A stretch of 63,453 nt of DNA, counting the filler. It is 7 parts of 7 records of this genome, joined end to end, with 100 filler letters (N's around TTAATTAATTAA, not from the genome) between each part and the next. Parts side by side here need not be neighbours in the genome. Positions count along the whole stretch, not along the records: positions 49,861 to 55,642 come from SRR20825006_2378; 6 more parts are not named here. One strand, given 5' to 3'. The notes below the pieces were generated by a model. The model had not been told where the DNA came from and searched no databases. It saw only the letters and a list, made by a program, of their open reading frames with translations. Each line of letters starts with the position of its first letter. The first letter of the stretch is position 1. Made by a program: the position numbers and the translations under genes. This document shows positions 1 to 63,453 of this stretch, piece after piece.

Positions 1-2001
1 ACCCGCTTCACCAGCGCGTGCCGCTTCAACAGAAGCGTTCAAGGCCAACAGGTTGGTTTGGAACGCGATATCGTCGATCATGCCAATGATGTTCGAGATC
101 TGGTTAGATGAAGAGGTGATCCGCTCCATCGCCTCATTGGCTTGACGCATCACTTCGCCGCCCTGCTCTGCAGTGACCCGCACTTGCTCAGCATTGGCGC
201 TCGCGTCAGAAGCTTCTTTGGCGTTTTCCAAAACAGTCTTCGACAATTCATTCATTGTCATAGACGTTTGGTTGATGGTTGCTGCCTGCTCATTGGTGCG
301 GCTGGATAGATCGTTGGCGCCAGCCAAAATCTCGCTTGTGGCGACTTTCAATGCACGCGATGTTGAGCGCAACTGACCAATCACATCACTCAATTTAGAG
401 TTCACGCGATTTGTGTCGGTTTTCAACTGATCAAAGGCGCCTTTATATTCGCCTTCCATGCGCACCGTAAGGTTGGCATCTGCCAATGCAGAAAGCACTT
501 TGCCGGTCTCTGTGATGCCGCGATCTACGGTTTCAACCAGGCGGTTCACGCCCTCAGCCAAAGTGTTCAATTCCTGATCTGGGAATTCAGCCTGCACGCG
601 GCGAGAGAAATCGCCATCTACAGCCGCATCCACCACATCACCAAATGCACTTTGCAGTTCGCGCATCATGTTTTGACGTTCAGCAGCGCGAGAAGCGGAC
701 GCTTCTTTTTCGGCTTCTGTCATCTGCTCAACTTTGATGCCATTTTCACGGAACACTTCAACGGCACGGGCCATCTCGCCCAATTCGTCTTTGCCCTGTG
801 TGCCACGCACTTCCACATCCAAATCACCATCGGCCAAAGCACGCATGGTTTTGGTGAGGCGCGAGATTGGCACCGTCACTGTGCGGGTGAAGAACAGGCC
901 GCCGGCAACCGCGATGGCCAACATAATGGCCCCCACGATCAACATCATGTTGCGCATTTCCACAACAGGCTGGAACAGTTCTGATATTTCCTGGCTGGCC
1001 ACCATGGCCCACTTTACGCCAGCAAATTCAACAGGAACCGCTTCCACATGCACCCGATCGCCATGGCCATCGATAGTGATTGATTGAGCTGGCTCACCCT
1101 CCAACGCTTTGTCGATGGCGGTTGTGTCCAAGCTGGTTACAAAGGCATCATTTTCTTCGGTGTGAGATGAGTCAACACGCAACAGCTTGTCGGCGCCGAT
1201 CAGCAAAGTTTCGCCCGTTTCGCCCAAGCCTTTTTTCAGGCTGACAAATTGTGCGATGGACTGATAAGGCACACCAAACACAAGCACGCCAACATATGCG
1301 CCCTTATCATCAACGATTTTGGTGCCCATAAAGCTGGCTGGTGTATTGCCGTAATGCACATATGGCGCGAAGTCGGTGAACACAACTTCACCAGCTTCTG
1401 CGGCCTCAGCCTTTTTCAAAATCTCGTCAAGCGCAGTGCCCGCTTCAATCTGGGTCGCGAAATCGCGCTTTTTAAAGACCGTATAGACCACCACACCATC
1501 AGGTGAGAGCATCAAAATGTCTTTATAGCCCGCATTCACAGCCTGCGTGGACAATTCAGGGTGGATGCGCGAGTGCGCAAAATCATAGTTGGTGAATTGC
1601 TTTGCGGTATTTGCCAAATGGCGCTCTTCCTCGCCATGCGGGTTGTTATCAATGAACCCTTCTTGCAAATAGGAAGTGGGGTTAGAAGCATCAGCGCCGC
1701 TTACGCCTTTTGATGCCTGCTCCCAAGTTTTGCGCAGTTCAGTTGCGTTGCTCACCACGTTCGGATCACTTGCGGACTTCACCAAATCATTGGACATTTT
1801 CGCAAGTAGATCAGTCAATGTTTCAGCACGGATGGACGCGATGGTCGACAAACGTTGCTGAGTGAGTGAATTGACCGTGCTTTGCGAGACTTGGTAGCTC
1901 ACAAAACCAACACCGGCGCCCACCAAAAGCGCCGCCGACACGACAACAATCGGCAATTTCTTTGCGATTGTAATGGATGGCATTTTGAGTTTCTTGAACA
2001 T
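1..2001 (-). CDS. mcp: Methyl-accepting chemotaxis protein (periplasmic Cache-like sensor, HAMP, signalling domain); 3' end runs off the window
   Basis: Manual minus-strand translation: MFKKLKMPSITIAKKLPIVVVSAALLVGAG (TM1) through IAFQTNLLALNASVEAARAGEAG (MCP hairpin tip) at position 1. Missing from the ORF track because there is no stop. Confidence 0.93.
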   Translation of the reverse strand, partial: MFKKLKMPSITIAKKLPIVVVSAALLVGAGVGFVSYQVSQSTVNSLTQQRLSTIASIRAETLTDLLAKMSNDLVKSASDPNVVSNATELRKTWEQASKGVSGADASNPTSYLQEGFIDNNPHGEEERHLANTAKQFTNYDFAHSRIHPELSTQAVNAGYKDILMLSPDGVVVYTVFKKRDFATQIEAGTALDEILKKAEAAEAGEVVFTDFAPYVHYGNTPASFMGTKIVDDKGAYVGVLVFGVPYQSIAQFVSLKKGLGETGETLLIGADKLLRVDSSHTEENDAFVTSLDTTAIDKALEGEPAQSITIDGHGDRVHVEAVPVEFAGVKWAMVASQEISELFQPVVEMRNMMLIVGAIMLAIAVAGGLFFTRTVTVPISRLTKTMRALADGDLDVEVRGTQGKDELGEMARAVEVFRENGIKVEQMTEAEKEASASRAAERQNMMRELQSAFGDVVDAAVDGDFSRRVQAEFPDQELNTLAEGVNRLVETVDRGITETGKVLSALADANLTVRMEGEYKGAFDQLKTDTNRVNSKLSDVIGQLRSTSRALKVATSEILAGANDLSSRTNEQAATINQTSMTMNELSKTVLENAKEASDASANAEQVRVTAEQGGEVMRQANEAMERITSSSNQISNIIGMIDDIAFQTNLLALNASVEAARAGEAG

Positions 2002-2097
2002 GCTCGACCTTTTCTACGTTAAGTAGAATCTCCCCCAAATCTGCGATAATTTGAGCAAAATTCGCAATCATTCAGAAAACAATTTAAGATGGAAAAG

Positions 2098-2112
2098 CTA
2101 AACTTGTCTTAA
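2098..2112. promoter_or_regulatory. Candidate CtrA-binding site upstream of mcp
   Basis: CTAA-ACTTGTC-TTAA, one mismatch to TTAA-N7-TTAA, about 100 bp upstream of a chemoreceptor gene. Confidence 0.35.
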
Positions 2113-2144
2113 AAAAACGGCCCCTTTGGCAAGCAAAGGAGCCG
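2111..2144 (-). terminator. Intrinsic terminator downstream of cheY
   Basis: cggcccctttg/caaaggagccg stem with an A7 run (U-tract on the minus strand). Confidence 0.65.
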
Positions 2145-2174
2145 CTAATACTTGCAAAGAAGGATCGGTGCACT

Positions 2175-2564
2175 CTAAGTCAATGCGCCAATAACTGCTT
2201 CAATCTTCTTTTTCATGGTGCCCGCATCAAATGGCTTGATGACATAGTTGTTTACACCACAAGCAATGGCTTCTTTCACCTGCTCTTTATCGCCACGACC
2301 TGTAGCCATAATAAAGGGCATTTTGTTGGTGCGGGGATGCTTGCGAATAACTTTCAGCAAGGTCAGCCCATCTACATCGTCCATGTTCCAATCTGAAATA
2401 ATCAGATCGACATTAGCCGACTCCAACTTGGTGAGCGCATCGCGACCAGACTTTGCCTCAATTACATTTTTGAAGCCAAGTTGGTTCAGGATGAATTTAC
2501 AGATCCCGCGCATGGATTGCTGATCATCAACAATCAAAACGGTCAAAGAACTGGCTTTAGGCAT
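2175..2564 (-). CDS. cheY: Chemotaxis response regulator CheY
   Basis: Stand-alone receiver domain: LIVDD, ISDWNM, KPF motifs; chemotaxis context. Confidence 0.92.
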   Translation of the reverse strand: MPKASSLTVLIVDDQQSMRGICKFILNQLGFKNVIEAKSGRDALTKLESANVDLIISDWNMDDVDGLTLLKVIRKHPRTNKMPFIMATGRGDKEQVKEAIACGVNNYVIKPFDAGTMKKKIEAVIGALT

Positions 2565-2651
2565 ACGCTTGGGCCTCTGACATATTCTTAGTTAACTTTA
2601 ATTCAAATCGTATCATAAACGCCAAACCGTTACTAAGTTCTCAATTCACGC

Positions 2652-3716
2652 TTACGCAGCGTCACGTTTCGCTTCCAGCGCATGAATGAGCTTAGACGCA
2701 ATGGCTTCAATTTTCGCTTCTTCTTCAACGGCACCAATGTTTTTGGCTGCGCCAGGCATGCCATAAATCAAAGCAGAAGCTTGTGATTGACCAATGGTAT
2801 AGGCACCTGCTTTACGCATTTCCAAAAGGCCATTGGCCCCATCTTTGCCCATGCCGGTCAAAATGGCACCCACCGCATAAGCACCAACTTGTTGCGCCAC
2901 TGAACTGAACAACACATCCACAGATGGGCGGTGACCAGACACCACTTCATCCGCGCCGATGCGGCATTTCAACTGGCCTGAGCTATATTCAACCCGCAAG
3001 TGAGAACCACCTGGCGCAATGTAGGCATGGCCCGGCTTTACAATTTCACGGTCTTTCGCTTCCACAACAGTGAGACCGCTCACCTCGTTCAAGCGGGCGG
3101 CAAAGCGCTCAGTAAATCCAGGTGGCATATGCTGGGCAATCACCACTGGCGGACAATCTTTCGGCAAGCCTGACAACAAGGTTTTGATGGCTTCCACACC
3201 GCCGGTTGACGCGCCAATGGCGATCAAGGCTTTGCGGGAAGAATTGACTTTTGCAGGCACCGGTGCCCGCGCAACTGGTTTGCCCGCAGCAGGTTGGCGC
3301 GCCATGGCCCGGCCCCGCACGTCAGAGTGAGAAGCAGCAATAACTTTTTCGCGCACTTCGCGGCCAAATTGTTCCAAGCCACCTTCAAGATCATGACCCG
3401 GCTTGGCCACAAAATCGACAGCACCCAATTCAAGCGCCAGCAAGGTTTCTTGTGCGCCTTTTTGGGTGAGTGTTGAAATCATCACCACTGGCGTTGGACG
3501 CAAGCGCATGATTTTTTCCAAGAAAGCCAGCCCGTTCATATTGGGCATTTCGATATCCAGCGTCACCACATCTGGATTAAGTGTTTTGATTTTGCCCCGC
3601 GCATCCATGGGATCACATGCGGTGCCCACCACATGGATGTTAGGATCCTCGCTCAGCAATGTTTGCAACACACTGCGAATAAGGGCGGAATCGTCAACGA
3701 TTAGTACTTTGATCAT
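2652..3716 (-). CDS. cheB: Protein-glutamate methylesterase CheB
   Basis: REC domain plus GASTGG, QHMP, HRPSVD and LTGMGKDGA motifs. Confidence 0.97.
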   Translation of the reverse strand: MIKVLIVDDSALIRSVLQTLLSEDPNIHVVGTACDPMDARGKIKTLNPDVVTLDIEMPNMNGLAFLEKIMRLRPTPVVMISTLTQKGAQETLLALELGAVDFVAKPGHDLEGGLEQFGREVREKVIAASHSDVRGRAMARQPAAGKPVARAPVPAKVNSSRKALIAIGASTGGVEAIKTLLSGLPKDCPPVVIAQHMPPGFTERFAARLNEVSGLTVVEAKDREIVKPGHAYIAPGGSHLRVEYSSGQLKCRIGADEVVSGHRPSVDVLFSSVAQQVGAYAVGAILTGMGKDGANGLLEMRKAGAYTIGQSQASALIYGMPGAAKNIGAVEEEAKIEAIASKLIHALEAKRDAA

Positions 3717-4564
3717 GCTGCGCTCCGAGAAGCCGGTTCGGATTTCGGTTTATAAATGGTTTTGCCGACAAGCTTGAATTTCTCAGATACGGAATTCAAA
3801 TTTTCTGAATGGCCGATATAGAGATAGCCATGAGGCGCCAACAGTTCGCCCATACGGGTGAACATGCGCTCTTGCGTAGGCTTGTTGAAATAGATCGCGA
3901 CATTGCGGCAGAAGATGGCATCGAATGGGCCTTTCATCGGCCAATCATGCATCAAATTCAACGGCTTGAACGCAATAGCTCTGCGAATGAAATCTGGAAT
4001 TTGCACATCGCCATTGCCAAGTGGTTCGAAAAATTTCGATCGCTCTGGGCTAAGGCCAGCCAAATCATTTTCTTTATAGATGCCTGTTTGAGCGCGGCGC
4101 ACCACGTCGGTATCAATGTCTGTCGCCAAAATGCGCATATCCCAGCCTTTCAACTGCGGATAGGCATTATAAAGCGCCATGGCAATGGTGTATGGTTCCT
4201 GCCCGGTTGAGCAACCTGCTGACCAAAACCGCAAACGCTTGCTGGCTTTGATTTTCGGGTCTTCCAGCAATTGGCCCACATGTTCCACCAAATGATCAAA
4301 GTGATGATCTTCACGATAGAACCGGGTCAAATTGGTGGTGAGTGCATTGATGAATTCTTGAATGTCATCGGGCGATGCATTGCGATCAAGAAAATCAATA
4401 TAATCTGAAAAGGTACTGAGATTGAGTTTTCGCACAATCTTGGACAGACGTGACACAACAAGCGTGCGTTTCGCATCGCTCATTGAAATGCCCGCAAGCT
4501 TGTAAACTTTATTTCTTACCGCTTCAAATTCGCGATCTGACAAAGAGATCTCACCATTATCCAT
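3713..4564 (-). CDS. cheR: Chemotaxis methyltransferase CheR
   Basis: TTNLTRFYRE, WSAGCSTGQEPY, ATDID and IFCRNV motifs; start trimmed to MDNGEIS. Confidence 0.96.
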   Translation of the reverse strand: MDNGEISLSDREFEAVRNKVYKLAGISMSDAKRTLVVSRLSKIVRKLNLSTFSDYIDFLDRNASPDDIQEFINALTTNLTRFYREDHHFDHLVEHVGQLLEDPKIKASKRLRFWSAGCSTGQEPYTIAMALYNAYPQLKGWDMRILATDIDTDVVRRAQTGIYKENDLAGLSPERSKFFEPLGNGDVQIPDFIRRAIAFKPLNLMHDWPMKGPFDAIFCRNVAIYFNKPTQERMFTRMGELLAPHGYLYIGHSENLNSVSEKFKLVGKTIYKPKSEPASRSAA

Positions 4565-4829
4565 ACTGGTCTCAGCCTCGTTTCCCCTGATTTCGCTTCT
4601 AATGAAGCAAAACAGCCCGTTCACTGGTGGCCTGCCGTTGCTGGCAAACGTTTTCACAATGATTATGGCGGATCACACCCTTAAATTTAGTAAATGCTTA
4701 CACACCAGCAATTGCGACCATGAACGGTTAAGAAAATGACGGGGAATTACCAGTTTTTGCCCTCATTATTCCTTATTCAAAGGTAAATAATATTGGTTAA
4801 TAACTGGTTTTGACTGAGACGATTACAAG

Positions 4830-4854
4830 AAAAAAGGCGCGTTGAACACGCGCC
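4830..4854 (-). terminator. Intrinsic terminator downstream of cheD
   Basis: A6 run followed by a ggcgcg/cgcgcc stem. Confidence 0.55.
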
Positions 4855-4894
4855 CCATATTTCCAGTTTCTGGCCCGTTTGAAGGCCGTCGATT

Positions 4895-5485
4895 TTAGAA
4901 CAATTCGATATCGTCGTGTTCCACTGCTGGCTTGTTGGCCTTGGAAATTTCTTCCTTGATCAGTGAATCGTTGATCGAGCTATCGAGGTGTTTCACAAAC
5001 ACTTTGCCCGCCACTGGCTGGAACACAACGCGACGCGCATAGGTGCCGCCCAAATCTTCCGCAGCAGCTTTATATCCCTCTGCCGCCAAAAAGCCGCGCA
5101 CAAAGGCTGCGTTTTTCGCACCGACATCGTCCATCTTCTGGTTGATGTTGCCGCCACCAAATACTTTGATTTCAAGCTGGTCACGACGACCACAACCTTG
5201 AGTGAGCACTTTGTTGATCAGCTCTTCCATCGCGTAGGCGCCATAACGTGCGCTTTCGCCATATCTGTCGCGAGAACTATCGGACTGAACGCCCAACAAA
5301 AAGTGGTTCATGCCACCCACACCTGTCACCTTATCGCGGATACACGCGGCAACACATGAGCCCAACACTGTTGAGAACGCGACATTCGCGTCTTTAGTGA
5401 CATGGCAGTCACCCTGATGCACCTGTTGGGTTGAGCCTGCGGGTATATCTCTTGGCGATCTTGCGCTTGGGTTCACTACACTCAC
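4895..5485 (-). CDS. cheD: Chemoreceptor glutamine deamidase CheD
   Basis: STVLGSCVAAC, GGMNHFLL, KVFGGG and EDLGG motifs. Confidence 0.95.
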   Translation of the reverse strand: MSVVNPSARSPRDIPAGSTQQVHQGDCHVTKDANVAFSTVLGSCVAACIRDKVTGVGGMNHFLLGVQSDSSRDRYGESARYGAYAMEELINKVLTQGCGRRDQLEIKVFGGGNINQKMDDVGAKNAAFVRGFLAAEGYKAAAEDLGGTYARRVVFQPVAGKVFVKHLDSSINDSLIKEEISKANKPAVEHDDIELF

Positions 5486-5635
5486 CTGAAATAGTCGTTT
5501 TCACAAATCTACACTTGAAATTGTTAGTGAACTGCTAACCAAAACCAAAACTTGCAAGTTTTTTTGATTGTTATTGAAAGCGTTGGTTAGGAAATGCGGG
5601 TTAGGCTGAACCTCTATTTAATCGGGGGATAGCGT

Positions 5636-5986
5636 ATGTCCTTGGCAAAACTGGCCATTGAATTGGAAGAAACAGCCCGCCAAACAGCGGAAATGGTGGA
5701 CCGGGTGAATGACGGCTTAGCCGTTTTGATGGATGAGGCCATGGGTTGCAAAATTGCACGCGAAGAGGCCATTCGGAAAATTATTGTTGGCTTGCAAATG
5801 CAAGACCGCATTCAGCAGCGTTGCGATAATATGGCAGGTGCCGCACGGCGCATGGCTGAAATGGTTGAAATTGCTGACCGGGTGGAAGCAGAGGATGTTT
5901 GGGCTGGCCTAACTTTGGACGAGTTGCGCAAGCCGAACCTTTCTGGCGTTGCCCAGCGCAACAATGATGACATTGAGTTGTTCTAA
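5636..5986 (+). CDS. Small helical chemotaxis-associated protein, CheZ-like
   Basis: 116 aa with LQMQDRIQQR (DxxxQ) and C-terminal DDIELF; RBS ggggga; divergent from cheD. Confidence 0.6.
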   Translation: MSLAKLAIELEETARQTAEMVDRVNDGLAVLMDEAMGCKIAREEAIRKIIVGLQMQDRIQQRCDNMAGAARRMAEMVEIADRVEAEDVWAGLTLDELRKPNLSGVAQRNNDDIELF

Positions 5987-6013
5987 GCAAACAACTCAAA
6001 AAACAAACAATGA

Positions 6014-6041
6014 AAAAGCCCGGCAAATTTGCCGGGCTTTT
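6014..6041 (+). terminator. Palindromic (bidirectional) intrinsic terminator
   Basis: aaaagcccggcaaatttgccgggctttt is a perfect palindrome. Confidence 0.8.
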
Positions 6042-6141
6042 NNNNNNNNNNNNNNNNNNNNNNNNNNNNNNNNNNNNNNNNNNNNTTAATTAATTAANNN
6101 NNNNNNNNNNNNNNNNNNNNNNNNNNNNNNNNNNNNNNNNN
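6042..6141. other. Artificial contig-joining spacer
   Basis: 100 nt of N around TTAATTAATTAA (stops in all six frames). Confidence 0.99.
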
Positions 6142-6507
6142 GCGCAGGTACATGCGCACCGGATCGTCGGTACGGTCCAGTTTCTCGGACGTGCCCGAAC
6201 CCAGGGTGATTTCGCGGGTGCCTTCGGTGGTCGTAAGCTCGGTCGAGCCCTTGCCCTCTTCGTCCTCGGCTTCCTCGTCCTCGATGATGTTGATGCCCAT
6301 TTCGGACAGCATCGACATCACGTCTTCGATCTGCTCGGAACTGACCTGATCGGGGGGCAGGACATGGTTCAGCTGATCATAGGTAATATAGCCCTTCTCA
6401 CGGGCTTCGGCGATCATCTTCTTGACGGCCGCCTGGCTCATGTCGAGCGAGTGACCGGTATCGGAATCGTCGGTCTTGGCGTCGTCGTTTGTGTCTTTCG
6501 CGGCCAT
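6142..6507 (-). CDS. rpoD: RNA polymerase sigma factor RpoD, N-terminal part (truncated by contig end)
   Basis: Region 1.1 (KGYITYDQLN) and region 1.2 (RTDDPVRMYLR); downstream of dnaG. Confidence 0.96.
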
Positions 6508-6537
6508 CGGTTGCTCCTGTTCAAGCACTCCTGTCGC

Positions 6538-6626
6538 GAATCACCCTCAAGTGATTCGGCTAACAGGGAATCATTCACGATTCGGGTGATTCGGCCACCC
6601 GTGTAACGGCATTTCCTCAAGGAATC
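6538..6626. promoter_or_regulatory. Cluster of six GANTC (CcrM) sites in the rpoD leader
   Basis: GAATC at 6538, 6568 and 6622; GATTC at 6553, 6579 and 6588. Confidence 0.6.
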
Positions 6627-6641
6627 CCAACGAAAACCTTG

Positions 6642-8627
6642 TTAGTGTTGTTTTCTGCCCCGCTTTGAGAAGTCGATAGCGTCGAACATAGCCCGACTGC
6701 GGGTCACTTCATCTTTTTCCATCTTCACGCCGTTGTCGGCGGTTACAAAGTCTCCGCTGCCCTCTTTCTGGGTGCTGCGGTTGGCGCTGTCTGCGGCTTC
6801 GGCCGCCCGGCTCAGCCGCCATGTCACGCCTTCGTCCGCCACGCCGGTCAGATCTTCGGCGGCATCGGCAATTTCGGCGTCCAGCCCACGCGCTGCGGAA
6901 AGTTTTGCAAGCTCTTCGGCCACGGTGATCCGGGCCATGTCGGCGTTGCCGGGTGTGCGAATGCATGGGACGATTGCCACATGGCTTGCATTCAACAGGT
7001 TTTCAAGGGCTTCGGGCCCGCGTGCGCTGGAAATCTTTTCGCGCAACACCTCTGCGCCCTCATGCGCGTGGCGCAGAATCAGGTCGCGCAAGGCGGCGTT
7101 GTCGGGGTTGATGCAACGCAGTCTTTCCAGTGGCGTTTCAAAGCTTTCCACCACTTCCGGGCAGGAGATCAAGGCCGCCAGAATGACCGATTCGCGCAAA
7201 ATATGGGTTACGCTGTCGCCGGTGCCCGTGGCCAGCACCGAGGATTTCGTCGATTGCAAAGGCACCGGCTCGGGCTGCCATTTGCCAAAGCCGCCCCCCG
7301 TGCGCTGCCCGCCTGTCCGGCGCTGGCCTGACGGCACGCGCTGTGGGCGGAACAGCTGGAAACGCAGTTCCTTGATTTCCTGCCCATAGTGGTTGCGGAT
7401 TGAGGGATCGGCGATGGTCCTGATCTTTTCGCGCAGCGCTTTGTCCAGCGCCGCCTTGCGTTCCGGGCTGTCAAAAACGCGGCCTTCGGTCTCGCGTTGC
7501 CACAGCAAACGAACCATCGGCATGGCCCCGTCCAGCAGCTTTTGCAGCGCGGGCGCACCCGCCGATTTCAGCAGGTCGTCGGGGTCCTGCCCTTCGGGCA
7601 TCATCGCGAAACGCAGCGACTGCCCCGCCTCAAGCAGCGGCAGGGCCAGATCAATCAGCCGCATCGCCGCGCGCAGGCCTGGGGTGTCACCGTCCAGCGC
7701 GATGATGGGTTCAGGTGCGATGCGCCACAGCATTTGCAGCTGGCTTTCGGTGATGGCAGTGCCCAACGGGGCAACGGCCGCTTCGAATCCCGCCTCGGAC
7801 AAGGCGATGACATCCATGTACCCTTCGGCCACGATCAGCGGCTGGCCCTTGCCTGCGGCGGTGCGCGCGGGGCCGTGGTTGTACAGGCTTCGCCCCTTGT
7901 CGAACAGCTCGGTTTCGGGCGAGTTCAGGTATTTGGCGTTGTCGTTCGGGTCCATCGCGCGCCCGCCAAAGGCGGTGCAGCGCCCGCGCGCATCGCGGAT
8001 CGGGAACATGATGCGGCCCCGGAACGTGTCATAGGGCTTGCCGCCCTTCTGGCTGGGCTTGGCCAGCCCCGCGCCGATGATCAGCTCATCGCTGATATTC
8101 TTCGACTTCAGGTGATCCCACAGCCCTTGCCACACATCGGGGGCAAAGCCGATCTCCCAGCGGTCCAGCGCCTGCTGGCTCAGCCCGCGCCGCTCCAGAT
8201 AGGCACGCGCATCCGCCGCCGCGCCGGTTTTCAGTTGCAGCCGGTAGTATTGGACCGCCTGCTCCATGACCTCGGCCAGTTGCGTGCGGGTGTCGGCCTT
8301 TTGCTGGGCCTGCGGATCACGCTGGGGCATCGGCATCCCGGCCTCGCCCGCCAGAATGCGCACGGCTTCCATAAAGTCGACGTTCTCCGTCTCGCGGACA
8401 AAGGAGATTGCATCGCCCTTGGCGTGGCAGCCAAAGCAATAATAGAATCCCTTGCGGTCATCGACGTGAAAGCTGGCGGATTTTTCCTGATGGAACGGGC
8501 ATGGCGCCCACAGGTCGCCCTTGGCCTGATTGGATTTGCGGCTGTCCCACATGACCTTGCGGCCTACAACCTGTCCCAGGCTGAGGCGGGTGCGCAGTTC
8601 GTCAAGGAATCCGGGGGGCAGGCTCAT
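6642..8627 (-). CDS. dnaG: DNA primase
   Basis: CPFH...CFGC zinc finger, FGGR, KYLNSPET and EGYMDVI TOPRIM motifs. Confidence 0.98.
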   Translation of the reverse strand: MSLPPGFLDELRTRLSLGQVVGRKVMWDSRKSNQAKGDLWAPCPFHQEKSASFHVDDRKGFYYCFGCHAKGDAISFVRETENVDFMEAVRILAGEAGMPMPQRDPQAQQKADTRTQLAEVMEQAVQYYRLQLKTGAAADARAYLERRGLSQQALDRWEIGFAPDVWQGLWDHLKSKNISDELIIGAGLAKPSQKGGKPYDTFRGRIMFPIRDARGRCTAFGGRAMDPNDNAKYLNSPETELFDKGRSLYNHGPARTAAGKGQPLIVAEGYMDVIALSEAGFEAAVAPLGTAITESQLQMLWRIAPEPIIALDGDTPGLRAAMRLIDLALPLLEAGQSLRFAMMPEGQDPDDLLKSAGAPALQKLLDGAMPMVRLLWQRETEGRVFDSPERKAALDKALREKIRTIADPSIRNHYGQEIKELRFQLFRPQRVPSGQRRTGGQRTGGGFGKWQPEPVPLQSTKSSVLATGTGDSVTHILRESVILAALISCPEVVESFETPLERLRCINPDNAALRDLILRHAHEGAEVLREKISSARGPEALENLLNASHVAIVPCIRTPGNADMARITVAEELAKLSAARGLDAEIADAAEDLTGVADEGVTWRLSRAAEAADSANRSTQKEGSGDFVTADNGVKMEKDEVTRSRAMFDAIDFSKRGRKQH

Positions 8628-8759
8628 GCCCTATTATATCGTATCGCTGCGCGTCAGAGTCCAGACGCGGCGCGATGTGACATCAATTCAGGCGGACCAC
8701 CCCGCCGGGGCTGCGGGAGCCTCCGGCGGGGATATTTTGGGCCAAAAGAAGCAGCGCGC

Positions 8760-9068
8760 TTATTGTTGCAGGCAAAGTTCCGACCATGCGGCGGAAAAAT
8801 CCTTGGTTTTCAGGTCCTTGCGGGCCTGTTCATACACCCATGGGGTGATGATCGGGATCGCGGCATTGTAGCCTTCGGGCCAGTTGGGCGCGCCGGCCAG
8901 GATGGTTTCGGACACCTTTTGCTCTTTCACCCCGTCCAGACGCGCGGCCTGCACCGCGGAGACGATGGCGGCCTGATAGGCACAGCTTTGTTCCTTGGTG
9001 TCAGCGGCCGTTGCGGCGCTGGACAGGCCGACGGTGGCCAGTGTGGCAATCATTAACATACGTTTCAT
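8760..9068 (-). CDS. Small exported hypothetical protein
   Basis: Signal peptide MKRMLMIATLATVGLSSAATA; two Cys; RBS gagg. Confidence 0.75.
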   Translation of the reverse strand: MKRMLMIATLATVGLSSAATAADTKEQSCAYQAAIVSAVQAARLDGVKEQKVSETILAGAPNWPEGYNAAIPIITPWVYEQARKDLKTKDFSAAWSELCLQQ

Positions 9069-9107
9069 ATCGGGCCTCTTCGGACTGCGATTGGTGTTTG
9101 GGGCAAC

Positions 9108-9656
9108 CTAGTGCCGTGCGGCCAGGCTTTCCATTGCTGTTACAAGATCGTGAACCAGTGTTGCAGCCATGCTGCGGAACACGAGGATCAGAAAGCTGTC
9201 CGACCCGGTGCGGGTGATCGAGGCGTTCATATGGCCCAACTGGGTGCGGGCGGTGTGGCCCTGCTTGAAAGCGGCAGGCCGCAAGTCGATCGGCACCAGC
9301 CGCGCCAGAACTGCACCCGCGTCGTCCCCCGACAGGGTGACACAGGCCCATGCGTCGGATTGATCCGTCAGCGCAGCGAGATCGCCCAAGCCGGGGTCGG
9401 GCGTGGGCCCTGCCAGCAGGGCGACGTCGCGGCCAAACCAGATCGCGCGCGCGCCCGCCTTGCCGGTGGCGCGGTTGGGGGCAGGAAAGGCCATCCCATG
9501 CGCTGCCTTGAGCGCGTCAGAGACCGCGGCCCCCTTGAACGGGGCCACCGATGTCAGCGTGCCAAGGTCGGCTTCCGTCAAGGTGCAGGTGCCCAGTGTT
9601 TTGGGCAGCAACCCGTAACAGGGCGACGTGGCGGTCAGGATCAGTGTATCAGCCAT
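9108..9656 (-). CDS. soxG: Sarcosine oxidase subunit gamma family
   Basis: TDQSDAW, ARLVPIDL and FRSMA motifs; follows soxA; start trimmed to MADTL. Confidence 0.88.
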   Translation of the reverse strand: MADTLILTATSPCYGLLPKTLGTCTLTEADLGTLTSVAPFKGAAVSDALKAAHGMAFPAPNRATGKAGARAIWFGRDVALLAGPTPDPGLGDLAALTDQSDAWACVTLSGDDAGAVLARLVPIDLRPAAFKQGHTARTQLGHMNASITRTGSDSFLILVFRSMAATLVHDLVTAMESLAARH

Positions 9657-9660
9657 ATCA

Positions 9661-12594
9661 TCAACCGCGCAGGCGGCCTCCTTCGGGGTCAATGAACACA
9701 GGGGGGCACACCTCGACAACCGTGTCGATGCCACGCATGGCATCCACCAGCCGCAACCGGTCACCATGGCGCGCGGCACCGCCCCGCACAAAGCCCAACG
9801 CGATATAGTGCCCAAAGTCCGGCGAGAACGCAGCCGAGGTCACATAGCCCTGATCATTTTCGGGCACCGCCTCCGCCCCTTCGGAATAAAGATGCGCACC
9901 AGCGGTGAGTTTCTTGATTGCTCCGGCGGGTTTGAAACCCACCATTTGCTCGCGGTCGTCTTCCAGCAGCCCGTCGCGGGCCGCCATCGTCTTGCCGATA
10001 CAATCCTTGTTCGCCGAGATCATCCGCTCCATGCCGATGTCAAAAGCCGTCGTGCGTCCGTGGATTTCGGAATGGGTGATATGCCCCTTTTCCACCCGCA
10101 GCACGTTCAGCGCCTCCATCCCATAGGCACCACCCGCCAGCGCCTCGGCCCGTTTGACCAGCACACGGAACAGCGCATCGCCATAGCGGGCGGGCACGGC
10201 CAGTTCATAGGCATGTTCGCCCGAGAACGAGATGCGGAACAGCCGCGCGTCGATCCCTGCCACACGCACCGGACCGCAGGCCATGAAGGGCCAGCTTTCG
10301 TTGTCGATGGGGCTTTCGACCAGCCCGTTCACCAGATCGCGCGATTTGGGGCCTGCGATGGCAAACTGCGCCCATTGTTCGGTCACCGACATGATCCGCA
10401 CGTCCCATTCGGGGTGGTGCACCTGGGTGATAAACTCCAGATGGCGCATCACCGGCCCTGCGGCCGCTGTCGTCGTGGTCATGACAAAATGCGTCTCGTC
10501 CAGCCGCGCGGTTGTGCCATCGTCCATCACGAACCCGTCTTCGCGCAGCATCAGACCATAGCGCACGCGCCCGACCTTGAGCGTGGAAAACATGTTGGTA
10601 TAGGCGAAATCCAGCAGCCTGGCGGCATCCGGCCCCTGAATGTCGATCTTGCCCAGCGTGGACACATCGCAGACGCCCACCGTGTTGCGGACAAAGCCGA
10701 CCTCGCGGTCGCAAGACTGTCTCCAGTTGCTCTCACCCTTACGGGGGAAATAGCTGGGGCGATACCATAGACCCGCCTCGATCATTGGCGCGCCCATAGC
10801 GACGCTGGCGGCGTGGGATGTGGTGTGGCGTTCGGGTGCGAACCCCTTAGCCCGTGACCCCGCGCCAAGTGCGGCCATGGTGACCGGCGTATAAGGCGGG
10901 CGGAACGTGGTGGTGCCTGTCTCGGGAATGCCCCGGCCCGTCGCGTCGGCCAGCACGGCCAGGGCGGCCACGTTCGAGTTCTTGCCCTGATCCGTCGCCA
11001 TACCTTGCGTGGTGTAGCGTTTCATATGCTCGACCGAGCGGAAGTTTTCCGTGGCGGCCTGTTTCACATCCTTGACGGTCACGTCATTCTGGAAATCCAG
11101 CCAAGCGCGGCCTTTGCCCGCGACGGCCCACAGCGGGGATATCGCGTAGGCGGCATCGTCGGCCACTGGCACCGCAACATCCGCCACCGACCGGCCCATG
11201 TCCTGCAAGACCGTCCGCGCGGCATCTGCGCCCGAGGACAGACAGCCGTGGGTCGAAAACACCCCCTGCGCTGCCCCCGCCACGGTCATGCCGGGGATCG
11301 CCCCTGCCGTCGGCACAAAGCTGGCGATGCCTTCGTCCCATGTGGGCCGCCCGTTCATGTGACAGGTCATGTGCACCGTCGGGTTCCAGCCGCCGGACAT
11401 GGCCAGACAGTCGGTCGCCAGCTTCTCCTGCCCCGAGGTGGTCCGGTAGGTGATCGCGTCCAGCCCCTTGCGGCCGGTGCTGTTGCACACCTGCGCGCCA
11501 CGGATCAGGCGATAGTCGCCCTGCGCCTGCGCGTCCGTGCGGCTGTCCAGAACCGCCGTCACGTGTACGCCCGCGTCGGTCAGGTCCAGCGCGGTGCGGT
11601 GGGCCGCGTCGTTGTTGGCGAATACCGTGACGGCCTTGCCCGGTGCCACACCCCAGCGGTTCAGATAGGCCCGCACCGCCCCCGCCGTCATGATGCCGGG
11701 GCGGTCGTTGTTCTGGAACGCGATGGGCCGCTCCAGCGCGCCGGCCGCCAGAATGCTGCGCTGTGCGACGATGCGCCAGAAGGTTTCGCGCGGCAGCCGC
11801 CCGTCGGGGCGCGCGATGTGGTGCGACACCCGTTCCAGCGCACCATAGGTGCCCTGATCGTAAGCCCCCGTGACCGTGGTGCGCGGCATCAGGCGCACGT
11901 TGTCCATGCCCGCAAGTTCGGCCACCACTTCGGCAGCCCAATCGGCCCCCGCCAGCCCGTCGACCGCCTCGGTCTCGGCCAGCAACCGCCCGCCCATGCG
12001 CGCGTCTTCGTCGGCCAGGATCACATCGGCCCCCGACCGCGCCGCGACCAATGCAGCCATCAGACCCGCAGGCCCCGCTCCGATCACCAACAGATCGCAG
12101 AAGGCATATGCCTTTTCATAGCGGTCCTGATCCGCCTGCCCGCTCAGCGCGCCCAGACCCGCCGCCCGCCGGATTGCAGGTTCGTAAAGCTTTTCCCAAA
12201 AGGCACGCGGCCACATGAAGGTCTTGTAATAGAATCCCGCCGACAGGAAGGGCGCGGCCAGATCGTTGACCGCCATCATGTCGAACGCCAGCGACGGAAA
12301 CGCGTTTTGCGACCGCACCTCCAGCCCCTCGTACAGCTCTTGCACAGTGGCGCGCACGTTGGGTTCGCGCCCTGCCCCCACGCCCACGGTCATCAGCGCG
12401 TTGGGCTCTTCGCTGCCTGCGGTCAGCACGCCGCGCGGGCGGTGGTACTTGAACGACCGTCCCATCAGTCGCACATCGTTGGCCAACAACGCCGAGGCGA
12501 CGGTGTCGCCGTCGAAGCCCTGGTATTCGACCCCGTCGAAACGGAAATGCACCGTGGTGTTGCGGTCGATGTGCCCTTTGCCCGAAACCCTCAT
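9661..12594 (-). CDS. soxA: Sarcosine oxidase subunit alpha family
   Basis: RSFKYHRPRG, GAGPAGL, KRYTTQGMATDQGK motifs; GcvT-like C-terminus. Confidence 0.96.
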   Translation of the reverse strand: MRVSGKGHIDRNTTVHFRFDGVEYQGFDGDTVASALLANDVRLMGRSFKYHRPRGVLTAGSEEPNALMTVGVGAGREPNVRATVQELYEGLEVRSQNAFPSLAFDMMAVNDLAAPFLSAGFYYKTFMWPRAFWEKLYEPAIRRAAGLGALSGQADQDRYEKAYAFCDLLVIGAGPAGLMAALVAARSGADVILADEDARMGGRLLAETEAVDGLAGADWAAEVVAELAGMDNVRLMPRTTVTGAYDQGTYGALERVSHHIARPDGRLPRETFWRIVAQRSILAAGALERPIAFQNNDRPGIMTAGAVRAYLNRWGVAPGKAVTVFANNDAAHRTALDLTDAGVHVTAVLDSRTDAQAQGDYRLIRGAQVCNSTGRKGLDAITYRTTSGQEKLATDCLAMSGGWNPTVHMTCHMNGRPTWDEGIASFVPTAGAIPGMTVAGAAQGVFSTHGCLSSGADAARTVLQDMGRSVADVAVPVADDAAYAISPLWAVAGKGRAWLDFQNDVTVKDVKQAATENFRSVEHMKRYTTQGMATDQGKNSNVAALAVLADATGRGIPETGTTTFRPPYTPVTMAALGAGSRAKGFAPERHTTSHAASVAMGAPMIEAGLWYRPSYFPRKGESNWRQSCDREVGFVRNTVGVCDVSTLGKIDIQGPDAARLLDFAYTNMFSTLKVGRVRYGLMLREDGFVMDDGTTARLDETHFVMTTTTAAAGPVMRHLEFITQVHHPEWDVRIMSVTEQWAQFAIAGPKSRDLVNGLVESPIDNESWPFMACGPVRVAGIDARLFRISFSGEHAYELAVPARYGDALFRVLVKRAEALAGGAYGMEALNVLRVEKGHITHSEIHGRTTAFDIGMERMISANKDCIGKTMAARDGLLEDDREQMVGFKPAGAIKKLTAGAHLYSEGAEAVPENDQGYVTSAAFSPDFGHYIALGFVRGGAARHGDRLRLVDAMRGIDTVVEVCPPVFIDPEGGRLRG

Positions 12595-12854
12595 TGCGCG
12601 GCCTCCGACGCCAGCTTCGCGCCCAGAACCGCGTGGGTCACCGTATTGCGTGTCACCACCAGCCAGGCGCCACAGCCTGCGTCATGGCTCCACAATTCCT
12701 CATGATCGCCGGGCAAATTCTCGCGCAGGTATACGTAATCCTGCCACGCATCGGCATCCGCATCGGGTGCGGGCCGGTGCAGCGCCACGGCTGCCCCCTG
12801 ATAGTAAAACTCGCGGCGGTCCCGTTCTCCGCAGATCGGACAAGGCAAGCGCAT
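12591..12854 (-). CDS. soxD: Sarcosine oxidase subunit delta
   Basis: CPICGER...EF, YLRENL, HDAGC and RNTVTH motifs. Confidence 0.93.
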   Translation of the reverse strand: MRLPCPICGERDRREFYYQGAAVALHRPAPDADADAWQDYVYLRENLPGDHEELWSHDAGCGAWLVVTRNTVTHAVLGAKLASEAAQ

Positions 12855-12939
12855 GTTCAGTTCCTCTTGATGCGCAGCGTGCGCATCTTCTCTGGTTCAA
12901 AAATGTTTCTGGCCCAAGCCCCGTCAGGAGCCCCGGCAA

Positions 12940-13108
12940 TCAGTGCAGATTGTGCTGAGACCCGGTGGCCTCTTCGTCCAAGATACCGCGCCCGGTGCGG
13001 AAACGGTCCAGCCGCAGCTTGGCCGCGACCGGGTGCGGTGTGTCCGTGGCCAGCAAATGCGCAAATGTGTGCCCCGAGGCCGGGGTCGCCTTGAACCCGC
13101 CATAGCAC
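12940..13108 (-). CDS. soxB: Sarcosine oxidase subunit beta, C-terminal fragment
   Basis: Manual translation YGGFKATPASG...LDRFRTGRGILDEEATGSQHNLH*; lies upstream of soxD. Confidence 0.85.
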
Positions 13109-13208
13109 NNNNNNNNNNNNNNNNNNNNNNNNNNNNNNNNNNNNNNNNNNNNTTAATTAATTAANNNNNNNNNNNNNNNNNNNNNNNNNNNNNNNNNNNN
13201 NNNNNNNN
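13109..13208. other. Artificial contig-joining spacer
   Basis: N run with TTAATTAATTAA. Confidence 0.99.
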
Positions 13209-13553
13209 CAGAACATCGCCGAAGAGGGCCGCACCGACATGACTTGGTCGTGCCCCAACGATCAGGTCAAGCGCGCCGAGAAGGCGATGGAACAGGCCAA
13301 GCAATCCGGCGTGATCAACTTTGACGAGATGATTGCCGATATGGACGTGGCCAAGGTCAGCATCGTCGGCATCGGCATGCGCAGCCACACCGGCGTGGCC
13401 GCCAAGATGTTCCAGGTGCTGTCGAACGAAGGCATCAACATCAAGGTCATCACCACCTCCGAGATCAAGATCAGTGTGCTGATCGACCGCAAGTACATGG
13501 AGTTGGCAGTTCAGGCCTTGCACGACGCATTCGAGCTGGAAAAAGCCGCTTAA
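13209..13553 (+). CDS. lysC: Aspartate kinase, C-terminal ACT domains (5' truncated)
   Basis: AKVSIVGIGMRSH...ITTSEIKISVLI...ALHDAFEL; lysC-ptsP order. Confidence 0.95.
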   Translation, partial: QNIAEEGRTDMTWSCPNDQVKRAEKAMEQAKQSGVINFDEMIADMDVAKVSIVGIGMRSHTGVAAKMFQVLSNEGINIKVITTSEIKISVLIDRKYMELAVQALHDAFELEKAA

Positions 13554-13710
13554 TCTCAGGGCACTACGCGCCGGGCCGCCTGCACTTAGGGCAGTCATTG
13601 CGACATTCCGCAAAGGCATGTGGCAAATCCGCGGCTCGGGCGCAAAACCCGTTTCTTATTGGCGTCCGGTGTGATCTAAGCTGTTACCGGACACCAAGGG
13701 GGGCGCCAGA

Positions 13711-15948
13711 ATGACAGAGCGCACAGACACCGAGAGCCGCAAATTGCTGGGCCGGCTGCGCGACGAACTGGCGCAGGATGCACCCGGACAGACACGGTTG
13801 GACAAGATCACCGCGCTGATCGCGTCGTCCATGGGCTGCGAGGTGTGTTCGATCTATCTGTTCCGCGATCAGGAGACGCTGGAACTGTGCGCCACCGAAG
13901 GGCTGAAGCCCGAGGCGGTCCACCAGACGCGGATGCGCCTGGGCGAGGGGCTGGTGGGCCGTGTGGCCCAACGTCGGCAGGTGGTGAACACCGCCAACGC
14001 ACCCAAGGCCAGCGGTTTCCGTTTCATGCCCGAAACCGGCGAAGAGGTCTATTCCAGCTTTCTGGGCATTCCCGTGCAGCGTCTGGGCGAGGCGCTGGGC
14101 GTGCTGGTCGTGCAATCCAAGGATGCGCGCGAATTTTCCGCTGACGAGGTTTATGCGCTGGAAGTCGTCGCGATGGTGCTGGCCGAAATGACCGAGCTGG
14201 GCGCCTTTGTGGGCGAGGGCGCCGCGATGTCCGCCCGCCACAGCCATCCGGTGATGATCAAGGGCACGACAGGCCAGGAGGGCGTGGCCGAGGGCCACAT
14301 CTGGCTGCACGAGCCGCGTGTGGTGGTCGTGAACCCGATTGCCGACGATCCGCAACGCGAAATGGAGCGGCTGAACGCGGCCGTGGATGAATTGCGCATC
14401 GGCGTGGACAAGATGCTGAGCCTTGCCGGACCCGACCAGGAGCAGCGGCAGGTTCTGGAAGCCTACCGGATGTTCGCCAACTCCAAGAGCTGGATGCGGC
14501 GCATGGAAGAGGACATTGGCCGCGGGCTGAGCGCCGAGGCGGCGGTGGAAAAGGAACAATCGCTGGCGCGTGCGCGTGTGGGTCAAGCCTCGGACGGCTA
14601 TCTGCGCGAACGGCTGAGCGATCTGGACGACCTGTCGAACCGTCTGCTGCGCATCCTGACCGGTCAGGGACAGGATACGGGCGCGGAAATGCCGCCCGAT
14701 CCGATCCTTGTGGCGCGTAACATCGGCCCGGGCGAATTGCTGGACTATGGCCGCAGCCTGAAAGGGATCGTGCTCGAGGCCGGTTCGGTCGGCAGCCATG
14801 CGGCGATTGTCGCGCGGGCGCTGGCAATTCCGCTGGTGGTGCATGCCAAAGGCATCACCACCGAGGCGTTGAACGGTGATCCGGTGATGGTTGATGGCGA
14901 TCAGGGCATCGTGCATCTGCGACCAGACGACAACGTGGTCTCCGCCTTTCGCGACAAGATCGCGATGCAGGCCGAGGCGCTGCAACGCTATGCGTCGATC
15001 CGCGACAAGCCTGCGGAAACCCTGTGCGGTGCCAAGATTGATCTGATGATGAACGCGGGCCTGATGGCCGATCTGCCGTCCCTGCCGTCGTCCGGCGCCG
15101 AAGGGGTGGGGCTGTTCCGCACCGAATTGCAGTTTCTCGTGCGCAACCAGATGCCGAAACGCTCTGAGTTGAGCGCGCTGTATGCCCGTGTCATGGACGC
15201 GGCACAGGGCAAGCCGGTGGTGTTCCGCACGCTGGATATCGGGTCGGACAAGGTCCTGACCTACATGAAACCCAACGACGAGCCCAACCCCGCGATGGGG
15301 TGGCGTGCCATCCGCGTCGGCCTGGACAAGCCCGGCATATTGCGGATGCAGTTGCAGGCGCTGATGCGCGCTGCGAACGGGCGGCCTTTGTACGTGATGT
15401 TCCCCTTCGTGGCGCAGTACGAAGAGTACACACAGGCCCGCGACGAGGTGAACAAGGCGCTGGAACGCGAGCGGCGTCTGGGCCATCCGTTGCCGTCAAA
15501 GATCGAAGTTGGCGCGATGCTGGAAACGCCGTCATTGGGCTTTGCGCCGCGCAAGTTCTTTGAAGAGGTCGACTTCATCTCCATCGGGGGCAACGACCTC
15601 AAACAGTTCTTCTTTGCCGCCGACCGCGAGAACGAGCGGGTGCGTCGGCGTTATGACACCCTGAACGTCAGCTTTCTGAGCTTTCTCGAGCAGATCGTGG
15701 AGCGGTGTGCGGCAAGCAACACGCCGGTTTCCTTCTGTGGCGAGGACGCCGGTCGTCCTGTCGAGGCGTTGTGTCTGGCGGCCATCGGCCTGCGGCGTCT
15801 GTCGATGCGACCTGCGTCGATCGGGCCGGTGAAGTCGCTGCTGCGGCGGTCGAATCTCGAGGAATTGCGCAAGGTGATTGCGGATACACGCCATCGCGGC
15901 GCGATGTCCGTCCGACCGGCCGTGATGGAGTGGTTGCGCGACCAGTGA
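13711..15948 (+). CDS. ptsP: PTS enzyme I-Ntr (GAF + EI)
   Basis: N-terminal GAF domain, GSHAAIV phospho-His, GVGLFRTE, RTLDIGSDK and SIGGNDL motifs. Confidence 0.97.
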   Translation: MTERTDTESRKLLGRLRDELAQDAPGQTRLDKITALIASSMGCEVCSIYLFRDQETLELCATEGLKPEAVHQTRMRLGEGLVGRVAQRRQVVNTANAPKASGFRFMPETGEEVYSSFLGIPVQRLGEALGVLVVQSKDAREFSADEVYALEVVAMVLAEMTELGAFVGEGAAMSARHSHPVMIKGTTGQEGVAEGHIWLHEPRVVVVNPIADDPQREMERLNAAVDELRIGVDKMLSLAGPDQEQRQVLEAYRMFANSKSWMRRMEEDIGRGLSAEAAVEKEQSLARARVGQASDGYLRERLSDLDDLSNRLLRILTGQGQDTGAEMPPDPILVARNIGPGELLDYGRSLKGIVLEAGSVGSHAAIVARALAIPLVVHAKGITTEALNGDPVMVDGDQGIVHLRPDDNVVSAFRDKIAMQAEALQRYASIRDKPAETLCGAKIDLMMNAGLMADLPSLPSSGAEGVGLFRTELQFLVRNQMPKRSELSALYARVMDAAQGKPVVFRTLDIGSDKVLTYMKPNDEPNPAMGWRAIRVGLDKPGILRMQLQALMRAANGRPLYVMFPFVAQYEEYTQARDEVNKALERERRLGHPLPSKIEVGAMLETPSLGFAPRKFFEEVDFISIGGNDLKQFFFAADRENERVRRRYDTLNVSFLSFLEQIVERCAASNTPVSFCGEDAGRPVEALCLAAIGLRRLSMRPASIGPVKSLLRRSNLEELRKVIADTRHRGAMSVRPAVMEWLRDQ

Positions 15949-16643
15949 TCGGGTGATTTTGCTGGATTTTTGCTTTCATAATGAGAACATAAATCCGCAA
16001 TTTTTTCCTGTGAACTTCTCATATCTTGTCCTTTATTTGCTTTTTATGAGTTATCCACAGCTTTGCGGTGCGCCTCATTTTAGGTGGAAAAAAGTGTGCT
16101 TAAACCGTTTGAAATCCGGTTATCTTCGCCAGTTCGACGCGGCTTTCTTGCGTTCGCGCGAAATGACATGATTTAAACCGACTGCGGCCAAAGTTTTTGG
16201 CGCGGCTGTGGATAAGTGGGCGGCGCCCTTATTGTTTAATTACATGAGTTTGTGCGCCATGGCTCACCAGGGTTGCAGAGTTATCCACAAGCTGAGCCCG
16301 CAGTCGCCAAGGCAGAAACCCGCCGCTTTTTGATTGGATGCTGCATCCTGATCTATCCGCGAACTTTGACGGTCACGCGCGTTCCAGAGGCCTGCATTCT
16401 CTGAGGTTCTGCGGCTAAACCTATGGATTCCAAGTCCGATATCCTGTGCAGCCACAATAAAACAATCCCATGCCGATACAGAGCGAAGGATTTCGGGCCA
16501 ACGGAATAGCAAAGCAATTTCAACTGATTGTGGCCAGTTTCAAATGTCGCTCCATCTCTGTTGTCATTCCCCGTGTCATGACATTACGTTGACACGAAAG
16601 ATGCGGCGCTGCTCGGTGGGTGGCGCGATGAAAAGGGTTACAG
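15949..16643. promoter_or_regulatory. AT-rich intergenic region with three perfect DnaA boxes; candidate oriC or other DnaA-binding locus
   Basis: TTATCCACA at 16051 and 16281, TGTGGATAA at 16207; AT-rich tract about 15955-16050; no credible ORF. Confidence 0.6.
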
Positions 16644-17414
16644 ATGACTTCCTTCGCCACCTTCCATGACCTTGCGGATGCCTCTGTGTTCATCACCGGC
16701 GGTGGCTCGGGCATCGGGGCCGCTTTGACCGAGGGCTTTCTCGCGCAAGGGGCCAAGGTTGCCTTTGTACAGCGGTCGGATGCCAGTGATTTTGTTGCAC
16801 AGATCTCTGGCAAATATGTACATGATCCGCTGTTCCTGCCTTGCGACATCACAGACATTGGTGCGTTGACGGATGCGATGCACACCGCGGCCCGGGCGCA
16901 CGGGCCGATCACGCGGCTGGTGAACAACGCCGCCAACGACACCCGCCAGAACATCGCGGACACCACCGTTCAGGACTGGGACGCGAGCCAGAACGTCAAC
17001 CTGCGCCCGCATTTCTTCACCGCGCAGACCGCCGCCCCGATGATGAAAGCTGCGGGCTATGGCTCTATCGTGAATTTCTCGTCGATTTCCTACATGATGG
17101 GGATGGCGGGCATGGCGGGTTATGTGACGGCCAAGGCGGCGGTGACCGGTCTGACCCGTGCTCTGGCGCGCGAGCTTGGGCCGGACCAGATTCGCGTGAA
17201 TGCAGTGATGCCCGGCTGGGTTCTGACACAGCGGCAGATGGACCTGTGGGCCACGCCCGAGGATCTGGCCGCGCATCTGGTGCGGCAATGTCTGCCCGAG
17301 CATCTGGCCCCGCGTGACATTGTCGATGCGGTGTTGTTCCTGTCCTCGCAGGCCAGCCGCATGATGACGGGGCAGGCGATGGTTGTAGACGGCGGCGTGG
17401 CGGTGTCGGGATGA
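16644..17414 (+). CDS. SDR family sugar dehydrogenase (galactose/xylose dehydrogenase-like)
   Basis: TGGGSGIG, NNAAND and YVTAK motifs; operonic with dgoK and dgoA. Confidence 0.88.
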   Translation: MTSFATFHDLADASVFITGGGSGIGAALTEGFLAQGAKVAFVQRSDASDFVAQISGKYVHDPLFLPCDITDIGALTDAMHTAARAHGPITRLVNNAANDTRQNIADTTVQDWDASQNVNLRPHFFTAQTAAPMMKAAGYGSIVNFSSISYMMGMAGMAGYVTAKAAVTGLTRALARELGPDQIRVNAVMPGWVLTQRQMDLWATPEDLAAHLVRQCLPEHLAPRDIVDAVLFLSSQASRMMTGQAMVVDGGVAVSG

Positions 17415-18310
17415 ACGTCGACTGGATCGCGGTCGATTGGGGGACGACCCACCTGCGCCTGTGGCTGATGGCGGCGGATGGCTCTGTGCTGGACGCCCGG
17501 CACAGCGATCGCGGCATGGGCACGCTGACCCCGTCAGACTATGAACCGGCGCTTCTGGCGCTGTGCGAAGATGCGCTGGGGCAGGGACCGGTTCCAGTGA
17601 TTGTTTGCGGCATGGCCGGTGCGCGGCAGGGTTGGGCCGAGGCACCCTATACGAGCGTCCCCTGCACCCCGCCCGATGCACAGTCAGCGTTACAGGTTCC
17701 GACACAGGACCAGCGGTTGCAGGTCCACATCCTGCCCGGCGTCAGCCAGCGCAGCCCCGCCGACGTGATGCGTGGCGAAGAGACCCAGATCAAGGGGGTG
17801 GTCGCCACACAGGACGGTTTCGACGGCATCGCCTGTCTGCCCGGCACCCACACCAAATGGGCGCATCTGAGCGCGGGCGAGATCGTCAGCTTTCAGACCT
17901 TCATGACGGGCGAGCTTTTTGCACTGCTGTCTGGGCAATCGGTGTTGCGACATTCTGTGGCCGCTGACGGTTGGGATGACACCGCTTTCGCCAATGCCGT
18001 GGACGCGGCGATCAGTCGCCCGCAAGCCATTGCTGCCAAGCTGTTTGGTCTGCGCGCCGAGGCTTTGCTGGACGGGTTGGACGGTGCAACCGCGCGCGCG
18101 CGCCTGTCGGGCCTTTTGATCGGGATCGAACTGGCCGCCGCGAAACCCTATTGGCTGGGCCAGCAGGTCGCGGTGATCGGTGCCGCCGCCTCCGCCGACG
18201 CCTATCAGACCGCCCTGACAGCGCAGGGCGTGCCCGTCCTGCGTCTGGACCCCACCGAGATGACATTGGCAGGCCTGCGCGCCGCCCATGCAGAACTGGA
18301 GCGCACATGA
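17411..18310 (+). CDS. dgoK: 2-dehydro-3-deoxygalactonokinase
   Basis: AVDWGTT, DVMRGEETQ, PGTHTKW and FMTGELF motifs. Confidence 0.94.
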   Translation: MNVDWIAVDWGTTHLRLWLMAADGSVLDARHSDRGMGTLTPSDYEPALLALCEDALGQGPVPVIVCGMAGARQGWAEAPYTSVPCTPPDAQSALQVPTQDQRLQVHILPGVSQRSPADVMRGEETQIKGVVATQDGFDGIACLPGTHTKWAHLSAGEIVSFQTFMTGELFALLSGQSVLRHSVAADGWDDTAFANAVDAAISRPQAIAAKLFGLRAEALLDGLDGATARARLSGLLIGIELAAAKPYWLGQQVAVIGAAASADAYQTALTAQGVPVLRLDPTEMTLAGLRAAHAELERT

Positions 18311-18918
18311 GCCGCAACATCATCGCCATCCTACGTGGCATCACCCCACCCGAGGCCTTGCCCGTCTGCGAGGCGCTGATCGCGGCGGGGGTGACCAAGA
18401 TCGAGGTGCCGCTGAATTCGCCTGATCCATTTGACAGCATCCGGCAAATGCAGGCCGAATTCGGGCATGCGGCCGTGATTGGTGCAGGCACTGTGCTGAA
18501 CGTTGCCGATGTCGAGCGGCTGGCCGATATTGACGCGCAGATGGTCGTGTCGCCGGATTGCAACATCGCGGTGATCGCGGCCACCAAGGGGGCGGGCATG
18601 TTGTCCTATCCGGGGTGTTTGACGCCCACCGAATGTTTTGCCGCGTTGGCTACGGGGGCTGACGGGATCAAGATTTTCCCGTCCTTCCTGCTGGGCACCA
18701 AGGGCCTGCAAGCCCTGCGCGCGGTGTTGCCGGAAACGGCGCAGGTCTTTGCTGTGGGCGGTGTCGGAGCAGAACATTTTGGCGACTGGCTGGCAGTGGG
18801 GGCGAACGGCTTTGGCATCGGCACGGCGCTCTATGCACCCGGCATGTCTGCAGGGGACGTGCGGGCCCGCGCCGCGGGCATCGTTGCGGCATATGATTTG
18901 GCAAAAGAGGGCCTATAA
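18307..18918 (+). CDS. dgoA: 2-dehydro-3-deoxy-6-phosphogalactonate aldolase
   Basis: IAILRG, IEVPLNSP, GAGTVL and KIFP motifs; ATGA overlap with dgoK. Confidence 0.93.
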   Translation: MSRNIIAILRGITPPEALPVCEALIAAGVTKIEVPLNSPDPFDSIRQMQAEFGHAAVIGAGTVLNVADVERLADIDAQMVVSPDCNIAVIAATKGAGMLSYPGCLTPTECFAALATGADGIKIFPSFLLGTKGLQALRAVLPETAQVFAVGGVGAEHFGDWLAVGANGFGIGTALYAPGMSAGDVRARAAGIVAAYDLAKEGL

Positions 18919-19764
18919 ATGGATATTTTCAGCGACACCGTCTGCACGCTTGGCGAAGGCCCGTTGTGGCACCCTGAGCGCAAGCAACTGTTCTGGTTTG
19001 ATATTGTAGGAAAAAAGCTGTTGAGCCGGACGGCGGCAGGCGAACAGATCTGGTCGTTCGACGATCACGTCTCGGCGGCGGGCTGGATCGACAGGACGCG
19101 GCTTTTGATTGCCTCGGAACGGGCGCTCTTTACCTTCGACGTGGACACGGGCGCGCAAGACCATGTTGTCGCGCTGGAGGCTGACAATACCGTCACACGG
19201 TCCAATGACGGGCGTGCCGACCCGCAGGGCGGCTTCTGGATCGGCACAATGGGCAAGGAAAAAGAACGCAAGGCGGGGGCGATCTATCGCTACTACCGCG
19301 GCGAGTTGCGCAAGCTGGTCGATCAGGTGACCGTCAGCAACGCCATCTGTTTCAGCCCTGACGGGCGCCACGCCTATTACGCCGACACGGTGACGCAGCT
19401 GATCATGCGCACGGCTCTGGACGGCGATGGCTGGCCAGCGGGCGAAGCTGAGGTTTTTGTCGATCTGCGCGCCGACGGGGTGTTCCCCGATGGGGCGGTG
19501 GTGGACGCCACGGGTCACTTGTGGAGTGCGCAATGGGGTGCCAGCCGCGTTGCCTGTTACACGCCCGACGGAGATTTTATGCGGGCGTTCGACGTGCCGG
19601 CGGTTCAGGCGTCATGCCCCAGTTTCGGCGGCGATGATCTGCGGACGCTTTACGTGACCTCTGCCGCCGTGAACCGCGACGGCGCGGCCGAGCCGCAGGC
19701 AGGCATGACCTTTACCATGCCGATGGATGTGACAGGGCAGGCCGAGCATCGCGTGATCCTGTAG
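18919..19764 (+). CDS. SMP-30/gluconolactonase family lactonase
   Basis: LGEGPLW, RSNDGR, SNAICFSPD and PDG motifs. Confidence 0.92.
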   Translation: MDIFSDTVCTLGEGPLWHPERKQLFWFDIVGKKLLSRTAAGEQIWSFDDHVSAAGWIDRTRLLIASERALFTFDVDTGAQDHVVALEADNTVTRSNDGRADPQGGFWIGTMGKEKERKAGAIYRYYRGELRKLVDQVTVSNAICFSPDGRHAYYADTVTQLIMRTALDGDGWPAGEAEVFVDLRADGVFPDGAVVDATGHLWSAQWGASRVACYTPDGDFMRAFDVPAVQASCPSFGGDDLRTLYVTSAAVNRDGAAEPQAGMTFTMPMDVTGQAEHRVIL

Positions 19765-19909
19765 GTCCACCGCGATCATAGCGCGTCAAAAAGGGAACTT
19801 CGCACCTGAGTGCTGCGTTGCAGTATCATGGTCTGTCTGCCAAGGCGCTCTGCCTTGGTGCATACCGGCCTGCGCCTTGCGCGGGAAAACCGATGTCATA
19901 GGCGGACAG

Positions 19910-20863
19910 ATGCAAGCGAACACAGCTCCCGATCTTCAGACCGATGCAGCGCCATTGAAGGCGCATGTGCTGGTGAACCTCAAATCCGGTCGCGGGTCAG
20001 GGCAACCTGACGTGCAGGATCTGGAACGCGCCTTCAGGGAGCACGGGATTGATGCGCATATCATCCGGCTCTCACCCGGCGATGACATCCCGGCCCGTGC
20101 CGCGCAGCTGGCCCGCGATGGGGCGGAGCTGGTGGTGGCTGCCGGGGGCGATGGCACAATTTGCGGTGTGGCCTCGGGCCTTGTGGGCAAGCAAACGGTG
20201 ATGGGGGTCATTCCGCTTGGCACGTTCAACTATTTCGGACGCTCGCTGGACATCCCCGAAACCGCCCCCGAGGCCATCGAGGTGATCGCACGGAACCGGC
20301 CCAAGGAATTGCCGGTGGGGATCATCAACGACCGTGTGTTTCTGAACAACGCAAGCCTGGGGATCTATCCGCAAATCCTGCGGACCCGTGAAACCGTCTA
20401 TGCCCGCTGGGGGCGCAGCCGCGTGGCCGCATATTGGTCGGTCTTGAAAACGATGGTACGCCTGCCACGCAGGCTCAAGCTGCAGGTCACGGTCGATGGC
20501 GAAACCCGCGAGATCAAGACATCTCTGTTGTTCGCGGTCTCGAATGCCTTTCAGCTTGAGCAGATGGGACTTGAGGGGGCCGAGTGTATCGAGGCGGGAC
20601 AGCTGGCCGTGCTGATTGCACCCAACAGGGGACGTTTGGGACTGTTGAAAAATGGCATTGCACTGATGCTGGGGCTGGCACAGCGCGATCAGGACTTTGA
20701 CCTGCTGTGCGCCCAAAGCCTGCATATCACCTGTAACCGCAAATCTTTGCTGATCGCGCGTGACGGAGAGCGGACGCGGATCAGGGGGCCGTTCAATCTG
20801 GAATTGCGCCAGGGGGCGCTGAAGGTTCTGACGCCGGGTGGCGAGGACGGGGTGGTGCGTTGA
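19910..20863 (+). CDS. Diacylglycerol/lipid kinase family protein
   Basis: NLKSG, AGGDGT, IPLGTFN and DGE motifs. Confidence 0.88.
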   Translation: MQANTAPDLQTDAAPLKAHVLVNLKSGRGSGQPDVQDLERAFREHGIDAHIIRLSPGDDIPARAAQLARDGAELVVAAGGDGTICGVASGLVGKQTVMGVIPLGTFNYFGRSLDIPETAPEAIEVIARNRPKELPVGIINDRVFLNNASLGIYPQILRTRETVYARWGRSRVAAYWSVLKTMVRLPRRLKLQVTVDGETREIKTSLLFAVSNAFQLEQMGLEGAECIEAGQLAVLIAPNRGRLGLLKNGIALMLGLAQRDQDFDLLCAQSLHITCNRKSLLIARDGERTRIRGPFNLELRQGALKVLTPGGEDGVVR

Positions 20864-21681
20864 AACGGATTATCCACCTGTCAGACTTGCATTTTGGACG
20901 AGACCGCCCCGAACTGATGGCGCCATTGCTGGAACGGATCAACGGACTGGATGCCGATCTGGTGGCGATCTCGGGTGATTTGACCCAGCGCGCGCGGGAT
21001 CAGCAGTTTCAGCAGGCCCGCACGTTCATCGACGCCATCGACGCGCCGACACTGGTGGTGCCGGGCAATCACGACACTCCGCTTTACAACTTTTTTGAAC
21101 GCCTCTTCTGGCCGTTCCGCCGCTATCGCCGCTGGATCTGCCGCGACCTGCAACCGGTTATGCACAGCCCGGAAGCCTCGGTGGTGGGGATCAATTCGGT
21201 CAATCCGCTGGGCATTCAGCGCGGTTGGTTCAGTCCCCACGACATCCGCCGCGTGCGGCGCGGGTTCCGCGATGCCGCCGAGGGCGCCTTGCGCATCGTC
21301 GTTGTACATCATCCGCTTGAGCACTTGCCGGGCGAGCAAAAGAAGCTGATGCGCGGCGCGCACACGGCGATCAAGGCGCTGGGCGACGCGGGCACCGATA
21401 TCGTCCTGTCTGGGCATCTGCACAGTTGGTGCGCCGAAACCTTTGCCCGCATCGAAGATCACCGCGGTGTCATACAGGTTCATGCCGGCACCGGCCTGTC
21501 TAACCGCGTGCGCGGAGAGCCGAACGATTTCAACCTGCTGCACTTGGAAGGGGACCGCGTTCACGTCGAACGCTTTGCCGCCGTGGACAGCACCCGCAGT
21601 TTCGACCACCACCAGAAGTCCAGCTTTCGACGCGATGCTGATGGCTGGACCCAATGCAGCGACCCAATACGACAGGAGTAG
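20860..21681 (+). CDS. Metallophosphoesterase (CpdA/Icc-like)
   Basis: SDLH, GD, GNHD, HHP and GHLH motifs. Confidence 0.9.
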   Translation: MKRIIHLSDLHFGRDRPELMAPLLERINGLDADLVAISGDLTQRARDQQFQQARTFIDAIDAPTLVVPGNHDTPLYNFFERLFWPFRRYRRWICRDLQPVMHSPEASVVGINSVNPLGIQRGWFSPHDIRRVRRGFRDAAEGALRIVVVHHPLEHLPGEQKKLMRGAHTAIKALGDAGTDIVLSGHLHSWCAETFARIEDHRGVIQVHAGTGLSNRVRGEPNDFNLLHLEGDRVHVERFAAVDSTRSFDHHQKSSFRRDADGWTQCSDPIRQE

Positions 21682-21684
21682 ACG

Positions 21685-22281
21685 ATGTTCGACTGGATCA
21701 CCGGTGTGATCGAAAGCAGCGGTCTTTGGGGCGTATTCTTGCTGATGCTCGGTGAGAACGTGTTTCCACCTATCCCGTCCGAAGTGATCATGCCCCTGGG
21801 CGGCTTTCTGGTCCAGCAGGGCAATCTGTCAATGATCGGCGTGATCGTGGCGGGCAGCCTCGGATCATTGCTGGGAACGACCCTGTGGTACTGGGCGGCC
21901 CAAGCCCTGGGCGAGGCGCGTCTGCGCCGGTTGATCATCCGCCACGGACGCTGGCTGACCCTGTCCGAAGCCGATTTCGACCGCGCCGGCGACTGGTTTA
22001 ACCGGCATGGCAACTGGGCTGTGCTGATCGGACGGATGATTCCCGGCGTGCGGACGCTGATTTCGGTGCCTGCGGGGCTGACGGATATGCCACTTGCGCG
22101 GTTTCTGGCCCTGTCGCTGGTGGGCAGTTTGCTGTGGGTCAGTCTGCTGACCGGGGCAGGATACGCGCTGGGCAGCCAATACGAACGGGTGTCGAACTGG
22201 GTCAACCCGGTGACCAACGTGTTGCTGGGCGGGTTGTTGGTGCTGTACCTGTACCGCCTTGTCGCGCAGAAGGGCAGATAG
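21685..22281 (+). CDS. DedA family membrane protein
   Basis: ENVFPPIPSE and GRMIPGVRTLISVPAG motifs. Confidence 0.92.
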   Translation: MFDWITGVIESSGLWGVFLLMLGENVFPPIPSEVIMPLGGFLVQQGNLSMIGVIVAGSLGSLLGTTLWYWAAQALGEARLRRLIIRHGRWLTLSEADFDRAGDWFNRHGNWAVLIGRMIPGVRTLISVPAGLTDMPLARFLALSLVGSLLWVSLLTGAGYALGSQYERVSNWVNPVTNVLLGGLLVLYLYRLVAQKGR

Positions 22282-22353
22282 GGTCTTGCAAGCCTCCGCC
22301 AGACAGCCCGGTGGCGTACACATGCTTTGTCAGGGATATTATTAGGGGGATTT

Positions 22354-22401
22354 TGGAGGCGAGTAGGAGAATCGAACTCCTGTACACGGATTTGCAATCC
22401 G
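22354..22401 (-). mobile_element. att site: displaced 3' portion (48 bp) of tRNA-Cys(GCA)
   Basis: Minus strand CGGATTGCAAATCCGTGTACAGGAGTTCGATTCTCCTACTCGCCTCCA gives the anticodon arm (GCA), T-arm and 3' acceptor strand with CCA. The 5' acceptor strand and D-arm are absent. Confidence 0.85.
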
Positions 22402-22637
22402 GAAAATTTCGTTGATATCAAAGCGGAAAATTGTAAACGGACTTGTTCCGTTCAGGGTCACTTTTCAATAGGTTACAAGCCCCAAGTAAACGGTTTTTCA
22501 CAGGCTCCTGCTCTGGCAAAAAGGCAAAGAAAAGCCGCTGAGGGGGCGGCCACCCACCTCAACGGCATAGAAGAATATTTCCGTCCCAATACCTACGGCA
22601 TTTCTGGTCTGACCTCAACCCAATTGGCGGTGAGATC

Positions 22638-23501
22638 ATGAGCTGGCGTATTGCAAACGAATGCGCCGAGCGACGCTTTGGCAGCGCCGCGCGCAAGCAG
22701 ATCATCATGTTCCTGGCCGATAAGGCGAGCGATGACGGCTCGGGCATCTGGTGCTCCAAGGGCACGATCCAGCGCCACACAGAGCTCAGCGAGAGCACTG
22801 TGAAGCGCACCATCATCGACTTCCTGCGCGAAGGCATTCTGATCGAGACGGGGCGGCGACACTGCAAGAACGGCTACACCGTCATTTACCGGATTGTGTT
22901 GGAGCGCGTAGCCGCGCTCGAACCCACGGCCGAGCCCGACATTGAGACGGGGGTCACTGTGAACCCCGTCCAGCCTGAACCCGGTACGGGGTCCACGGTG
23001 AACGGGGTACGGGGTTCACGGTGGACCCCAAACCATCCTAAAACCATCCATAAACCACCTACGCGCGGGCGCGAGGCGGCGGAGGAGGTTGAAGATCTTG
23101 AAGCTGAGAAGATCTTGGCGGCCTATCCAGAGGACAGGATCCGAGACCGGCGGACCAGTCTGCGTTTGATCTCAGGGGTCGTGAAGGCCGGGGTGGAGCC
23201 CGATGACCTGAAGCGGGCGGTCAAAGCCTATGCCAAGGAAAGCGAGGGCTACACGCGCAGCAAGGTCTGTTTCTCGGACAACTGGCTCAAGATGCGCCGG
23301 TGGGAGAAGGGACTGGCCCAGATCCAGGCCGACCGTGAGAAAGCGCGAGAGGCCGAAGCCAAAGGCCGCGCCAGCCTCGCCGAGTGGATCCACGAGCGCC
23401 ATCCCCTGTGCCGCCATATCACGAACCGCCAGATCGAGGATCTGATCGCGACAAAGCTGGTGACGCCTGAGCAGGTTCGCGCTGCGGGGCTGCAGGCGTG
23501 A
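22638..23501 (+). CDS. Winged-HTH protein, phage/plasmid replication-initiator-like
   Basis: N-terminal LADKASDDGSGIWCSKGTIQRHTELSESTVKR wHTH; low-complexity linker encoded by repeats; C-terminal YP/DNW domain. Confidence 0.7.
   Translation: MSWRIANECAERRFGSAARKQIIMFLADKASDDGSGIWCSKGTIQRHTELSESTVKRTIIDFLREGILIETGRRHCKNGYTVIYRIVLERVAALEPTAEPDIETGVTVNPVQPEPGTGSTVNGVRGSRWTPNHPKTIHKPPTRGREAAEEVEDLEAEKILAAYPEDRIRDRRTSLRLISGVVKAGVEPDDLKRAVKAYAKESEGYTRSKVCFSDNWLKMRRWEKGLAQIQADREKAREAEAKGRASLAEWIHERHPLCRHITNRQIEDLIATKLVTPEQVRAAGLQA
22947..23060 (+). repeat. Iteron-like repeats inside the initiator gene
   Basis: 18-mers ACGGGG(G/T)(T/C)CAC(T/G)GTG(A/G)AC at 22947, 22986 and 23009, then AAACCA(T/C)C at 23030, 23041 and 23052. 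Confidence 0.7.
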
Positions 23502-23587
23502 GTGTCGTTGTGCAATTTGAGATATGCCTTTCCTTATCTCAGAAACGGCATTGTTTTTTGAGAAAAGGCTGATGATGAGGTTTCGTA

Positions 23588-23659
23588 TATGATGCTCAGA
23601 TCATACCTGCCCTTTATGGCGCGGAGATCATATTGACAATTTATGACTTAGGGGTCATA
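23588..23659. promoter_or_regulatory. Three palindromic operators (TATGRY-N6-RTCATA) around a TTGACA -35 box upstream of hipB
   Basis: tatgat-gctcag-atcata (23588), tatggc-gcggag-atcata (23615), tatgac-ttaggg-gtcata (23642); 27-bp period; TTGACA at 23633. Confidence 0.8.
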
Positions 23660-23680
23660 TGTGGCGACAGGAGAACCGCC

Positions 23681-23932
23681 ATGAAACACCTCGTTCGTAC
23701 ATCAAAAAACTTGGGCCACGCAATTCGCGAAGCTCGGAAGGCAAAGAAACTGACCCAGAAGGAACTCGCCTCGATGAGCGGTGTCTGGCAGGAGACGATC
23801 TCCAAGATCGAGAACGGCAGCGGGGGCACCAAGCTGGAAACGGTATTCGATTTGATCGCGGCCTTGGAGCTCGAAATTACGGTGACCGAGCGCAGCAAAG
23901 GCGCATCAGACGGGCTAGAGGACATTTTCTGA
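23681..23932 (+). CDS. hipB: HipB-like XRE antitoxin
   Basis: 83-aa HTH_3 (LTQKELA...QETISKIENG) ending 1 bp before hipA; RBS aggag. Confidence 0.88.
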   Translation: MKHLVRTSKNLGHAIREARKAKKLTQKELASMSGVWQETISKIENGSGGTKLETVFDLIAALELEITVTERSKGASDGLEDIF

Positions 23933-23933
23933 C

Positions 23934-25235
23934 ATGGGCCGCAAGCGCAGCTACACACCGCTGAACGTTTTCATGAACGCGCGGCTCGTGGGTCAATTGG
24001 TGCGTGAGCCCTCAGGCGGCATCAGTTTCGCCTATGCACGTGACTGGCTCGAATGGGAGCACCGGATGCCGGTGTCTTTGTCGCTGCCGTTGCAGGAAAA
24101 CCGCTACAGCGGTGCACCTGTGATGGCCGTCTTTGACAACCTGTTGCCCGACAGTGACCTCATCCGTCGAAGGGTCGCGGAACGCGTGGGGGCCGAGGGC
24201 GTAGATGCCTTCAGTTTGCTGTCACAAATTGGACGCGACTGTGTTGGAGCGCTTCAGTTTCTACCCGATGGGCAAGAGCCACAACCGATGTCTGAGTTGA
24301 CTGGGGAACCTGTTGACGAGGCTCAGATCGGAGCAATCTTGAGCGACCTCGATCTCGCGCCTCTAGGTATTCGCCGCGAGAATGACTTCCGAATTTCTGT
24401 CGCTGGCGCGCAGGAGAAAACGGCGCTGCTTCGTAAAGATGGTCAGTGGATTGAGCCAACCGGGACGACGCCAACCACGCACATTATCAAGCCGCAAATC
24501 GGCAGGCTGCCCAACGGTATGGACCTGTCCGACAGCGTCGAAAACGAATACTTGTGCCTGAAGTTGATGGAAGCCTTTGGGCTTCGGGCTGCGAATGTCG
24601 AGATGGCGCAATTTGGCGACAAGAAAGCCTTGGTGGTTGAGCGTTTTGATCGGCGCTGGACGTCAGATGGCCGCTTGATCCGTCTGCCGCAGGAAGATTG
24701 CTGCCAAGCGCTATCCATTGTGCCCACGCAAAAGTACCAGAACGAGGGCGGCCCAGGCATCTCTGGTATCATGGATCTCTTGTTGGGGAGCGATGATCCC
24801 AACAAAGACCGGTACGACTTTTTCAAAGCGAACGTCCTGTTCTGGTTGCTGGGTGCGACAGACGGCCATGGTAAGAACTTCAGCGTCAGTCTTTTGCCCG
24901 GCGGCCGTTTTCACATGACGCCACTGTACGACGTTTTGACGGTGCAACCGACCGTCGACGCCCGGCAGATCGAGCGGAAATACTTCAAACTGGCCATGAA
25001 CTTCGGCAACTCGAACCACTACAAGGTTTCGAATATCGTGGGCCGCCACATCGTGGAGACCGGCGTGCAATCCGGCTTGTCCCGCGCAGTCGTGCAGGGC
25101 CTGTTCGAAGAACTACAGGAGACCTCGCACGCGATCGTTGAGGCCACGTTCAATCGGCTTCCGGATGGTTTCCCGGAGGCGTTGCTTGCTTCGATCGACG
25201 GCGCGCTGAAGGCGAGGTTGCACCTATTGAGCTGA
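23934..25235 (+). CDS. hipA: HipA serine/threonine kinase toxin
   Basis: ISVAGAQEK, IIKP, ERFDR, QED, DGHGKNFS and PLYD motifs, all intact. Confidence 0.95.
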   Translation: MGRKRSYTPLNVFMNARLVGQLVREPSGGISFAYARDWLEWEHRMPVSLSLPLQENRYSGAPVMAVFDNLLPDSDLIRRRVAERVGAEGVDAFSLLSQIGRDCVGALQFLPDGQEPQPMSELTGEPVDEAQIGAILSDLDLAPLGIRRENDFRISVAGAQEKTALLRKDGQWIEPTGTTPTTHIIKPQIGRLPNGMDLSDSVENEYLCLKLMEAFGLRAANVEMAQFGDKKALVVERFDRRWTSDGRLIRLPQEDCCQALSIVPTQKYQNEGGPGISGIMDLLLGSDDPNKDRYDFFKANVLFWLLGATDGHGKNFSVSLLPGGRFHMTPLYDVLTVQPTVDARQIERKYFKLAMNFGNSNHYKVSNIVGRHIVETGVQSGLSRAVVQGLFEELQETSHAIVEATFNRLPDGFPEALLASIDGALKARLHLLS

Positions 25236-25308
25236 TGCTTCACGGCATGGCTGCGCCCAAAAATTCGGCGCAAACCATGATCAAACCGCCTTGGATGCGG
25301 CTCCCCAT

Positions 25309-26718
25309 CTACCCAATTCGCCCCCAAAAACCAGATTTTCTGCCATGGTTTTTTCGAAGCTGGGCCATATAAGATCCATGTTCCATCACGCCTTCCGGAA
25401 GGAAGGGATCAGCAGCCTCGGCCAGCAGGGCAAGTTTTGCCAAATACTTCGCCCCATGCCCATATGCCTTGGATCGCGCCGCCTTGAGGATATCGTCCAG
25501 AAGCGCGCGATAGAGGATCGTTGCCGCCGCCTGATGCTCATGTTCCAGCGTTTCTGCAGTTTTGGGCAAGCTGTGCCAGAGGCCTCCATCCCAGTGAGCG
25601 TGATGCTGAAGGATGACCTGTGCGGCGAGGTCAAGGCGTGGCCAATCGAGATAAAACCGCAAAGCTAATTCCGGAACCTGATGAGACAGGCCATACTGCA
25701 AAGCGTTTGTCTCGGCTTCAATGTCATCAAAGTCAGGTAAGTTTTTCAGATAATCGCGCAGGATGTCGGCTGATAATCGGCTCTCAAAGCACTGCCAGCG
25801 CAGTGCTTGAGCTGCTGATTTGTCACCCAATGCTTCCAAAATAGACGCTTCGATTTTGACTCTTTGGGGGGACAGCGCGTCATCCTGTCCTTTGACGTGT
25901 GATCCAGGTTTGCGCACCCATTCCAGAGCTTCATCGGCGCGACCAGCAGCCAGCAAACGCACAGCCATACCCTGAACATCCTGCATATGTGGCTTTTTGG
26001 CGCTTTCTAGGGTAATCATCAGGTCAATATCACCGCGTGCCACAGCAATTGTTTGGCGCATTTCTGACCACTGAGAGGTCATGGAATAATGCCAGCGATC
26101 CGTCGAAAGCTTGGCCTCTTCAAGTTTGCGCTTTGTAATCGCGGCGTCGAGGTCAGCATCCCATTGCGCCAGCGTAGATTGCGGCAGATGTGGCGCGATG
26201 GCCTTGGTCAGATCAGCCAGATAGCCGTGCGTGGTTTCGCCAAGGCGTGCCATAATTCTATCAGGCAGCAATGCAGCCTCATGGGCGCTCAGCTGTGCCG
26301 TCAATTTTCCAGCGCTTATGATAGCCAGATAGTAGACATCCTGAACATGGCCTGATGAGTCATCGACCCGTTCGAACACGCGCTCATGTGTTGCAATGAA
26401 CCGTATGAAACGGTCCATCGCCATATCCGGAGCGACCGGTGCAAGCTCGGCCTCGATTGTGTCGGTCAGGCTTTGCATATCATCGCGAAAGGCGCGGGCT
26501 TTGTCCCATTCAATGAAGCTTTTGGCGCGTTCCAGACCCGAAAGCCGTCGGTCGATCAGCTTCGCAATGCCTTCCGGCCCGGATTTCGCGGCGAGTGCCG
26601 CTTTGACCTGACGGCGAAAGCCAGCGTTGCGCTCGGCCTCATCCAGCACCAGTTGGGCAAGTTTTTGAGCGGGCAACTCGGACAGTTTTTCGATGGAAAG
26701 AGAGGGTTTTCGAGCCAT
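25309..26718 (-). CDS. DUF6880-like helical protein of unknown function
   Basis: 469 aa; ERVDDSSG and C-terminal ARSKAYGHGA...HGRKSGFW recall this family (recognised from memory, not searched). Confidence 0.7.
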   Translation of the reverse strand: MARKPSLSIEKLSELPAQKLAQLVLDEAERNAGFRRQVKAALAAKSGPEGIAKLIDRRLSGLERAKSFIEWDKARAFRDDMQSLTDTIEAELAPVAPDMAMDRFIRFIATHERVFERVDDSSGHVQDVYYLAIISAGKLTAQLSAHEAALLPDRIMARLGETTHGYLADLTKAIAPHLPQSTLAQWDADLDAAITKRKLEEAKLSTDRWHYSMTSQWSEMRQTIAVARGDIDLMITLESAKKPHMQDVQGMAVRLLAAGRADEALEWVRKPGSHVKGQDDALSPQRVKIEASILEALGDKSAAQALRWQCFESRLSADILRDYLKNLPDFDDIEAETNALQYGLSHQVPELALRFYLDWPRLDLAAQVILQHHAHWDGGLWHSLPKTAETLEHEHQAAATILYRALLDDILKAARSKAYGHGAKYLAKLALLAEAADPFLPEGVMEHGSYMAQLRKNHGRKSGFWGRIG

Positions 26719-27155
26719 GGATCAGGTCACTTCATTTAGCGAGCTAACCGGCCTTTCCAGGAGCGTGTAGGGTGCGGTTATCCTCAGAATAATTCGCGTC
26801 AATTGATAGCTTCTAATTGAGAATTTCGTAAGCAGGTTTTCCATGATGAACGCCGTATGGGGTCTGAAGGCTGTTAAAGCGCCCTCTTTCAAGAAGCCTT
26901 GCTTCCAGATCGGTGTCACGTTTGTGGCTCGGCAGCGGATAAAACTCATGCTTGGCGAACTTAAGTGATTTCACGCCGTTTCCGTTCAGCACGAGTGAAC
27001 GCATTGCATTTGTGTGGCTATGTGAGCCTGTAGGCGCAATGGAGTGACCGGTCTGTGTTTCCTATTGGTAACCTTAATACCTTCAATGTTATATTGAGGC
27101 AACATAAGATGTGACTCGAGTGGCGGTGTTCGGTCATGGAGATAAGCGGTGGAAA

Positions 27156-27184
27156 TTGACATTAACGTTGTACCAGCGTAACAT
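27156..27184 (+). promoter_or_regulatory. Sigma70-type promoter of the second HTH-HipA module
   Basis: TTGACA-17 bp-TAACAT, 32 bp before the ATG; RBS ggaggt. Confidence 0.65.
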
Positions 27185-27216
27185 TTGGGCGCTTAGTGTC
27201 GCTTGGAGGTATCATT

Positions 27217-27519
27217 ATGGCAGTTTCGATCAAAATACCCAGGGCGGCCCGTAAGGAGCTCGTGACACTTGGAGAAAACATTCGTGTTGCGCGACTGCGC
27301 CGCAAGTTGACCGCTGAGATTGTCGCGCAGCGCGCCGGAACAACGCGGCAGACCATCGCCAAGATCGAAAGCGGGAACCCCGCAGTTAAGATCGGCACTT
27401 ACGTGGCCGTGTTGCAGGCGCTTGGCCTCCTGAAAGGCTGGGGGGATATCGATGACCCGGTTGGCGAGCAGATGGCCCTGGATGACCTCCCGCAGCGTGC
27501 GAGACTGAAAAATGGTTGA
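27217..27519 (+). CDS. XRE-family HTH antitoxin
   Basis: LGENIRVARLRR...TIAKIESG...LPQRAR; overlaps the hipA-like gene. Confidence 0.85.
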   Translation: MAVSIKIPRAARKELVTLGENIRVARLRRKLTAEIVAQRAGTTRQTIAKIESGNPAVKIGTYVAVLQALGLLKGWGDIDDPVGEQMALDDLPQRARLKNG

Positions 27520-28580
27520 GGTCTGGATCGACTGGAAGGGACTGAAACAGGTCGGCACGCTCCACCGTACAGCGGGGCGCGGCCGAGAGCGGGTGTCCTT
27601 TACCTATCATGACGATTGGCTTGCCGACGAAAATGCCTTTGGGCTTTCGCCGGACATGCCTCTCGTTAAAGGGCAATTCGTGCCTGAGGCGGGGCAGGAC
27701 ATGCTTGCGCCGCTTGGGGATTCTGCCCCTGATACCTGGGGGCGAACGGTGATGCGGCGCTATGAGGGGCGCATCGCAGAAGCCGAGGGGCGACGTCCGA
27801 GAGTGCTGCAAGAAACCGACTACCTTCTTGGTGTTAACGACGAGACCCGTTTGGGTGCGCTGCGCTTTAAGGTTGATGGGGAGTTTCAAGCGCGCGGCGG
27901 CATCGGCGTGCCTGCGCTCGTGAGCCTTGGGGATTTGCTTCATGCCTCGCAACGCGTTCTTCGCGGGGATGAGACCGCTAAGGACCTCCAAATGCTGTTT
28001 GCGCCGGGAAGTTCCCTGGGAGGCGCTCGGCCAAAGGCCAGCATCCTCGACCAACACGGCCGTCTTTCTGTCGCCAAGTTCCCGAAAGAGACAGACACCT
28101 ATTGCGTAGAACGATGGGAAGCCATTGCATTGGAGTTGGCAAGACGCGCTGGAATTACGGTTTCGGATCACACGCTTGAGATGGCGGGCGACAAGCCTGT
28201 TTTCTTGTCCCATCGGTTTGATCGGAACGATGACGGCAGGATCCCGTTCATGTCGGCCATGGCGATGCTGGGCGGCAAAGATGGCGAAAGCTACAGCTAC
28301 TTGGACCTGGCCGATATTATCACCTCAGAAAGCGTGACGCCTGACCAAGACCGGGAAGAGCTCTACCGGCGGGTGGCCTTTTCCATTCTCGTCACGAACC
28401 TCGATGACCACATGCGCAATCATGGATTTCTGCGTGGGCGGGGCGGCTGGCACCTTTCACCGGCCTACGACATCAACCCTGTGCCGAACCAACCGCGCGT
28501 GCTTAAGAGCTACATTGATGACGACAATCCGGATGCCAGTATTGTGAACAGGCATGCAATTTTGGCTCTGACTCAAAGTT
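27512..28580 (+). CDS. Second HipA-family kinase toxin (GSSLGGARPK subtype), 3' end truncated or interrupted
   Basis: DSAPDTWGR, GSSLGGARPKA, AKFP, NLDDHMRNHGF and LSPAYD motifs. Confidence 0.9.
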
Positions 28581-28680
28581 NNNNNNNNNNNNNNNNNNNN
28601 NNNNNNNNNNNNNNNNNNNNNNNNTTAATTAATTAANNNNNNNNNNNNNNNNNNNNNNNNNNNNNNNNNNNNNNNNNNNN
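28581..28680. other. Artificial contig-joining spacer
   Basis: N run with TTAATTAATTAA. Confidence 0.99.
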
Positions 28681-28766
28681 ATGACCACCAACAACTCCAC
28701 CAATGTGAAAGCGGAACGCTTCACAATGTGAATGCTAAATCGGTCGTGTGAGCTGACATAAATCAT
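28681..28766 (-). CDS. Prepilin-type protein, N-terminus only
   Basis: Manual translation MIYVSSHDRFSIHIVKRSAFTLVELLVV; ATGA overlap with the upstream pilin. Confidence 0.8.
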
Positions 28767-29962
28767 TGGCTTGGCAAATCGTTGTCAAAGGTGCTTTGGG
28801 AGAAACTGGCCAAGTTATCTTTCTCAAAAGTGTCGACCGTCGTGCTCGAATAACTCGTTGTGATGTTGTATCGGGTGACAGTGCTCGACTTCAGTCCACC
28901 AGGCGTCGTTGCCGATGGGTTTGCAATTACCAAAGTGCCAGAAGGATACTGCCAATACGCAGGTGCATCATCGCTCCCATCGGTGATCCCATCGCCTCCG
29001 TTCGCATCAACCACGATGCCGAATCGACCGTCCAAACCTGGACTGAGCACTTGAAAACTACGGTCGTTCATAAACAAGAACGCGTTGACTGCATTTGAAT
29101 AGGAACCGTAGCCGCCCGTAGCTGCGTTAGGATTGACGGAGTCGGATAGAACAGGACGCACATGATCAGCATCGCCTTCTACTGTTGATGAATAGCCGTT
29201 CATGACCTGCGTGCCACCGACCAAGACAAATCCGTCATAGGTTCGCGAATCGAAATACACGTAAGGCGCTGAATCCTCACGTGCCCGATAAACTGGAAAC
29301 GGATCAACGAGCGACAGGTCGTCTGTCGTAGTGATACGGTTAGCAACCGTAACGCCAGCCGAATCGTCTAGCTTCCGAAGCGATAATTTTTGAACGTCAA
29401 GATCAACCATGCCGTTCTGACGATCGATGTTGTAGTGGTACAAAGCCGGGTTGGTCGTATCCGTTGCACCAGGGATCAATGCCAGAGGACCGCCGACTCC
29501 GGTGAACGGATATTGCGGATCAGAACTGTATCCACCCAGCGCCCAAATCAACGCCTCGGCACGATCCATTGCAGTCGGATCATAGGGATGGGTACCAGTC
29601 ATTTGATCGGTGGATGTATCCAGCTCATCGTCACACATGCGATACAACAACTGCAGTTCACTTGCCGCAATATCTGGGAAAATCTTCCGATAGTGACGTT
29701 CGACGATGCTCCAATTCATAAAGTCCGGTGGGTAGTCACCGTACTTGGATTGATAGCGTTCAATGCCCTCGGATAGCGACTGAACCTCTGCTCGCAATGC
29801 CGCTTCCTTCCCTGAAGTCAAAACTGAGGTGACCGCAGGCAAGAGAACTGCAGCTAAGATCCCGATGATGCTGATCACCACCAGCATTTCCACCAGGGTG
29901 AAAGCAGAGCGGGAGGTGGGTGCCACGCGGGCGGGCTGATGGAGATTGGTTCGAGCGTTCAT
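28763..29962 (-). CDS. Large type IV pilin/pseudopilin (class III signal peptide)
   Basis: RSAFTLVEMLVVISIIGILAAVLLPAV, YQSKYGDYPP and SPGLDG motifs; start trimmed to MNARTN. Confidence 0.88.
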   Translation of the reverse strand: MNARTNLHQPARVAPTSRSAFTLVEMLVVISIIGILAAVLLPAVTSVLTSGKEAALRAEVQSLSEGIERYQSKYGDYPPDFMNWSIVERHYRKIFPDIAASELQLLYRMCDDELDTSTDQMTGTHPYDPTAMDRAEALIWALGGYSSDPQYPFTGVGGPLALIPGATDTTNPALYHYNIDRQNGMVDLDVQKLSLRKLDDSAGVTVANRITTTDDLSLVDPFPVYRAREDSAPYVYFDSRTYDGFVLVGGTQVMNGYSSTVEGDADHVRPVLSDSVNPNAATGGYGSYSNAVNAFLFMNDRSFQVLSPGLDGRFGIVVDANGGDGITDGSDDAPAYWQYPSGTLVIANPSATTPGGLKSSTVTRYNITTSYSSTTVDTFEKDNLASFSQSTFDNDLPSQ

Positions 29963-30109
29963 CGCTACTCTCGGAACGGGGAATGGTGCTGGCGGTTGTC
30001 CGTTCCACTCATGGAGCGAAACCGACGCGGTGCGGATGAGGTTGAAAAAGATTTGTCTCGTCGGCCGACCGGCACTCTCGCGCCGGTCGGGCTGTTTCAA
30101 TTTGGCTGT

Positions 30110-31549
30110 TTAACTCAAGCCCGAGATCAACTCGACCAATGGCATGAACAAACTGATCACGATGAAACCGACCGCGACCCCGAGGAACACGATCATCAAT
30201 GGCTCCATCAACGCGGTCAGTGCGTCGGTCATGATCCGGACTTCTTCGTCATAGGTGTCGGCTACCTTGTAAAGCATCGTGTCGAGCTCGCCGGTTTCTT
30301 CCCCCACGTCGACCATGTTCACCACGAGGTCATCCACCACGCGGCCTTTGATCTTCGTCAGGTAAAACAAAACACACAGCACGGCTCCACCAATGATCAT
30401 GTAACTGGACATGAACGTCAGCATCTCAACCATGGTGCCGTCATCCAGCTTGCCGCCCTTTGCGGTCAACGCGACGCTCATGACCATGATGCCGGGGAAC
30501 GATCCAAACAAAGCCCAGAACACCGCGGTCATCGGGTGGAATCCCAACACCGAATATTCCTTCAGCGGCTTGCTGATCACTTCCCCCTCGCGGATCTGGT
30601 TGCTGACCCCGGTGAACATTCGCTCGAACATGGCGTTGCCCGCCGTCTCTCGCGTGATGTTGAGGGCTTCCAAAATTGGCACACCGGAACTGATCAGTGT
30701 CCCCAACGTCCTCGTCGTCCGAGCCAAGATGTTCTTTTCGATCAACGTGCCAAAGATGGGCACGCGGATGATGAACATGTCAAATCCGATCCGCCCCTGT
30801 TTGAATTTCCTCATCAACTTGACCAGGATCAATGCACAGATCGGCATCAAGATCAGCAGGAACCAATACCCGGCGATGTAATTGCTCATCGCGATCAACA
30901 ACACCGTCGGTGCCGGCAGATCCAACCCGAACTCGTCGAACATCTTTTCGAACGTCGGAACGATGAACAACATGATGAACGTCAGAATCAACGTCGCGAC
31001 CAAGACCACGATGACCGGGTAGATCAACGCACCCTTGACCTTTCGCTTCAACGATTCAGCGGACTCGAGGAAGTCAGCCAAACGGTTGAGAATCGTTTCC
31101 AACGCACCGCCGGCCTCACCGGCTTTGATCATGTTGACGTACAGCCGACTGAAGACCTTCGGGCACTTTGCCATTGCCTCGGACAGCGTCGACCCACCTT
31201 CGATCTCGTCGCAAACATCCATCAAGGCATTCTTGAGTTTGCCTGGTTTCTGGTTGCCTTCCAAGATCTTCAGGCTGCGCAGAATCGGCAGACCAGCGTC
31301 TTGCAAGATCGACAGCTGACGCGTGAACGCGCAGATATGTTTGGTCTTGGCACCGCCCATGGCGAAGGGCCGCTTCTTGCCACCTCCGGCCCCAGCGGAA
31401 CCGGCCGCTTGTTTCTTGACCGCGATTTTGGTGACGAAGTAGCCCATCTGACGGATGGTGGTTTGGGCTTCGTCCTCGTTGGCCGCATCGATTTCGTCCC
31501 GGATCTCTTGTCCGGTCGCGTCCATCGCTTCAAAGGTATAAGTCGGCAT
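30110..31549 (-). CDS. pilC: Type IV pilus inner-membrane platform PilC/GspF with an internal hydrophobic insertion
   Basis: FTRQL, AGEAGG, ALIYP, VGEETGELD and LMEP motifs. Confidence 0.94.
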   Translation of the reverse strand: MPTYTFEAMDATGQEIRDEIDAANEDEAQTTIRQMGYFVTKIAVKKQAAGSAGAGGGKKRPFAMGGAKTKHICAFTRQLSILQDAGLPILRSLKILEGNQKPGKLKNALMDVCDEIEGGSTLSEAMAKCPKVFSRLYVNMIKAGEAGGALETILNRLADFLESAESLKRKVKGALIYPVIVVLVATLILTFIMLFIVPTFEKMFDEFGLDLPAPTVLLIAMSNYIAGYWFLLILMPICALILVKLMRKFKQGRIGFDMFIIRVPIFGTLIEKNILARTTRTLGTLISSGVPILEALNITRETAGNAMFERMFTGVSNQIREGEVISKPLKEYSVLGFHPMTAVFWALFGSFPGIMVMSVALTAKGGKLDDGTMVEMLTFMSSYMIIGGAVLCVLFYLTKIKGRVVDDLVVNMVDVGEETGELDTMLYKVADTYDEEVRIMTDALTALMEPLMIVFLGVAVGFIVISLFMPLVELISGLS

Positions 31550-31584
31550 GGGATTGCTTCTTCAAGTGAAAAGGGCCGTTCTAG

Positions 31585-31626
31585 GCGACTAGCAGCTAGC
31601 GTTTAGCTTTTAGCTTTTAGCTTTTT
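31585..31626. repeat. Heptamer tandem array downstream of the four-helix-bundle gene
   Basis: gcgacta gcagcta gcgttta gctttta gctttta gcttttt; the first 16 bp are the exact reverse complement of 32055-32070. Confidence 0.85.
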
Positions 31627-31671
31627 TCAATCTGGGTGATATCAGTGGTGTCATCTATGCAACGCTTTGCG

Positions 31672-32028
31672 TTAAGCACTTCGAAGTCGTTGAATAAAAC
31701 TGCGAAGCATGCGTTGAATCTCGGTCAGTTGTCGGTAAATCAAATCGAAAGCAGAGGAGTCGATGTAACCCAGGTCTTTCGCAAGTAGTAGTTGGTAGTC
31801 AGCTTCACTAGCGGATCCCATCGCAATGTCACAGAACCGAGCCAACTCGCGATCCGTCCCACGCCCACAACCTTCGGCCAAATTTGTTGGAATCGATGCA
31901 GCCGATCGTCTCAGTTGTGACGTCAGCCCGTAGCTTTCGTCCTTTGGAAAACCTTTCGTCAGTGCGTATACCGCGAGAGTGAACTGATGAGCCTTCGCCC
32001 AAACAATCAAGTCTCGAAAATCTTTCAT
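31672..32028 (-). CDS. Four helix bundle protein (23S rRNA intervening-sequence protein / bAvd-like)
   Basis: FRDLIVW, FPKDESYGLTSQLRRSAASIPTNLAEGCGR and IAMGSASE motifs; 118 aa. Confidence 0.93.
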   Translation of the reverse strand: MKDFRDLIVWAKAHQFTLAVYALTKGFPKDESYGLTSQLRRSAASIPTNLAEGCGRGTDRELARFCDIAMGSASEADYQLLLAKDLGYIDSSAFDLIYRQLTEIQRMLRSFIQRLRSA

Positions 32029-32054
32029 CTGATCGTTCCTTCCATCCGTCGTCA

Positions 32055-32089
32055 GCTAGCTGCTAGTCGCTAAGAGCTAGTCGCTTTCA
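32055..32089. repeat. Heptamer tandem array upstream of the four-helix-bundle gene, inverted relative to 31585-31626
   Basis: gctagct gctagtc gctaaga gctagtc gctttca. Confidence 0.85.
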
Positions 32090-32113
32090 AAGCAACTCGC
32101 AGCGGCTTCGCCG

Positions 32114-33829
32114 CTAACCATCCACCACCGTCTCCCGGACGATTTCGTCGAGGGTGGTGATTCCGTCGCGAGCCAGGCTCATGCCGAACTCTCGTAGGAT
32201 CACCATTCCGTCGCTTTGGGCTTGGTCTCGCAGCTCATCCGTGCTGGCGTTGTGCATGATCATTTCGCGAATCGTGTCGTTGAGAATCATCAACTCAAAC
32301 AACGCGATCCGGCCTTTGTACCCGGTGTTGTTGCACTTCTCGCATCCAACACCTTTGAAGTAATCGGTCGCTTCGATCTCTTCGCGGCTCATGCCGAGTT
32401 CCATCAGCAGGTCGCTGCTGACACGTGTCTTTTCGCGACAACCCGTGCAGATCCGGCGAACAAGTCGCTGAGCCAAAATGGCTTCGACGGTCGCGCAAAT
32501 CATGAAGGGCTGAATCCCCATGTCAGTCAGTCGTGTGACCGTGCTGGGTGAATCGTTCGTGTGCAACGTGCTGAAAACCAAGTGACCCGTCAGCGCCGCC
32601 TGGATCGAAATTTCGGCGGTCTCCAAGTCGCGAATCTCGCCAACCAGAATCGTGTCCGGGTCCTGTCGCAGAATCGCTCGCAAACAAGACGCGAAGGTCA
32701 CGCCCGCGTCAGAGTCAATCGGGATTTGAATGATTCCATCGATGTCATATTCCACCGGGTCTTCGGTGGTGATCAGCTTTTCGGAGATCTCATTGAGCTC
32801 CGACAAAGTCGAGTACAACGTGGTCGTCTTGCCCGATCCCGTTGGACCGGTGACCAACACGATTCCGTTGGGGCGATCGATCGCCGAGCGGAACCGCGAC
32901 ATCATGTCTTCGTCCATCCCGACGTTGTCGAGCGACAGGTTCACAACCGAACGGTCGAGCACCCGCATGACCGTCGATTCACCGAAGATCGTCGGCAAAA
33001 CCGAAACGCGAAGGTCGACGGGGTGACCACCGACCATCAGTTCGATTCGGCCGTCCTGCGGCATCCGACGCTCGGCGATGTCGAGGTTGGCCATCACCTT
33101 GATTCGAGTCGTGATCGCAAACGCGAGGTGACGTGGCGGCGGAACCATTTCATAGAGCACGCCTTCGGATTTGATCCGGATGCGGAACTCGTCTTCAAAC
33201 GGTTCGAAGTGAATGTCTGATGCGTGGTCCTTGATCGCCAGCAACAACACCATGTTGAGCAGCTTGCGGACGGGGGCCGAATCAGCGAGTGCTTCCGCGT
33301 CGGTGATATTAAACTTCTCGTTGTCCAACAAACTCGCGGCGGCCTTGAGCTCTTCATCTTCGGCCAGTTCAGCGACCAGCTTCTCGACGCTTTCGGCTTC
33401 GCTGTCGTAGTACTTCGTGATCGTCTTGTTGACATCCGCTTCGGTCGCCACCAAGATTTTGATGTCGTAACCGAGGAACGTCCGCAACTCGTCTTGGATA
33501 TTCAGGTTCTGAGGGTCACAAGTCGCGATGGTCAGCGTGTTGCCTTCGAACTGGATCGGCACGCAACGATAAAGCTGAGCCATCGTTTCGCTGATCTTCT
33601 CCATCACCTCCGGTTCCAGTTTCGCGTCTTCCAGCGAAACGGTCTGCATCCCCATTTGCTCGGCGAGCGCCTGGATCAGTTGCTCGTCGGTGACCAACTG
33701 CATGTCTTCGGCGACTTTCCCGAACAGCGCACCAGGCTGCTGTTCTTGTTCGTCGAGCACAATTTGCAATTGATCATCGGTGAGGAAACCGAGGTCAACG
33801 AGGATCTGTCCGATGCGACGTGGGGCCAT
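32114..33829 (-). CDS. pilB: PilB/GspE assembly ATPase with N-terminal MshEN domain
   Basis: RIGQILVDLGFLTDDQLQIVLDEQ, ASDIHFEP, GPTGSGKT, LRQDPD and TGHLVFSTLH motifs; start trimmed to MAPRR. Confidence 0.94.
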   Translation of the reverse strand: MAPRRIGQILVDLGFLTDDQLQIVLDEQEQQPGALFGKVAEDMQLVTDEQLIQALAEQMGMQTVSLEDAKLEPEVMEKISETMAQLYRCVPIQFEGNTLTIATCDPQNLNIQDELRTFLGYDIKILVATEADVNKTITKYYDSEAESVEKLVAELAEDEELKAAASLLDNEKFNITDAEALADSAPVRKLLNMVLLLAIKDHASDIHFEPFEDEFRIRIKSEGVLYEMVPPPRHLAFAITTRIKVMANLDIAERRMPQDGRIELMVGGHPVDLRVSVLPTIFGESTVMRVLDRSVVNLSLDNVGMDEDMMSRFRSAIDRPNGIVLVTGPTGSGKTTTLYSTLSELNEISEKLITTEDPVEYDIDGIIQIPIDSDAGVTFASCLRAILRQDPDTILVGEIRDLETAEISIQAALTGHLVFSTLHTNDSPSTVTRLTDMGIQPFMICATVEAILAQRLVRRICTGCREKTRVSSDLLMELGMSREEIEATDYFKGVGCEKCNNTGYKGRIALFELMILNDTIREMIMHNASTDELRDQAQSDGMVILREFGMSLARDGITTLDEIVRETVVDG

Positions 33830-33846
33830 GGTTGATGAGCGGGAAA

Positions 33847-33936
33847 GAGGCACAGGGCCACAGGGCCACAGGAAATGAAAATCAACGTCGAGCCAACGGA
33901 ACAAAACGCACTGAGTCGCTGTGGTCCTGAGGCCCT
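33847..33936. repeat. Inverted octamer arrays in the pilT-pilB spacer
   Basis: gaggcaca gggccaca gggccaca ... ctgagtcg ctgtggtc ctgaggcc; 33854-33871 and 33919-33936 are 16/18 reverse-complementary. Confidence 0.75.
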
Positions 33937-33944
33937 TTCAACTT

Positions 33945-35051
33945 CTAATCTTCTTTAATCGGAATGGGCTCGTCACCCAGACCTTGTCTTGCTTGAACGA
34001 TTCGTTTGGCCAAGTCGTCGGGACGGTGGGCTTTTGCCAACACGTCTTCCACCGAGACTCGGTCGCCTTTCCAGTGATTGAACAACGCGTCGTCCATCAA
34101 CTGCATGCCGAATTTGGCACCGGTTTGCATCGATGAGTTGATCCGGAACGTTTTGTTTTCGCGAATCAGGTTGGCGATGCCGGGCGTCACGTTCAGCACT
34201 TCGTAAGCGGCACAACGACCGCCACCGATCTTTGGCAACAATGTCTGCGCGACCACACCAATCAGGGTGGATGCGAGCTGCGTCCGAATTTGATCCTGCA
34301 GGTTGCCGGGGAACGCGTCGATGATCCGGTTGACCGTGCCTTGAGCACTGTTGGTGTGCAGGGTGCCAAACACGACGTGTCCCGTTTCAGCCGCACTGAT
34401 GGCCGCTTCGATGGTCTCGAGGTCGCGAAGCTCGCCGACCAGAATCACGTCGGGGTCTTGTCGCAGTGCACGACGGATCGCTTCGGAGAAACTCGGCACA
34501 TCGACGCCGACTTCCCGCTGGTTGATCGTCGACTCTTTGTGTTCGTGATAAAACTCGATCGGGTCTTCGATCGTGATGATGTGGTGGTCAATCGTTTCGT
34601 TGAGCAAGTTGATCAACGATGCCAGCGTCGTCGATTTCCCTGACCCCGTTGGTCCCGTCACCAGGAACAACCCACGAGGGCGGTGGACCATTTTGACGAC
34701 AGCCTCAGGCAGGCCGAGTTGCTCGGGTGTCAATTTGTCATTGGGGATCTGACGCAGCACCATCGAAATGAAGCCACGCTGCTTGAAGACAGAGACTCGG
34801 AAACGAGCCAAATCGCCGAATGCGAACCCGAAGTCGGTCGAGCCTGTCTCTTGAAGTTCACGCTGACAGCGTTCCGGCGTGATCGATTTCATCAACGCGA
34901 CGGAATCTTCGCCTTCGAGCGTCTTGGTTTCCAGCTTCCGCATGCGGCCGTGCAATCGAAACACTGGCGGCTGGCCGACAACAATATGGATGTCGCTAAC
35001 GCCCTGCTTCACAGCAGCTTGCAGCAGTTTGTCGATCAGCACGGTGGCCAT
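33945..35051 (-). CDS. pilT: Type IV pilus retraction ATPase PilT
   Basis: GPTGSGKS, TIEDPIE, QREVG, AETGH and IANLIRE (AIRNLIRE-like) motifs. Confidence 0.95.
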   Translation of the reverse strand: MATVLIDKLLQAAVKQGVSDIHIVVGQPPVFRLHGRMRKLETKTLEGEDSVALMKSITPERCQRELQETGSTDFGFAFGDLARFRVSVFKQRGFISMVLRQIPNDKLTPEQLGLPEAVVKMVHRPRGLFLVTGPTGSGKSTTLASLINLLNETIDHHIITIEDPIEFYHEHKESTINQREVGVDVPSFSEAIRRALRQDPDVILVGELRDLETIEAAISAAETGHVVFGTLHTNSAQGTVNRIIDAFPGNLQDQIRTQLASTLIGVVAQTLLPKIGGGRCAAYEVLNVTPGIANLIRENKTFRINSSMQTGAKFGMQLMDDALFNHWKGDRVSVEDVLAKAHRPDDLAKRIVQARQGLGDEPIPIKED

Positions 35052-35541
35052 GGAAAACGCCTGACAATGAGTGGGAGGGCGTGAAGATGAGAGTAGGGGC
35101 CTTTTGCCTGGCCGGATTCCACTGGCGACTCAACCAACCAGCTCGACCGGCGTTCAGACCGGCCGCTCCCCAGGTGATTCGCGAGATAAGACGAGAACGA
35201 ACCACGCCAGAGCAACCGGCATCCCGCCAGATCGTTCGGCAACGGGACAGTGCGTCCCAGATGAGTCGCCCGACACGTGATTTCCCGTGCCAGACGGTGT
35301 CATTATGCGTGAAACAGCGTCAAAGGCAAAGAAAATCGCGTTGCGTCGCCGGAATGCGTACGATGCCGCCCCGTTCAAGCCAAAAGCCTATAGCCCGACA
35401 GGGAGCTTCCTGCGTGAAATCAACCGCAGCGGAACTTGCCGCGAGCGGAAGGCCATCCTTCCGCCGCTTAGCCAATAGCAACGCGAGTGAGTTCGCCAAC
35501 GCAACGAAAACGGACAAACCGCCGAGTGGTGCGGTTCCTGC

Positions 35542-37299
35542 CTACAGCGACGAAAGCTCTTTCGCGATGTGACTGAGTGCCAGTGCCTCTTGCTCGGTCT
35601 TCTTCGCCACGCGATAGACCTCATCGAAGGTCGTGATCCCGCGAATGACCTTGAGCATGCCATCGGCGTAAAGCGTTGACATGCCGTTCTTTATGGCCTC
35701 TTCGCGAATGGTTTTTGTGGTGGTTCCTTTGAACATCAGCTCGCGGAGCTTGTTGTTGATCAACATCAACTCGTAAATACCGATCCGGCCGCGATACCCC
35801 GTCCGGCCGCAATAGGTGCATCCCTTGCCCTTGCTGAACTCGGCCTGAGCGAGCATCTCCGGCGGGATCTCTGAGTCCTCGATGACGCTCTGCGGTGGCT
35901 GGTAACGGACCTTGCAACGCGGGCAAATTGTCCGCACAAGACGCTGTGCCAACACCGCGATGACGGAACTAGCCACCATATAGGATGGTACACCAATGTC
36001 CACCATCCGTGATATAGCACTGGGCGCATCGTTCGTATGCAGGGTACTGAAAACCAAGTGTCCAGTCAGTGAGGCCTGGATTCCCATCGATGCGGTCTCA
36101 TGATCTCGCATTTCCCCGACGAGAATGATGTTGGGTGCTTGCCGCAACATGGCTCGAATGATGCGAGCGAAGTCGAGGCCAATGTTATGTTTCACTTCGA
36201 CTTGGTTGATGCCGGGCAAGTAGTATTCGACCGGGTCTTCCGCGGTGATGATCTTGCGGTCAGGACGGTTCAACGCATTGAGGGAAGCGTACAGGGTGGT
36301 CGTCTTCCCGGACCCGGTCGGGCCCGTCACCAGCACGATCCCGTTGGGACGGCGAATGAGTGAGTTGAAGTTCCGGAAGTCACGCTCGGACAAACCGAGC
36401 TGCCGGGTGCCGACTTTGATGTTGTCTTTGTCCAGCAGCCGCATCACACAAGATTGGCCGTGGTTGGTCGGGATGATGCTGACCCGCAAATCGAGCTGCT
36501 TGTCGCCGACGGTGATTTTGATCCGTCCGTCGGTGGGTCGCCGCTTCTCGCTGATGTCGATCTTGGACAAGATCTTGATCCGGGCGATGATGGCAGAAAG
36601 CATTCGCCGGGGGGCTGCTTCCCGCTCGACACAGACGCCGTCAATTCGATAACGGATTCGAACTCGGTCCTCAAAGGGCTCGACGTGAATGTCACTGGCC
36701 CGCAGCTGGACCGCCTCGGCGATCATCAAGTTGACCAGCCGGATGACGGGGGCCGAATTGTCATCGACAGTCTCCTCCCCCCCGCCAGAGTCTGATTCAG
36801 TTTCGGTGAAGTCGATGGCCGTGTCGGTGAACTCTTGCAACATCGAGTCAGCCGATTCACCTTCGACCTGACCATAGTATTGGTTGATCGCCCCGTTGAT
36901 GGCTTCTTTTGGGGCCAGAGCCGTTTCGATTTTCCGGTTGAGAATGAAACGCAGCTTTTCGATCGTTTCGAGGTCAAACGGGTCGGCGATCAGGATGGTC
37001 AGGGCGCCGTCTTCTTCTTTGAACGGCAGCACCGTGTTTTCGCGAGCGACCGACTCGGGCACCAATTCGATGACGGTTTCGCTGATCCGCTCGCTGCGAA
37101 GGTCGACGAAGGGGATTTTGTGGAATTTTGCCAAGGCCATCCCGACTTCTTCGGGGCTGGCGTATTCCATTTTGATCAAGACATCGCCAATGTCCGCGCC
37201 CGTATTTTTGGCGACTTCTTCGGCTTCGGACAGCTGATCGAGACTGATGACGCCCTGTTGGAGCAGCAAATCGGTGAAATCTTGCATCGTCCGGCTCAT
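35542..37299 (-). CDS. pilB: Second PilB/GspE ATPase
   Basis: ASDIHVEP, GPTGSGKT, EDPVEY and LTGHLVFSTLH motifs; CxxC...CxxC; start MSRTMQD with RBS aaggaa. Confidence 0.93.
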   Translation of the reverse strand: MSRTMQDFTDLLLQQGVISLDQLSEAEEVAKNTGADIGDVLIKMEYASPEEVGMALAKFHKIPFVDLRSERISETVIELVPESVARENTVLPFKEEDGALTILIADPFDLETIEKLRFILNRKIETALAPKEAINGAINQYYGQVEGESADSMLQEFTDTAIDFTETESDSGGGEETVDDNSAPVIRLVNLMIAEAVQLRASDIHVEPFEDRVRIRYRIDGVCVEREAAPRRMLSAIIARIKILSKIDISEKRRPTDGRIKITVGDKQLDLRVSIIPTNHGQSCVMRLLDKDNIKVGTRQLGLSERDFRNFNSLIRRPNGIVLVTGPTGSGKTTTLYASLNALNRPDRKIITAEDPVEYYLPGINQVEVKHNIGLDFARIIRAMLRQAPNIILVGEMRDHETASMGIQASLTGHLVFSTLHTNDAPSAISRMVDIGVPSYMVASSVIAVLAQRLVRTICPRCKVRYQPPQSVIEDSEIPPEMLAQAEFSKGKGCTYCGRTGYRGRIGIYELMLINNKLRELMFKGTTTKTIREEAIKNGMSTLYADGMLKVIRGITTFDEVYRVAKKTEQEALALSHIAKELSSL

Positions 37300-37516
37300 G
37301 GTGAATTCCTTCGTCGACAGAAAAGCGTTGCCAGCCGGGAACGCGCAAAAGGGCGCCCGGCGACGTGATCTTAGGATATCACGAGGATGCGGGGCAGGTT
37401 GTGGAAAACTTCGCTTGCTTCCGACTTCGCGGAGGAGTGTGCGGTAGCAGCCCGTCGTACGGTGGACTTCACCGGGAATGCAAGTGAGGTTGCGCTCGAC
37501 TCGGTGGGGGACCACC

Positions 37517-37616
37517 NNNNNNNNNNNNNNNNNNNNNNNNNNNNNNNNNNNNNNNNNNNNTTAATTAATTAANNNNNNNNNNNNNNNNNNNNNNNNNNNN
37601 NNNNNNNNNNNNNNNN
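37517..37616. other. Artificial contig-joining spacer
   Basis: N run with TTAATTAATTAA. Confidence 0.99.
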
Positions 37617-38413
37617 AGGGCGTAGGCATAGTTATTCCAGACTGACGCGCGTTCTGGTGCAATCGTAAGCGCACGCTTATAGCTATTTATCGCACCAGCG
37701 AAATCACCCTGAGTATAGGCGGCATTGGCCAGGGCCAGCCATGCCAACACGCTGCCTGGCCATTCATTTACCGCGCGCTGATAAAAGTCCATCGCACGCT
37801 TAGTATCACCGGTTTCCTCAAAGGCGTGGGCACTCTTCAAATAGGAAACAGGCATTGCCGTGACCGGCATCACCGATGCCGGAACCAGCACTCTCGCCCA
37901 GTGTTCTGCCCGCGCCCATGTTGCAGCAAACGTTGCGAAATCCAGCCGATAATATGCCTTCTCGCCAGAGTGCAGGAGCAGGGTACTGGACCTGAGGTCA
38001 TAACCCACTGCCAGCGCATAATGCCACTGCGGCCACCAGCTCAAACCGAGGTTTTGTAGCACCAAAACCGGGTTACCCGCATTGAGCTCTCTTAATAAGT
38101 CTTCGAATTTTGGTGCGAGAGGATAGGGCAACAAGCCGATGCGTCTTCCCGCGGCTTGCATATCGACCGTTAAACTACCCTTGCGCTCGGGCACAAAACT
38201 CATGTCAGCGACAGACTGCTGATCAATGTGAATATCGCGATAATTCGCCACAGAGCTTAACGCCGCGGGACCGCAGTAGTAGGCCTGCTGAGCAACGAAG
38301 GGAACATCGAGCTTACGACTATCTGCCAAGTCATTCAGGGTGGCAGGGGGAAGTGTGGGAACACTGCTGCAGGCAACCAGCAGCAGCGCCCATATAACAA
38401 GTAAAGAACGCAA
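37617..38413 (-). CDS. PA2778-family C39-like cysteine peptidase lipoprotein with TPR repeats (3' truncated)
   Basis: Lipobox LVAC; VPFVAQQAYYCGPAAL; WHYALAVGYD; C-terminal TPRs. Confidence 0.85.
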
Positions 38414-38419
38414 CGGTCT

Positions 38420-38818
38420 TTAGTTGGCCGCGTTCACAAAGGGAAAGATGTCAGTAATCCCGAGTACATCGGTAATGAAAAACACCAGCACAACAAAGGC
38501 GAGTAAACCCACCGCACCAGCACCGGCGGGCATATCGTCCATGTTCGCTTTTAGGCTGGCCAGCTCATCTGCCGTCAGCGCATCGATGCGGGTATCGACA
38601 TCGTCGATAGAGATACCGAGGTCAAGCAAGCGCTCGCGAACATCGTCGCGGTCGAGCGCCGACTTCAACGCCGCCTTGTCCTCTGCAAGGCTGTACTCAC
38701 TGATCGTCACCGACGTATCGACCATGGCCGCAGAGGCCGTCGTCGCGGCCAGGCCCATCCACGAGAGCAATACACTCATAAAGATCGCGGCTAACTTTCG
38801 TGATTTATTAAATTTCAT
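38420..38818 (-). CDS. PA2779-family exported/membrane protein
   Basis: Signal peptide, RIDALTADEL, PAG, then hydrophobic ...ITDVLGITDIFPF; adjacent to the PA2778-like gene. Confidence 0.82.
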   Translation of the reverse strand: MKFNKSRKLAAIFMSVLLSWMGLAATTASAAMVDTSVTISEYSLAEDKAALKSALDRDDVRERLLDLGISIDDVDTRIDALTADELASLKANMDDMPAGAGAVGLLAFVVLVFFITDVLGITDIFPFVNAAN

Positions 38819-38901
38819 ACTCTCTCCCATTTTTTCGAAAAAGATTACCTGCAGAGCTGACCGTGAAACGCTCCGCCATATCGTCCAGCGTTACGTGCTA
38901 G

Positions 38902-39441
38902 CTAGCCCTCCGGGTTTTCCAGCACCAGCTCGCCATTAACAACAGGAATCTGCTCGCCCGGGCGCTGCGCTAAGGTAACGGTGCCCGCCTCACCATCAAG
39001 ACTATAGCTGACTTCATAGCCAGTGACGCGCTGCTTAGGATCTTGCAGGGTTTGGCAGCGGCGCTCTGTGCGGGTCTGCACATTCTTGCTCTGCATATCT
39101 TCCTGAATACGCTTGCCCGCGTAGCCACCTGCAGCCGCCCCCGCCACTGTTGCGAGCTTTTTACCGTTCCCGCCACCCACTTGCTTACCGATAACCGCGC
39201 CGAGTACAGCGCCGACTACCGTGCCGGCTATTTGATTGCCGTCGCGGCTCGGTGCCTGCTCCTGCACCACCTCGTCGTAACACTCTTCACGGGGGACAAA
39301 ATAGGTTTCGGTAATTGGCTCAACAGACAATACCTGCGCATAGCGCGGCTGCGACTCCAGGTAGTGGTAACCGCCATAGCCACCCGCCGTGGCCAGCGCA
39401 ACCGCACCAACACCAGCGGCAACAACTGCAAACTTAGACAT
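38902..39441 (-). CDS. Glycine zipper 2TM protein (YcfJ-like)
   Basis: GTVVGAVLGAVIGKQVGGGNGKKLATVAGAAAGGYAG; two Cys; GYEVSY. Confidence 0.88.
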   Translation of the reverse strand: MSKFAVVAAGVGAVALATAGGYGGYHYLESQPRYAQVLSVEPITETYFVPREECYDEVVQEQAPSRDGNQIAGTVVGAVLGAVIGKQVGGGNGKKLATVAGAAAGGYAGKRIQEDMQSKNVQTRTERRCQTLQDPKQRVTGYEVSYSLDGEAGTVTLAQRPGEQIPVVNGELVLENPEG

Positions 39442-39564
39442 TGTTATCTCCTCTTACTGATACTTCTCTGACCAGCGAGCGCCGACAAAGTGCGCCGCTA
39501 AAAGGAACAACAATTTACAGTCGCCGTTCAGCTGCGGTTCAGCGACATCTTTGCCTGCTGACAA

Positions 39565-40332
39565 CTACAGTAAGATCACTAAGTAGATAAGTATTTCACT
39601 CAGTTGCTGCGCCGCCCCCAGTGCATCTCCGGTATACCCTTGTATACGGCGCGACAAATACCGCCCAAAACCCAGCCGAAAGCCCCCCAAAATCAGCAAC
39701 AAGAGCAGCCACTGCGAGGCCTGTGCAAAGCCTAATAACAGCAGAACAGGCAGCCCTGCCAATAGCCAGTCACGCAGTGATAGCGCGGTCGCCAGAGGCT
39801 TCGACTTTCCTTCACCGCTCACATAGGGCATATCGATCAGAAAGGAGATGGCCAGCCAACGGCTCACCACTTGCGCGATAAGGATTCCGCCAACCGCTTG
39901 GGCGATCGGCATCGCCGCCAAGCTCGCTGCCTTAATGGCTAGCACCATGAATAACGCGGCGGTGCCATAGCTGCCGATGCGCGAGTCTTTCATGATGCGC
40001 AGCACGTCATCGCGGCGCCATCCGCCGCCAAAGCCATCGGCGCTGTCGGCCAAACCATCCTCATGAAAGGCGCCTGTCAGCAACAAGCCCACTGCCATAC
40101 TCAACAGCACCGCCAACAGCGGGTTATTAAACAGCGCAAAAAAAACCAGCAAGGCAATCGCCGTTACGCCACCAATCAGCAGCCCCACGAGAGGAAAGTA
40201 GCGCGCTGTACCATCAAGCTTTTCGGGGCTGAAGTCAGGGTCTTGGGGAACAGGAATACGACTCAAAAAGCCCAGCGCCAGCAGGAATATTTGCCACTCG
40301 CGACGCAGTGACGCTTTATCAAAGGGGGGCAT
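39565..40332 (-). CDS. cobS: Adenosylcobinamide-GDP ribazoletransferase
   Basis: TGAFHEDGLADSADG, IMKDSRIGSYG and GYTGDALGA motifs. Confidence 0.95.
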   Translation of the reverse strand: MPPFDKASLRREWQIFLLALGFLSRIPVPQDPDFSPEKLDGTARYFPLVGLLIGGVTAIALLVFFALFNNPLLAVLLSMAVGLLLTGAFHEDGLADSADGFGGGWRRDDVLRIMKDSRIGSYGTAALFMVLAIKAASLAAMPIAQAVGGILIAQVVSRWLAISFLIDMPYVSGEGKSKPLATALSLRDWLLAGLPVLLLLGFAQASQWLLLLLILGGFRLGFGRYLSRRIQGYTGDALGAAQQLSEILIYLVILL

Positions 40333-40379
40333 AGGAGAGGGCTCAGTGATTAAAAACCCTGCGATTCCAGCACAGGCAA

Positions 40380-40405
40380 TTAAGCCCTGCAAGGGCAGGG
40401 CTTAA
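40380..40405. terminator. Stem-loop downstream of hsp20
   Basis: ttaagccctgc-aagg-gcagggcttaa, 11-bp stem. Confidence 0.55.
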
Positions 40406-40413
40406 CAGGGGGC

Positions 40414-40818
40414 CTATTGAACGGTGATACGACGCGGCTCCGCTGCCGCAAGTTTAGGTATGTGTAGCGCCAGGACGCCGTTTTCTACCTTGGCAGCAAT
40501 CTTCTCCTGATCCACGGTATCGGGCAGCGAGAAGCGGCGAACAAATTCTCCTTGCCAGCGCTCGTTTACCGCCAACTTTGCGTCGGCATAGTCGATAGTG
40601 CGCTCGCCCTTAACCGTTAGCACGCCGCCGTCAACGCTGACCTCAATCGCCTCTCGGCTGATACCGGGAACATCCATACTTAGCAGGTAGGCGTCGCCCG
40701 CCTCACTGATATCCACAGCAGGCGCCCACGCACGACGCGCCTTCTCGGCCGGCTCACCGCGGCTATCAAAATTGCGGCTTAGGTCTCCAAATAATGTGAA
40801 GGGCAGATAGCTATTCAT
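40414..40818 (-). CDS. Hsp20/alpha-crystallin small heat shock protein
   Basis: PAVDI, DVPG, FVRRFSLP and NGVL motifs. Confidence 0.93.
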   Translation of the reverse strand: MNSYLPFTLFGDLSRNFDSRGEPAEKARRAWAPAVDISEAGDAYLLSMDVPGISREAIEVSVDGGVLTVKGERTIDYADAKLAVNERWQGEFVRRFSLPDTVDQEKIAAKVENGVLALHIPKLAAAEPRRITVQ

Positions 40819-40872
40819 AAAACCACCTCCAATAACGCTTCAACACAATTTCAGCTTTCGCTGTTGAACATT

Positions 40873-40901
40873 ATCTGGGTATTGGCGTCGCATATTTCAA
40901 G
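40873..40901 (-). promoter_or_regulatory. Candidate sigma32 (RpoH) promoter of hsp20
   Basis: Minus strand CTTGAA-15 bp-ACCCAGAT versus consensus CTTGAA-N13-17-CCCCATNT. Confidence 0.6.
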
Positions 40902-40981
40902 TGCATGTCGACACGCTATTAGCTCTGCTACACTTGTCGCGCAGCACAAACTCCTCTTTTTTCTGGTTAAAGGACAACGAT

Positions 40982-41461
40982 ATGAGCATCCAAGCTGGCG
41001 ATAAAATCCCCGACGTTACGCTCAAAGTTATGGGCGAAAAGGGCCCCCAAGACATCACCACTGGCGATATATTTAGCGGTAAGAAAGTTGTGCTGTTTGC
41101 CGTGCCCGGTGCCTTCACCCCCGGCTGTAGCCTCACCCACCTACCTGGCTATGTCGTACACGCTGACACAATTAAAGCCAAGGGTGTCGACAGCATCGTG
41201 TGCATGTCGGTCAACGACGCTTTTGTGATGGATGCCTGGGGTAAGAGCCAAAACGCTGAACAGCTGCTCATGCTCGCCGACGGCAACGCAGAACTCACCG
41301 CCGCACTGGGCCTGGAAATGGATGCCAGTGGCTACGGCATGGGCAAACGCAGCCAGCGCTTTGCGTTGATTGCAGAAGATGGTGTCGTAAGCTTTATTGC
41401 CGTTGAGCCAGCCGGTGGCGTCGATGTCAGCGCCGCTGAAAAGATTATTGAACAGCTGTGA
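40982..41461 (+). CDS. Peroxiredoxin (Prx5 type)
   Basis: VPGAFTPGC, SVNDAFVM and RSQRFA motifs. Confidence 0.94.
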   Translation: MSIQAGDKIPDVTLKVMGEKGPQDITTGDIFSGKKVVLFAVPGAFTPGCSLTHLPGYVVHADTIKAKGVDSIVCMSVNDAFVMDAWGKSQNAEQLLMLADGNAELTAALGLEMDASGYGMGKRSQRFALIAEDGVVSFIAVEPAGGVDVSAAEKIIEQL

Positions 41462-41468
41462 TCCGGGA

Positions 41469-42272
41469 ATGAATAGTGTTGAGCACCGCCCCCAGGTGCT
41501 GGTGTTCGACAGCGGTGTCGGTAGCCTGAGCATCGGCGCCGAAATCCACCATTTGCTTCCCGATATTGACCTGCTCTACGCGATGGATCGCGGCGGCTTC
41601 CCCTACGGCATGTGGCAGGAGGATGCACTGGTAGAACATATTCTCCAGCGTATTCACACCTTGCTACAGCGCCATCGCATCGATATCGTGGTGGTCGCAT
41701 GCAACAGCGCCAGCACCGCCGTGCTACCCAGTTTACGACAGCAAGTCTCTCTTCCCGTTGTCGGCGTCGTACCCGCAATCAAGCCCGCCGCCCTGCAAAG
41801 TAAAAGCCGTGTTATTGGCCTGCTCGCCACGCCCGGCACCATAAAACGTCGCTACACTGCCGAGCTAATCGACACCTTTGCCAGCGACTGCACCGTGCTA
41901 TCGGTAGGAGCAGAAGCGCTGGCACCGGCGGTGGAAGCGTTATTCTGGCAGGACGAGGATTCCCCTGACGTTTGGCAGAGCGTGGCAGCCGCATTTCACC
42001 AGCACCCCAGCGCAAAAGCGCTGGACACAGTTGTATTGGCCTGCACCCACTTCCCGCTGGTTAAACCACAACTAGCCAAACACCTCCCGGGAATCAATTG
42101 GATAGATTCTGGTGAAGCGATTGCGCGGCGAGTGAAAGATTTGCTTGAAAATAATCGCTACATTCGCGGAGGCAAGGGGCGTCAACGCGCGTGTATTCTC
42201 GGGGCAGAAGCGGCCAGCCAGACTCTGGGCGATAAGCTCGCCACCCGCGGCATTGAACTCATCGCAGATTAA
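41469..42272 (+). CDS. murI: Glutamate racemase
   Basis: FDSGVG, ACNSAS, VPAIKPA and LACTHFP motifs. Confidence 0.95.
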   Translation: MNSVEHRPQVLVFDSGVGSLSIGAEIHHLLPDIDLLYAMDRGGFPYGMWQEDALVEHILQRIHTLLQRHRIDIVVVACNSASTAVLPSLRQQVSLPVVGVVPAIKPAALQSKSRVIGLLATPGTIKRRYTAELIDTFASDCTVLSVGAEALAPAVEALFWQDEDSPDVWQSVAAAFHQHPSAKALDTVVLACTHFPLVKPQLAKHLPGINWIDSGEAIARRVKDLLENNRYIRGGKGRQRACILGAEAASQTLGDKLATRGIELIAD

Positions 42273-42597
42273 AGCGCTCAGCCTCGCGGTTATAACGCTC
42301 CACCGCCGCCGACATCTCCGCCATCGCGGTATTGTAACGAGCGATGCGCTCTAACCGGCGTTGCGCCGTGTCATAACCGGTTCCCTTGGCGGTTTTTTCC
42401 ATGGCGTCCAGGCACTTTAGGTAACGGCCTTGCTCGTCGACATAACGCTCGAGTTGCTGGCGCAGCTGTTGCATCTCGTCGCGGCTTGCCGCCTCGCCAT
42501 CGGGGAACTGCTTGGGCGGCGCAGGCAGTTTGCAGGCCGCCCAGCTGGATAGGGGCATCAGGCAAACGATCCAAAGCAGGATGACTGCGCGCTTCAT
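42259..42597 (-). CDS. Small exported helical hypothetical protein
   Basis: Signal peptide MKRAVILL...SWAAC; PDG; YLKCL; RBS ggag. Confidence 0.7.
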   Translation of the reverse strand: MKRAVILLWIVCLMPLSSWAACKLPAPPKQFPDGEAASRDEMQQLRQQLERYVDEQGRYLKCLDAMEKTAKGTGYDTAQRRLERIARYNTAMAEMSAAVERYNREAERFNLR

Positions 42598-42647
42598 TGC
42601 ATCTCCAGAAAGAGTAGGTTGCGCACTAGTATAGCCGCTAGCCATAC

Positions 42648-42677
42648 AAAAAAGGGCGCCCAGTTGGACGCCCTTTT
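42648..42677. terminator. Intrinsic terminator after the Rieske oxygenase gene
   Basis: aaaaaagggcgcc-cagtt-ggacgccctttt. Confidence 0.75.
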
Positions 42678-42706
42678 CATTTATCTGACCAGATTCACAC
42701 TTGCCC

Positions 42707-43720
42707 TTACAGCGAGCGTGGGTCGAAGCCACCGGCATAGAACTGAGAATACCATTTGCGAAATTTCGCGATAGGGCCGTCGCCGTCACACAAAATTGGC
42801 AGTGGGCGATAGATCTTGTTTTCCCAGATGGGCTTATCTTCCTCAAGCTGGCCAACGATATTGGCGATAATCGCCGCGTTCACGCCACCTTTCTGTACTT
42901 CACCGTTAACCTTGGGCTGGGTGAAAGCAAAACGCACGTGTACCGTCTCTTGATCGATCGGCGTCGTGAGACCCATCAGGAACGTATCGGCAATGCCTTC
43001 AAACTTAGTAAAGCCCTGGCCTGGGCCAGCGCTACCAGTGTGAATAGCACCGCGAACTTCACCGCGCGGCGTGGGCATATTCGCCTTTTGCAGGCCGCGA
43101 ACCATTGGGCCGTCATAGGTTGTTTCCCACTCTGGGAAAGAGGCCGTACCGTGAACGTATTTAAAGTGAGCAGGGTCAGCGGCATTTTCCGCCATTTCCT
43201 GAGAGTGAGTATTCAGAATCCACTCGTAGCGATCCAGCGGCGACCAGTCATCGGAATTCGCTTCCTCGTGTTCGATCACTTCCCACATTGGCGACTCACC
43301 TTCAGGGTGGTACCACGCCCAGATCACCTGGTTCACTTCACGCACAGGGAAAGACTTCAGGCACTTCTGGCCGGCAATCTTAGGTGGCATATTCTTCGCG
43401 TAAGGAACCTCAACACACTCGCCCTCGGGGCTAAATTTCCAAGAGTGGAAAGGGCAGACAATGTTATTGCCTTCAATGCGGCCACCGCCGGTACCGGAGC
43501 GCTCGTGAATACCGTGGCCCAGGTGAGCACCGAGGTGGGGACAGTACGCTTCCATCAATACCGCGCGACCAGCCTCGGTACGAAACAGCACCAACTCTTG
43601 GCCGAAGTAATGCACAGCGCGGGACTGGCTGGGAGCCAGTTCGTCAGAAAAAGAAACCGCAAACCAACCATACGGCATGGGCATTGGGTAGCGTTTTACG
43701 GTAGTTGTTGTGCTAGTCAT
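42707..43720 (-). CDS. Rieske non-heme iron oxygenase (KshA / sterol desaturase-like)
   Basis: CPH...CPFH Rieske site; ENAADPAHFKYVH iron motif; DKPIWENK. Confidence 0.85.
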   Translation of the reverse strand: MTSTTTTVKRYPMPMPYGWFAVSFSDELAPSQSRAVHYFGQELVLFRTEAGRAVLMEAYCPHLGAHLGHGIHERSGTGGGRIEGNNIVCPFHSWKFSPEGECVEVPYAKNMPPKIAGQKCLKSFPVREVNQVIWAWYHPEGESPMWEVIEHEEANSDDWSPLDRYEWILNTHSQEMAENAADPAHFKYVHGTASFPEWETTYDGPMVRGLQKANMPTPRGEVRGAIHTGSAGPGQGFTKFEGIADTFLMGLTTPIDQETVHVRFAFTQPKVNGEVQKGGVNAAIIANIVGQLEEDKPIWENKIYRPLPILCDGDGPIAKFRKWYSQFYAGGFDPRSL

Positions 43721-43905
43721 TGGCTTGTCCTCAGCTCTAACGCATTAAGATCGCCGCAAGGCGGCTAAAAACCCTATAAAAAGAAGGCCTATTCACGGCT
43801 TCCAGAGTAAACGTTGCCAGCAGCCAGACAATGACAAAATGAGACATCCCACTGGCAAAATACGACAGTGGGGGATTCTAAGGCCAATAAAAAACGGTCT
43901 CTTCG

Positions 43906-44619
43906 CTACTGGCGCCAGCTGCGAAGCTTCTCCATGAACACATCGGCGCCCATGCGAATTAGCGACTCATCAGCAGAACCGGGCTTGGCACCGGTGTAAA
44001 TAATGGCTTCTTGTACAGCGATTTCCTTGGCGACATCTTCCAGTGTTTGCTGGCCCACCTCTTCGCCGTCAGCCGTTTCAATACGCCCCTCGGCCGCCGC
44101 ACGGATCTGCGCCGCCTGCTCACTGTCTGGATCTATCCCCGCACGCTCCATCACCGCTATGGCAGCAAAACGCTCACTGGCCTGGCGGTGTGAAATCGCT
44201 TCACCGTGCGCATTATAAGCACCGTCGTTGGGCTTATCCGCAATTTCTGGCGATTGCCCCATGCTTATGCGAATCATCGCCGCCTCTTGCGAATAGGGGT
44301 CGACACCCGCTTTTTTGACCGCCGCCTCTACGGCGACGGCATCTGCTAATGCGCTGGCCGATATCGCCTGACCAAAGCGGTCGTAGACCCGCCAATCGGC
44401 ACGCGCCTGGGCACCACCTGCGTTGCCCTTGGCGGCGTAGGTATCGCCAGTTTTTTGCTTGTTTTTACCGTGAGCATGCCCCTGTGCGGGCTCTCCCGGT
44501 GCTTTATTCTGGCCGGGCGCATGGGCCTTGCCGTAAGCATTGCCATTTCCGGGTTCAGCTTGCACAAGGCTTGCGCAGGCAAGCAGCATTACAATCGCCA
44601 GGCTGTATTTCATAAACAC
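43906..44619 (-). CDS. Exported hypothetical protein with three internal repeats
   Basis: Signal peptide; G/K/H-rich linker; repeats G(Q/E)AIS...AG(V/I)DPxSxxAAxIR. Confidence 0.7.
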   Translation of the reverse strand: MFMKYSLAIVMLLACASLVQAEPGNGNAYGKAHAPGQNKAPGEPAQGHAHGKNKQKTGDTYAAKGNAGGAQARADWRVYDRFGQAISASALADAVAVEAAVKKAGVDPYSQEAAMIRISMGQSPEIADKPNDGAYNAHGEAISHRQASERFAAIAVMERAGIDPDSEQAAQIRAAAEGRIETADGEEVGQQTLEDVAKEIAVQEAIIYTGAKPGSADESLIRMGADVFMEKLRSWRQ

Positions 44620-44678
44620 TCTCTCAACATGTTATTGCTTACAGGCTACCCGCCCGCAGGCTGTGATAATATCGACGG

Positions 44679-45671
44679 ATGACTACAGCCACTCCGCCAC
44701 TGCAAGATCGATTTGGTCGCCAGGTAGACTACCTGCGCCTCTCCGTTACCGACCGCTGCGATTTTCGCTGCGTCTACTGCATGGCCGAGGACATGACCTT
44801 TCTACCCCGGCGCGACATCCTTAGTCTGGAACAACTCTACGACATTGGCGCCGCATTTGTGCAATTGGGTGTCACAAAAATTCGTTTGACCGGCGGCGAA
44901 CCGCTGGTGCGCCGCAATGTGCTATCTCTGGTGGAGCGCTTAGCGTCGCTGGACGGCCTCGAACAATTAAATATGACCAGCAATGGCGCCCAGCTGGATC
45001 GCTATGCTGAGCCCCTGTATCGCGCGGGCTTAACCGGCATCAATATCAGCCTGGACAGCCTCCGCGAAGATCGCTTTAAAGAGCTGACGCGCGTTGGCGA
45101 ACTGAGCAAGGTATTGGCCGGCATCGACGCCGCCAAAGCCGCCGGTTTTGAGCGGATTAAATTGAATGCGGTCATTATGAACGGCCGCAACGACGACGAG
45201 ATCCTGGACTTGGTGGATTTCGCCCGCGACCGCCACGTCGATATCAGCTTTATTGAAGAAATGCCCCTCGGCCATATCAGCGAGCACGACCGGGCCCTCA
45301 GCTTCTGTAGCAGCGACGAAATTCATCAGCGCATAAACGCGCGCTACCCACTTACCGCCAGCGCAGAAACCAGCGGCGGTCCGTCGCGCTACTACCGTAT
45401 GGCTGACAGCGCAAGTCGGGTTGGTTTGATCTCGCCCCACAGCCACAACTTCTGCCATCTCTGCAATCGCGTGAGGCTGACTGTTGAGGGGCGTTTATTG
45501 CTTTGCCTGGGCAATGAATACTCCGTCGACCTCAAAAGCGTTCTGGAAAACCAGCCAGAGCAGCTTCAGCAACGTATTATCGACGCCATGGACATCAAAC
45601 CTGAGCGCCACCACTTCGACCTGAATGATGAGCCTCAGATCGTGCGCTTTATGAATACCACTGGCGGCTAA
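44679..45671 (+). CDS. moaA: GTP 3',8-cyclase MoaA
   Basis: [22 protein letters not shown]...CL and C-terminal GG. Confidence 0.97.
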
Positions 45672-45677
45672 GGCGCC

Positions 45678-46160
45678 ATGCAAGCGCAGCAAATTATCGA
45701 GCAGCTTAAACTGGAAGCCCACCCCGAGGGTGGCTATTTCAGGCGCAGCTTTACCCACCCACAAACCACTGGCGACGGCAGTGCGCAGCGCCCGCTGATG
45801 AGCAGCATCTATTATTTGCTCACCGCCGACAGCGCCACTGGCTACCTGCACCGCAATCGCAGCGGCATCCTGCATTTTTGGCAGGGCGGCTCCCCCCTTC
45901 ACTACACGCTCTTGAAAGAAAGCGGCGATGTTGAGCACCTTGTCATGGGGCCAGACCTCGAAAAGGGACAGCATCTGCAGCTCTATGTGCCCGGCGGATG
46001 GTGGAAAGCCTCCCAGCTCAAAGAAGGCGACTACGGCTTGATCTCCGAAGCGGTTAGCCCGGGCTTCGATTACCGCGACCATGAATTTGCCAACGCCGAC
46101 GATATTCAGGCAGGCTACCCACGGCACTGGCAATCTCTGCAGCAACTAGTGCGGCCCTAG
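45678..46160 (+). CDS. Cupin (DUF985/Cupin_5)
   Basis: LEAHPEGGYF, SIYYLL and VSPGFDY motifs. Confidence 0.9.
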   Translation: MQAQQIIEQLKLEAHPEGGYFRRSFTHPQTTGDGSAQRPLMSSIYYLLTADSATGYLHRNRSGILHFWQGGSPLHYTLLKESGDVEHLVMGPDLEKGQHLQLYVPGGWWKASQLKEGDYGLISEAVSPGFDYRDHEFANADDIQAGYPRHWQSLQQLVRP

Positions 46161-46181
46161 GCAGCGAACACAGGACTCTGT

Positions 46182-47105
46182 ATGAATACGGCGAGACAAG
46201 CCATCGATGAACTGATTTCACAGCTGGCCGAGCAGGGCTACATCGCCAGCGAGCAAATCGCTACCACCCTGCACCTTGCCCGCGCGCTCCAGCGCCCTAT
46301 TCTGATTGAGGGGCCGCCCGGCGTTGGCAAGACCGAGCTCGCCAACGCCAGCGCGGCGATGCTCAAGTTACCGCTGTTTCGACTGCAGTGCTACGAAGGT
46401 TTGGACGAAAGCAAGGCACTGTACGACTGGAAATACAGCAAGCAACTGCTCTATGTGCAAGTGCTAAAAGAGCAGCTACAAGGCATTCTTGGCGGCGCCA
46501 ACGACCTGTCCGCAGCCGTGGAACGCCTGCACAACTTCGATGACATTTTCTACTCAGAGCGGTTTCTGGAACCTCGCCCTCTGCTCAGCGCGCTGCAAAG
46601 CGATGACGGCGCCGTACTGTTGATCGATGAAATCGACAAAGCCGACTACGAATTTGAATCGCTGCTGCTGGAAATCCTCGCCGACTTCGCGGTCACCCTG
46701 CCGGAAATTGGCACCCTGCGTGCCAAACACAAGCCGCTGGTGCTTTTGACCAGTAACAATACCCGCGACCTCAGCGATGCGCTCAAGCGACGCTGCCTGC
46801 ACCTGTACATCCCCTTTCCCGAAGCAGAGCTAGAGAGCCGCATCGTGCAAAGCCGGGTACCAGACGTCGCCGACAGCCTGCGCCAACAGCTGGTCACTTT
46901 TGTGCACGGGGTTCGTCAGCTCGACCTGAAAAAACAACCGGCCATCAGCGAAACGATCGACTGGGCGCGCAGCCTGCTTCTGCTGCATGCCGACAGCCTG
47001 TCCGCCGCACTGGTTGATGACAGCCTGAATGTGCTGCTGAAATACGAGGAAGATATCAACATCGTGCGGCCTGAAATCACTCGCCTACTCAGCCAGCGTT
47101 ACTGA
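46182..47105 (+). CDS. MoxR/CoxD-like AAA+ ATPase
   Basis: EGPPGVGKT, RLQCYEG, LIDEIDK and DALKRRC motifs. Confidence 0.92.
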   Translation: MNTARQAIDELISQLAEQGYIASEQIATTLHLARALQRPILIEGPPGVGKTELANASAAMLKLPLFRLQCYEGLDESKALYDWKYSKQLLYVQVLKEQLQGILGGANDLSAAVERLHNFDDIFYSERFLEPRPLLSALQSDDGAVLLIDEIDKADYEFESLLLEILADFAVTLPEIGTLRAKHKPLVLLTSNNTRDLSDALKRRCLHLYIPFPEAELESRIVQSRVPDVADSLRQQLVTFVHGVRQLDLKKQPAISETIDWARSLLLLHADSLSAALVDDSLNVLLKYEEDINIVRPEITRLLSQRY

Positions 47106-47111
47106 AACAAC

Positions 47112-48470
47112 GTGGAAGCCACCTTACTGCAGTTTATTCGCCACCTGCGTCATGCAGGAGTCGGTATTTCCACCGCAGAAACGCTAGACGCCATGCAAGT
47201 TGCTGTCAGCCTTGGCTATGGTGATCGCCAGCTTTTACACGACGGCTTGGCGAGCTGCCTAGCGAAGTCAGAGGAACAACGTCAGTTGTTCAGCCGCTGC
47301 TTCGCCCAGTTCTTTGACCTGGCAGAAACACCCAACGACACCACACACACCGTCAACCCAGAGGCACAAGAAGACCGCAGTGCCGACGACGGCGAAACCG
47401 CGGGCGAGGGAGAGGGCCAAGGGCAGGGTGGCGGTGGCGGCATGGGCAGCGATGCACTGCGCGCGGAGCTGATGCGCGCCGCAGGCGACGTCGACCTGGC
47501 CGCAATGCAATACCCCACCCAACGCGGCATATTCCGCCGCCGCATCCTCGACGCCCTCAATGACAGCGGCCGCCGCGAGCGTATCGCCCAATTGGCCAGT
47601 GGCAGCCCACCAGAGCAACAACAGGCTCGGTGGCTGGAACGCGAGCGGGAAACGCAACTGGCACAACTCAGCGAATTGCTAGACCGACAGTTATTGCTCA
47701 ACAACAATGCCGCTACCCGCGAGTTTCAAGAAACCTTAATGCGCGATAGCCAGCTGTCGGCACTGGACACCTACTACCGCGACCGCCTGCCGCCGCTGGT
47801 ACGCAAGCTAGCCAAAAAACTCGCCGCCAAGCACCGGCAGCGTTATCGGCGCGCCAAACGCGGCCGCTTAGACCTCGGCAAGACCTTGCGCCGCAACATC
47901 GCACTCGGAGGGGTTCCCTTCCATCGCTACTGGAAAAGCACCCGCCGCGAAAAAAGCGAAATTTTTGTGCTGTGCGACCTCAGTGGCTCAGTTAGCAGTT
48001 GGTCGCAAGTGCTAATGCTGTTTATGCAGGCCCTGGCCGACGTACTCCCCAACACACGCAGCTTTGTTTTCTGTGGCGGAAGCGTTGAAGTCAGCGAGCT
48101 ATTCCGCCAGCACGATGCCGACGAGGCCCTCGCGATTATTCAGCAGCGCCACGGCATGGGCAGCAGCGATTACGGCCGCGCACTGAGCAGCTTTCGCCAG
48201 TTAGTTGAAGAGCGCGTCAATCGTCGCAGTACCATCATTATTCTCGGCGACGGCCGGGGCAACGGCGGCGACACCGGCATTGCCGCACTGCGAGAACTCT
48301 ACCACCGCGCCCGCCTGGTGCTGTGGTTCAATCCAGAATCCCAGGGCCGCTGGAATACCGGTGACTCGGAAATACGCCGCTACCAGACGGCGTGTCACTA
48401 CGTGGCGGAATGCGGTTCACTGCGCAAGCTCGAGCGCTTGCTGGACGAGCTGCTGACACTGATTCGGTAA
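47112..48470 (+). CDS. VWA-domain protein (CoxE-like)
   Basis: DLSGS MIDAS, SDYG, LGDGR and WFNPE motifs; follows the MoxR gene. Confidence 0.9.
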   Translation: MEATLLQFIRHLRHAGVGISTAETLDAMQVAVSLGYGDRQLLHDGLASCLAKSEEQRQLFSRCFAQFFDLAETPNDTTHTVNPEAQEDRSADDGETAGEGEGQGQGGGGGMGSDALRAELMRAAGDVDLAAMQYPTQRGIFRRRILDALNDSGRRERIAQLASGSPPEQQQARWLERERETQLAQLSELLDRQLLLNNNAATREFQETLMRDSQLSALDTYYRDRLPPLVRKLAKKLAAKHRQRYRRAKRGRLDLGKTLRRNIALGGVPFHRYWKSTRREKSEIFVLCDLSGSVSSWSQVLMLFMQALADVLPNTRSFVFCGGSVEVSELFRQHDADEALAIIQQRHGMGSSDYGRALSSFRQLVEERVNRRSTIIILGDGRGNGGDTGIAALRELYHRARLVLWFNPESQGRWNTGDSEIRRYQTACHYVAECGSLRKLERLLDELLTLIR

Positions 48471-48571
48471 AAAACGGCAAATATTGCCATTAGTTTCGCA
48501 AGCGGTCGTGCCGAGCGCGAACAAACTGTTTACTATTAGCCCCGCCGACAAGCAGGAATCCGCGAGTCATC

Positions 48572-49210
48572 ATGAATAAGTTCAAGCACTTTATCGGCCA
48601 GTCATTTATTGGCGGCATCCTTGTTATCGCCCCGATTGTTATCCTGTTACTGGCATTGCGCTGGGCGGTAAATGCCGTGCAAAGTTTGATCGCGCCGCTC
48701 ACCGAGCCACTGGTGAAAATTAGCGGTGCGCCACCTGCTTTGATTGATGTTGTTGTTATTGCACTGATTTTATTCGCCTGCTTTGTGGTGGGCACCTTGG
48801 TCGCCACCAGTGCGGGTCGCTTCGCTCAGGGCTTTGTCGACCGTCACCTGTCACGTTTCGCCCCCGGCTACCGGCTGATCCGCGACATCCTTCAGCAAAT
48901 GTTTGGCAACGACAGCAACTCGCCCTTTACCCGCGGCGAGGTCGCCATCGTTCAGCTGTACGGCCGCGACGTTCCCACCCAAGCCACCGCCATCGTCACC
49001 AGTCGCCACGACAATGGCTGGTTTAGCGTATTCGTTCCCACAGGCCCCAACCCCACCTCGGGCTTTGTATATCACCTGCCCGGTGATTGCGTTACCTTGC
49101 GGCCGGATATAAAACTCGACGCGGCATTTAAATCCATTATTGCCTGTGGCGCCGGTTCCGCTGAATTGGGCGTGTGCCGCAATAACGACTTACCACGCAG
49201 CGCAGAGTAG
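48572..49210 (+). CDS. DUF502 membrane protein
   Basis: Two TM segments and VFVPTGPNPTSGF. Confidence 0.88.
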   Translation: MNKFKHFIGQSFIGGILVIAPIVILLLALRWAVNAVQSLIAPLTEPLVKISGAPPALIDVVVIALILFACFVVGTLVATSAGRFAQGFVDRHLSRFAPGYRLIRDILQQMFGNDSNSPFTRGEVAIVQLYGRDVPTQATAIVTSRHDNGWFSVFVPTGPNPTSGFVYHLPGDCVTLRPDIKLDAAFKSIIACGAGSAELGVCRNNDLPRSAE

Positions 49211-49218
49211 GACCCAGC

Positions 49219-49760
49219 ATGAGCCCCCAGCGCCTGATGATGCCCGTCGTCAAGGTCTGCAGCTTTACCATCGCCGTCTTCGGCCTGAGCCTGATGCTGC
49301 CACTGGCCACCGCATGGATTTACAGCAGTGACAACGCCGCGGCCTACACACTGGTGCTGCTCGTCTGCGAAAGCCTGGCACTGGCTGGCGCCATAGCCAC
49401 CTGGAATTACCAGATTCACGCGCTCACGCCGCGCCATATGTTCTTAATTACCAGCGTGAGCTGGCTGCTGATGTCCCTGCTTGGTGCCTTACCGCTGCTA
49501 TTAACAGACACGGTGTTCAGCCTTAGCGATGCCGTTTTCGAGTCGACTTCAGGGCTGACGACAACCGGCTCAACGGTGCTTACCGGCCTGGACAATCTGC
49601 CCGCCGACATCCTGCTGTGGCGCTCCATGTTGCAATGGATAGGCGGCCTCGGCGTTATTGCCATGGCCGTGGCGATACTGCCGTTCTTACGCGTTGGCGG
49701 GATGCGCCTTTTTCAAACAGAGTCCTCCGACTGGTCAGACAAAGCGCTGCCGCGCGCCAA
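49219..49760 (+). CDS. trkH: TrkH potassium uptake protein, N-terminal part
   Basis: FESTSGLTTTGST and LLWRSMLQWIGGLG motifs. Confidence 0.93.
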
Positions 49761-49860
49761 NNNNNNNNNNNNNNNNNNNNNNNNNNNNNNNNNNNNNNNN
49801 NNNNTTAATTAATTAANNNNNNNNNNNNNNNNNNNNNNNNNNNNNNNNNNNNNNNNNNNN
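49761..49860. other. Artificial contig-joining spacer
   Basis: N run with TTAATTAATTAA. Confidence 0.99.
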
Positions 49861-50111
49861 TTTTTCATCTTTTCCCTCAACGTCTTTGCAAGTGCGGAAA
49901 ACCGCCTACAAAAATTAGATGAACGACTTTTCGCCGTTCGGTTCGGGGTAATGGAGCCAGTAAAACTATGGCGCGTCAACAACACTGTGATCGAAAAGAT
50001 ACATTCCCGCATCTTAGTTGCATATTTGACACACATGTTTTTGTTTGCTCCAAGCCGTGTCGGCCCTATAGTGCGGGCAGAAATTCTGATGCCTTGGACA
50101 AGGAATGGACC

Positions 50112-50684
50112 GTGCGATTGTCTCTTGTTAAAGTTTTTGCCCAGGTTGCAATATGTTTGCTGCTTGCAGCATGTGGTGCGGGCACCCAATCCGAATATGA
50201 TAGTTATCCGGGCTCCGCGCCGGGTGACAAACGTGTTGGAACAACCGGCCGCTCGCAAACAATCGCGGACCAGAAAAAAGAAGGGACCCTGTTTGGTCCC
50301 GACGGCTTTAATTTTCTGGGTGGTGATGAAAGCAAGAATCAGGGCAACGGCACAGGTATAGGTGTGAACAGTTTTCTGTGGCGCGCATCCCTTGATACCC
50401 TCTCCTTCATGCCGCTGAATTCAGCCGACCCGTTTGGCGGTGTGATCATTACCGATTGGTACAGCCCGCCGGAAACACCAAACGAGCGTTTCAAGATTAC
50501 GGGCTATATCCTCGGTACCGCCCTTCGCTCCGACGCGATCAAGGTCTCTGTCTTCCGACAGGTCCGAGTTGGAACGGACCAATGGGCAGATGCTGTGGTT
50601 GAACCAAGTACGATAACCGCAATGGAAGACTCGATTCTGACCCGTGCGCGTCAACTGCGCATTGACAGCGCAACCGCACAATAA
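50112..50684 (+). CDS. DUF3576 lipoprotein
   Basis: Lipobox LAAC; GVNSFLWRASLDTLSFMPL...DPFGGVIITDWY...ILTRARQLR; GTG start after aaggaa. Confidence 0.9.
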   Translation: MRLSLVKVFAQVAICLLLAACGAGTQSEYDSYPGSAPGDKRVGTTGRSQTIADQKKEGTLFGPDGFNFLGGDESKNQGNGTGIGVNSFLWRASLDTLSFMPLNSADPFGGVIITDWYSPPETPNERFKITGYILGTALRSDAIKVSVFRQVRVGTDQWADAVVEPSTITAMEDSILTRARQLRIDSATAQ

Positions 50685-50693
50685 GCATTCTGT

Positions 50694-51389
50694 TTGGATA
50701 TGCCAGACACACCTATATATGTGTCAGGTCAATACAACCCCCATTCGCTGACACGTGAATGGGGGTTTATCTTGGCCCTTCATCGACCTGCATTATCACA
50801 ATACGGGGATGATCTGCGCGCTGGGCGACTTGCAATCGCGTGCGAAATTCTTGGCCTGCTTCCTGCTTGGGAAGAACAAAAGGATTTTCCCCGCCAGCCA
50901 AAAAATGCAGGACCGGTTTCAACAGACATCATCGAAAACAATCTGGCAAAGCTTCATTCCCAGATAGGCAGTGATATCTTGTGCCTCACGCTTCTGGCAG
51001 ATGTGCCACTTGATCGTCCTTTGCATATTACCCAAAGCAGCCTGATCGGCCATTGGCGCTGGCTGCGTCAGGTTTGGACCAAACTGGCGATAGACGAGCA
51101 GGCCTTTACCTTTATGCCTGAAGCCCAGGCTCACAGTTTACGAGATACGCCGAAAAGCAAAATTGTAGACGAGCTTGCAAAGGGTCGTTTCAATACGGCC
51201 GTTGCGAACCTGCGTAGCGACTTCAAGTCTCTTTCAAATAACAGCGACTCAGCTAAAGATCTTGAACTCAGACTTTCTTTCATCACGAACCTAACTCTGT
51301 TTTGCCCTTTGATCGGATCGGAACTATTGTATCGTCTTGGTCATGCGCCTTTCGGCAAAAACCATCACGCAAAAAATAGCGAGGAATGA
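50694..51389 (+). CDS. Reduced leucyl-tRNA-synthetase-derived protein (anticodon-binding domain kept, catalytic core lost)
   Basis: Sits in the leuS slot between DUF3576 and lptE. Segments YNP, GSDILCLTLLADVP...GHWRWLRQVW, RFNTAVA and FCPLIGSELLYRLG align by eye with LeuRS. No HIGH or KMSKS. Confidence 0.72.
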   Translation: MDMPDTPIYVSGQYNPHSLTREWGFILALHRPALSQYGDDLRAGRLAIACEILGLLPAWEEQKDFPRQPKNAGPVSTDIIENNLAKLHSQIGSDILCLTLLADVPLDRPLHITQSSLIGHWRWLRQVWTKLAIDEQAFTFMPEAQAHSLRDTPKSKIVDELAKGRFNTAVANLRSDFKSLSNNSDSAKDLELRLSFITNLTLFCPLIGSELLYRLGHAPFGKNHHAKNSEE

Positions 51390-51895
51390 CGTTGCGCACC
51401 CTGTTATCGATTATCGCCGTGCTTGCCCTGACCGGCCTCACCGCTTGCGGCTTCCGCCCTCTTTATGCCGAGGATAAAGGCGGTGACAGTACCGCGGTCG
51501 ATATGGCGAGGGTCAAAATATCGATGATGGAAGACCGAATCGGACAAATAACACGTAACGTTCTGGTCGAAACGCTGACCCCGCGCGGCCAAACTGTTCG
51601 GCCGGAATATACTCTCGATATTACTCTTGATGAATCAACTTCCGAACTCGGTTATACCAAGGACAATGAAGCAACTATTGCCGACTACATTTTGAGCGCC
51701 CAGTACCAACTTTCTCGAATTTCCGACTCAAGAATACTCCGTTCAGGCACGCTTCGCGCCCGAACAACTTACAACCTTGTCGACTCCGACTTTGCCTCAC
51801 TAGAAGCAGAGTCCGCCGCCCGCTCAGACGCTGCCCGGAATCTTGCCCGACAGCTTGCCAATCAGGTCGCCGTTGGCCTGCGCAGCGGACGTTAG
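51386..51895 (+). CDS. lptE: LPS assembly lipoprotein LptE
   Basis: LTACGFRPLY lipobox; position before holA. Confidence 0.9.
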   Translation: MTLRTLLSIIAVLALTGLTACGFRPLYAEDKGGDSTAVDMARVKISMMEDRIGQITRNVLVETLTPRGQTVRPEYTLDITLDESTSELGYTKDNEATIADYILSAQYQLSRISDSRILRSGTLRARTTYNLVDSDFASLEAESAARSDAARNLARQLANQVAVGLRSGR

Positions 51896-51908
51896 GTAAT
51901 ATCACGCA

Positions 51909-52940
51909 ATGAAGCTCAAGGCGGCACAGGTTGAAAATTTCCTTCGCGCTCCCGATGCCAAGGCGCAACTCGTCCTGATCTATGGCGAGGATGAGGGGCT
52001 TGTACGAGAACGTGCGGTCAGACTTGCCAAAACCGTGGTCGAGGATCTCAAGGATCCATTCCGTGTAATCGAACTTGGCACCGCCCAGCTTAAGGAAGAC
52101 GCCAGCCGTCTGCGCGATGAAGCCGCCGCCATCAGTTTTGGTGGCGGGCGCCGTGTGATCCGAATCCGCGACATTAGCGAGGCACAGGCCCCCGTCATTG
52201 CCGATTTCCTTGCCGATCCCGCCGGTGATGCCCTGATCGTCATCGAAGCCGGCAGCCTTGCGTCCAAATCGAAACTGCGTCAGACGGTCGAGAAAGCCGG
52301 TAATGGCATGGCACTGCCCTGCTATGCCGACAGCGGACGAGATATCGAAGCCCTGATCAATTCCGTCATGGAAGATCACAAACTGCGCATTGATCGCGAT
52401 GCCATACGCTATCTGGTCGGTAACCTGGGCTCTGACAGGATGATTTCACGAAGCGAACTTGAAAAACTGGCTCTTTACGCTCTGAAAGAAGGTCAGGTCA
52501 CATTGGCCGACGCGATGTCCTGTGTCGGGGATAGTTCCGCCCGCCATTATGACGATGTCGTGCAGGCCGTATCCCAGGGCAATGTCGCAAGCCTCGATAG
52601 CGCCCTGACCCGCCTGGTCGAAGAAGGCCTCAATCCGGTTGGCGCACTTCGCATGATGATCGGCTATTTTCAAAAACTACATCTGGTCAAAGGCCAGATT
52701 GCACAAGGCACGAATGCCGAACAGGCGATGAAATCGTTGCGTCCCCCCCTGTTTTTCAAGGCCGCAGATCAGTTTCGCGCCAATCTGCAGAATTGGGCAT
52801 TGGGAAATCTGCAACGCGCCCTGCAAATCCTGCTAGAAGCCGAAAAGGATTGTAAAAGTGGGCTCGCCATCCCCGAAACCATCGCACACCGCGCGATGAT
52901 CAAGGTCGCCGTTGCCCGCCAGAAGCAGGGCAGACGCTAA
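51909..52940 (+). CDS. holA: DNA polymerase III subunit delta
   Basis: LIYGEDEGL, SKLR, CYAD, ELEKLALY and RPPLFF motifs. Confidence 0.94.
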   Translation: MKLKAAQVENFLRAPDAKAQLVLIYGEDEGLVRERAVRLAKTVVEDLKDPFRVIELGTAQLKEDASRLRDEAAAISFGGGRRVIRIRDISEAQAPVIADFLADPAGDALIVIEAGSLASKSKLRQTVEKAGNGMALPCYADSGRDIEALINSVMEDHKLRIDRDAIRYLVGNLGSDRMISRSELEKLALYALKEGQVTLADAMSCVGDSSARHYDDVVQAVSQGNVASLDSALTRLVEEGLNPVGALRMMIGYFQKLHLVKGQIAQGTNAEQAMKSLRPPLFFKAADQFRANLQNWALGNLQRALQILLEAEKDCKSGLAIPETIAHRAMIKVAVARQKQGRR

Positions 52941-52944
52941 CGAC

Positions 52945-53018
52945 TATCCAATCCGCAACCGATAAGCAGCCCCACTGAACGAGTCGCACGGGGCTGCTTA
53001 TCGGTTGCGGATTGGATA
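52945..53018. repeat. Perfect 29-bp inverted repeat (16-nt loop) between convergent holA and parB
   Basis: tatccaatccgcaaccgataagcagcccc / ggggctgcttatcggttgcggattggata. Confidence 0.92.
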
Positions 53019-53025
53019 TAAAAAT

Positions 53026-54234
53026 CTATTCGTCGCTATTACTTAGGGCTCCATGAGCTTTACTCTTCAGGACTTTCGCGTCCGACAATGTCTCAAGCGC
53101 CTCTTCACCGACTTCATCCTGCTCAATCGGCATATCGCCTTCTGGCTCGTCTAGAAACGAGTCATCGACATCCAGCGCGATCTCGGTCGCGTCGGCAATC
53201 GATTCGAGCTCGTCAGTCAGAAGATCATCATCGATAAACATCGAATCGAATTCGTTGTTCCCCTCACCTTCGGGAACAAGCGGATCATCATCGTCATTAA
53301 CCGGTGCCGACTCGCCCAACCGTCCCTGACTCAAACGTTTGAGAATATCGTCAAGTTGCTCAAGGGTTTCATACCGAACAGAGATTTTACCACCCGCCCC
53401 GTCAAAATCGATATTTACTGCCAGCCCCAACATATTGCTAAGATCATGCTCTAGCGCCACTGTATCTGGATCTTTATCGCTTGTGCGTCCCGACGAAGGC
53501 TTCTTCTGGCGCGCGGTTTTACCGCCGTCACTTTTCACCAGTTTCTCGGTCTGGCGAACGTTTAGCCCCTTCTTGACGATCTGGTTTGCCAGCTCGACCG
53601 CGTTATTCGCCCCCAACAGGGCCCGCGCATGACCGGGGCTCAGCACACGATCCGACAACATCTGCTTGATCGGTGCAGGAAGCGTCAACAAACGCAGGCT
53701 GTTCGCAATATGACTGCGGCTTTTGCCAAGCGCCTGAGCCAATGCCTCCTGAGTATGCGAAAAATCGCTCATCAGGCGGCTATAACCTTCGGATTCCTCG
53801 AGTGGCGACAAATCCTGCCTTTGCAGGTTTTCGATCAGGGCAATCTCGGCGGTTTCCCTGTCGTCAAAATCACGTACCAGAACCGGCACTTCGTGCAATT
53901 GCGCCCGCTGTGCAGCCCGCCAGCGACGTTCACCGGCAATGATTTCATAGGTGGTTTCACCTGTAGAGGACGCCCGCACAAGAATCGGCTGAATAATACC
54001 CTTCTGACGAATCGATGCCGCCAGATCGTCAATCGCCTCGTCATCAAAATTGCTGCGCGGCTGGAATGGTGATGGCTTCAGATCGGTGATGGCAATCAGC
54101 TGTGTGGTCCCGCCAGGGCCTGGATGAGCAACAGCCTCATTGCTACCAGCAACCGCTGCACCGACATCATCGTCTTCCTCGCCCAGCAGGGCCGATAGCC
54201 CCCGTCCCAAACCGCGTTTTTTTGCCTCACTCAT
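53026..54234 (-). CDS. parB: Chromosome partitioning protein ParB with long acidic C-terminal tail
   Basis: GLGRGLSALL, QPR, IAGERRWRA and ENLQR motifs; HTH. Confidence 0.96.
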   Translation of the reverse strand: MSEAKKRGLGRGLSALLGEEDDDVGAAVAGSNEAVAHPGPGGTTQLIAITDLKPSPFQPRSNFDDEAIDDLAASIRQKGIIQPILVRASSTGETTYEIIAGERRWRAAQRAQLHEVPVLVRDFDDRETAEIALIENLQRQDLSPLEESEGYSRLMSDFSHTQEALAQALGKSRSHIANSLRLLTLPAPIKQMLSDRVLSPGHARALLGANNAVELANQIVKKGLNVRQTEKLVKSDGGKTARQKKPSSGRTSDKDPDTVALEHDLSNMLGLAVNIDFDGAGGKISVRYETLEQLDDILKRLSQGRLGESAPVNDDDDPLVPEGEGNNEFDSMFIDDDLLTDELESIADATEIALDVDDSFLDEPEGDMPIEQDEVGEEALETLSDAKVLKSKAHGALSNSDE

Positions 54235-55055
54235 GCCTTCACCCCTTCGCGTTTCAGAACTTCGCTTGCAAGATTAAGATATGCCCGCGACCCCGGACAT
54301 TTCATATCATAGACAAGCACCGGCGTACCGTGGCTTGGCGCCTCTGATACACGGACATTGCGCGGGATCACCGTGCGATAAACGACATCACCAAAATAGT
54401 CGCGTACGTCATTGGCTACCTGTGCTGACAGGTTGTTACGCTTGTCATACATCGTCAAAACAATGCCCTGAATTTCAAGAGCAGGGTTAAAAGCCTTTTT
54501 CACCCGCTTAATGGTGCGTACCAGATGGCTTATCCCCTCCAGCGCGAAAAACTCGCACTGGAGCGGCACCAGAACCGCATCACTGGCAACCAACGCATTA
54601 AGCGTCAGCAAGCCAAGTGACGGCGGGCAATCGATCAGCACATAATCGACATCATGCGGCAACCGACCGAGCGATTCTTTAAGCTGCATCTCGCGGCGTT
54701 CAAAATCGACAAGCTCGATCTCCGCCCCAGAAAGATCCATACCTGATGGCACAATCGTCAGGCGTGGAATAGCAGTTGCCTTGCGTGCTTCTTCCAGCGT
54801 ATTGCCGTTGATCAGCACGTCATAAGAACTTATCTGGCGCTCAGACGGACGCAGGCCCAAACCGGTGCTTGCGTTGCCCTGCGGATCAAGATCAACGATC
54901 AAAACCCGCTGGTTCACAGCCGCCAACGCAGTTGCCAGATTAATCGTGGTCGTGGTTTTACCAACCCCGCCCTTCTGGTTGGCCACGGCAATGATCCGCG
55001 GCCTGTGACCGGCCTCGGAAGAGATTGAAAGCGGCAAATCAATAACGTCGGTCAC
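54231..55055 (-). CDS. parA: Chromosome partitioning ATPase ParA
   Basis: NQKGGVGKTT, DLDPQGN, DCPPS and SEAPSHG motifs. Confidence 0.97.
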   Translation of the reverse strand: MTDVIDLPLSISSEAGHRPRIIAVANQKGGVGKTTTTINLATALAAVNQRVLIVDLDPQGNASTGLGLRPSERQISSYDVLINGNTLEEARKATAIPRLTIVPSGMDLSGAEIELVDFERREMQLKESLGRLPHDVDYVLIDCPPSLGLLTLNALVASDAVLVPLQCEFFALEGISHLVRTIKRVKKAFNPALEIQGIVLTMYDKRNNLSAQVANDVRDYFGDVVYRTVIPRNVRVSEAPSHGTPVLVYDMKCPGSRAYLNLASEVLKREGVKA

Positions 55056-55642
55056 CGGTCAACTCCTTGCAAAATCAACACCACGCCTTCTGGATCAACC
55101 AGGCTGGCATGGGTGGTTACAGTGAATACCCAACCGGCTGCACGTGCATCGGCCAGCTCTTCCTCAAAGGCACGTCCTTTTAGCAACACATAATGCCCGC
55201 CCGGTTTAAGATGCCGCTGCCCAAGCTCCAGAAGCTTTGGCAATGGCGCAAATGCACGGGCTGTAATCACGTCGGCTTCACGCGCGTTGGCGACTTCAAT
55301 ACGCTCGCGGGCAATTTCGATCTGGCCCAACACCCCACAAACCCGCGCTGCTTCCAGCAGAAACACGGTTTTCTTGGTGTTTGATTCCATCAAAATTACG
55401 TCATTAGCTCCCAAAATCGCCAAAACGATCCCTGGGAACCCTGCCCCGGAACCGAAATCGACAATTTTCCCGCCACGGACAACGTCTTCCACATACGGCC
55501 AAAGTTGCGCAGAATCCTGTAAATGGCGTGTCCAGACGTCATCAGCCGTGCTGGCACCAACGATATTGATCCTCGGCTGCCATTTGACAACAAGGTCAGC
55601 ATAAAGGCCAAGACGGTCCAATGTTTCACGTGAAACATTCAA
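55052..55642 (-). CDS. rsmG: 16S rRNA m7G methyltransferase RsmG (5' end at or beyond contig edge)
   Basis: VSRET, RHLQDS, DFGSGAGFPG, TARAFA and LKG motifs. Confidence 0.95.
   Translation of the reverse strand: MNVSRETLDRLGLYADLVVKWQPRINIVGASTADDVWTRHLQDSAQLWPYVEDVVRGGKIVDFGSGAGFPGIVLAILGANDVILMESNTKKTVFLLEAARVCGVLGQIEIARERIEVANAREADVITARAFAPLPKLLELGQRHLKPGGHYVLLKGRAFEEELADARAAGWVFTVTTHASLVDPEGVVLILQGVDR
55622..55637. promoter_or_regulatory. parS: parS centromere-like site within rsmG
   Basis: TGTTTCACGTGAAACA is the perfect consensus; the palindrome extends to 20 bp (55620-55639). Confidence 0.92.
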
Positions 55643-55742
55643 NNNNNNNNNNNNNNNNNNNNNNNNNNNNNNNNNNNNNNNNNNNNTTAATTAATTAANN
55701 NNNNNNNNNNNNNNNNNNNNNNNNNNNNNNNNNNNNNNNNNN
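55643..55742. other. Artificial contig-joining spacer
   Basis: N run with TTAATTAATTAA. Confidence 0.99.
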
Positions 55743-55846
55743 GCATAGGGAATGACGCTGATGTTGGAGCGGTTTCCCTTGTCGCCGCTGCGGCCGTGCG
55801 CGATGTCGTGCAGGCGCAGGCGGACTGTGTCGAGAACCACACTCAT
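55743..55846 (-). CDS. AtuA-associated small protein, N-terminal fragment
   Basis: LHDIAHGRSGDKGN motif; ATGA overlap with the atuA-like gene. Confidence 0.8.
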
Positions 55847-57216
55847 GCTTCTGCTCCGAGATACTGAACGCTGGGAGACAGCTTGTTTCTGTCGACCAGG
55901 ATCGAGGCTGTGTGGATCTGTGCCGTGATGTTGCGCCGGAAGCCGCCGCCGCCGGCCGGGCCGGAGCAATAGAGGCTCAGCACCTCGTCGGCGAGATCCT
56001 CGGCAACCTCCCGGGAATGGCAGGAGACAGCGGCCCGGACGCGATAATCTCCGTTCGGAGCAGGTCGTCCCGCGCCGGGATAGGGCGCCGTGCCGCCATC
56101 GAACGTACTGGACGTGCCAATGATGTCGAACCGGTACTCGGCATTGCTGCCGCGTTCGCGGGCCCGTTCGCTCAGAACTTCCCGGGCGAGTTCCGCCCGG
56201 GCCAGGGCATTGGGTCCTGCGTAACTGATCTCGGCCTCGCCAAGCCAGCCGCCATCAAAGCTGATCGTGGTCTTCAGCGTGTCGGGCCGGGCCTTGCCAC
56301 GCGCGCCGGAGACAGCAACAACGTTTTCGGTCTCTTGCTCGACGGAGACGCCGGTGATGTCGAGCACCACATCCGCCGTCAGATAGGCGGCGGGATCGTG
56401 CATCTCATAGAGGATCTGTTCCTTGACGGTCGCCGGTGTCACGCAGCCGCCGGTATTGTCTGCCTTGCCGATCCGGATCGCGCCCTCGCGGGAGATGGTG
56501 GCGATGGGAAAACCGACATGGGCAAGGTCGGGCACGTCCTTGAAGCCGGGGTCCGCGAAATAGGCGCCGGTGACCTGGGCGCCGCATTCCAGCAGATGCC
56601 CGGCCAGCGTGCCCGCCGCGAGCGCATCCCAGTCCTCTTCCATCCAGCCAAACTCATGGATCAGCGGGCCAAGCACCAGGGCCGGGTCCGTGGTTCGTCC
56701 GACCACCACGATATCTGCGCCGCCAGCCAGCGCCTCGGCAATCGGGCGGGCACCGATATAGGTGTTGGCGGCGACAATGCCGTCACCGATGGGCAATCCT
56801 TCGATGGTCTTGTGTGCGCGGATCTCTTTCTCGTCCATCACCGTCAGCAGATCGTCGCCGGAAACGACTGCGATACGCGGGGTGCGGCAGCCGATTTCCC
56901 TGGCAATTTCCAGAATGCGTCTGGCACCGCCCGCCGGGTTCGCGGCGCCGAAATTGGAGACGATGCGAATGTTGTTATCGAGACAGCGCTCCAGAACCGG
57001 CCGAACATAGGCTTCGAGAAACGGTGAGTACCCACGCTCCGGATCGCGTTGCTTCTGCTTCTGGGCCAGTGCCAGGGTGCGTTCCGCAAGTGTCTCGAAG
57101 ATAAGGTATTTCGGGCCGTCACGGGTGGCGAGTGTATCAACCACGGGACCGCCGGCATCCTTCCGGTCACCGGCGAAGCCGGCGCCACAGCCGATATGGA
57201 CGAGATCTTTGGTCAT
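55843..57216 (-). CDS. Acyclic terpene utilization AtuA family protein (DUF1446)
   Basis: GCGAGFAGD, ETLAERT, GHLLECG and EQILYE motifs. Confidence 0.92.
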   Translation of the reverse strand: MTKDLVHIGCGAGFAGDRKDAGGPVVDTLATRDGPKYLIFETLAERTLALAQKQKQRDPERGYSPFLEAYVRPVLERCLDNNIRIVSNFGAANPAGGARRILEIAREIGCRTPRIAVVSGDDLLTVMDEKEIRAHKTIEGLPIGDGIVAANTYIGARPIAEALAGGADIVVVGRTTDPALVLGPLIHEFGWMEEDWDALAAGTLAGHLLECGAQVTGAYFADPGFKDVPDLAHVGFPIATISREGAIRIGKADNTGGCVTPATVKEQILYEMHDPAAYLTADVVLDITGVSVEQETENVVAVSGARGKARPDTLKTTISFDGGWLGEAEISYAGPNALARAELAREVLSERARERGSNAEYRFDIIGTSSTFDGGTAPYPGAGRPAPNGDYRVRAAVSCHSREVAEDLADEVLSLYCSGPAGGGGFRRNITAQIHTASILVDRNKLSPSVQYLGAEA

Positions 57217-57309
57217 CAGTCTTTCGCTTGGCAGGGTGGGGGGCAGACTGTAGCGTCTGACCGAGGATTTTTACCAGCCTTCAAATCAACCAGTGCGGGG
57301 AGAGCGGCC

Positions 57310-57942
57310 ATGCCGGGACGCGCAGATCGCGTCAGCGAGAGTTCCGCCGCAAGCCCGTTTCGTGATTTTCCTTCCCAAGGTGCGGTGGTTGTTTTCGATC
57401 TGGAGATTACCGCCTGGGAAGGCTCGCTCGCCCGGAACTGGAGCGGGCCGGACGAATTCATGGAGATCGTCCAGATCGGGGCGGTCAAGCTCGACGCCAG
57501 CATGCCGATGGCAGAGCTGGCGAGCTTCGAAGTGCTGGTGAAACCGGAGAAAAATCCCGTCCTTTCCGGCTATTTCATCGATCTGACGGGGATCACCAAT
57601 GAAGATCTCGGCCGCGATGGCATACCGCTCGATGAGGCTGTGAGCCGTTTTGCCGGTTTTATCGGCGATGCCGGTCTCGTTGTGTCCAATGGAAACGACT
57701 GGTGCGATCTCGTTCTCAATGTGGAATGGGCCGGTATGAAATGGCCTTTCGCGGATGGCTTGTTCGCCAATATGCGCCCCCGGCTTGCCGAAGCGTTGGG
57801 GCTGCCGGAGAGCGAAACCGTGAGTTCAACCCTGCCTCAGCATCTTGGTCATACGGCCATGCCGGGTGCCCATACCGGGCTCGGTGACGCGCGCGCCATT
57901 GCCCTCGCGGTGCGGGAACTGAGAGCCGAGGGGCGCTTCTGA
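57310..57942 (+). CDS. DEDDh 3'-5' exonuclease
   Basis: FDLE, EIVQIGAV, LTGI and HTGLGDA motifs. Confidence 0.85.
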   Translation: MPGRADRVSESSAASPFRDFPSQGAVVVFDLEITAWEGSLARNWSGPDEFMEIVQIGAVKLDASMPMAELASFEVLVKPEKNPVLSGYFIDLTGITNEDLGRDGIPLDEAVSRFAGFIGDAGLVVSNGNDWCDLVLNVEWAGMKWPFADGLFANMRPRLAEALGLPESETVSSTLPQHLGHTAMPGAHTGLGDARAIALAVRELRAEGRF

Positions 57943-58023
57943 CTTTACCCTGAATTGTTACCCTTTGGGCCGCAGGCGCATGTTATATGGACATAATATG
58001 CAAAAGGCTGATTGGGGCAGGTG

Positions 58024-58497
58024 ATGAGCGCAGATAATCTGGATATGGACGGCGGGCCCGTCAGCGCGGACGAGATTGGCCGGATTGGGCTGTTTCTGGA
58101 TCTCGGGGAAGAAGAGCGCGCGGCGATCGCTTCGGTCTGCCGTAAACGCCGGTTCGCGGCCGGGCAGCTCATTATCTCCGACCAGGAAGCCGACCATGAC
58201 GTCTATTTCATGCTGGAAGGTTCCGCCGACGTCCAAAACCACACGATTATCGGCGATGCGCTGAAGCTTGATCAGTTGGGCGCCGGAGCTTATTTCGGCG
58301 AGCTTTCAGCACTGGATGGCGGTCCCCGGTCCGCCGAGGTTCTGGCAACGAACAATTGTATCGTTGCGGCAATGGCACCGAGCGATTTCCGAAATATGCT
58401 GTCGGAATACCCCTCGGTGCTGGTTTTGGTTCTGCACAATCTGGCCGTCATGATCCGTCATTCAAACCTGACGGTTCTGCAGCACGCGACCATCTAG
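58024..58497 (+). CDS. Stand-alone cyclic nucleotide-binding domain protein
   Basis: FGELSALDGGPRSA phosphate-binding cassette; no HTH. Confidence 0.88.
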   Translation: MSADNLDMDGGPVSADEIGRIGLFLDLGEEERAAIASVCRKRRFAAGQLIISDQEADHDVYFMLEGSADVQNHTIIGDALKLDQLGAGAYFGELSALDGGPRSAEVLATNNCIVAAMAPSDFRNMLSEYPSVLVLVLHNLAVMIRHSNLTVLQHATI

Positions 58498-58507
58498 ACT
58501 GATGGGA

Positions 58508-58828
58508 TCAGCTCTCGTCCTCGGCGGGATCATCCTCGCGGCGGCCGTCGGCCGAGCGGGTGAGGCGGCCCATGAGCTGTTCCAGGGCGGCATGCAGGTT
58601 GCGCACGCCCGAGCGGGACATGATCATGCGGGAAACCACGGCATGCTCGACCTGTGAGCCGTCGATATTGAACCGGGTGTTCACTAGATTGATCCGAACA
58701 ACACCGTCCCGCACCATGGCGCCGATGACACCGTCGACGAAAATATCCTGGCATTCCGGGGCGATCACGATGTTCGGCTGCTGTCCGGCCGCCTGACCCC
58801 CGGTGTTGGTATTTGAAGTGTCGCTCAT
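58508..58828 (-). CDS. Hypothetical protein (DUF3467-like)
   Basis: IFVDG...GVVRINL...SRMIMS pattern. Confidence 0.65.
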   Translation of the reverse strand: MSDTSNTNTGGQAAGQQPNIVIAPECQDIFVDGVIGAMVRDGVVRINLVNTRFNIDGSQVEHAVVSRMIMSRSGVRNLHAALEQLMGRLTRSADGRREDDPAEDES

Positions 58829-59048
58829 TGAAGTCCGCCCGACATAATTTTGTGCCAAATTCGATCTAATACCGATAACACGTTGCCACCGTTGGCGGAA
58901 GATCGTTCGGGCGGCCCGGAGCTATTTCCATAAGGATTGCCAAATGTTGCGGTGCGGCGCAGACTCTGGCTTATCCTGACTGCTCTGTCCCCCGCCTTGG
59001 AGAAATCCCATTCTTCCGCAGTCTTTTCTGGACTGGCGCGTCCTGCTT

Positions 59049-60332
59049 TTGACGTCCGTATGGGCCGGTTCCGTTGCCGGGCTCTTCCTTTCCGTCCCGA
59101 TGCTCGATCATATCGTTGCCGGTGGTCTGTTGCTTTTCGTGCTTGGCACGTTGCCGCAGGCGCGGCTGGAGACGAAGATTCTCGTCGGTATTGGCACGGT
59201 CGTGACGCTTGTGTTGATCTTCACCATTGCCGCTCCGGCGGACGTCTGGCGGGGCCTTGAGCGCACGCTGATTTTCGCCGGACTGCTGCCGACACTGAAG
59301 ATGACACGGGAAGTCGCCCGGCTGATGCCGTCCGTGCGGAAGAGCCAGGACAGGCTGGCGGCACTTCCCGACAGCGCGGCGGATGTCGGTATCACCATTG
59401 GCGCGACGGTGTTCGGCTCGGTTCTGAATACGGGCTCTTTTGCTCTGGTTTCCGCCGTGGTGCCCGCCGATGCAAGCGACGAACGCCGCCGTTCGGCTGC
59501 CTGCGCGTCGATGCGGGGCATGAGCATCGCGGTGCTCTGGTCGCCCTTCTTTGTCGGGTTTGCCGTAGCCGGCACCTATCTGCCGATGGTCGAGCTCTGG
59601 GAGATCATTCCGTTCGGCTTCATCTGCGTCTGCATCGCCATTGCTATCGGGCTTGCCATGTTTGCCCGGCCGTTCAGCTTCCGGGCCGTCGGTGCCGCGC
59701 TTGCCTGCCTCAGGCCGATTGCGTCGAGGCTGGGGATCGCCGCCGGTGCGGTCATTCTGGTTGGAACTTTCACGCCGCTTTCGACACTTGGCTCCATCCT
59801 GGTGGTGATGCCGTTGCTCTGCATGTTGCAGTTTTTCCGCAGGCCGGACGCGTTACGGCCGGTGCTGGAGAAAACGGCGGAGGGCATGAAGGATCTCGGG
59901 GACGATCTTGCGCTTGTCGCCGTTGCCATTGTGGTCGGCACCGTCGCCGGGGAAGCGGATGCGATTATTGTCCATGTCGCCCCGCTGCTTGAAGGCGGCT
60001 TACCGGCGCCGGTCCTGCTGGCTCTGATGATCGGTATTCAGCTCATTCCTGCCATTGTCGGCATTCATCCGATCATCACCGGGACGATCTTTCTCGCCGC
60101 GCTGACAAGCCTTGATCACGGGGTCCTGCCGCTGGCTCTCTATGAAGCCATGCTCGCGGGATGGGGGCTCGGCGCCATGATTTCCATCGCTTCCCTGTCA
60201 GTGGTCACGGCCGGATCGATGTTCGATGTGCCGCCGACCCGCGTCGCGATCGGCCCGAATCTCGCCTATGTGTTCGTGGTCTGGGCCGTGCTTGTGCCGA
60301 TCCTCAGCATCCTGCACTACGCCTTGATCTGA
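59049..60332 (+). CDS. Polytopic membrane protein, probable transporter
   Basis: Many hydrophobic segments; RG...WSPFF motif. Confidence 0.8.
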   Translation: MTSVWAGSVAGLFLSVPMLDHIVAGGLLLFVLGTLPQARLETKILVGIGTVVTLVLIFTIAAPADVWRGLERTLIFAGLLPTLKMTREVARLMPSVRKSQDRLAALPDSAADVGITIGATVFGSVLNTGSFALVSAVVPADASDERRRSAACASMRGMSIAVLWSPFFVGFAVAGTYLPMVELWEIIPFGFICVCIAIAIGLAMFARPFSFRAVGAALACLRPIASRLGIAAGAVILVGTFTPLSTLGSILVVMPLLCMLQFFRRPDALRPVLEKTAEGMKDLGDDLALVAVAIVVGTVAGEADAIIVHVAPLLEGGLPAPVLLALMIGIQLIPAIVGIHPIITGTIFLAALTSLDHGVLPLALYEAMLAGWGLGAMISIASLSVVTAGSMFDVPPTRVAIGPNLAYVFVVWAVLVPILSILHYALI

Positions 60333-61240
60333 GGTTGTTTCGCCCGGCGGGTCATCACCAGAAAGACGGCGGAAACCACGGCGGTGAGGGCGGCATAATC
60401 GACCAGCCCCGGAACGGTGCCGAAGATCATGGCATCCGTGATCACGCCGACAACCGGAACCATCAGCGTGCCGACGGTGGAGACAACGACCGGCAGCATG
60501 TTCACCACGCTGAAATAGGCCCAGTAACAGAAGATGCCGGTGATCGTCATGTTGTAGACAAGGCCGAGCGTCGGGATCAGGCTCACGCTGTCCGGCATGT
60601 GCTGGTAGTCCCAGAAAACAGCAATCAGGGCGACCGGCAGCGCGCCGAGCATCTGTTGCCATCCGGTCAGCACGGTGACCGACATGGAAAAGCGGAAATA
60701 TTTCACCGCGGCCGTTCCGGCGCCCCAGCTCATCGCGGCAATGACGACCAGCGCCGGGCCGAGCGGATCGCCCGACACGGCGCGGTCGTCACCGAAGAAC
60801 AGCAGGCCCATGCCGACAAGGCCCAGGCCCAGTGCTAGAACCGACCGGGCGCGCAAGGGCTCCTTGACCAACCATGCGCCGGTCAAGGTTGCCCAGAGCG
60901 GCATGGTGTATGCGAGAATTGCGGCCCGGCCGGATTCCATAAGGTCAATGCCGTAGAGCACCGCAATGTTCCAAACAGACATATTGAGTAGGGAGACTAT
61001 GAGCAGTCCCTTCCACTCGGCGCGCGGCACGCGGAGCGTCTGTCCATTGGCTTTCGCCATCGCAAACAGGCCCAGCCCGGCCGAAATTCCGGCGATGGCC
61101 CGGAACACAAAGGGCGGATATTCGGCGAGGGACAGTTTCATCACCGGCCAGTTGAGGCCCCAGAGCAAGGCGAGCATGGCCAGCAGGAAGATCGCGAAAG
61201 GCGGGATCTCTGCCGTTTTTTGCGACAAGGGTTGGTTCAC
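60317..61240 (-). CDS. DMT/EamA family transporter
   Basis: LWGLNWPVMK, PPFVFR, LAYTMPLW and LMVPVVGV motifs; start trimmed to GTG at 61240. Confidence 0.9.
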   Translation of the reverse strand: MNQPLSQKTAEIPPFAIFLLAMLALLWGLNWPVMKLSLAEYPPFVFRAIAGISAGLGLFAMAKANGQTLRVPRAEWKGLLIVSLLNMSVWNIAVLYGIDLMESGRAAILAYTMPLWATLTGAWLVKEPLRARSVLALGLGLVGMGLLFFGDDRAVSGDPLGPALVVIAAMSWGAGTAAVKYFRFSMSVTVLTGWQQMLGALPVALIAVFWDYQHMPDSVSLIPTLGLVYNMTITGIFCYWAYFSVVNMLPVVVSTVGTLMVPVVGVITDAMIFGTVPGLVDYAALTAVVSAVFLVMTRRAKQPQIKA

Positions 61241-61390
61241 GGGCGAAGAGCCCCTAACTCTGTGAAGGGTGTATGAAGAGTAAAGTTTGCTAACCCATTT
61301 GTTGCTTGAGTGCCAGACTTCTAAAACCCTAACATCCGCGCAAGAGATTTCGGCCGCTGCGTCCGCAGTGGCCCGACCAGGAGGGACTTC

Positions 61391-63453
61391 ATGGTAAAAT
61401 TCGGCATTGGCCAGGCGATCAAACGCGTTGAAGATCAGCGGCTGCTGACCGGCCAGGGCACTTATACGGATGACGTTACGCCCGACGGCACGGCCCGGGC
61501 CTTCATCCTGCGTTCTCCCTATGCTCATGCACGGATCAAGGGGATCGATACGGCGGACGCGGAAGCGGCCCCCGGCGTTATAGCGGTGCTGACCAACAAA
61601 CATGTTCAGGAAGACGGACTGGGCGATCTGCCTTGCCTCGCACCGGCGCCGAACAAGGATGGCAGCGCGCGGGCCGATACCCCGCGTCCGATTCTCGAAG
61701 GCGACCGGGTGCGCCATGTCGGCACGCCGGTTGCCATGATCATCGCGGAGACGCTGGACCAGGCACGGGACGCGTCGGAGCTGGTCGATATCGAGTACGA
61801 ACCGCTGGAGGCCGCTACCGATACCGAGGGCGCGACCAGGCCGGGGGCTGCCCAGCTCTATGACCACATCCCGCACAATGTCTGCTTCGACTGGCACAAG
61901 GGCGACCTTGAGATGGCCGAGGCCGCCTTCACCCGGGCAAAGCAGGTCGTTCGCACCAAGGTCGTGAATAATCGCATCATCGTGAACTCGATGGAGCCGC
62001 GCGGCGCCGTCGGCCTCTATGACGCGGAGACAGATCGCACGACTCTCTACAGCTCGACCCAGGGCCCGTCCTTCATCCATCCGCATCTGGCGGAGGCGGT
62101 GCTGAAGATCGACAAGGACAAGCTGCGCTGCATCACCACCGATGTCGGCGGCGGCTTCGGCATGAAGATTTTCCTCTATCCCGAACAGTGCCTGCTCGCC
62201 TGGGCCTCACGCCGTCTCAAGAGGGCGGTGAAATACACCCCGGAACGCTCCGAAGCCTTCATGAGCGACACCCAGGGCCGGGACAATGTCAGCTATGTCG
62301 ATGCCGCACTGGACGAGAACGGCAAGATCATCGGCATGAAGGTCGAGACCTTCGCCAATCTCGGCGGCTATCTCTCGAATTTCGGCCCCTTCATCCCGAC
62401 CGAGGCGGGCACGCACATGCTTTCCGGCGTGTACGACATTCCGGTGATCTATGTGAATGTGAAGGGTGTCCTGACCAACACCACGCCGGTGGATGCCTAT
62501 CGCGGCGCGGGCCGGCCGGAAGCGGCCTATCTGATCGAACGGGTGATCGACAATTGCGCGGCGGAAACCGGCCTTGGCCGGGACGAGATCCGGCGCCGCA
62601 ATTTCATCACGCCGGAGCAGATGCCCTACAGCACCACGCTCGGCAATGTCTATGACACCGGCGAGTTCCAGACCGTCATGGAAAAGTGCATGGCGAAGGC
62701 GGACTGGAACGGTTTCGCCGCCCGCAAGGCTGAATCCGTGAAGGCGGGCAAGCTGCGCGGCATTGGTCTTGGCTATTACGTCGAGAAATGTGGCGGCGGC
62801 AATCCGGAGACGGCGGATATCCGCTTCACCGAGGACAACAAGATCGAGATCTATATCGGCAACCAGTCGAACGGGCAGGGGCACGAGACCGCCTATGCCC
62901 AGGTTCTGGGCGACGTGCTCGGGGTCGAGGGCGAGGATATCCGGATCATCCAGGGCGACACGGACCGCACGCCTCCGGGCATGACCGGTGGCTCCCGCGC
63001 TCTGCCGGTGGGCGGCGTCGCCGTGCTGCTTGGTGGCCGCGAGATTGTCGAGAAGGGCAAGAAGGTCGCGGCCCGGGTGATGGAATCCGCGATAGAGGAT
63101 ATCGAGTTCGCCGACGGCACCTTCACCGTCGCCGGGACCGACAAGACCATGTCGATTTTCGATGTTCATCGCGAGGCGAAGAGCGAGGAAGAGGCCGGTC
63201 TCGACACTGTTCACAAGCGCACGCCGGAAGCGGCGACCTTCCCGAACGGTTGCCATGTCTGCGAGCTGGAGATCGACCCGGATACCGGCATCGTCGAGAT
63301 CCAGAGATACAGCGTGGTCGACGATTTCGGCTCGGTCATCAACCCGAACCTTCTGGCGGGCCAGGTGCATGGCGGCGTCGGTCAGGGCCTCGGCCAGGCA
63401 CTTTACGAGCACACGATCTATGACGACGAGAGCGGCCAGCTCGTGACCGGCTC
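61391..63453 (+). CDS. Xanthine dehydrogenase family molybdopterin subunit, form II CoxL-like (3' end runs off the window)
   Basis: Manual translation MVKFGIGQAIKRVEDQRLLTG, LRSPYAHA, DVGGGFGMK, AYRGAGRPEA, GQGHET, GQVHGG; missing from the ORF track. Confidence 0.93.
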   Translation, partial: MVKFGIGQAIKRVEDQRLLTGQGTYTDDVTPDGTARAFILRSPYAHARIKGIDTADAEAAPGVIAVLTNKHVQEDGLGDLPCLAPAPNKDGSARADTPRPILEGDRVRHVGTPVAMIIAETLDQARDASELVDIEYEPLEAATDTEGATRPGAAQLYDHIPHNVCFDWHKGDLEMAEAAFTRAKQVVRTKVVNNRIIVNSMEPRGAVGLYDAETDRTTLYSSTQGPSFIHPHLAEAVLKIDKDKLRCITTDVGGGFGMKIFLYPEQCLLAWASRRLKRAVKYTPERSEAFMSDTQGRDNVSYVDAALDENGKIIGMKVETFANLGGYLSNFGPFIPTEAGTHMLSGVYDIPVIYVNVKGVLTNTTPVDAYRGAGRPEAAYLIERVIDNCAAETGLGRDEIRRRNFITPEQMPYSTTLGNVYDTGEFQTVMEKCMAKADWNGFAARKAESVKAGKLRGIGLGYYVEKCGGGNPETADIRFTEDNKIEIYIGNQSNGQGHETAYAQVLGDVLGVEGEDIRIIQGDTDRTPPGMTGGSRALPVGGVAVLLGGREIVEKGKKVAARVMESAIEDIEFADGTFTVAGTDKTMSIFDVHREAKSEEEAGLDTVHKRTPEAATFPNGCHVCELEIDPDTGIVEIQRYSVVDDFGSVINPNLLAGQVHGGVGQGLGQALYEHTIYDDESGQLVTG

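Follow-up and report, generated by a model that had tools for sequence, protein, structure and literature searches.

Several proteins derived from aminoacyl-tRNA synthetases, such as HisZ, YadB/GluQ-RS, EpmA/PoxA, AlaX and YbaK, do not charge tRNA for translation and are kept by selection; most of them arose by duplication and retain a catalytic or editing core. In Aquifex aeolicus, leucyl-tRNA synthetase (LeuRS) is split, and the beta subunit constitutes a stand-alone C-terminal, tRNA-facing part of the enzyme. The LeuRS stem-contact fold and helical bundle also face the tRNA. Native synthetase genes are often displaced by foreign ones and would then normally be expected to disappear.

The isolated C-terminal domain of human mitochondrial LeuRS is reported to be a non-catalytic fragment with a biological effect on tRNAs (PMC3927953). 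For the Halobacteriales, divergent LeuRS copies of foreign type are reportedly due to displacement or duplication (PMC3436685, PMC4005665).

The leuS slot of the Thalassospira clade

The window, i.e. the whole stretch of DNA that was analysed (63,453 nucleotides), contains a short open reading frame, here called mini-LeuRS, between a DUF3576 lipoprotein gene and lptE. The locus comprises the following features:

49968..50684, plus strand: DUF3576 lipoprotein gene, upstream neighbour (PF12100, E 3.2e-43)
50694..51389, or 50700..51389, plus strand: mini-LeuRS ORF (231 or 229 aa), between DUF3576 and lptE
50718..50765, plus strand: conserved N-terminal motif Y.S..YNPHSL.R.WG, aa 7-22 of the 229-aa form
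50772..50942, plus strand: variable linker, aa 25-81, with a confident helix at aa 39-53 and an invariant R43
50943..51089, plus strand: post-KMSKS stem-contact-fold segment, aa 82-130 (hhalign, TIGR00396, PDB alignments)
51156..51347, plus strand: helical bundle of the anticodon-binding-domain type, aa 153-216 (TIGR00396, hhalign, structure)
51300..51340, plus strand: conserved nucleotide element inside the 3' part of the ORF (third-position conservation)
51381..51389, plus strand: lptE Shine-Dalgarno sequence (GAGGA) and ATGA stop/start overlap, read from the sequence
51386..51895, plus strand: lptE, LPS-assembly lipoprotein (PF04390, E 1.6e-4, 22.7 bits; cut-off 23)
51909..52940, plus strand: holA, DNA polymerase III delta (TIGR01128, E 1.3e-59)

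ORF calling yields a single open frame of 231 aa from a TTG, and comparison with orthologues makes the ATG at 50700 the more likely start, which would give 229 aa. The DUF3576 gene probably starts downstream of 49968, since 13 of the 38 orthologous loci carry stops in the region that matches its N-terminal extension in the window. The position of lptE is conserved across all 45 compared loci. The initial annotation had described an intact ORF filling a slot usually occupied by leuS and overlapping lptE, and both statements were borne out. Full-length leuS (844-870 aa) lies in the order DUF3576-leuS-lptE-holA in all eight outgroups examined, and the order DUF3576-mini-lptE-holA is found in 37/37 carrier genomes of the Thalassospira clade. 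In public records the mini-LeuRS ORFs are named 'hypothetical protein', with one 'leucyl-tRNA synthetase'; both names are inadequate.

Relationship to leucyl-tRNA synthetase

Mini-LeuRS is homologous to bacterial LeuRS over residues ~82-216, which correspond to the post-KMSKS stem-contact fold and the helical bundle. Amino acids 89-220 of the 231-aa ORF match positions 621-763 of the 843-position TIGR00396 profile (E 6.7e-6), with a score of 24.5 bits that is below the curated cut-off of 548.4, and the ORF also matches the Thermus thermophilus enzyme (E 0.006). When the mini family profile was aligned by hhalign with eight alphaproteobacterial LeuRS, mini residues 81-215 paired with LeuRS residues 638-787 of 868 (probability 96.8%, E 2.5e-10), and searches with the family profile retrieve LeuRS C-terminal regions from E 1.9e-9. 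By blastp, identity is 29-32% to alpha-type LeuRS (E 4e-13 to 4e-9) and 26% to the clade's own long LeuRS (E 5e-7). In Pfam, no family reaches its cut-off in the ORF, and Anticodon_1 (PF08264) is not matched at E up to 1. A sub-threshold match to SRP19 (E 0.12) was dismissed as chance.

The predicted structure agrees with this assignment, and the profile and fold comparisons proposed in the initial annotation both lead to LeuRS. For the AF2 model (pLDDT 73.9, pTM 0.76), the best 50 Foldseek rows are all LeuRS, and structural alignment by VIA gives Z 15.9 over 192 residues between model residues 5-220 and T. thermophilus LeuRS residues 1-802 (LeuRS overall: Z 15.9-16.0, 186-192 residues, rmsd 3.6-3.9). 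The fold by itself does not single out LeuRS, since other class Ia synthetases align at Z 12-14 overall (MetRS 14.1, ValRS 13.8, IleRS 13.3). In the ESM Atlas, the top match is probably the protein's own cluster, and the remaining matches, anticodon-binding-domain clusters at 0.84-0.88, are leads at most.

In the stem-contact segment the consensus reads vG.D...L.LLaDVP..RP....ghWRWLR.vW, and in the helical bundle N.A.A.LR..F ... F...L.LFCP.Ig.eLl.r.G. The linker harbours the variation in length and the in-frame indels among genomes, and LeuRS likeness is not detectable in it (residues ~25-81). In the N-terminal motif, S9, P14, L17, W21 and G22 are invariant among 75 sequences. This motif could possibly represent the old LeuRS N-terminus: model residue 5 pairs with LeuRS residue 1 in the structural alignment, within an N-terminal part where the pLDDT is below 50. 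At the sequence level, an HMM of mini residues 1 to ~29, run on 1,389 ORF pieces that included eight outgroup LeuRS, recovered none of these eight N-termini above noise; with hhalign, both alpha LeuRS and a second truncated family (type-2, see below) aligned in the C-terminal part alone; and phmmer with the first 45 aa gave no match in the PDB. Of the likeness claimed in the initial annotation, the post-KMSKS segment and the bundle, i.e. the C-terminal two thirds, therefore hold, whereas the N-terminal YNP...W segment is undetected by sequence and appears in the structural alignment only.

The absence of HIGH, KMSKS and the editing domain, also stated there, is evident from three sources: HIGH-like H[ILMVA]GH and KMSKS-like KM[SG]K motifs occur in 0/38 orthologues, the profile match begins only at position 621, and the CP1 editing domain (PF13603) is not found in the ORF at the Pfam cut-off. 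The match stops at profile position 763, so that the C-terminal tRNA-binding domain (profile ~770-843) is missing as well, and the ORF terminates 13 residues past the helical bundle. The proposed in-frame loss is correct for the catalytic and editing parts, but a single deletion is too simple, given the additional loss of the C-terminal domain and a stretch (~25-81) without LeuRS likeness. The Rossmann core, HIGH, KMSKS, CP1 editing, leucine-specific and C-terminal domains are all missing, and a role as an aminoacylating enzyme is impossible.

Selection on the reading frame

Mini-LeuRS is under purifying selection on its amino-acid sequence. The frame is open, at 205-258 aa and with no internal stop, in all 37 species-level carrier genomes, whose dS reaches 1 or more and which are thus not near-identical. 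Omega is 0.35, compared with 0.05-0.10 for the neighbouring genes, corresponding to a 3-7 times faster evolution, and mini-LeuRS identity drops to 31-34% where HolA remains at 81-82%. Omega=1 is rejected (2dlnL 857), and each partition lies below 1: 0.27 for the N-terminal motif, 0.34 for the linker, 0.37 for the helical bundle, and 0.13, the lowest, for the stem-contact segment, where invariant residues are encoded by 4-6 synonymous codons. Across the family, conservation reaches at least 90% in 46 columns whose synonymous sites vary freely, e.g. with six codons each at R106 and L96, and four conserved blocks are all kept in 38/38 genomes despite in-frame indels elsewhere.

The window copy deviates in none of the 46 conserved columns. 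Together with its two closest relatives it shows pairwise omega values of 0.62-1.11, based on few changes (6-10 synonymous and 19-30 nonsynonymous codon differences), and none of the 19-21 nonsynonymous differences to the two nearest relatives falls in a conserved column.

These data bear directly on the possibility that the sequence is a decaying pseudogene, its open frame being the chance survivor of a recent deletion. An omega near 1 among the window's closest relatives, the lack of a Pfam match, the public name 'hypothetical protein' and a TIGR00396 score of 24.5 bits against a cut-off of 548 are what such a gene might show, but the frame stays open in every one of the species-level genomes down to 31% identity, no frameshift was found among the orthologues although the linkers carry many indels, and neutrality is rejected. 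The pseudogene reading is refuted on these grounds, and its probability is practically nil. The retained protein suggested by the initial annotation is thus upheld by the intact frames, by omega and by the many synonymous codons at invariant residues.

Contigs from RNA libraries of four studies are identical to the window, one (X1) over all of 49900-52873 and three others (X7, X9, X10) over parts of the ORF. They were not counted as evidence of expression, since DNA carry-over is possible and they show neither starts nor levels; the mini protein is presumably made.

Operon constraints and the conserved nucleotide element

Mini-LeuRS has a conserved coupling geometry with its neighbours. Its stop overlaps the lptE ATG in the window (ATGA at 51386-51389), the distance from this stop to the lptE start is between -4 and +4 nt in 38/38 loci, and the gap between the DUF3576 stop and the mini-LeuRS start is 4-31 nt in most genomes. 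In seven of the eight outgroups, leuS overlaps lptE by 14 nt.

The 3' part of the ORF additionally contains an element conserved at the nucleotide level, with the consensus TTTTG.CCTT..ATCG.....GAa.TaTtGT in 38 genomes. Third-position conservation is 0.83-0.87 in the element and ~0.4 elsewhere, and several codons are fixed (TTT, CCT and ATC each in 38/38, TTG in 37/37). From its letters, the element may represent a promoter-like pair made up of TTGCCC (51302-51307) and TATTGT (51325-51330) with a 17 nt spacer, located ~55 nt upstream of the lptE ATG. A consensus promoter scan of 49800-52000, which requires nine matching positions, returned no site; by hand count the element matches 8 of 12. 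A structured RNA at the element was rejected: Rfam gave nothing there in a search of 50500-51600, the region showing a sub-threshold rdlD match on the minus strand (E 0.43), and the folding of 51285-51400 is no more stable than that of shuffled sequences (z +1.35).

This geometry could be taken to mean that the remnant is functionless and merely kept translatable, delivering ribosomes to the essential lptE (and holA) and carrying a ribosome-binding site and promoter at its 3' end, with amino-acid conservation reflecting only the avoidance of a misfolded or toxic product. The close spacing on both sides, the ancestral nature of the coupling as seen in the outgroups and the nucleotide-conserved element are in line with such a bridging role, as are an omega 3-7 times that of the neighbours, the widely varying linker lengths and the omega of 0.62-1.11 among the three closest genomes. 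A bridge, however, needs an open frame only, and it does not require 46 conserved columns with freely varying synonymous codons, an omega of 0.13 in the stem-contact segment, or four blocks that persist in every genome despite in-frame indels elsewhere. Deletion of the whole ORF would bring the lptE start directly onto the DUF3576 stop and couple the genes equally well, yet 0/38 loci show this arrangement, and the avoidance of misfolding does not account for the invariant N-terminal motif, whose region is predicted to be disordered. A purely bridging function is considered unlikely, although by no means implausible.

Probable displacement by a foreign LeuRS and origin of the remnant

Leucylation appears to be provided from another locus. 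A LeuRS of ~1000 aa is found elsewhere in the genome, at 81-100% identity, in 37/37 carriers and in 0/24 outgroups, and no second full LeuRS was found in the 37 carriers. This long LeuRS contains the editing domain (PF13603, E 5.6e-55) and its own Anticodon_1 domain. Within the 63-kb window, tblastn did not match a full-length leuS; the strain of the window presumably has the long LeuRS, as judged from its relatives, two of them at 90-91% identity. The leuS elsewhere in the genome postulated by the initial annotation is accordingly present in all related carriers and, for the window strain itself, expected from them.

In the LeuRS tree, the long LeuRS groups with other long forms and with Planctomycetota/Eisenbacteria sequences (support 100) and is separate from the alpha-type clade. 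Close relatives lie at 53-68% identity, and the nearest named ones outside Thalassospira are Phycisphaerae at ~50-52%. In a tree of the C-terminal region, 14 mini and eight alpha-type rows lie on one side of a branch (support 97/90). A topology that places the mini family together with the long-type LeuRS is not rejected by the AU test (p 0.171), and the native origin of the remnant therefore rests mainly on synteny; the stem branch of the mini family is ~3-4 substitutions per site, so that long-branch effects are possible. The presence of the long LeuRS in carriers but not in outgroups, and of a normal leuS in the outgroup slot, points to displacement of the native leuS by a foreign one, with a vestige kept.

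The start of the LeuRS-like part just past the KMSKS position (profile 621) could also suggest a trans-acting subunit of a split LeuRS, as in the Aquifex alpha/beta type, completing an N-terminal catalytic fragment encoded elsewhere. This is very improbable, as the 14 TIGR00396 matches in one genome (G001) consist of the complete ~1000-aa LeuRS (871.9 bits, profile 4-843) and weak matches in frames of other sizes, with no stand-alone catalytic fragment; moreover, the long LeuRS owns an Anticodon_1 domain, and mini-LeuRS lacks KMSKS and the C-terminal domain.

The favoured reading, considered reasonably probable, is that mini-LeuRS is a vestige of the native leuS that was retained by selection after foreign displacement and most likely serves as a binding module without enzymatic activity. 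Leucylation would have passed, in the ancestor of the Thalassospira clade, to a foreign LeuRS of ~1000 aa, of the Planctomycetota-type grouping, encoded at another locus. The resident leuS would then have shed the Rossmann core with HIGH and KMSKS, the CP1 editing, leucine-specific and C-terminal domains, leaving a putative cytoplasmic protein of 205-258 aa composed of a short conserved N-terminal peptide, variable linker, stem-contact fold and helical bundle. Selection on the amino-acid sequence has maintained it in every examined descendant, which is why a binding module is considered most likely. The operon may add constraint through the start near the DUF3576 stop, the lptE ribosome-binding site in the last codons and the promoter-like element in the 3' part. 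Since the retained parts face the tRNA in LeuRS, tRNA-Leu would be the obvious candidate ligand. The family has a median pI of 6.5 and is not basic, which lends tRNA binding no support, and mini-LeuRS lacks the C-terminal domain, which is reported to contact the tertiary pairs of tRNA-Leu. Given that an enzyme-dead piece is intact, under selection and still at its original site, it probably serves another purpose that is not enzymatic.

A second truncated LeuRS family

A further truncated family (type-2) comprises 11 members of 282-362 aa without HIGH or KMSKS and carries PF08264. On a metagenomic contig (L068) of 65% GC that is unrelated to Thalassospira, the slot between DUF3576 and lptE is occupied by one member, which keeps the LeuRS C-terminal domain. 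The LeuRS-like part begins at profile position 612-621 in all truncated forms. Of 291 matches across the order (301 genomes), 150 were listed; seven of these are frames below 600 aa on small contigs, and none of the others is clearly a short form that is untruncated. At the DNA level, no type-2 member was detected among 401 genomes of the class. A quick tree places 27 truncated rows on one side of one branch (SH-aLRT 96); no conclusion on a single origin is drawn from it because of long branches and two junk rows.

The selected remnant throughout one genus, together with a similar remnant in the same slot of an unrelated lineage, suggests a role for part of LeuRS beyond tRNA charging. A more specific proposal is that the N-terminal peptide, stem-contact fold and bundle hold a second, non-catalytic function of LeuRS, and that selection pared the enzyme to exactly this module after foreign takeover and kept in the DUF3576-lptE-holA operon at least twice. 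In this form the idea is quite unlikely; if true, the module, by binding tRNA-Leu or some other partner, may connect the state of translation with the co-transcribed lptE (envelope) and holA (replication).

Comparison with known systems

A core-less leuS remnant held by purifying selection across a whole marine genus runs contrary to the expected disappearance of a displaced gene. It makes an old puzzle testable, namely why Proteobacteria keep leuS, lptE and holA together. Thalassospira represents a natural separation-of-function allele, in which studies of the remnant are unconfounded by loss of leucylation.

With bacterial LeuRS (TIGR00396; 1h3n, 4aq7), mini-LeuRS shares the homologous residues ~82-216, the fold (Z 15.9) and the slot between DUF3576 and lptE, but it is without the HIGH and KMSKS motifs, Rossmann core, CP1, leucine-specific and C-terminal domains of these enzymes. 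Like the A. aeolicus beta subunit, it is a stand-alone, tRNA-facing part of LeuRS; it differs in the missing C-terminal domain and the additional N-terminal peptide, in the lack of an alpha partner in G001 and in the co-residence of a complete LeuRS. In contrast to the re-purposed synthetase paralogues, mini-LeuRS has lost the catalytic core and represents the original gene, still in its old slot, left after a foreign displacement. The human mitochondrial fragment corresponds to the C-terminal domain, which is absent from the Thalassospira protein and kept in the type-2 protein on L068. In the Halobacteriales, a foreign-type LeuRS likewise serves the cell; that case reportedly concerns two full-length enzymes, whereas in Thalassospira the displaced gene persists as a conserved, core-less vestige.

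Structure of the locus

The open reading frame between the DUF3576 gene and lptE in the window (57% GC), hereafter the mini-ORF, encodes a synthetase-derived, non-catalytic protein. The initial annotation had read it as a retained non-catalytic derivative of leucyl-tRNA synthetase (LeuRS), and this overall interpretation is supported. The single intact frame proposed to overlap lptE in the leuS slot was confirmed, with the ATG at 50700 as the best-aligned start over 38 orthologous loci.

49968 onward, plus strand: DUF3576 lipoprotein gene, upstream neighbour (PF12100, E 3.2e-43)
50694..51389, plus strand: mini-ORF, 231 aa from TTG or 229 aa from the ATG at 50700
Downstream, plus strand: lptE, then holA (TIGR01128, E 1.3e-59)

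The nearest named relative of the window is Thalassospira sp. MCCC 1A03138, with 91% identity across the mini-ORF. The listed DUF3576 start at 49968 is probably too early; the matching upstream part (49968-50150) has stops in 13 of 38 orthologous loci, and a lipoprotein-like signal with an LLAACG end lies further inside the ORF. Masked or withheld stretches, each a pair of 44-N runs with 12 bases in between, occur at six places (6042-6141, 13109-13208, 28581-28680, 37517-37616, 49761-49860 and 55643-55742), one of them some 100 nt before the DUF3576 ORF.

Conservation and selection

Analysis of 61 genomes related to the genome G001 showed that 57 match the mini-ORF and 4 do not. In 37 genomes of the Thalassospira clade (the carriers) the match forms a stop-free open frame of only 214-290 aa, and in the other 20 it lies inside frames of 850-910 aa (in one, at a contig end, of 557 aa). 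The order DUF3576-mini-lptE-holA is present in all 37 carriers, and the order assumed to be the usual one, DUF3576-leuS-lptE-holA, in 8/8 outgroup genomes fetched (leuS of 844-870 aa). Identity to the window at the deepest split is 81-82% for HolA, about 70% for DUF3576, 53-61% for LptE and 31-34% for the mini protein; despite this divergence, the mini frame is unbroken in 38/38 loci and none of the four conserved blocks is lost.

Omega under the codon model
mini: 0.35
DUF3576: 0.09
LptE: 0.10
HolA: 0.05

For the mini-ORF, omega = 1 is rejected (2dlnL 857.5), and every partition is significantly below 1: 0.27 in the N-terminal motif, 0.13 in the stem-contact part, 0.37 in the bundle, and roughly 0.34 and 0.58 in linkers 1 and 2, where the alignments are unreliable. 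By the NG86 method, 18 of 21 pairwise omega values fall at 0.18-0.39. Those that compare the window and its two closest loci (L011 and L012) with one another, three in all, are 0.62-1.11 and derive from 6-10 synonymous and 19-30 nonsynonymous codon differences; no nonsynonymous difference lies in the 46 conserved columns, and the window copy does not deviate at any of these. Conserved residues are encoded by varied synonymous codons (six at L96 and R106; four at V102, P103 and G90), and this freedom of the codons indicates selection on the amino acids. A decaying pseudogene is thus refuted, and the earlier view of a retained protein holds.

Among the same three loci, dS of the mini-ORF and lptE (window 50694-51895) is 0.04-0.07, several-fold lower than that of DUF3576 (0.26-0.44). 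holA is higher in two of three pairs (0.29-0.32) but not between the window and L012 (0.06). The low values hint at recent recombination or a sweep over a short stretch.

Likeness to LeuRS

A Pfam search with the mini protein returned no family above threshold. The NCBIfam bacterial LeuRS model (843 positions) covers aa 89-220 with its positions 621-763 (E 6.7e-6; 24.5 bits, model cut-off 548.4), and T. thermophilus LeuRS is the only phmmer match in the PDB (E 0.006). A profile of the 38 orthologues pairs residues 81-215 with residues 638-787 of 868 in eight alphaproteobacterial LeuRS (probability 96.8%, E 2.5e-10). When a 75-member family profile was searched against 1.84 billion representative proteins, the 20 matches at E <=1e-10 were all family members (79-254 aa), followed after a gap by LeuRS C-terminal regions from E 1.9e-9.

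An AlphaFold2 model based on the family alignment (pLDDT 73.9, pTM 0.76; weak at residues 1-27, 136-150 and 219-229) predicts a fold like the tRNA-facing back of LeuRS. With this model, LeuRS fills all of the best 50 Foldseek rows shown (best E 2.4e-4), and VIA-align superposes model residues 5-220 on chain residues 1-802 of 1h3n (Z 15.9, 192 residues, rmsd 3.9). Other class Ia synthetases reach Z 12-14 in the same list, so that the fold taken alone is class-wide. These data substantiate the proposed likeness to the post-KMSKS and bundle region. As also anticipated, catalytic elements are missing, with HIGH-like and KMSKS-like motifs in 0/38 orthologues, and so is the editing domain. The C-terminal domain is absent too. 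The mini protein cannot aminoacylate.

The claim that the N-terminal YNP...W segment of LeuRS is kept fares less well. The family has an invariant motif, Y.S..YNPHSL.R.WG, and the outgroup LeuRS start, RYNFKETEAKWQ, shares with it the Y, the N and the W nine residues on. The structural alignment, starting at model residue 5 and LeuRS residue 1, is the sole support for this likeness, in a part with pLDDT <50. However, an HMM of the mini N-terminus scored 0/8 LeuRS N-termini above noise, and neither hhalign nor phmmer against the PDB detected a likeness; none was detectable for residues 25-81 either. Descent of the motif from the old LeuRS N-terminus is plausible at most.

The working LeuRS and the origin of the mini-ORF

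The initial annotation expected leucylation to be supplied by a full leuS elsewhere, and G001 indeed contains a single complete LeuRS at another locus.

L010 7193-10201, minus strand: long LeuRS of G001, longest frame 1002 aa

This LeuRS reaches 871.9 bits across profile positions 4-843, has editing and Anticodon_1 domains, and adjoins sugar-nucleotide, glycosyltransferase, DUF5610 and SodC (Cu/Zn-SOD) genes, not the ancestral slot. Its KMSKS position reads KMGKR. The long LeuRS is found at 81-100% identity in 37/37 carriers and 0/24 outgroups; 21 of the latter match it only via their own LeuRS of about 850-1087 aa (32-48% identity, in pieces) and three have no match. No long LeuRS gene lies inside the window; judging from its relatives, the window's own strain would carry one.

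A tree of 34 LeuRS unites the long form of Thalassospira with other long forms and with sequences from Planctomycetota and Eisenbacteria (support 100), apart from the alpha-type clade of usual alphaproteobacterial LeuRS (support 100). Its closest named relatives outside Thalassospira are Phycisphaerae (about 50-52% identity), and closer matches exist at 53-68%. The mini-ORF and a foreign LeuRS are thus found strictly together.

In a tree of the C-terminal region that the proteins have in common, 14 mini and 8 alpha-type rows fall on the same side of a branch (97/90); the stem branch of the mini family measures about 3-4 changes per site. Since a topology that unites the mini family with the long type is not rejected by an AU test (p 0.171), it is chiefly synteny that identifies the mini-ORF as the native leuS reduced in place.

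Coupling to lptE and possible function

The mini-ORF stop overlaps the lptE start in ATGA, and a GAGGA ribosome-binding site lies within its last codons. In 38/38 loci the stop falls no further than 4 nt to either side of the lptE ATG (-4, n=28; -1, n=1; 0, n=2; +4, n=7), and in most genomes the start lies 4-31 nt past the DUF3576 stop. The outgroup leuS/lptE overlap of 14 nt (7/8) indicates that coupling is ancestral and was rebuilt after loss of the C-terminal domain.

About 40 nt inside the mini-ORF (51300-51340; TTTTG.CCTT..ATCG.....GAa.TaTtGT) are conserved at the nucleotide level over 38 genomes, synonymous positions included: third-position conservation is 0.83-0.87 versus about 0.4 elsewhere, and TTT, CCT and ATC are each fixed in 38/38. 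The element matches no Rfam family, shows no stable RNA fold and went unreported in a consensus promoter scan; its sequence may hold a promoter-like pair, TTGCCC and TATTGT with a 17-nt spacer, some 55 nt upstream of lptE.

A function of its own is the somewhat favoured reading of the mini protein. The main rival, an obligatorily translated bridge to lptE constrained only against misfolding, is rather unlikely: it is at odds with the low omega of the stem-contact part, with an invariant motif in a predicted disordered segment, and with the finding that no genome shows a simple deletion of the mini-ORF. The small remaining probability falls to other readings. As a protein with its own function, the mini protein would be translated and act as a binding module. 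tRNA-Leu would be the natural candidate ligand, although the neutral median pI of the family (6.5) and the missing C-terminal domain count against it.

Other truncated LeuRS-like proteins

Weaker matches of the 75-member profile include other short LeuRS-like proteins whose N-terminus is clearly of LeuRS type (ERYN..E.RWQ) and which then jump to the post-KMSKS region. Eleven divergent members (P0224, P0310, P0328-P0335 and P0338; 282-362 aa, 39-57% identity to the first member, 65 invariant columns) form a second family, which has the C-terminal domain and lacks HIGH and KMSKS. P0220 (277 aa) and P0237 (269 aa), both singletons, stop at profile position ~772, as the Thalassospira mini protein does, and in all truncated forms the LeuRS-like part begins at profile 612-621. 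One second-family member lies on a metagenomic contig of 65% GC (L068), whose HolA is only 42% identical to that of the window.

L068 5977-7074: second-family member with DUF3576 on one side and lptE-holA on the other, in a 14-nt overlap with lptE

The second family was not found in 301 genomes of the order, among the matches listed, or in 401 of the class. A quick tree groups the truncated families (SH-aLRT 96), with long-branch warnings.

A full-text literature search returned no paper on the Thalassospira mini protein, on LeuRS in Thalassospira, or on leuS, lptE and holA together. By title and abstract, none of the matches listed on horizontal LeuRS transfer in Alphaproteobacteria was relevant, and among those listed on paralogous, truncated or non-catalytic LeuRS none concerned bacteria of this kind. 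The mini-ORF is unusual in three respects: in being the very native gene that was displaced, in having lost its catalytic core, and in being conserved genus-wide in the ancestral operon slot.
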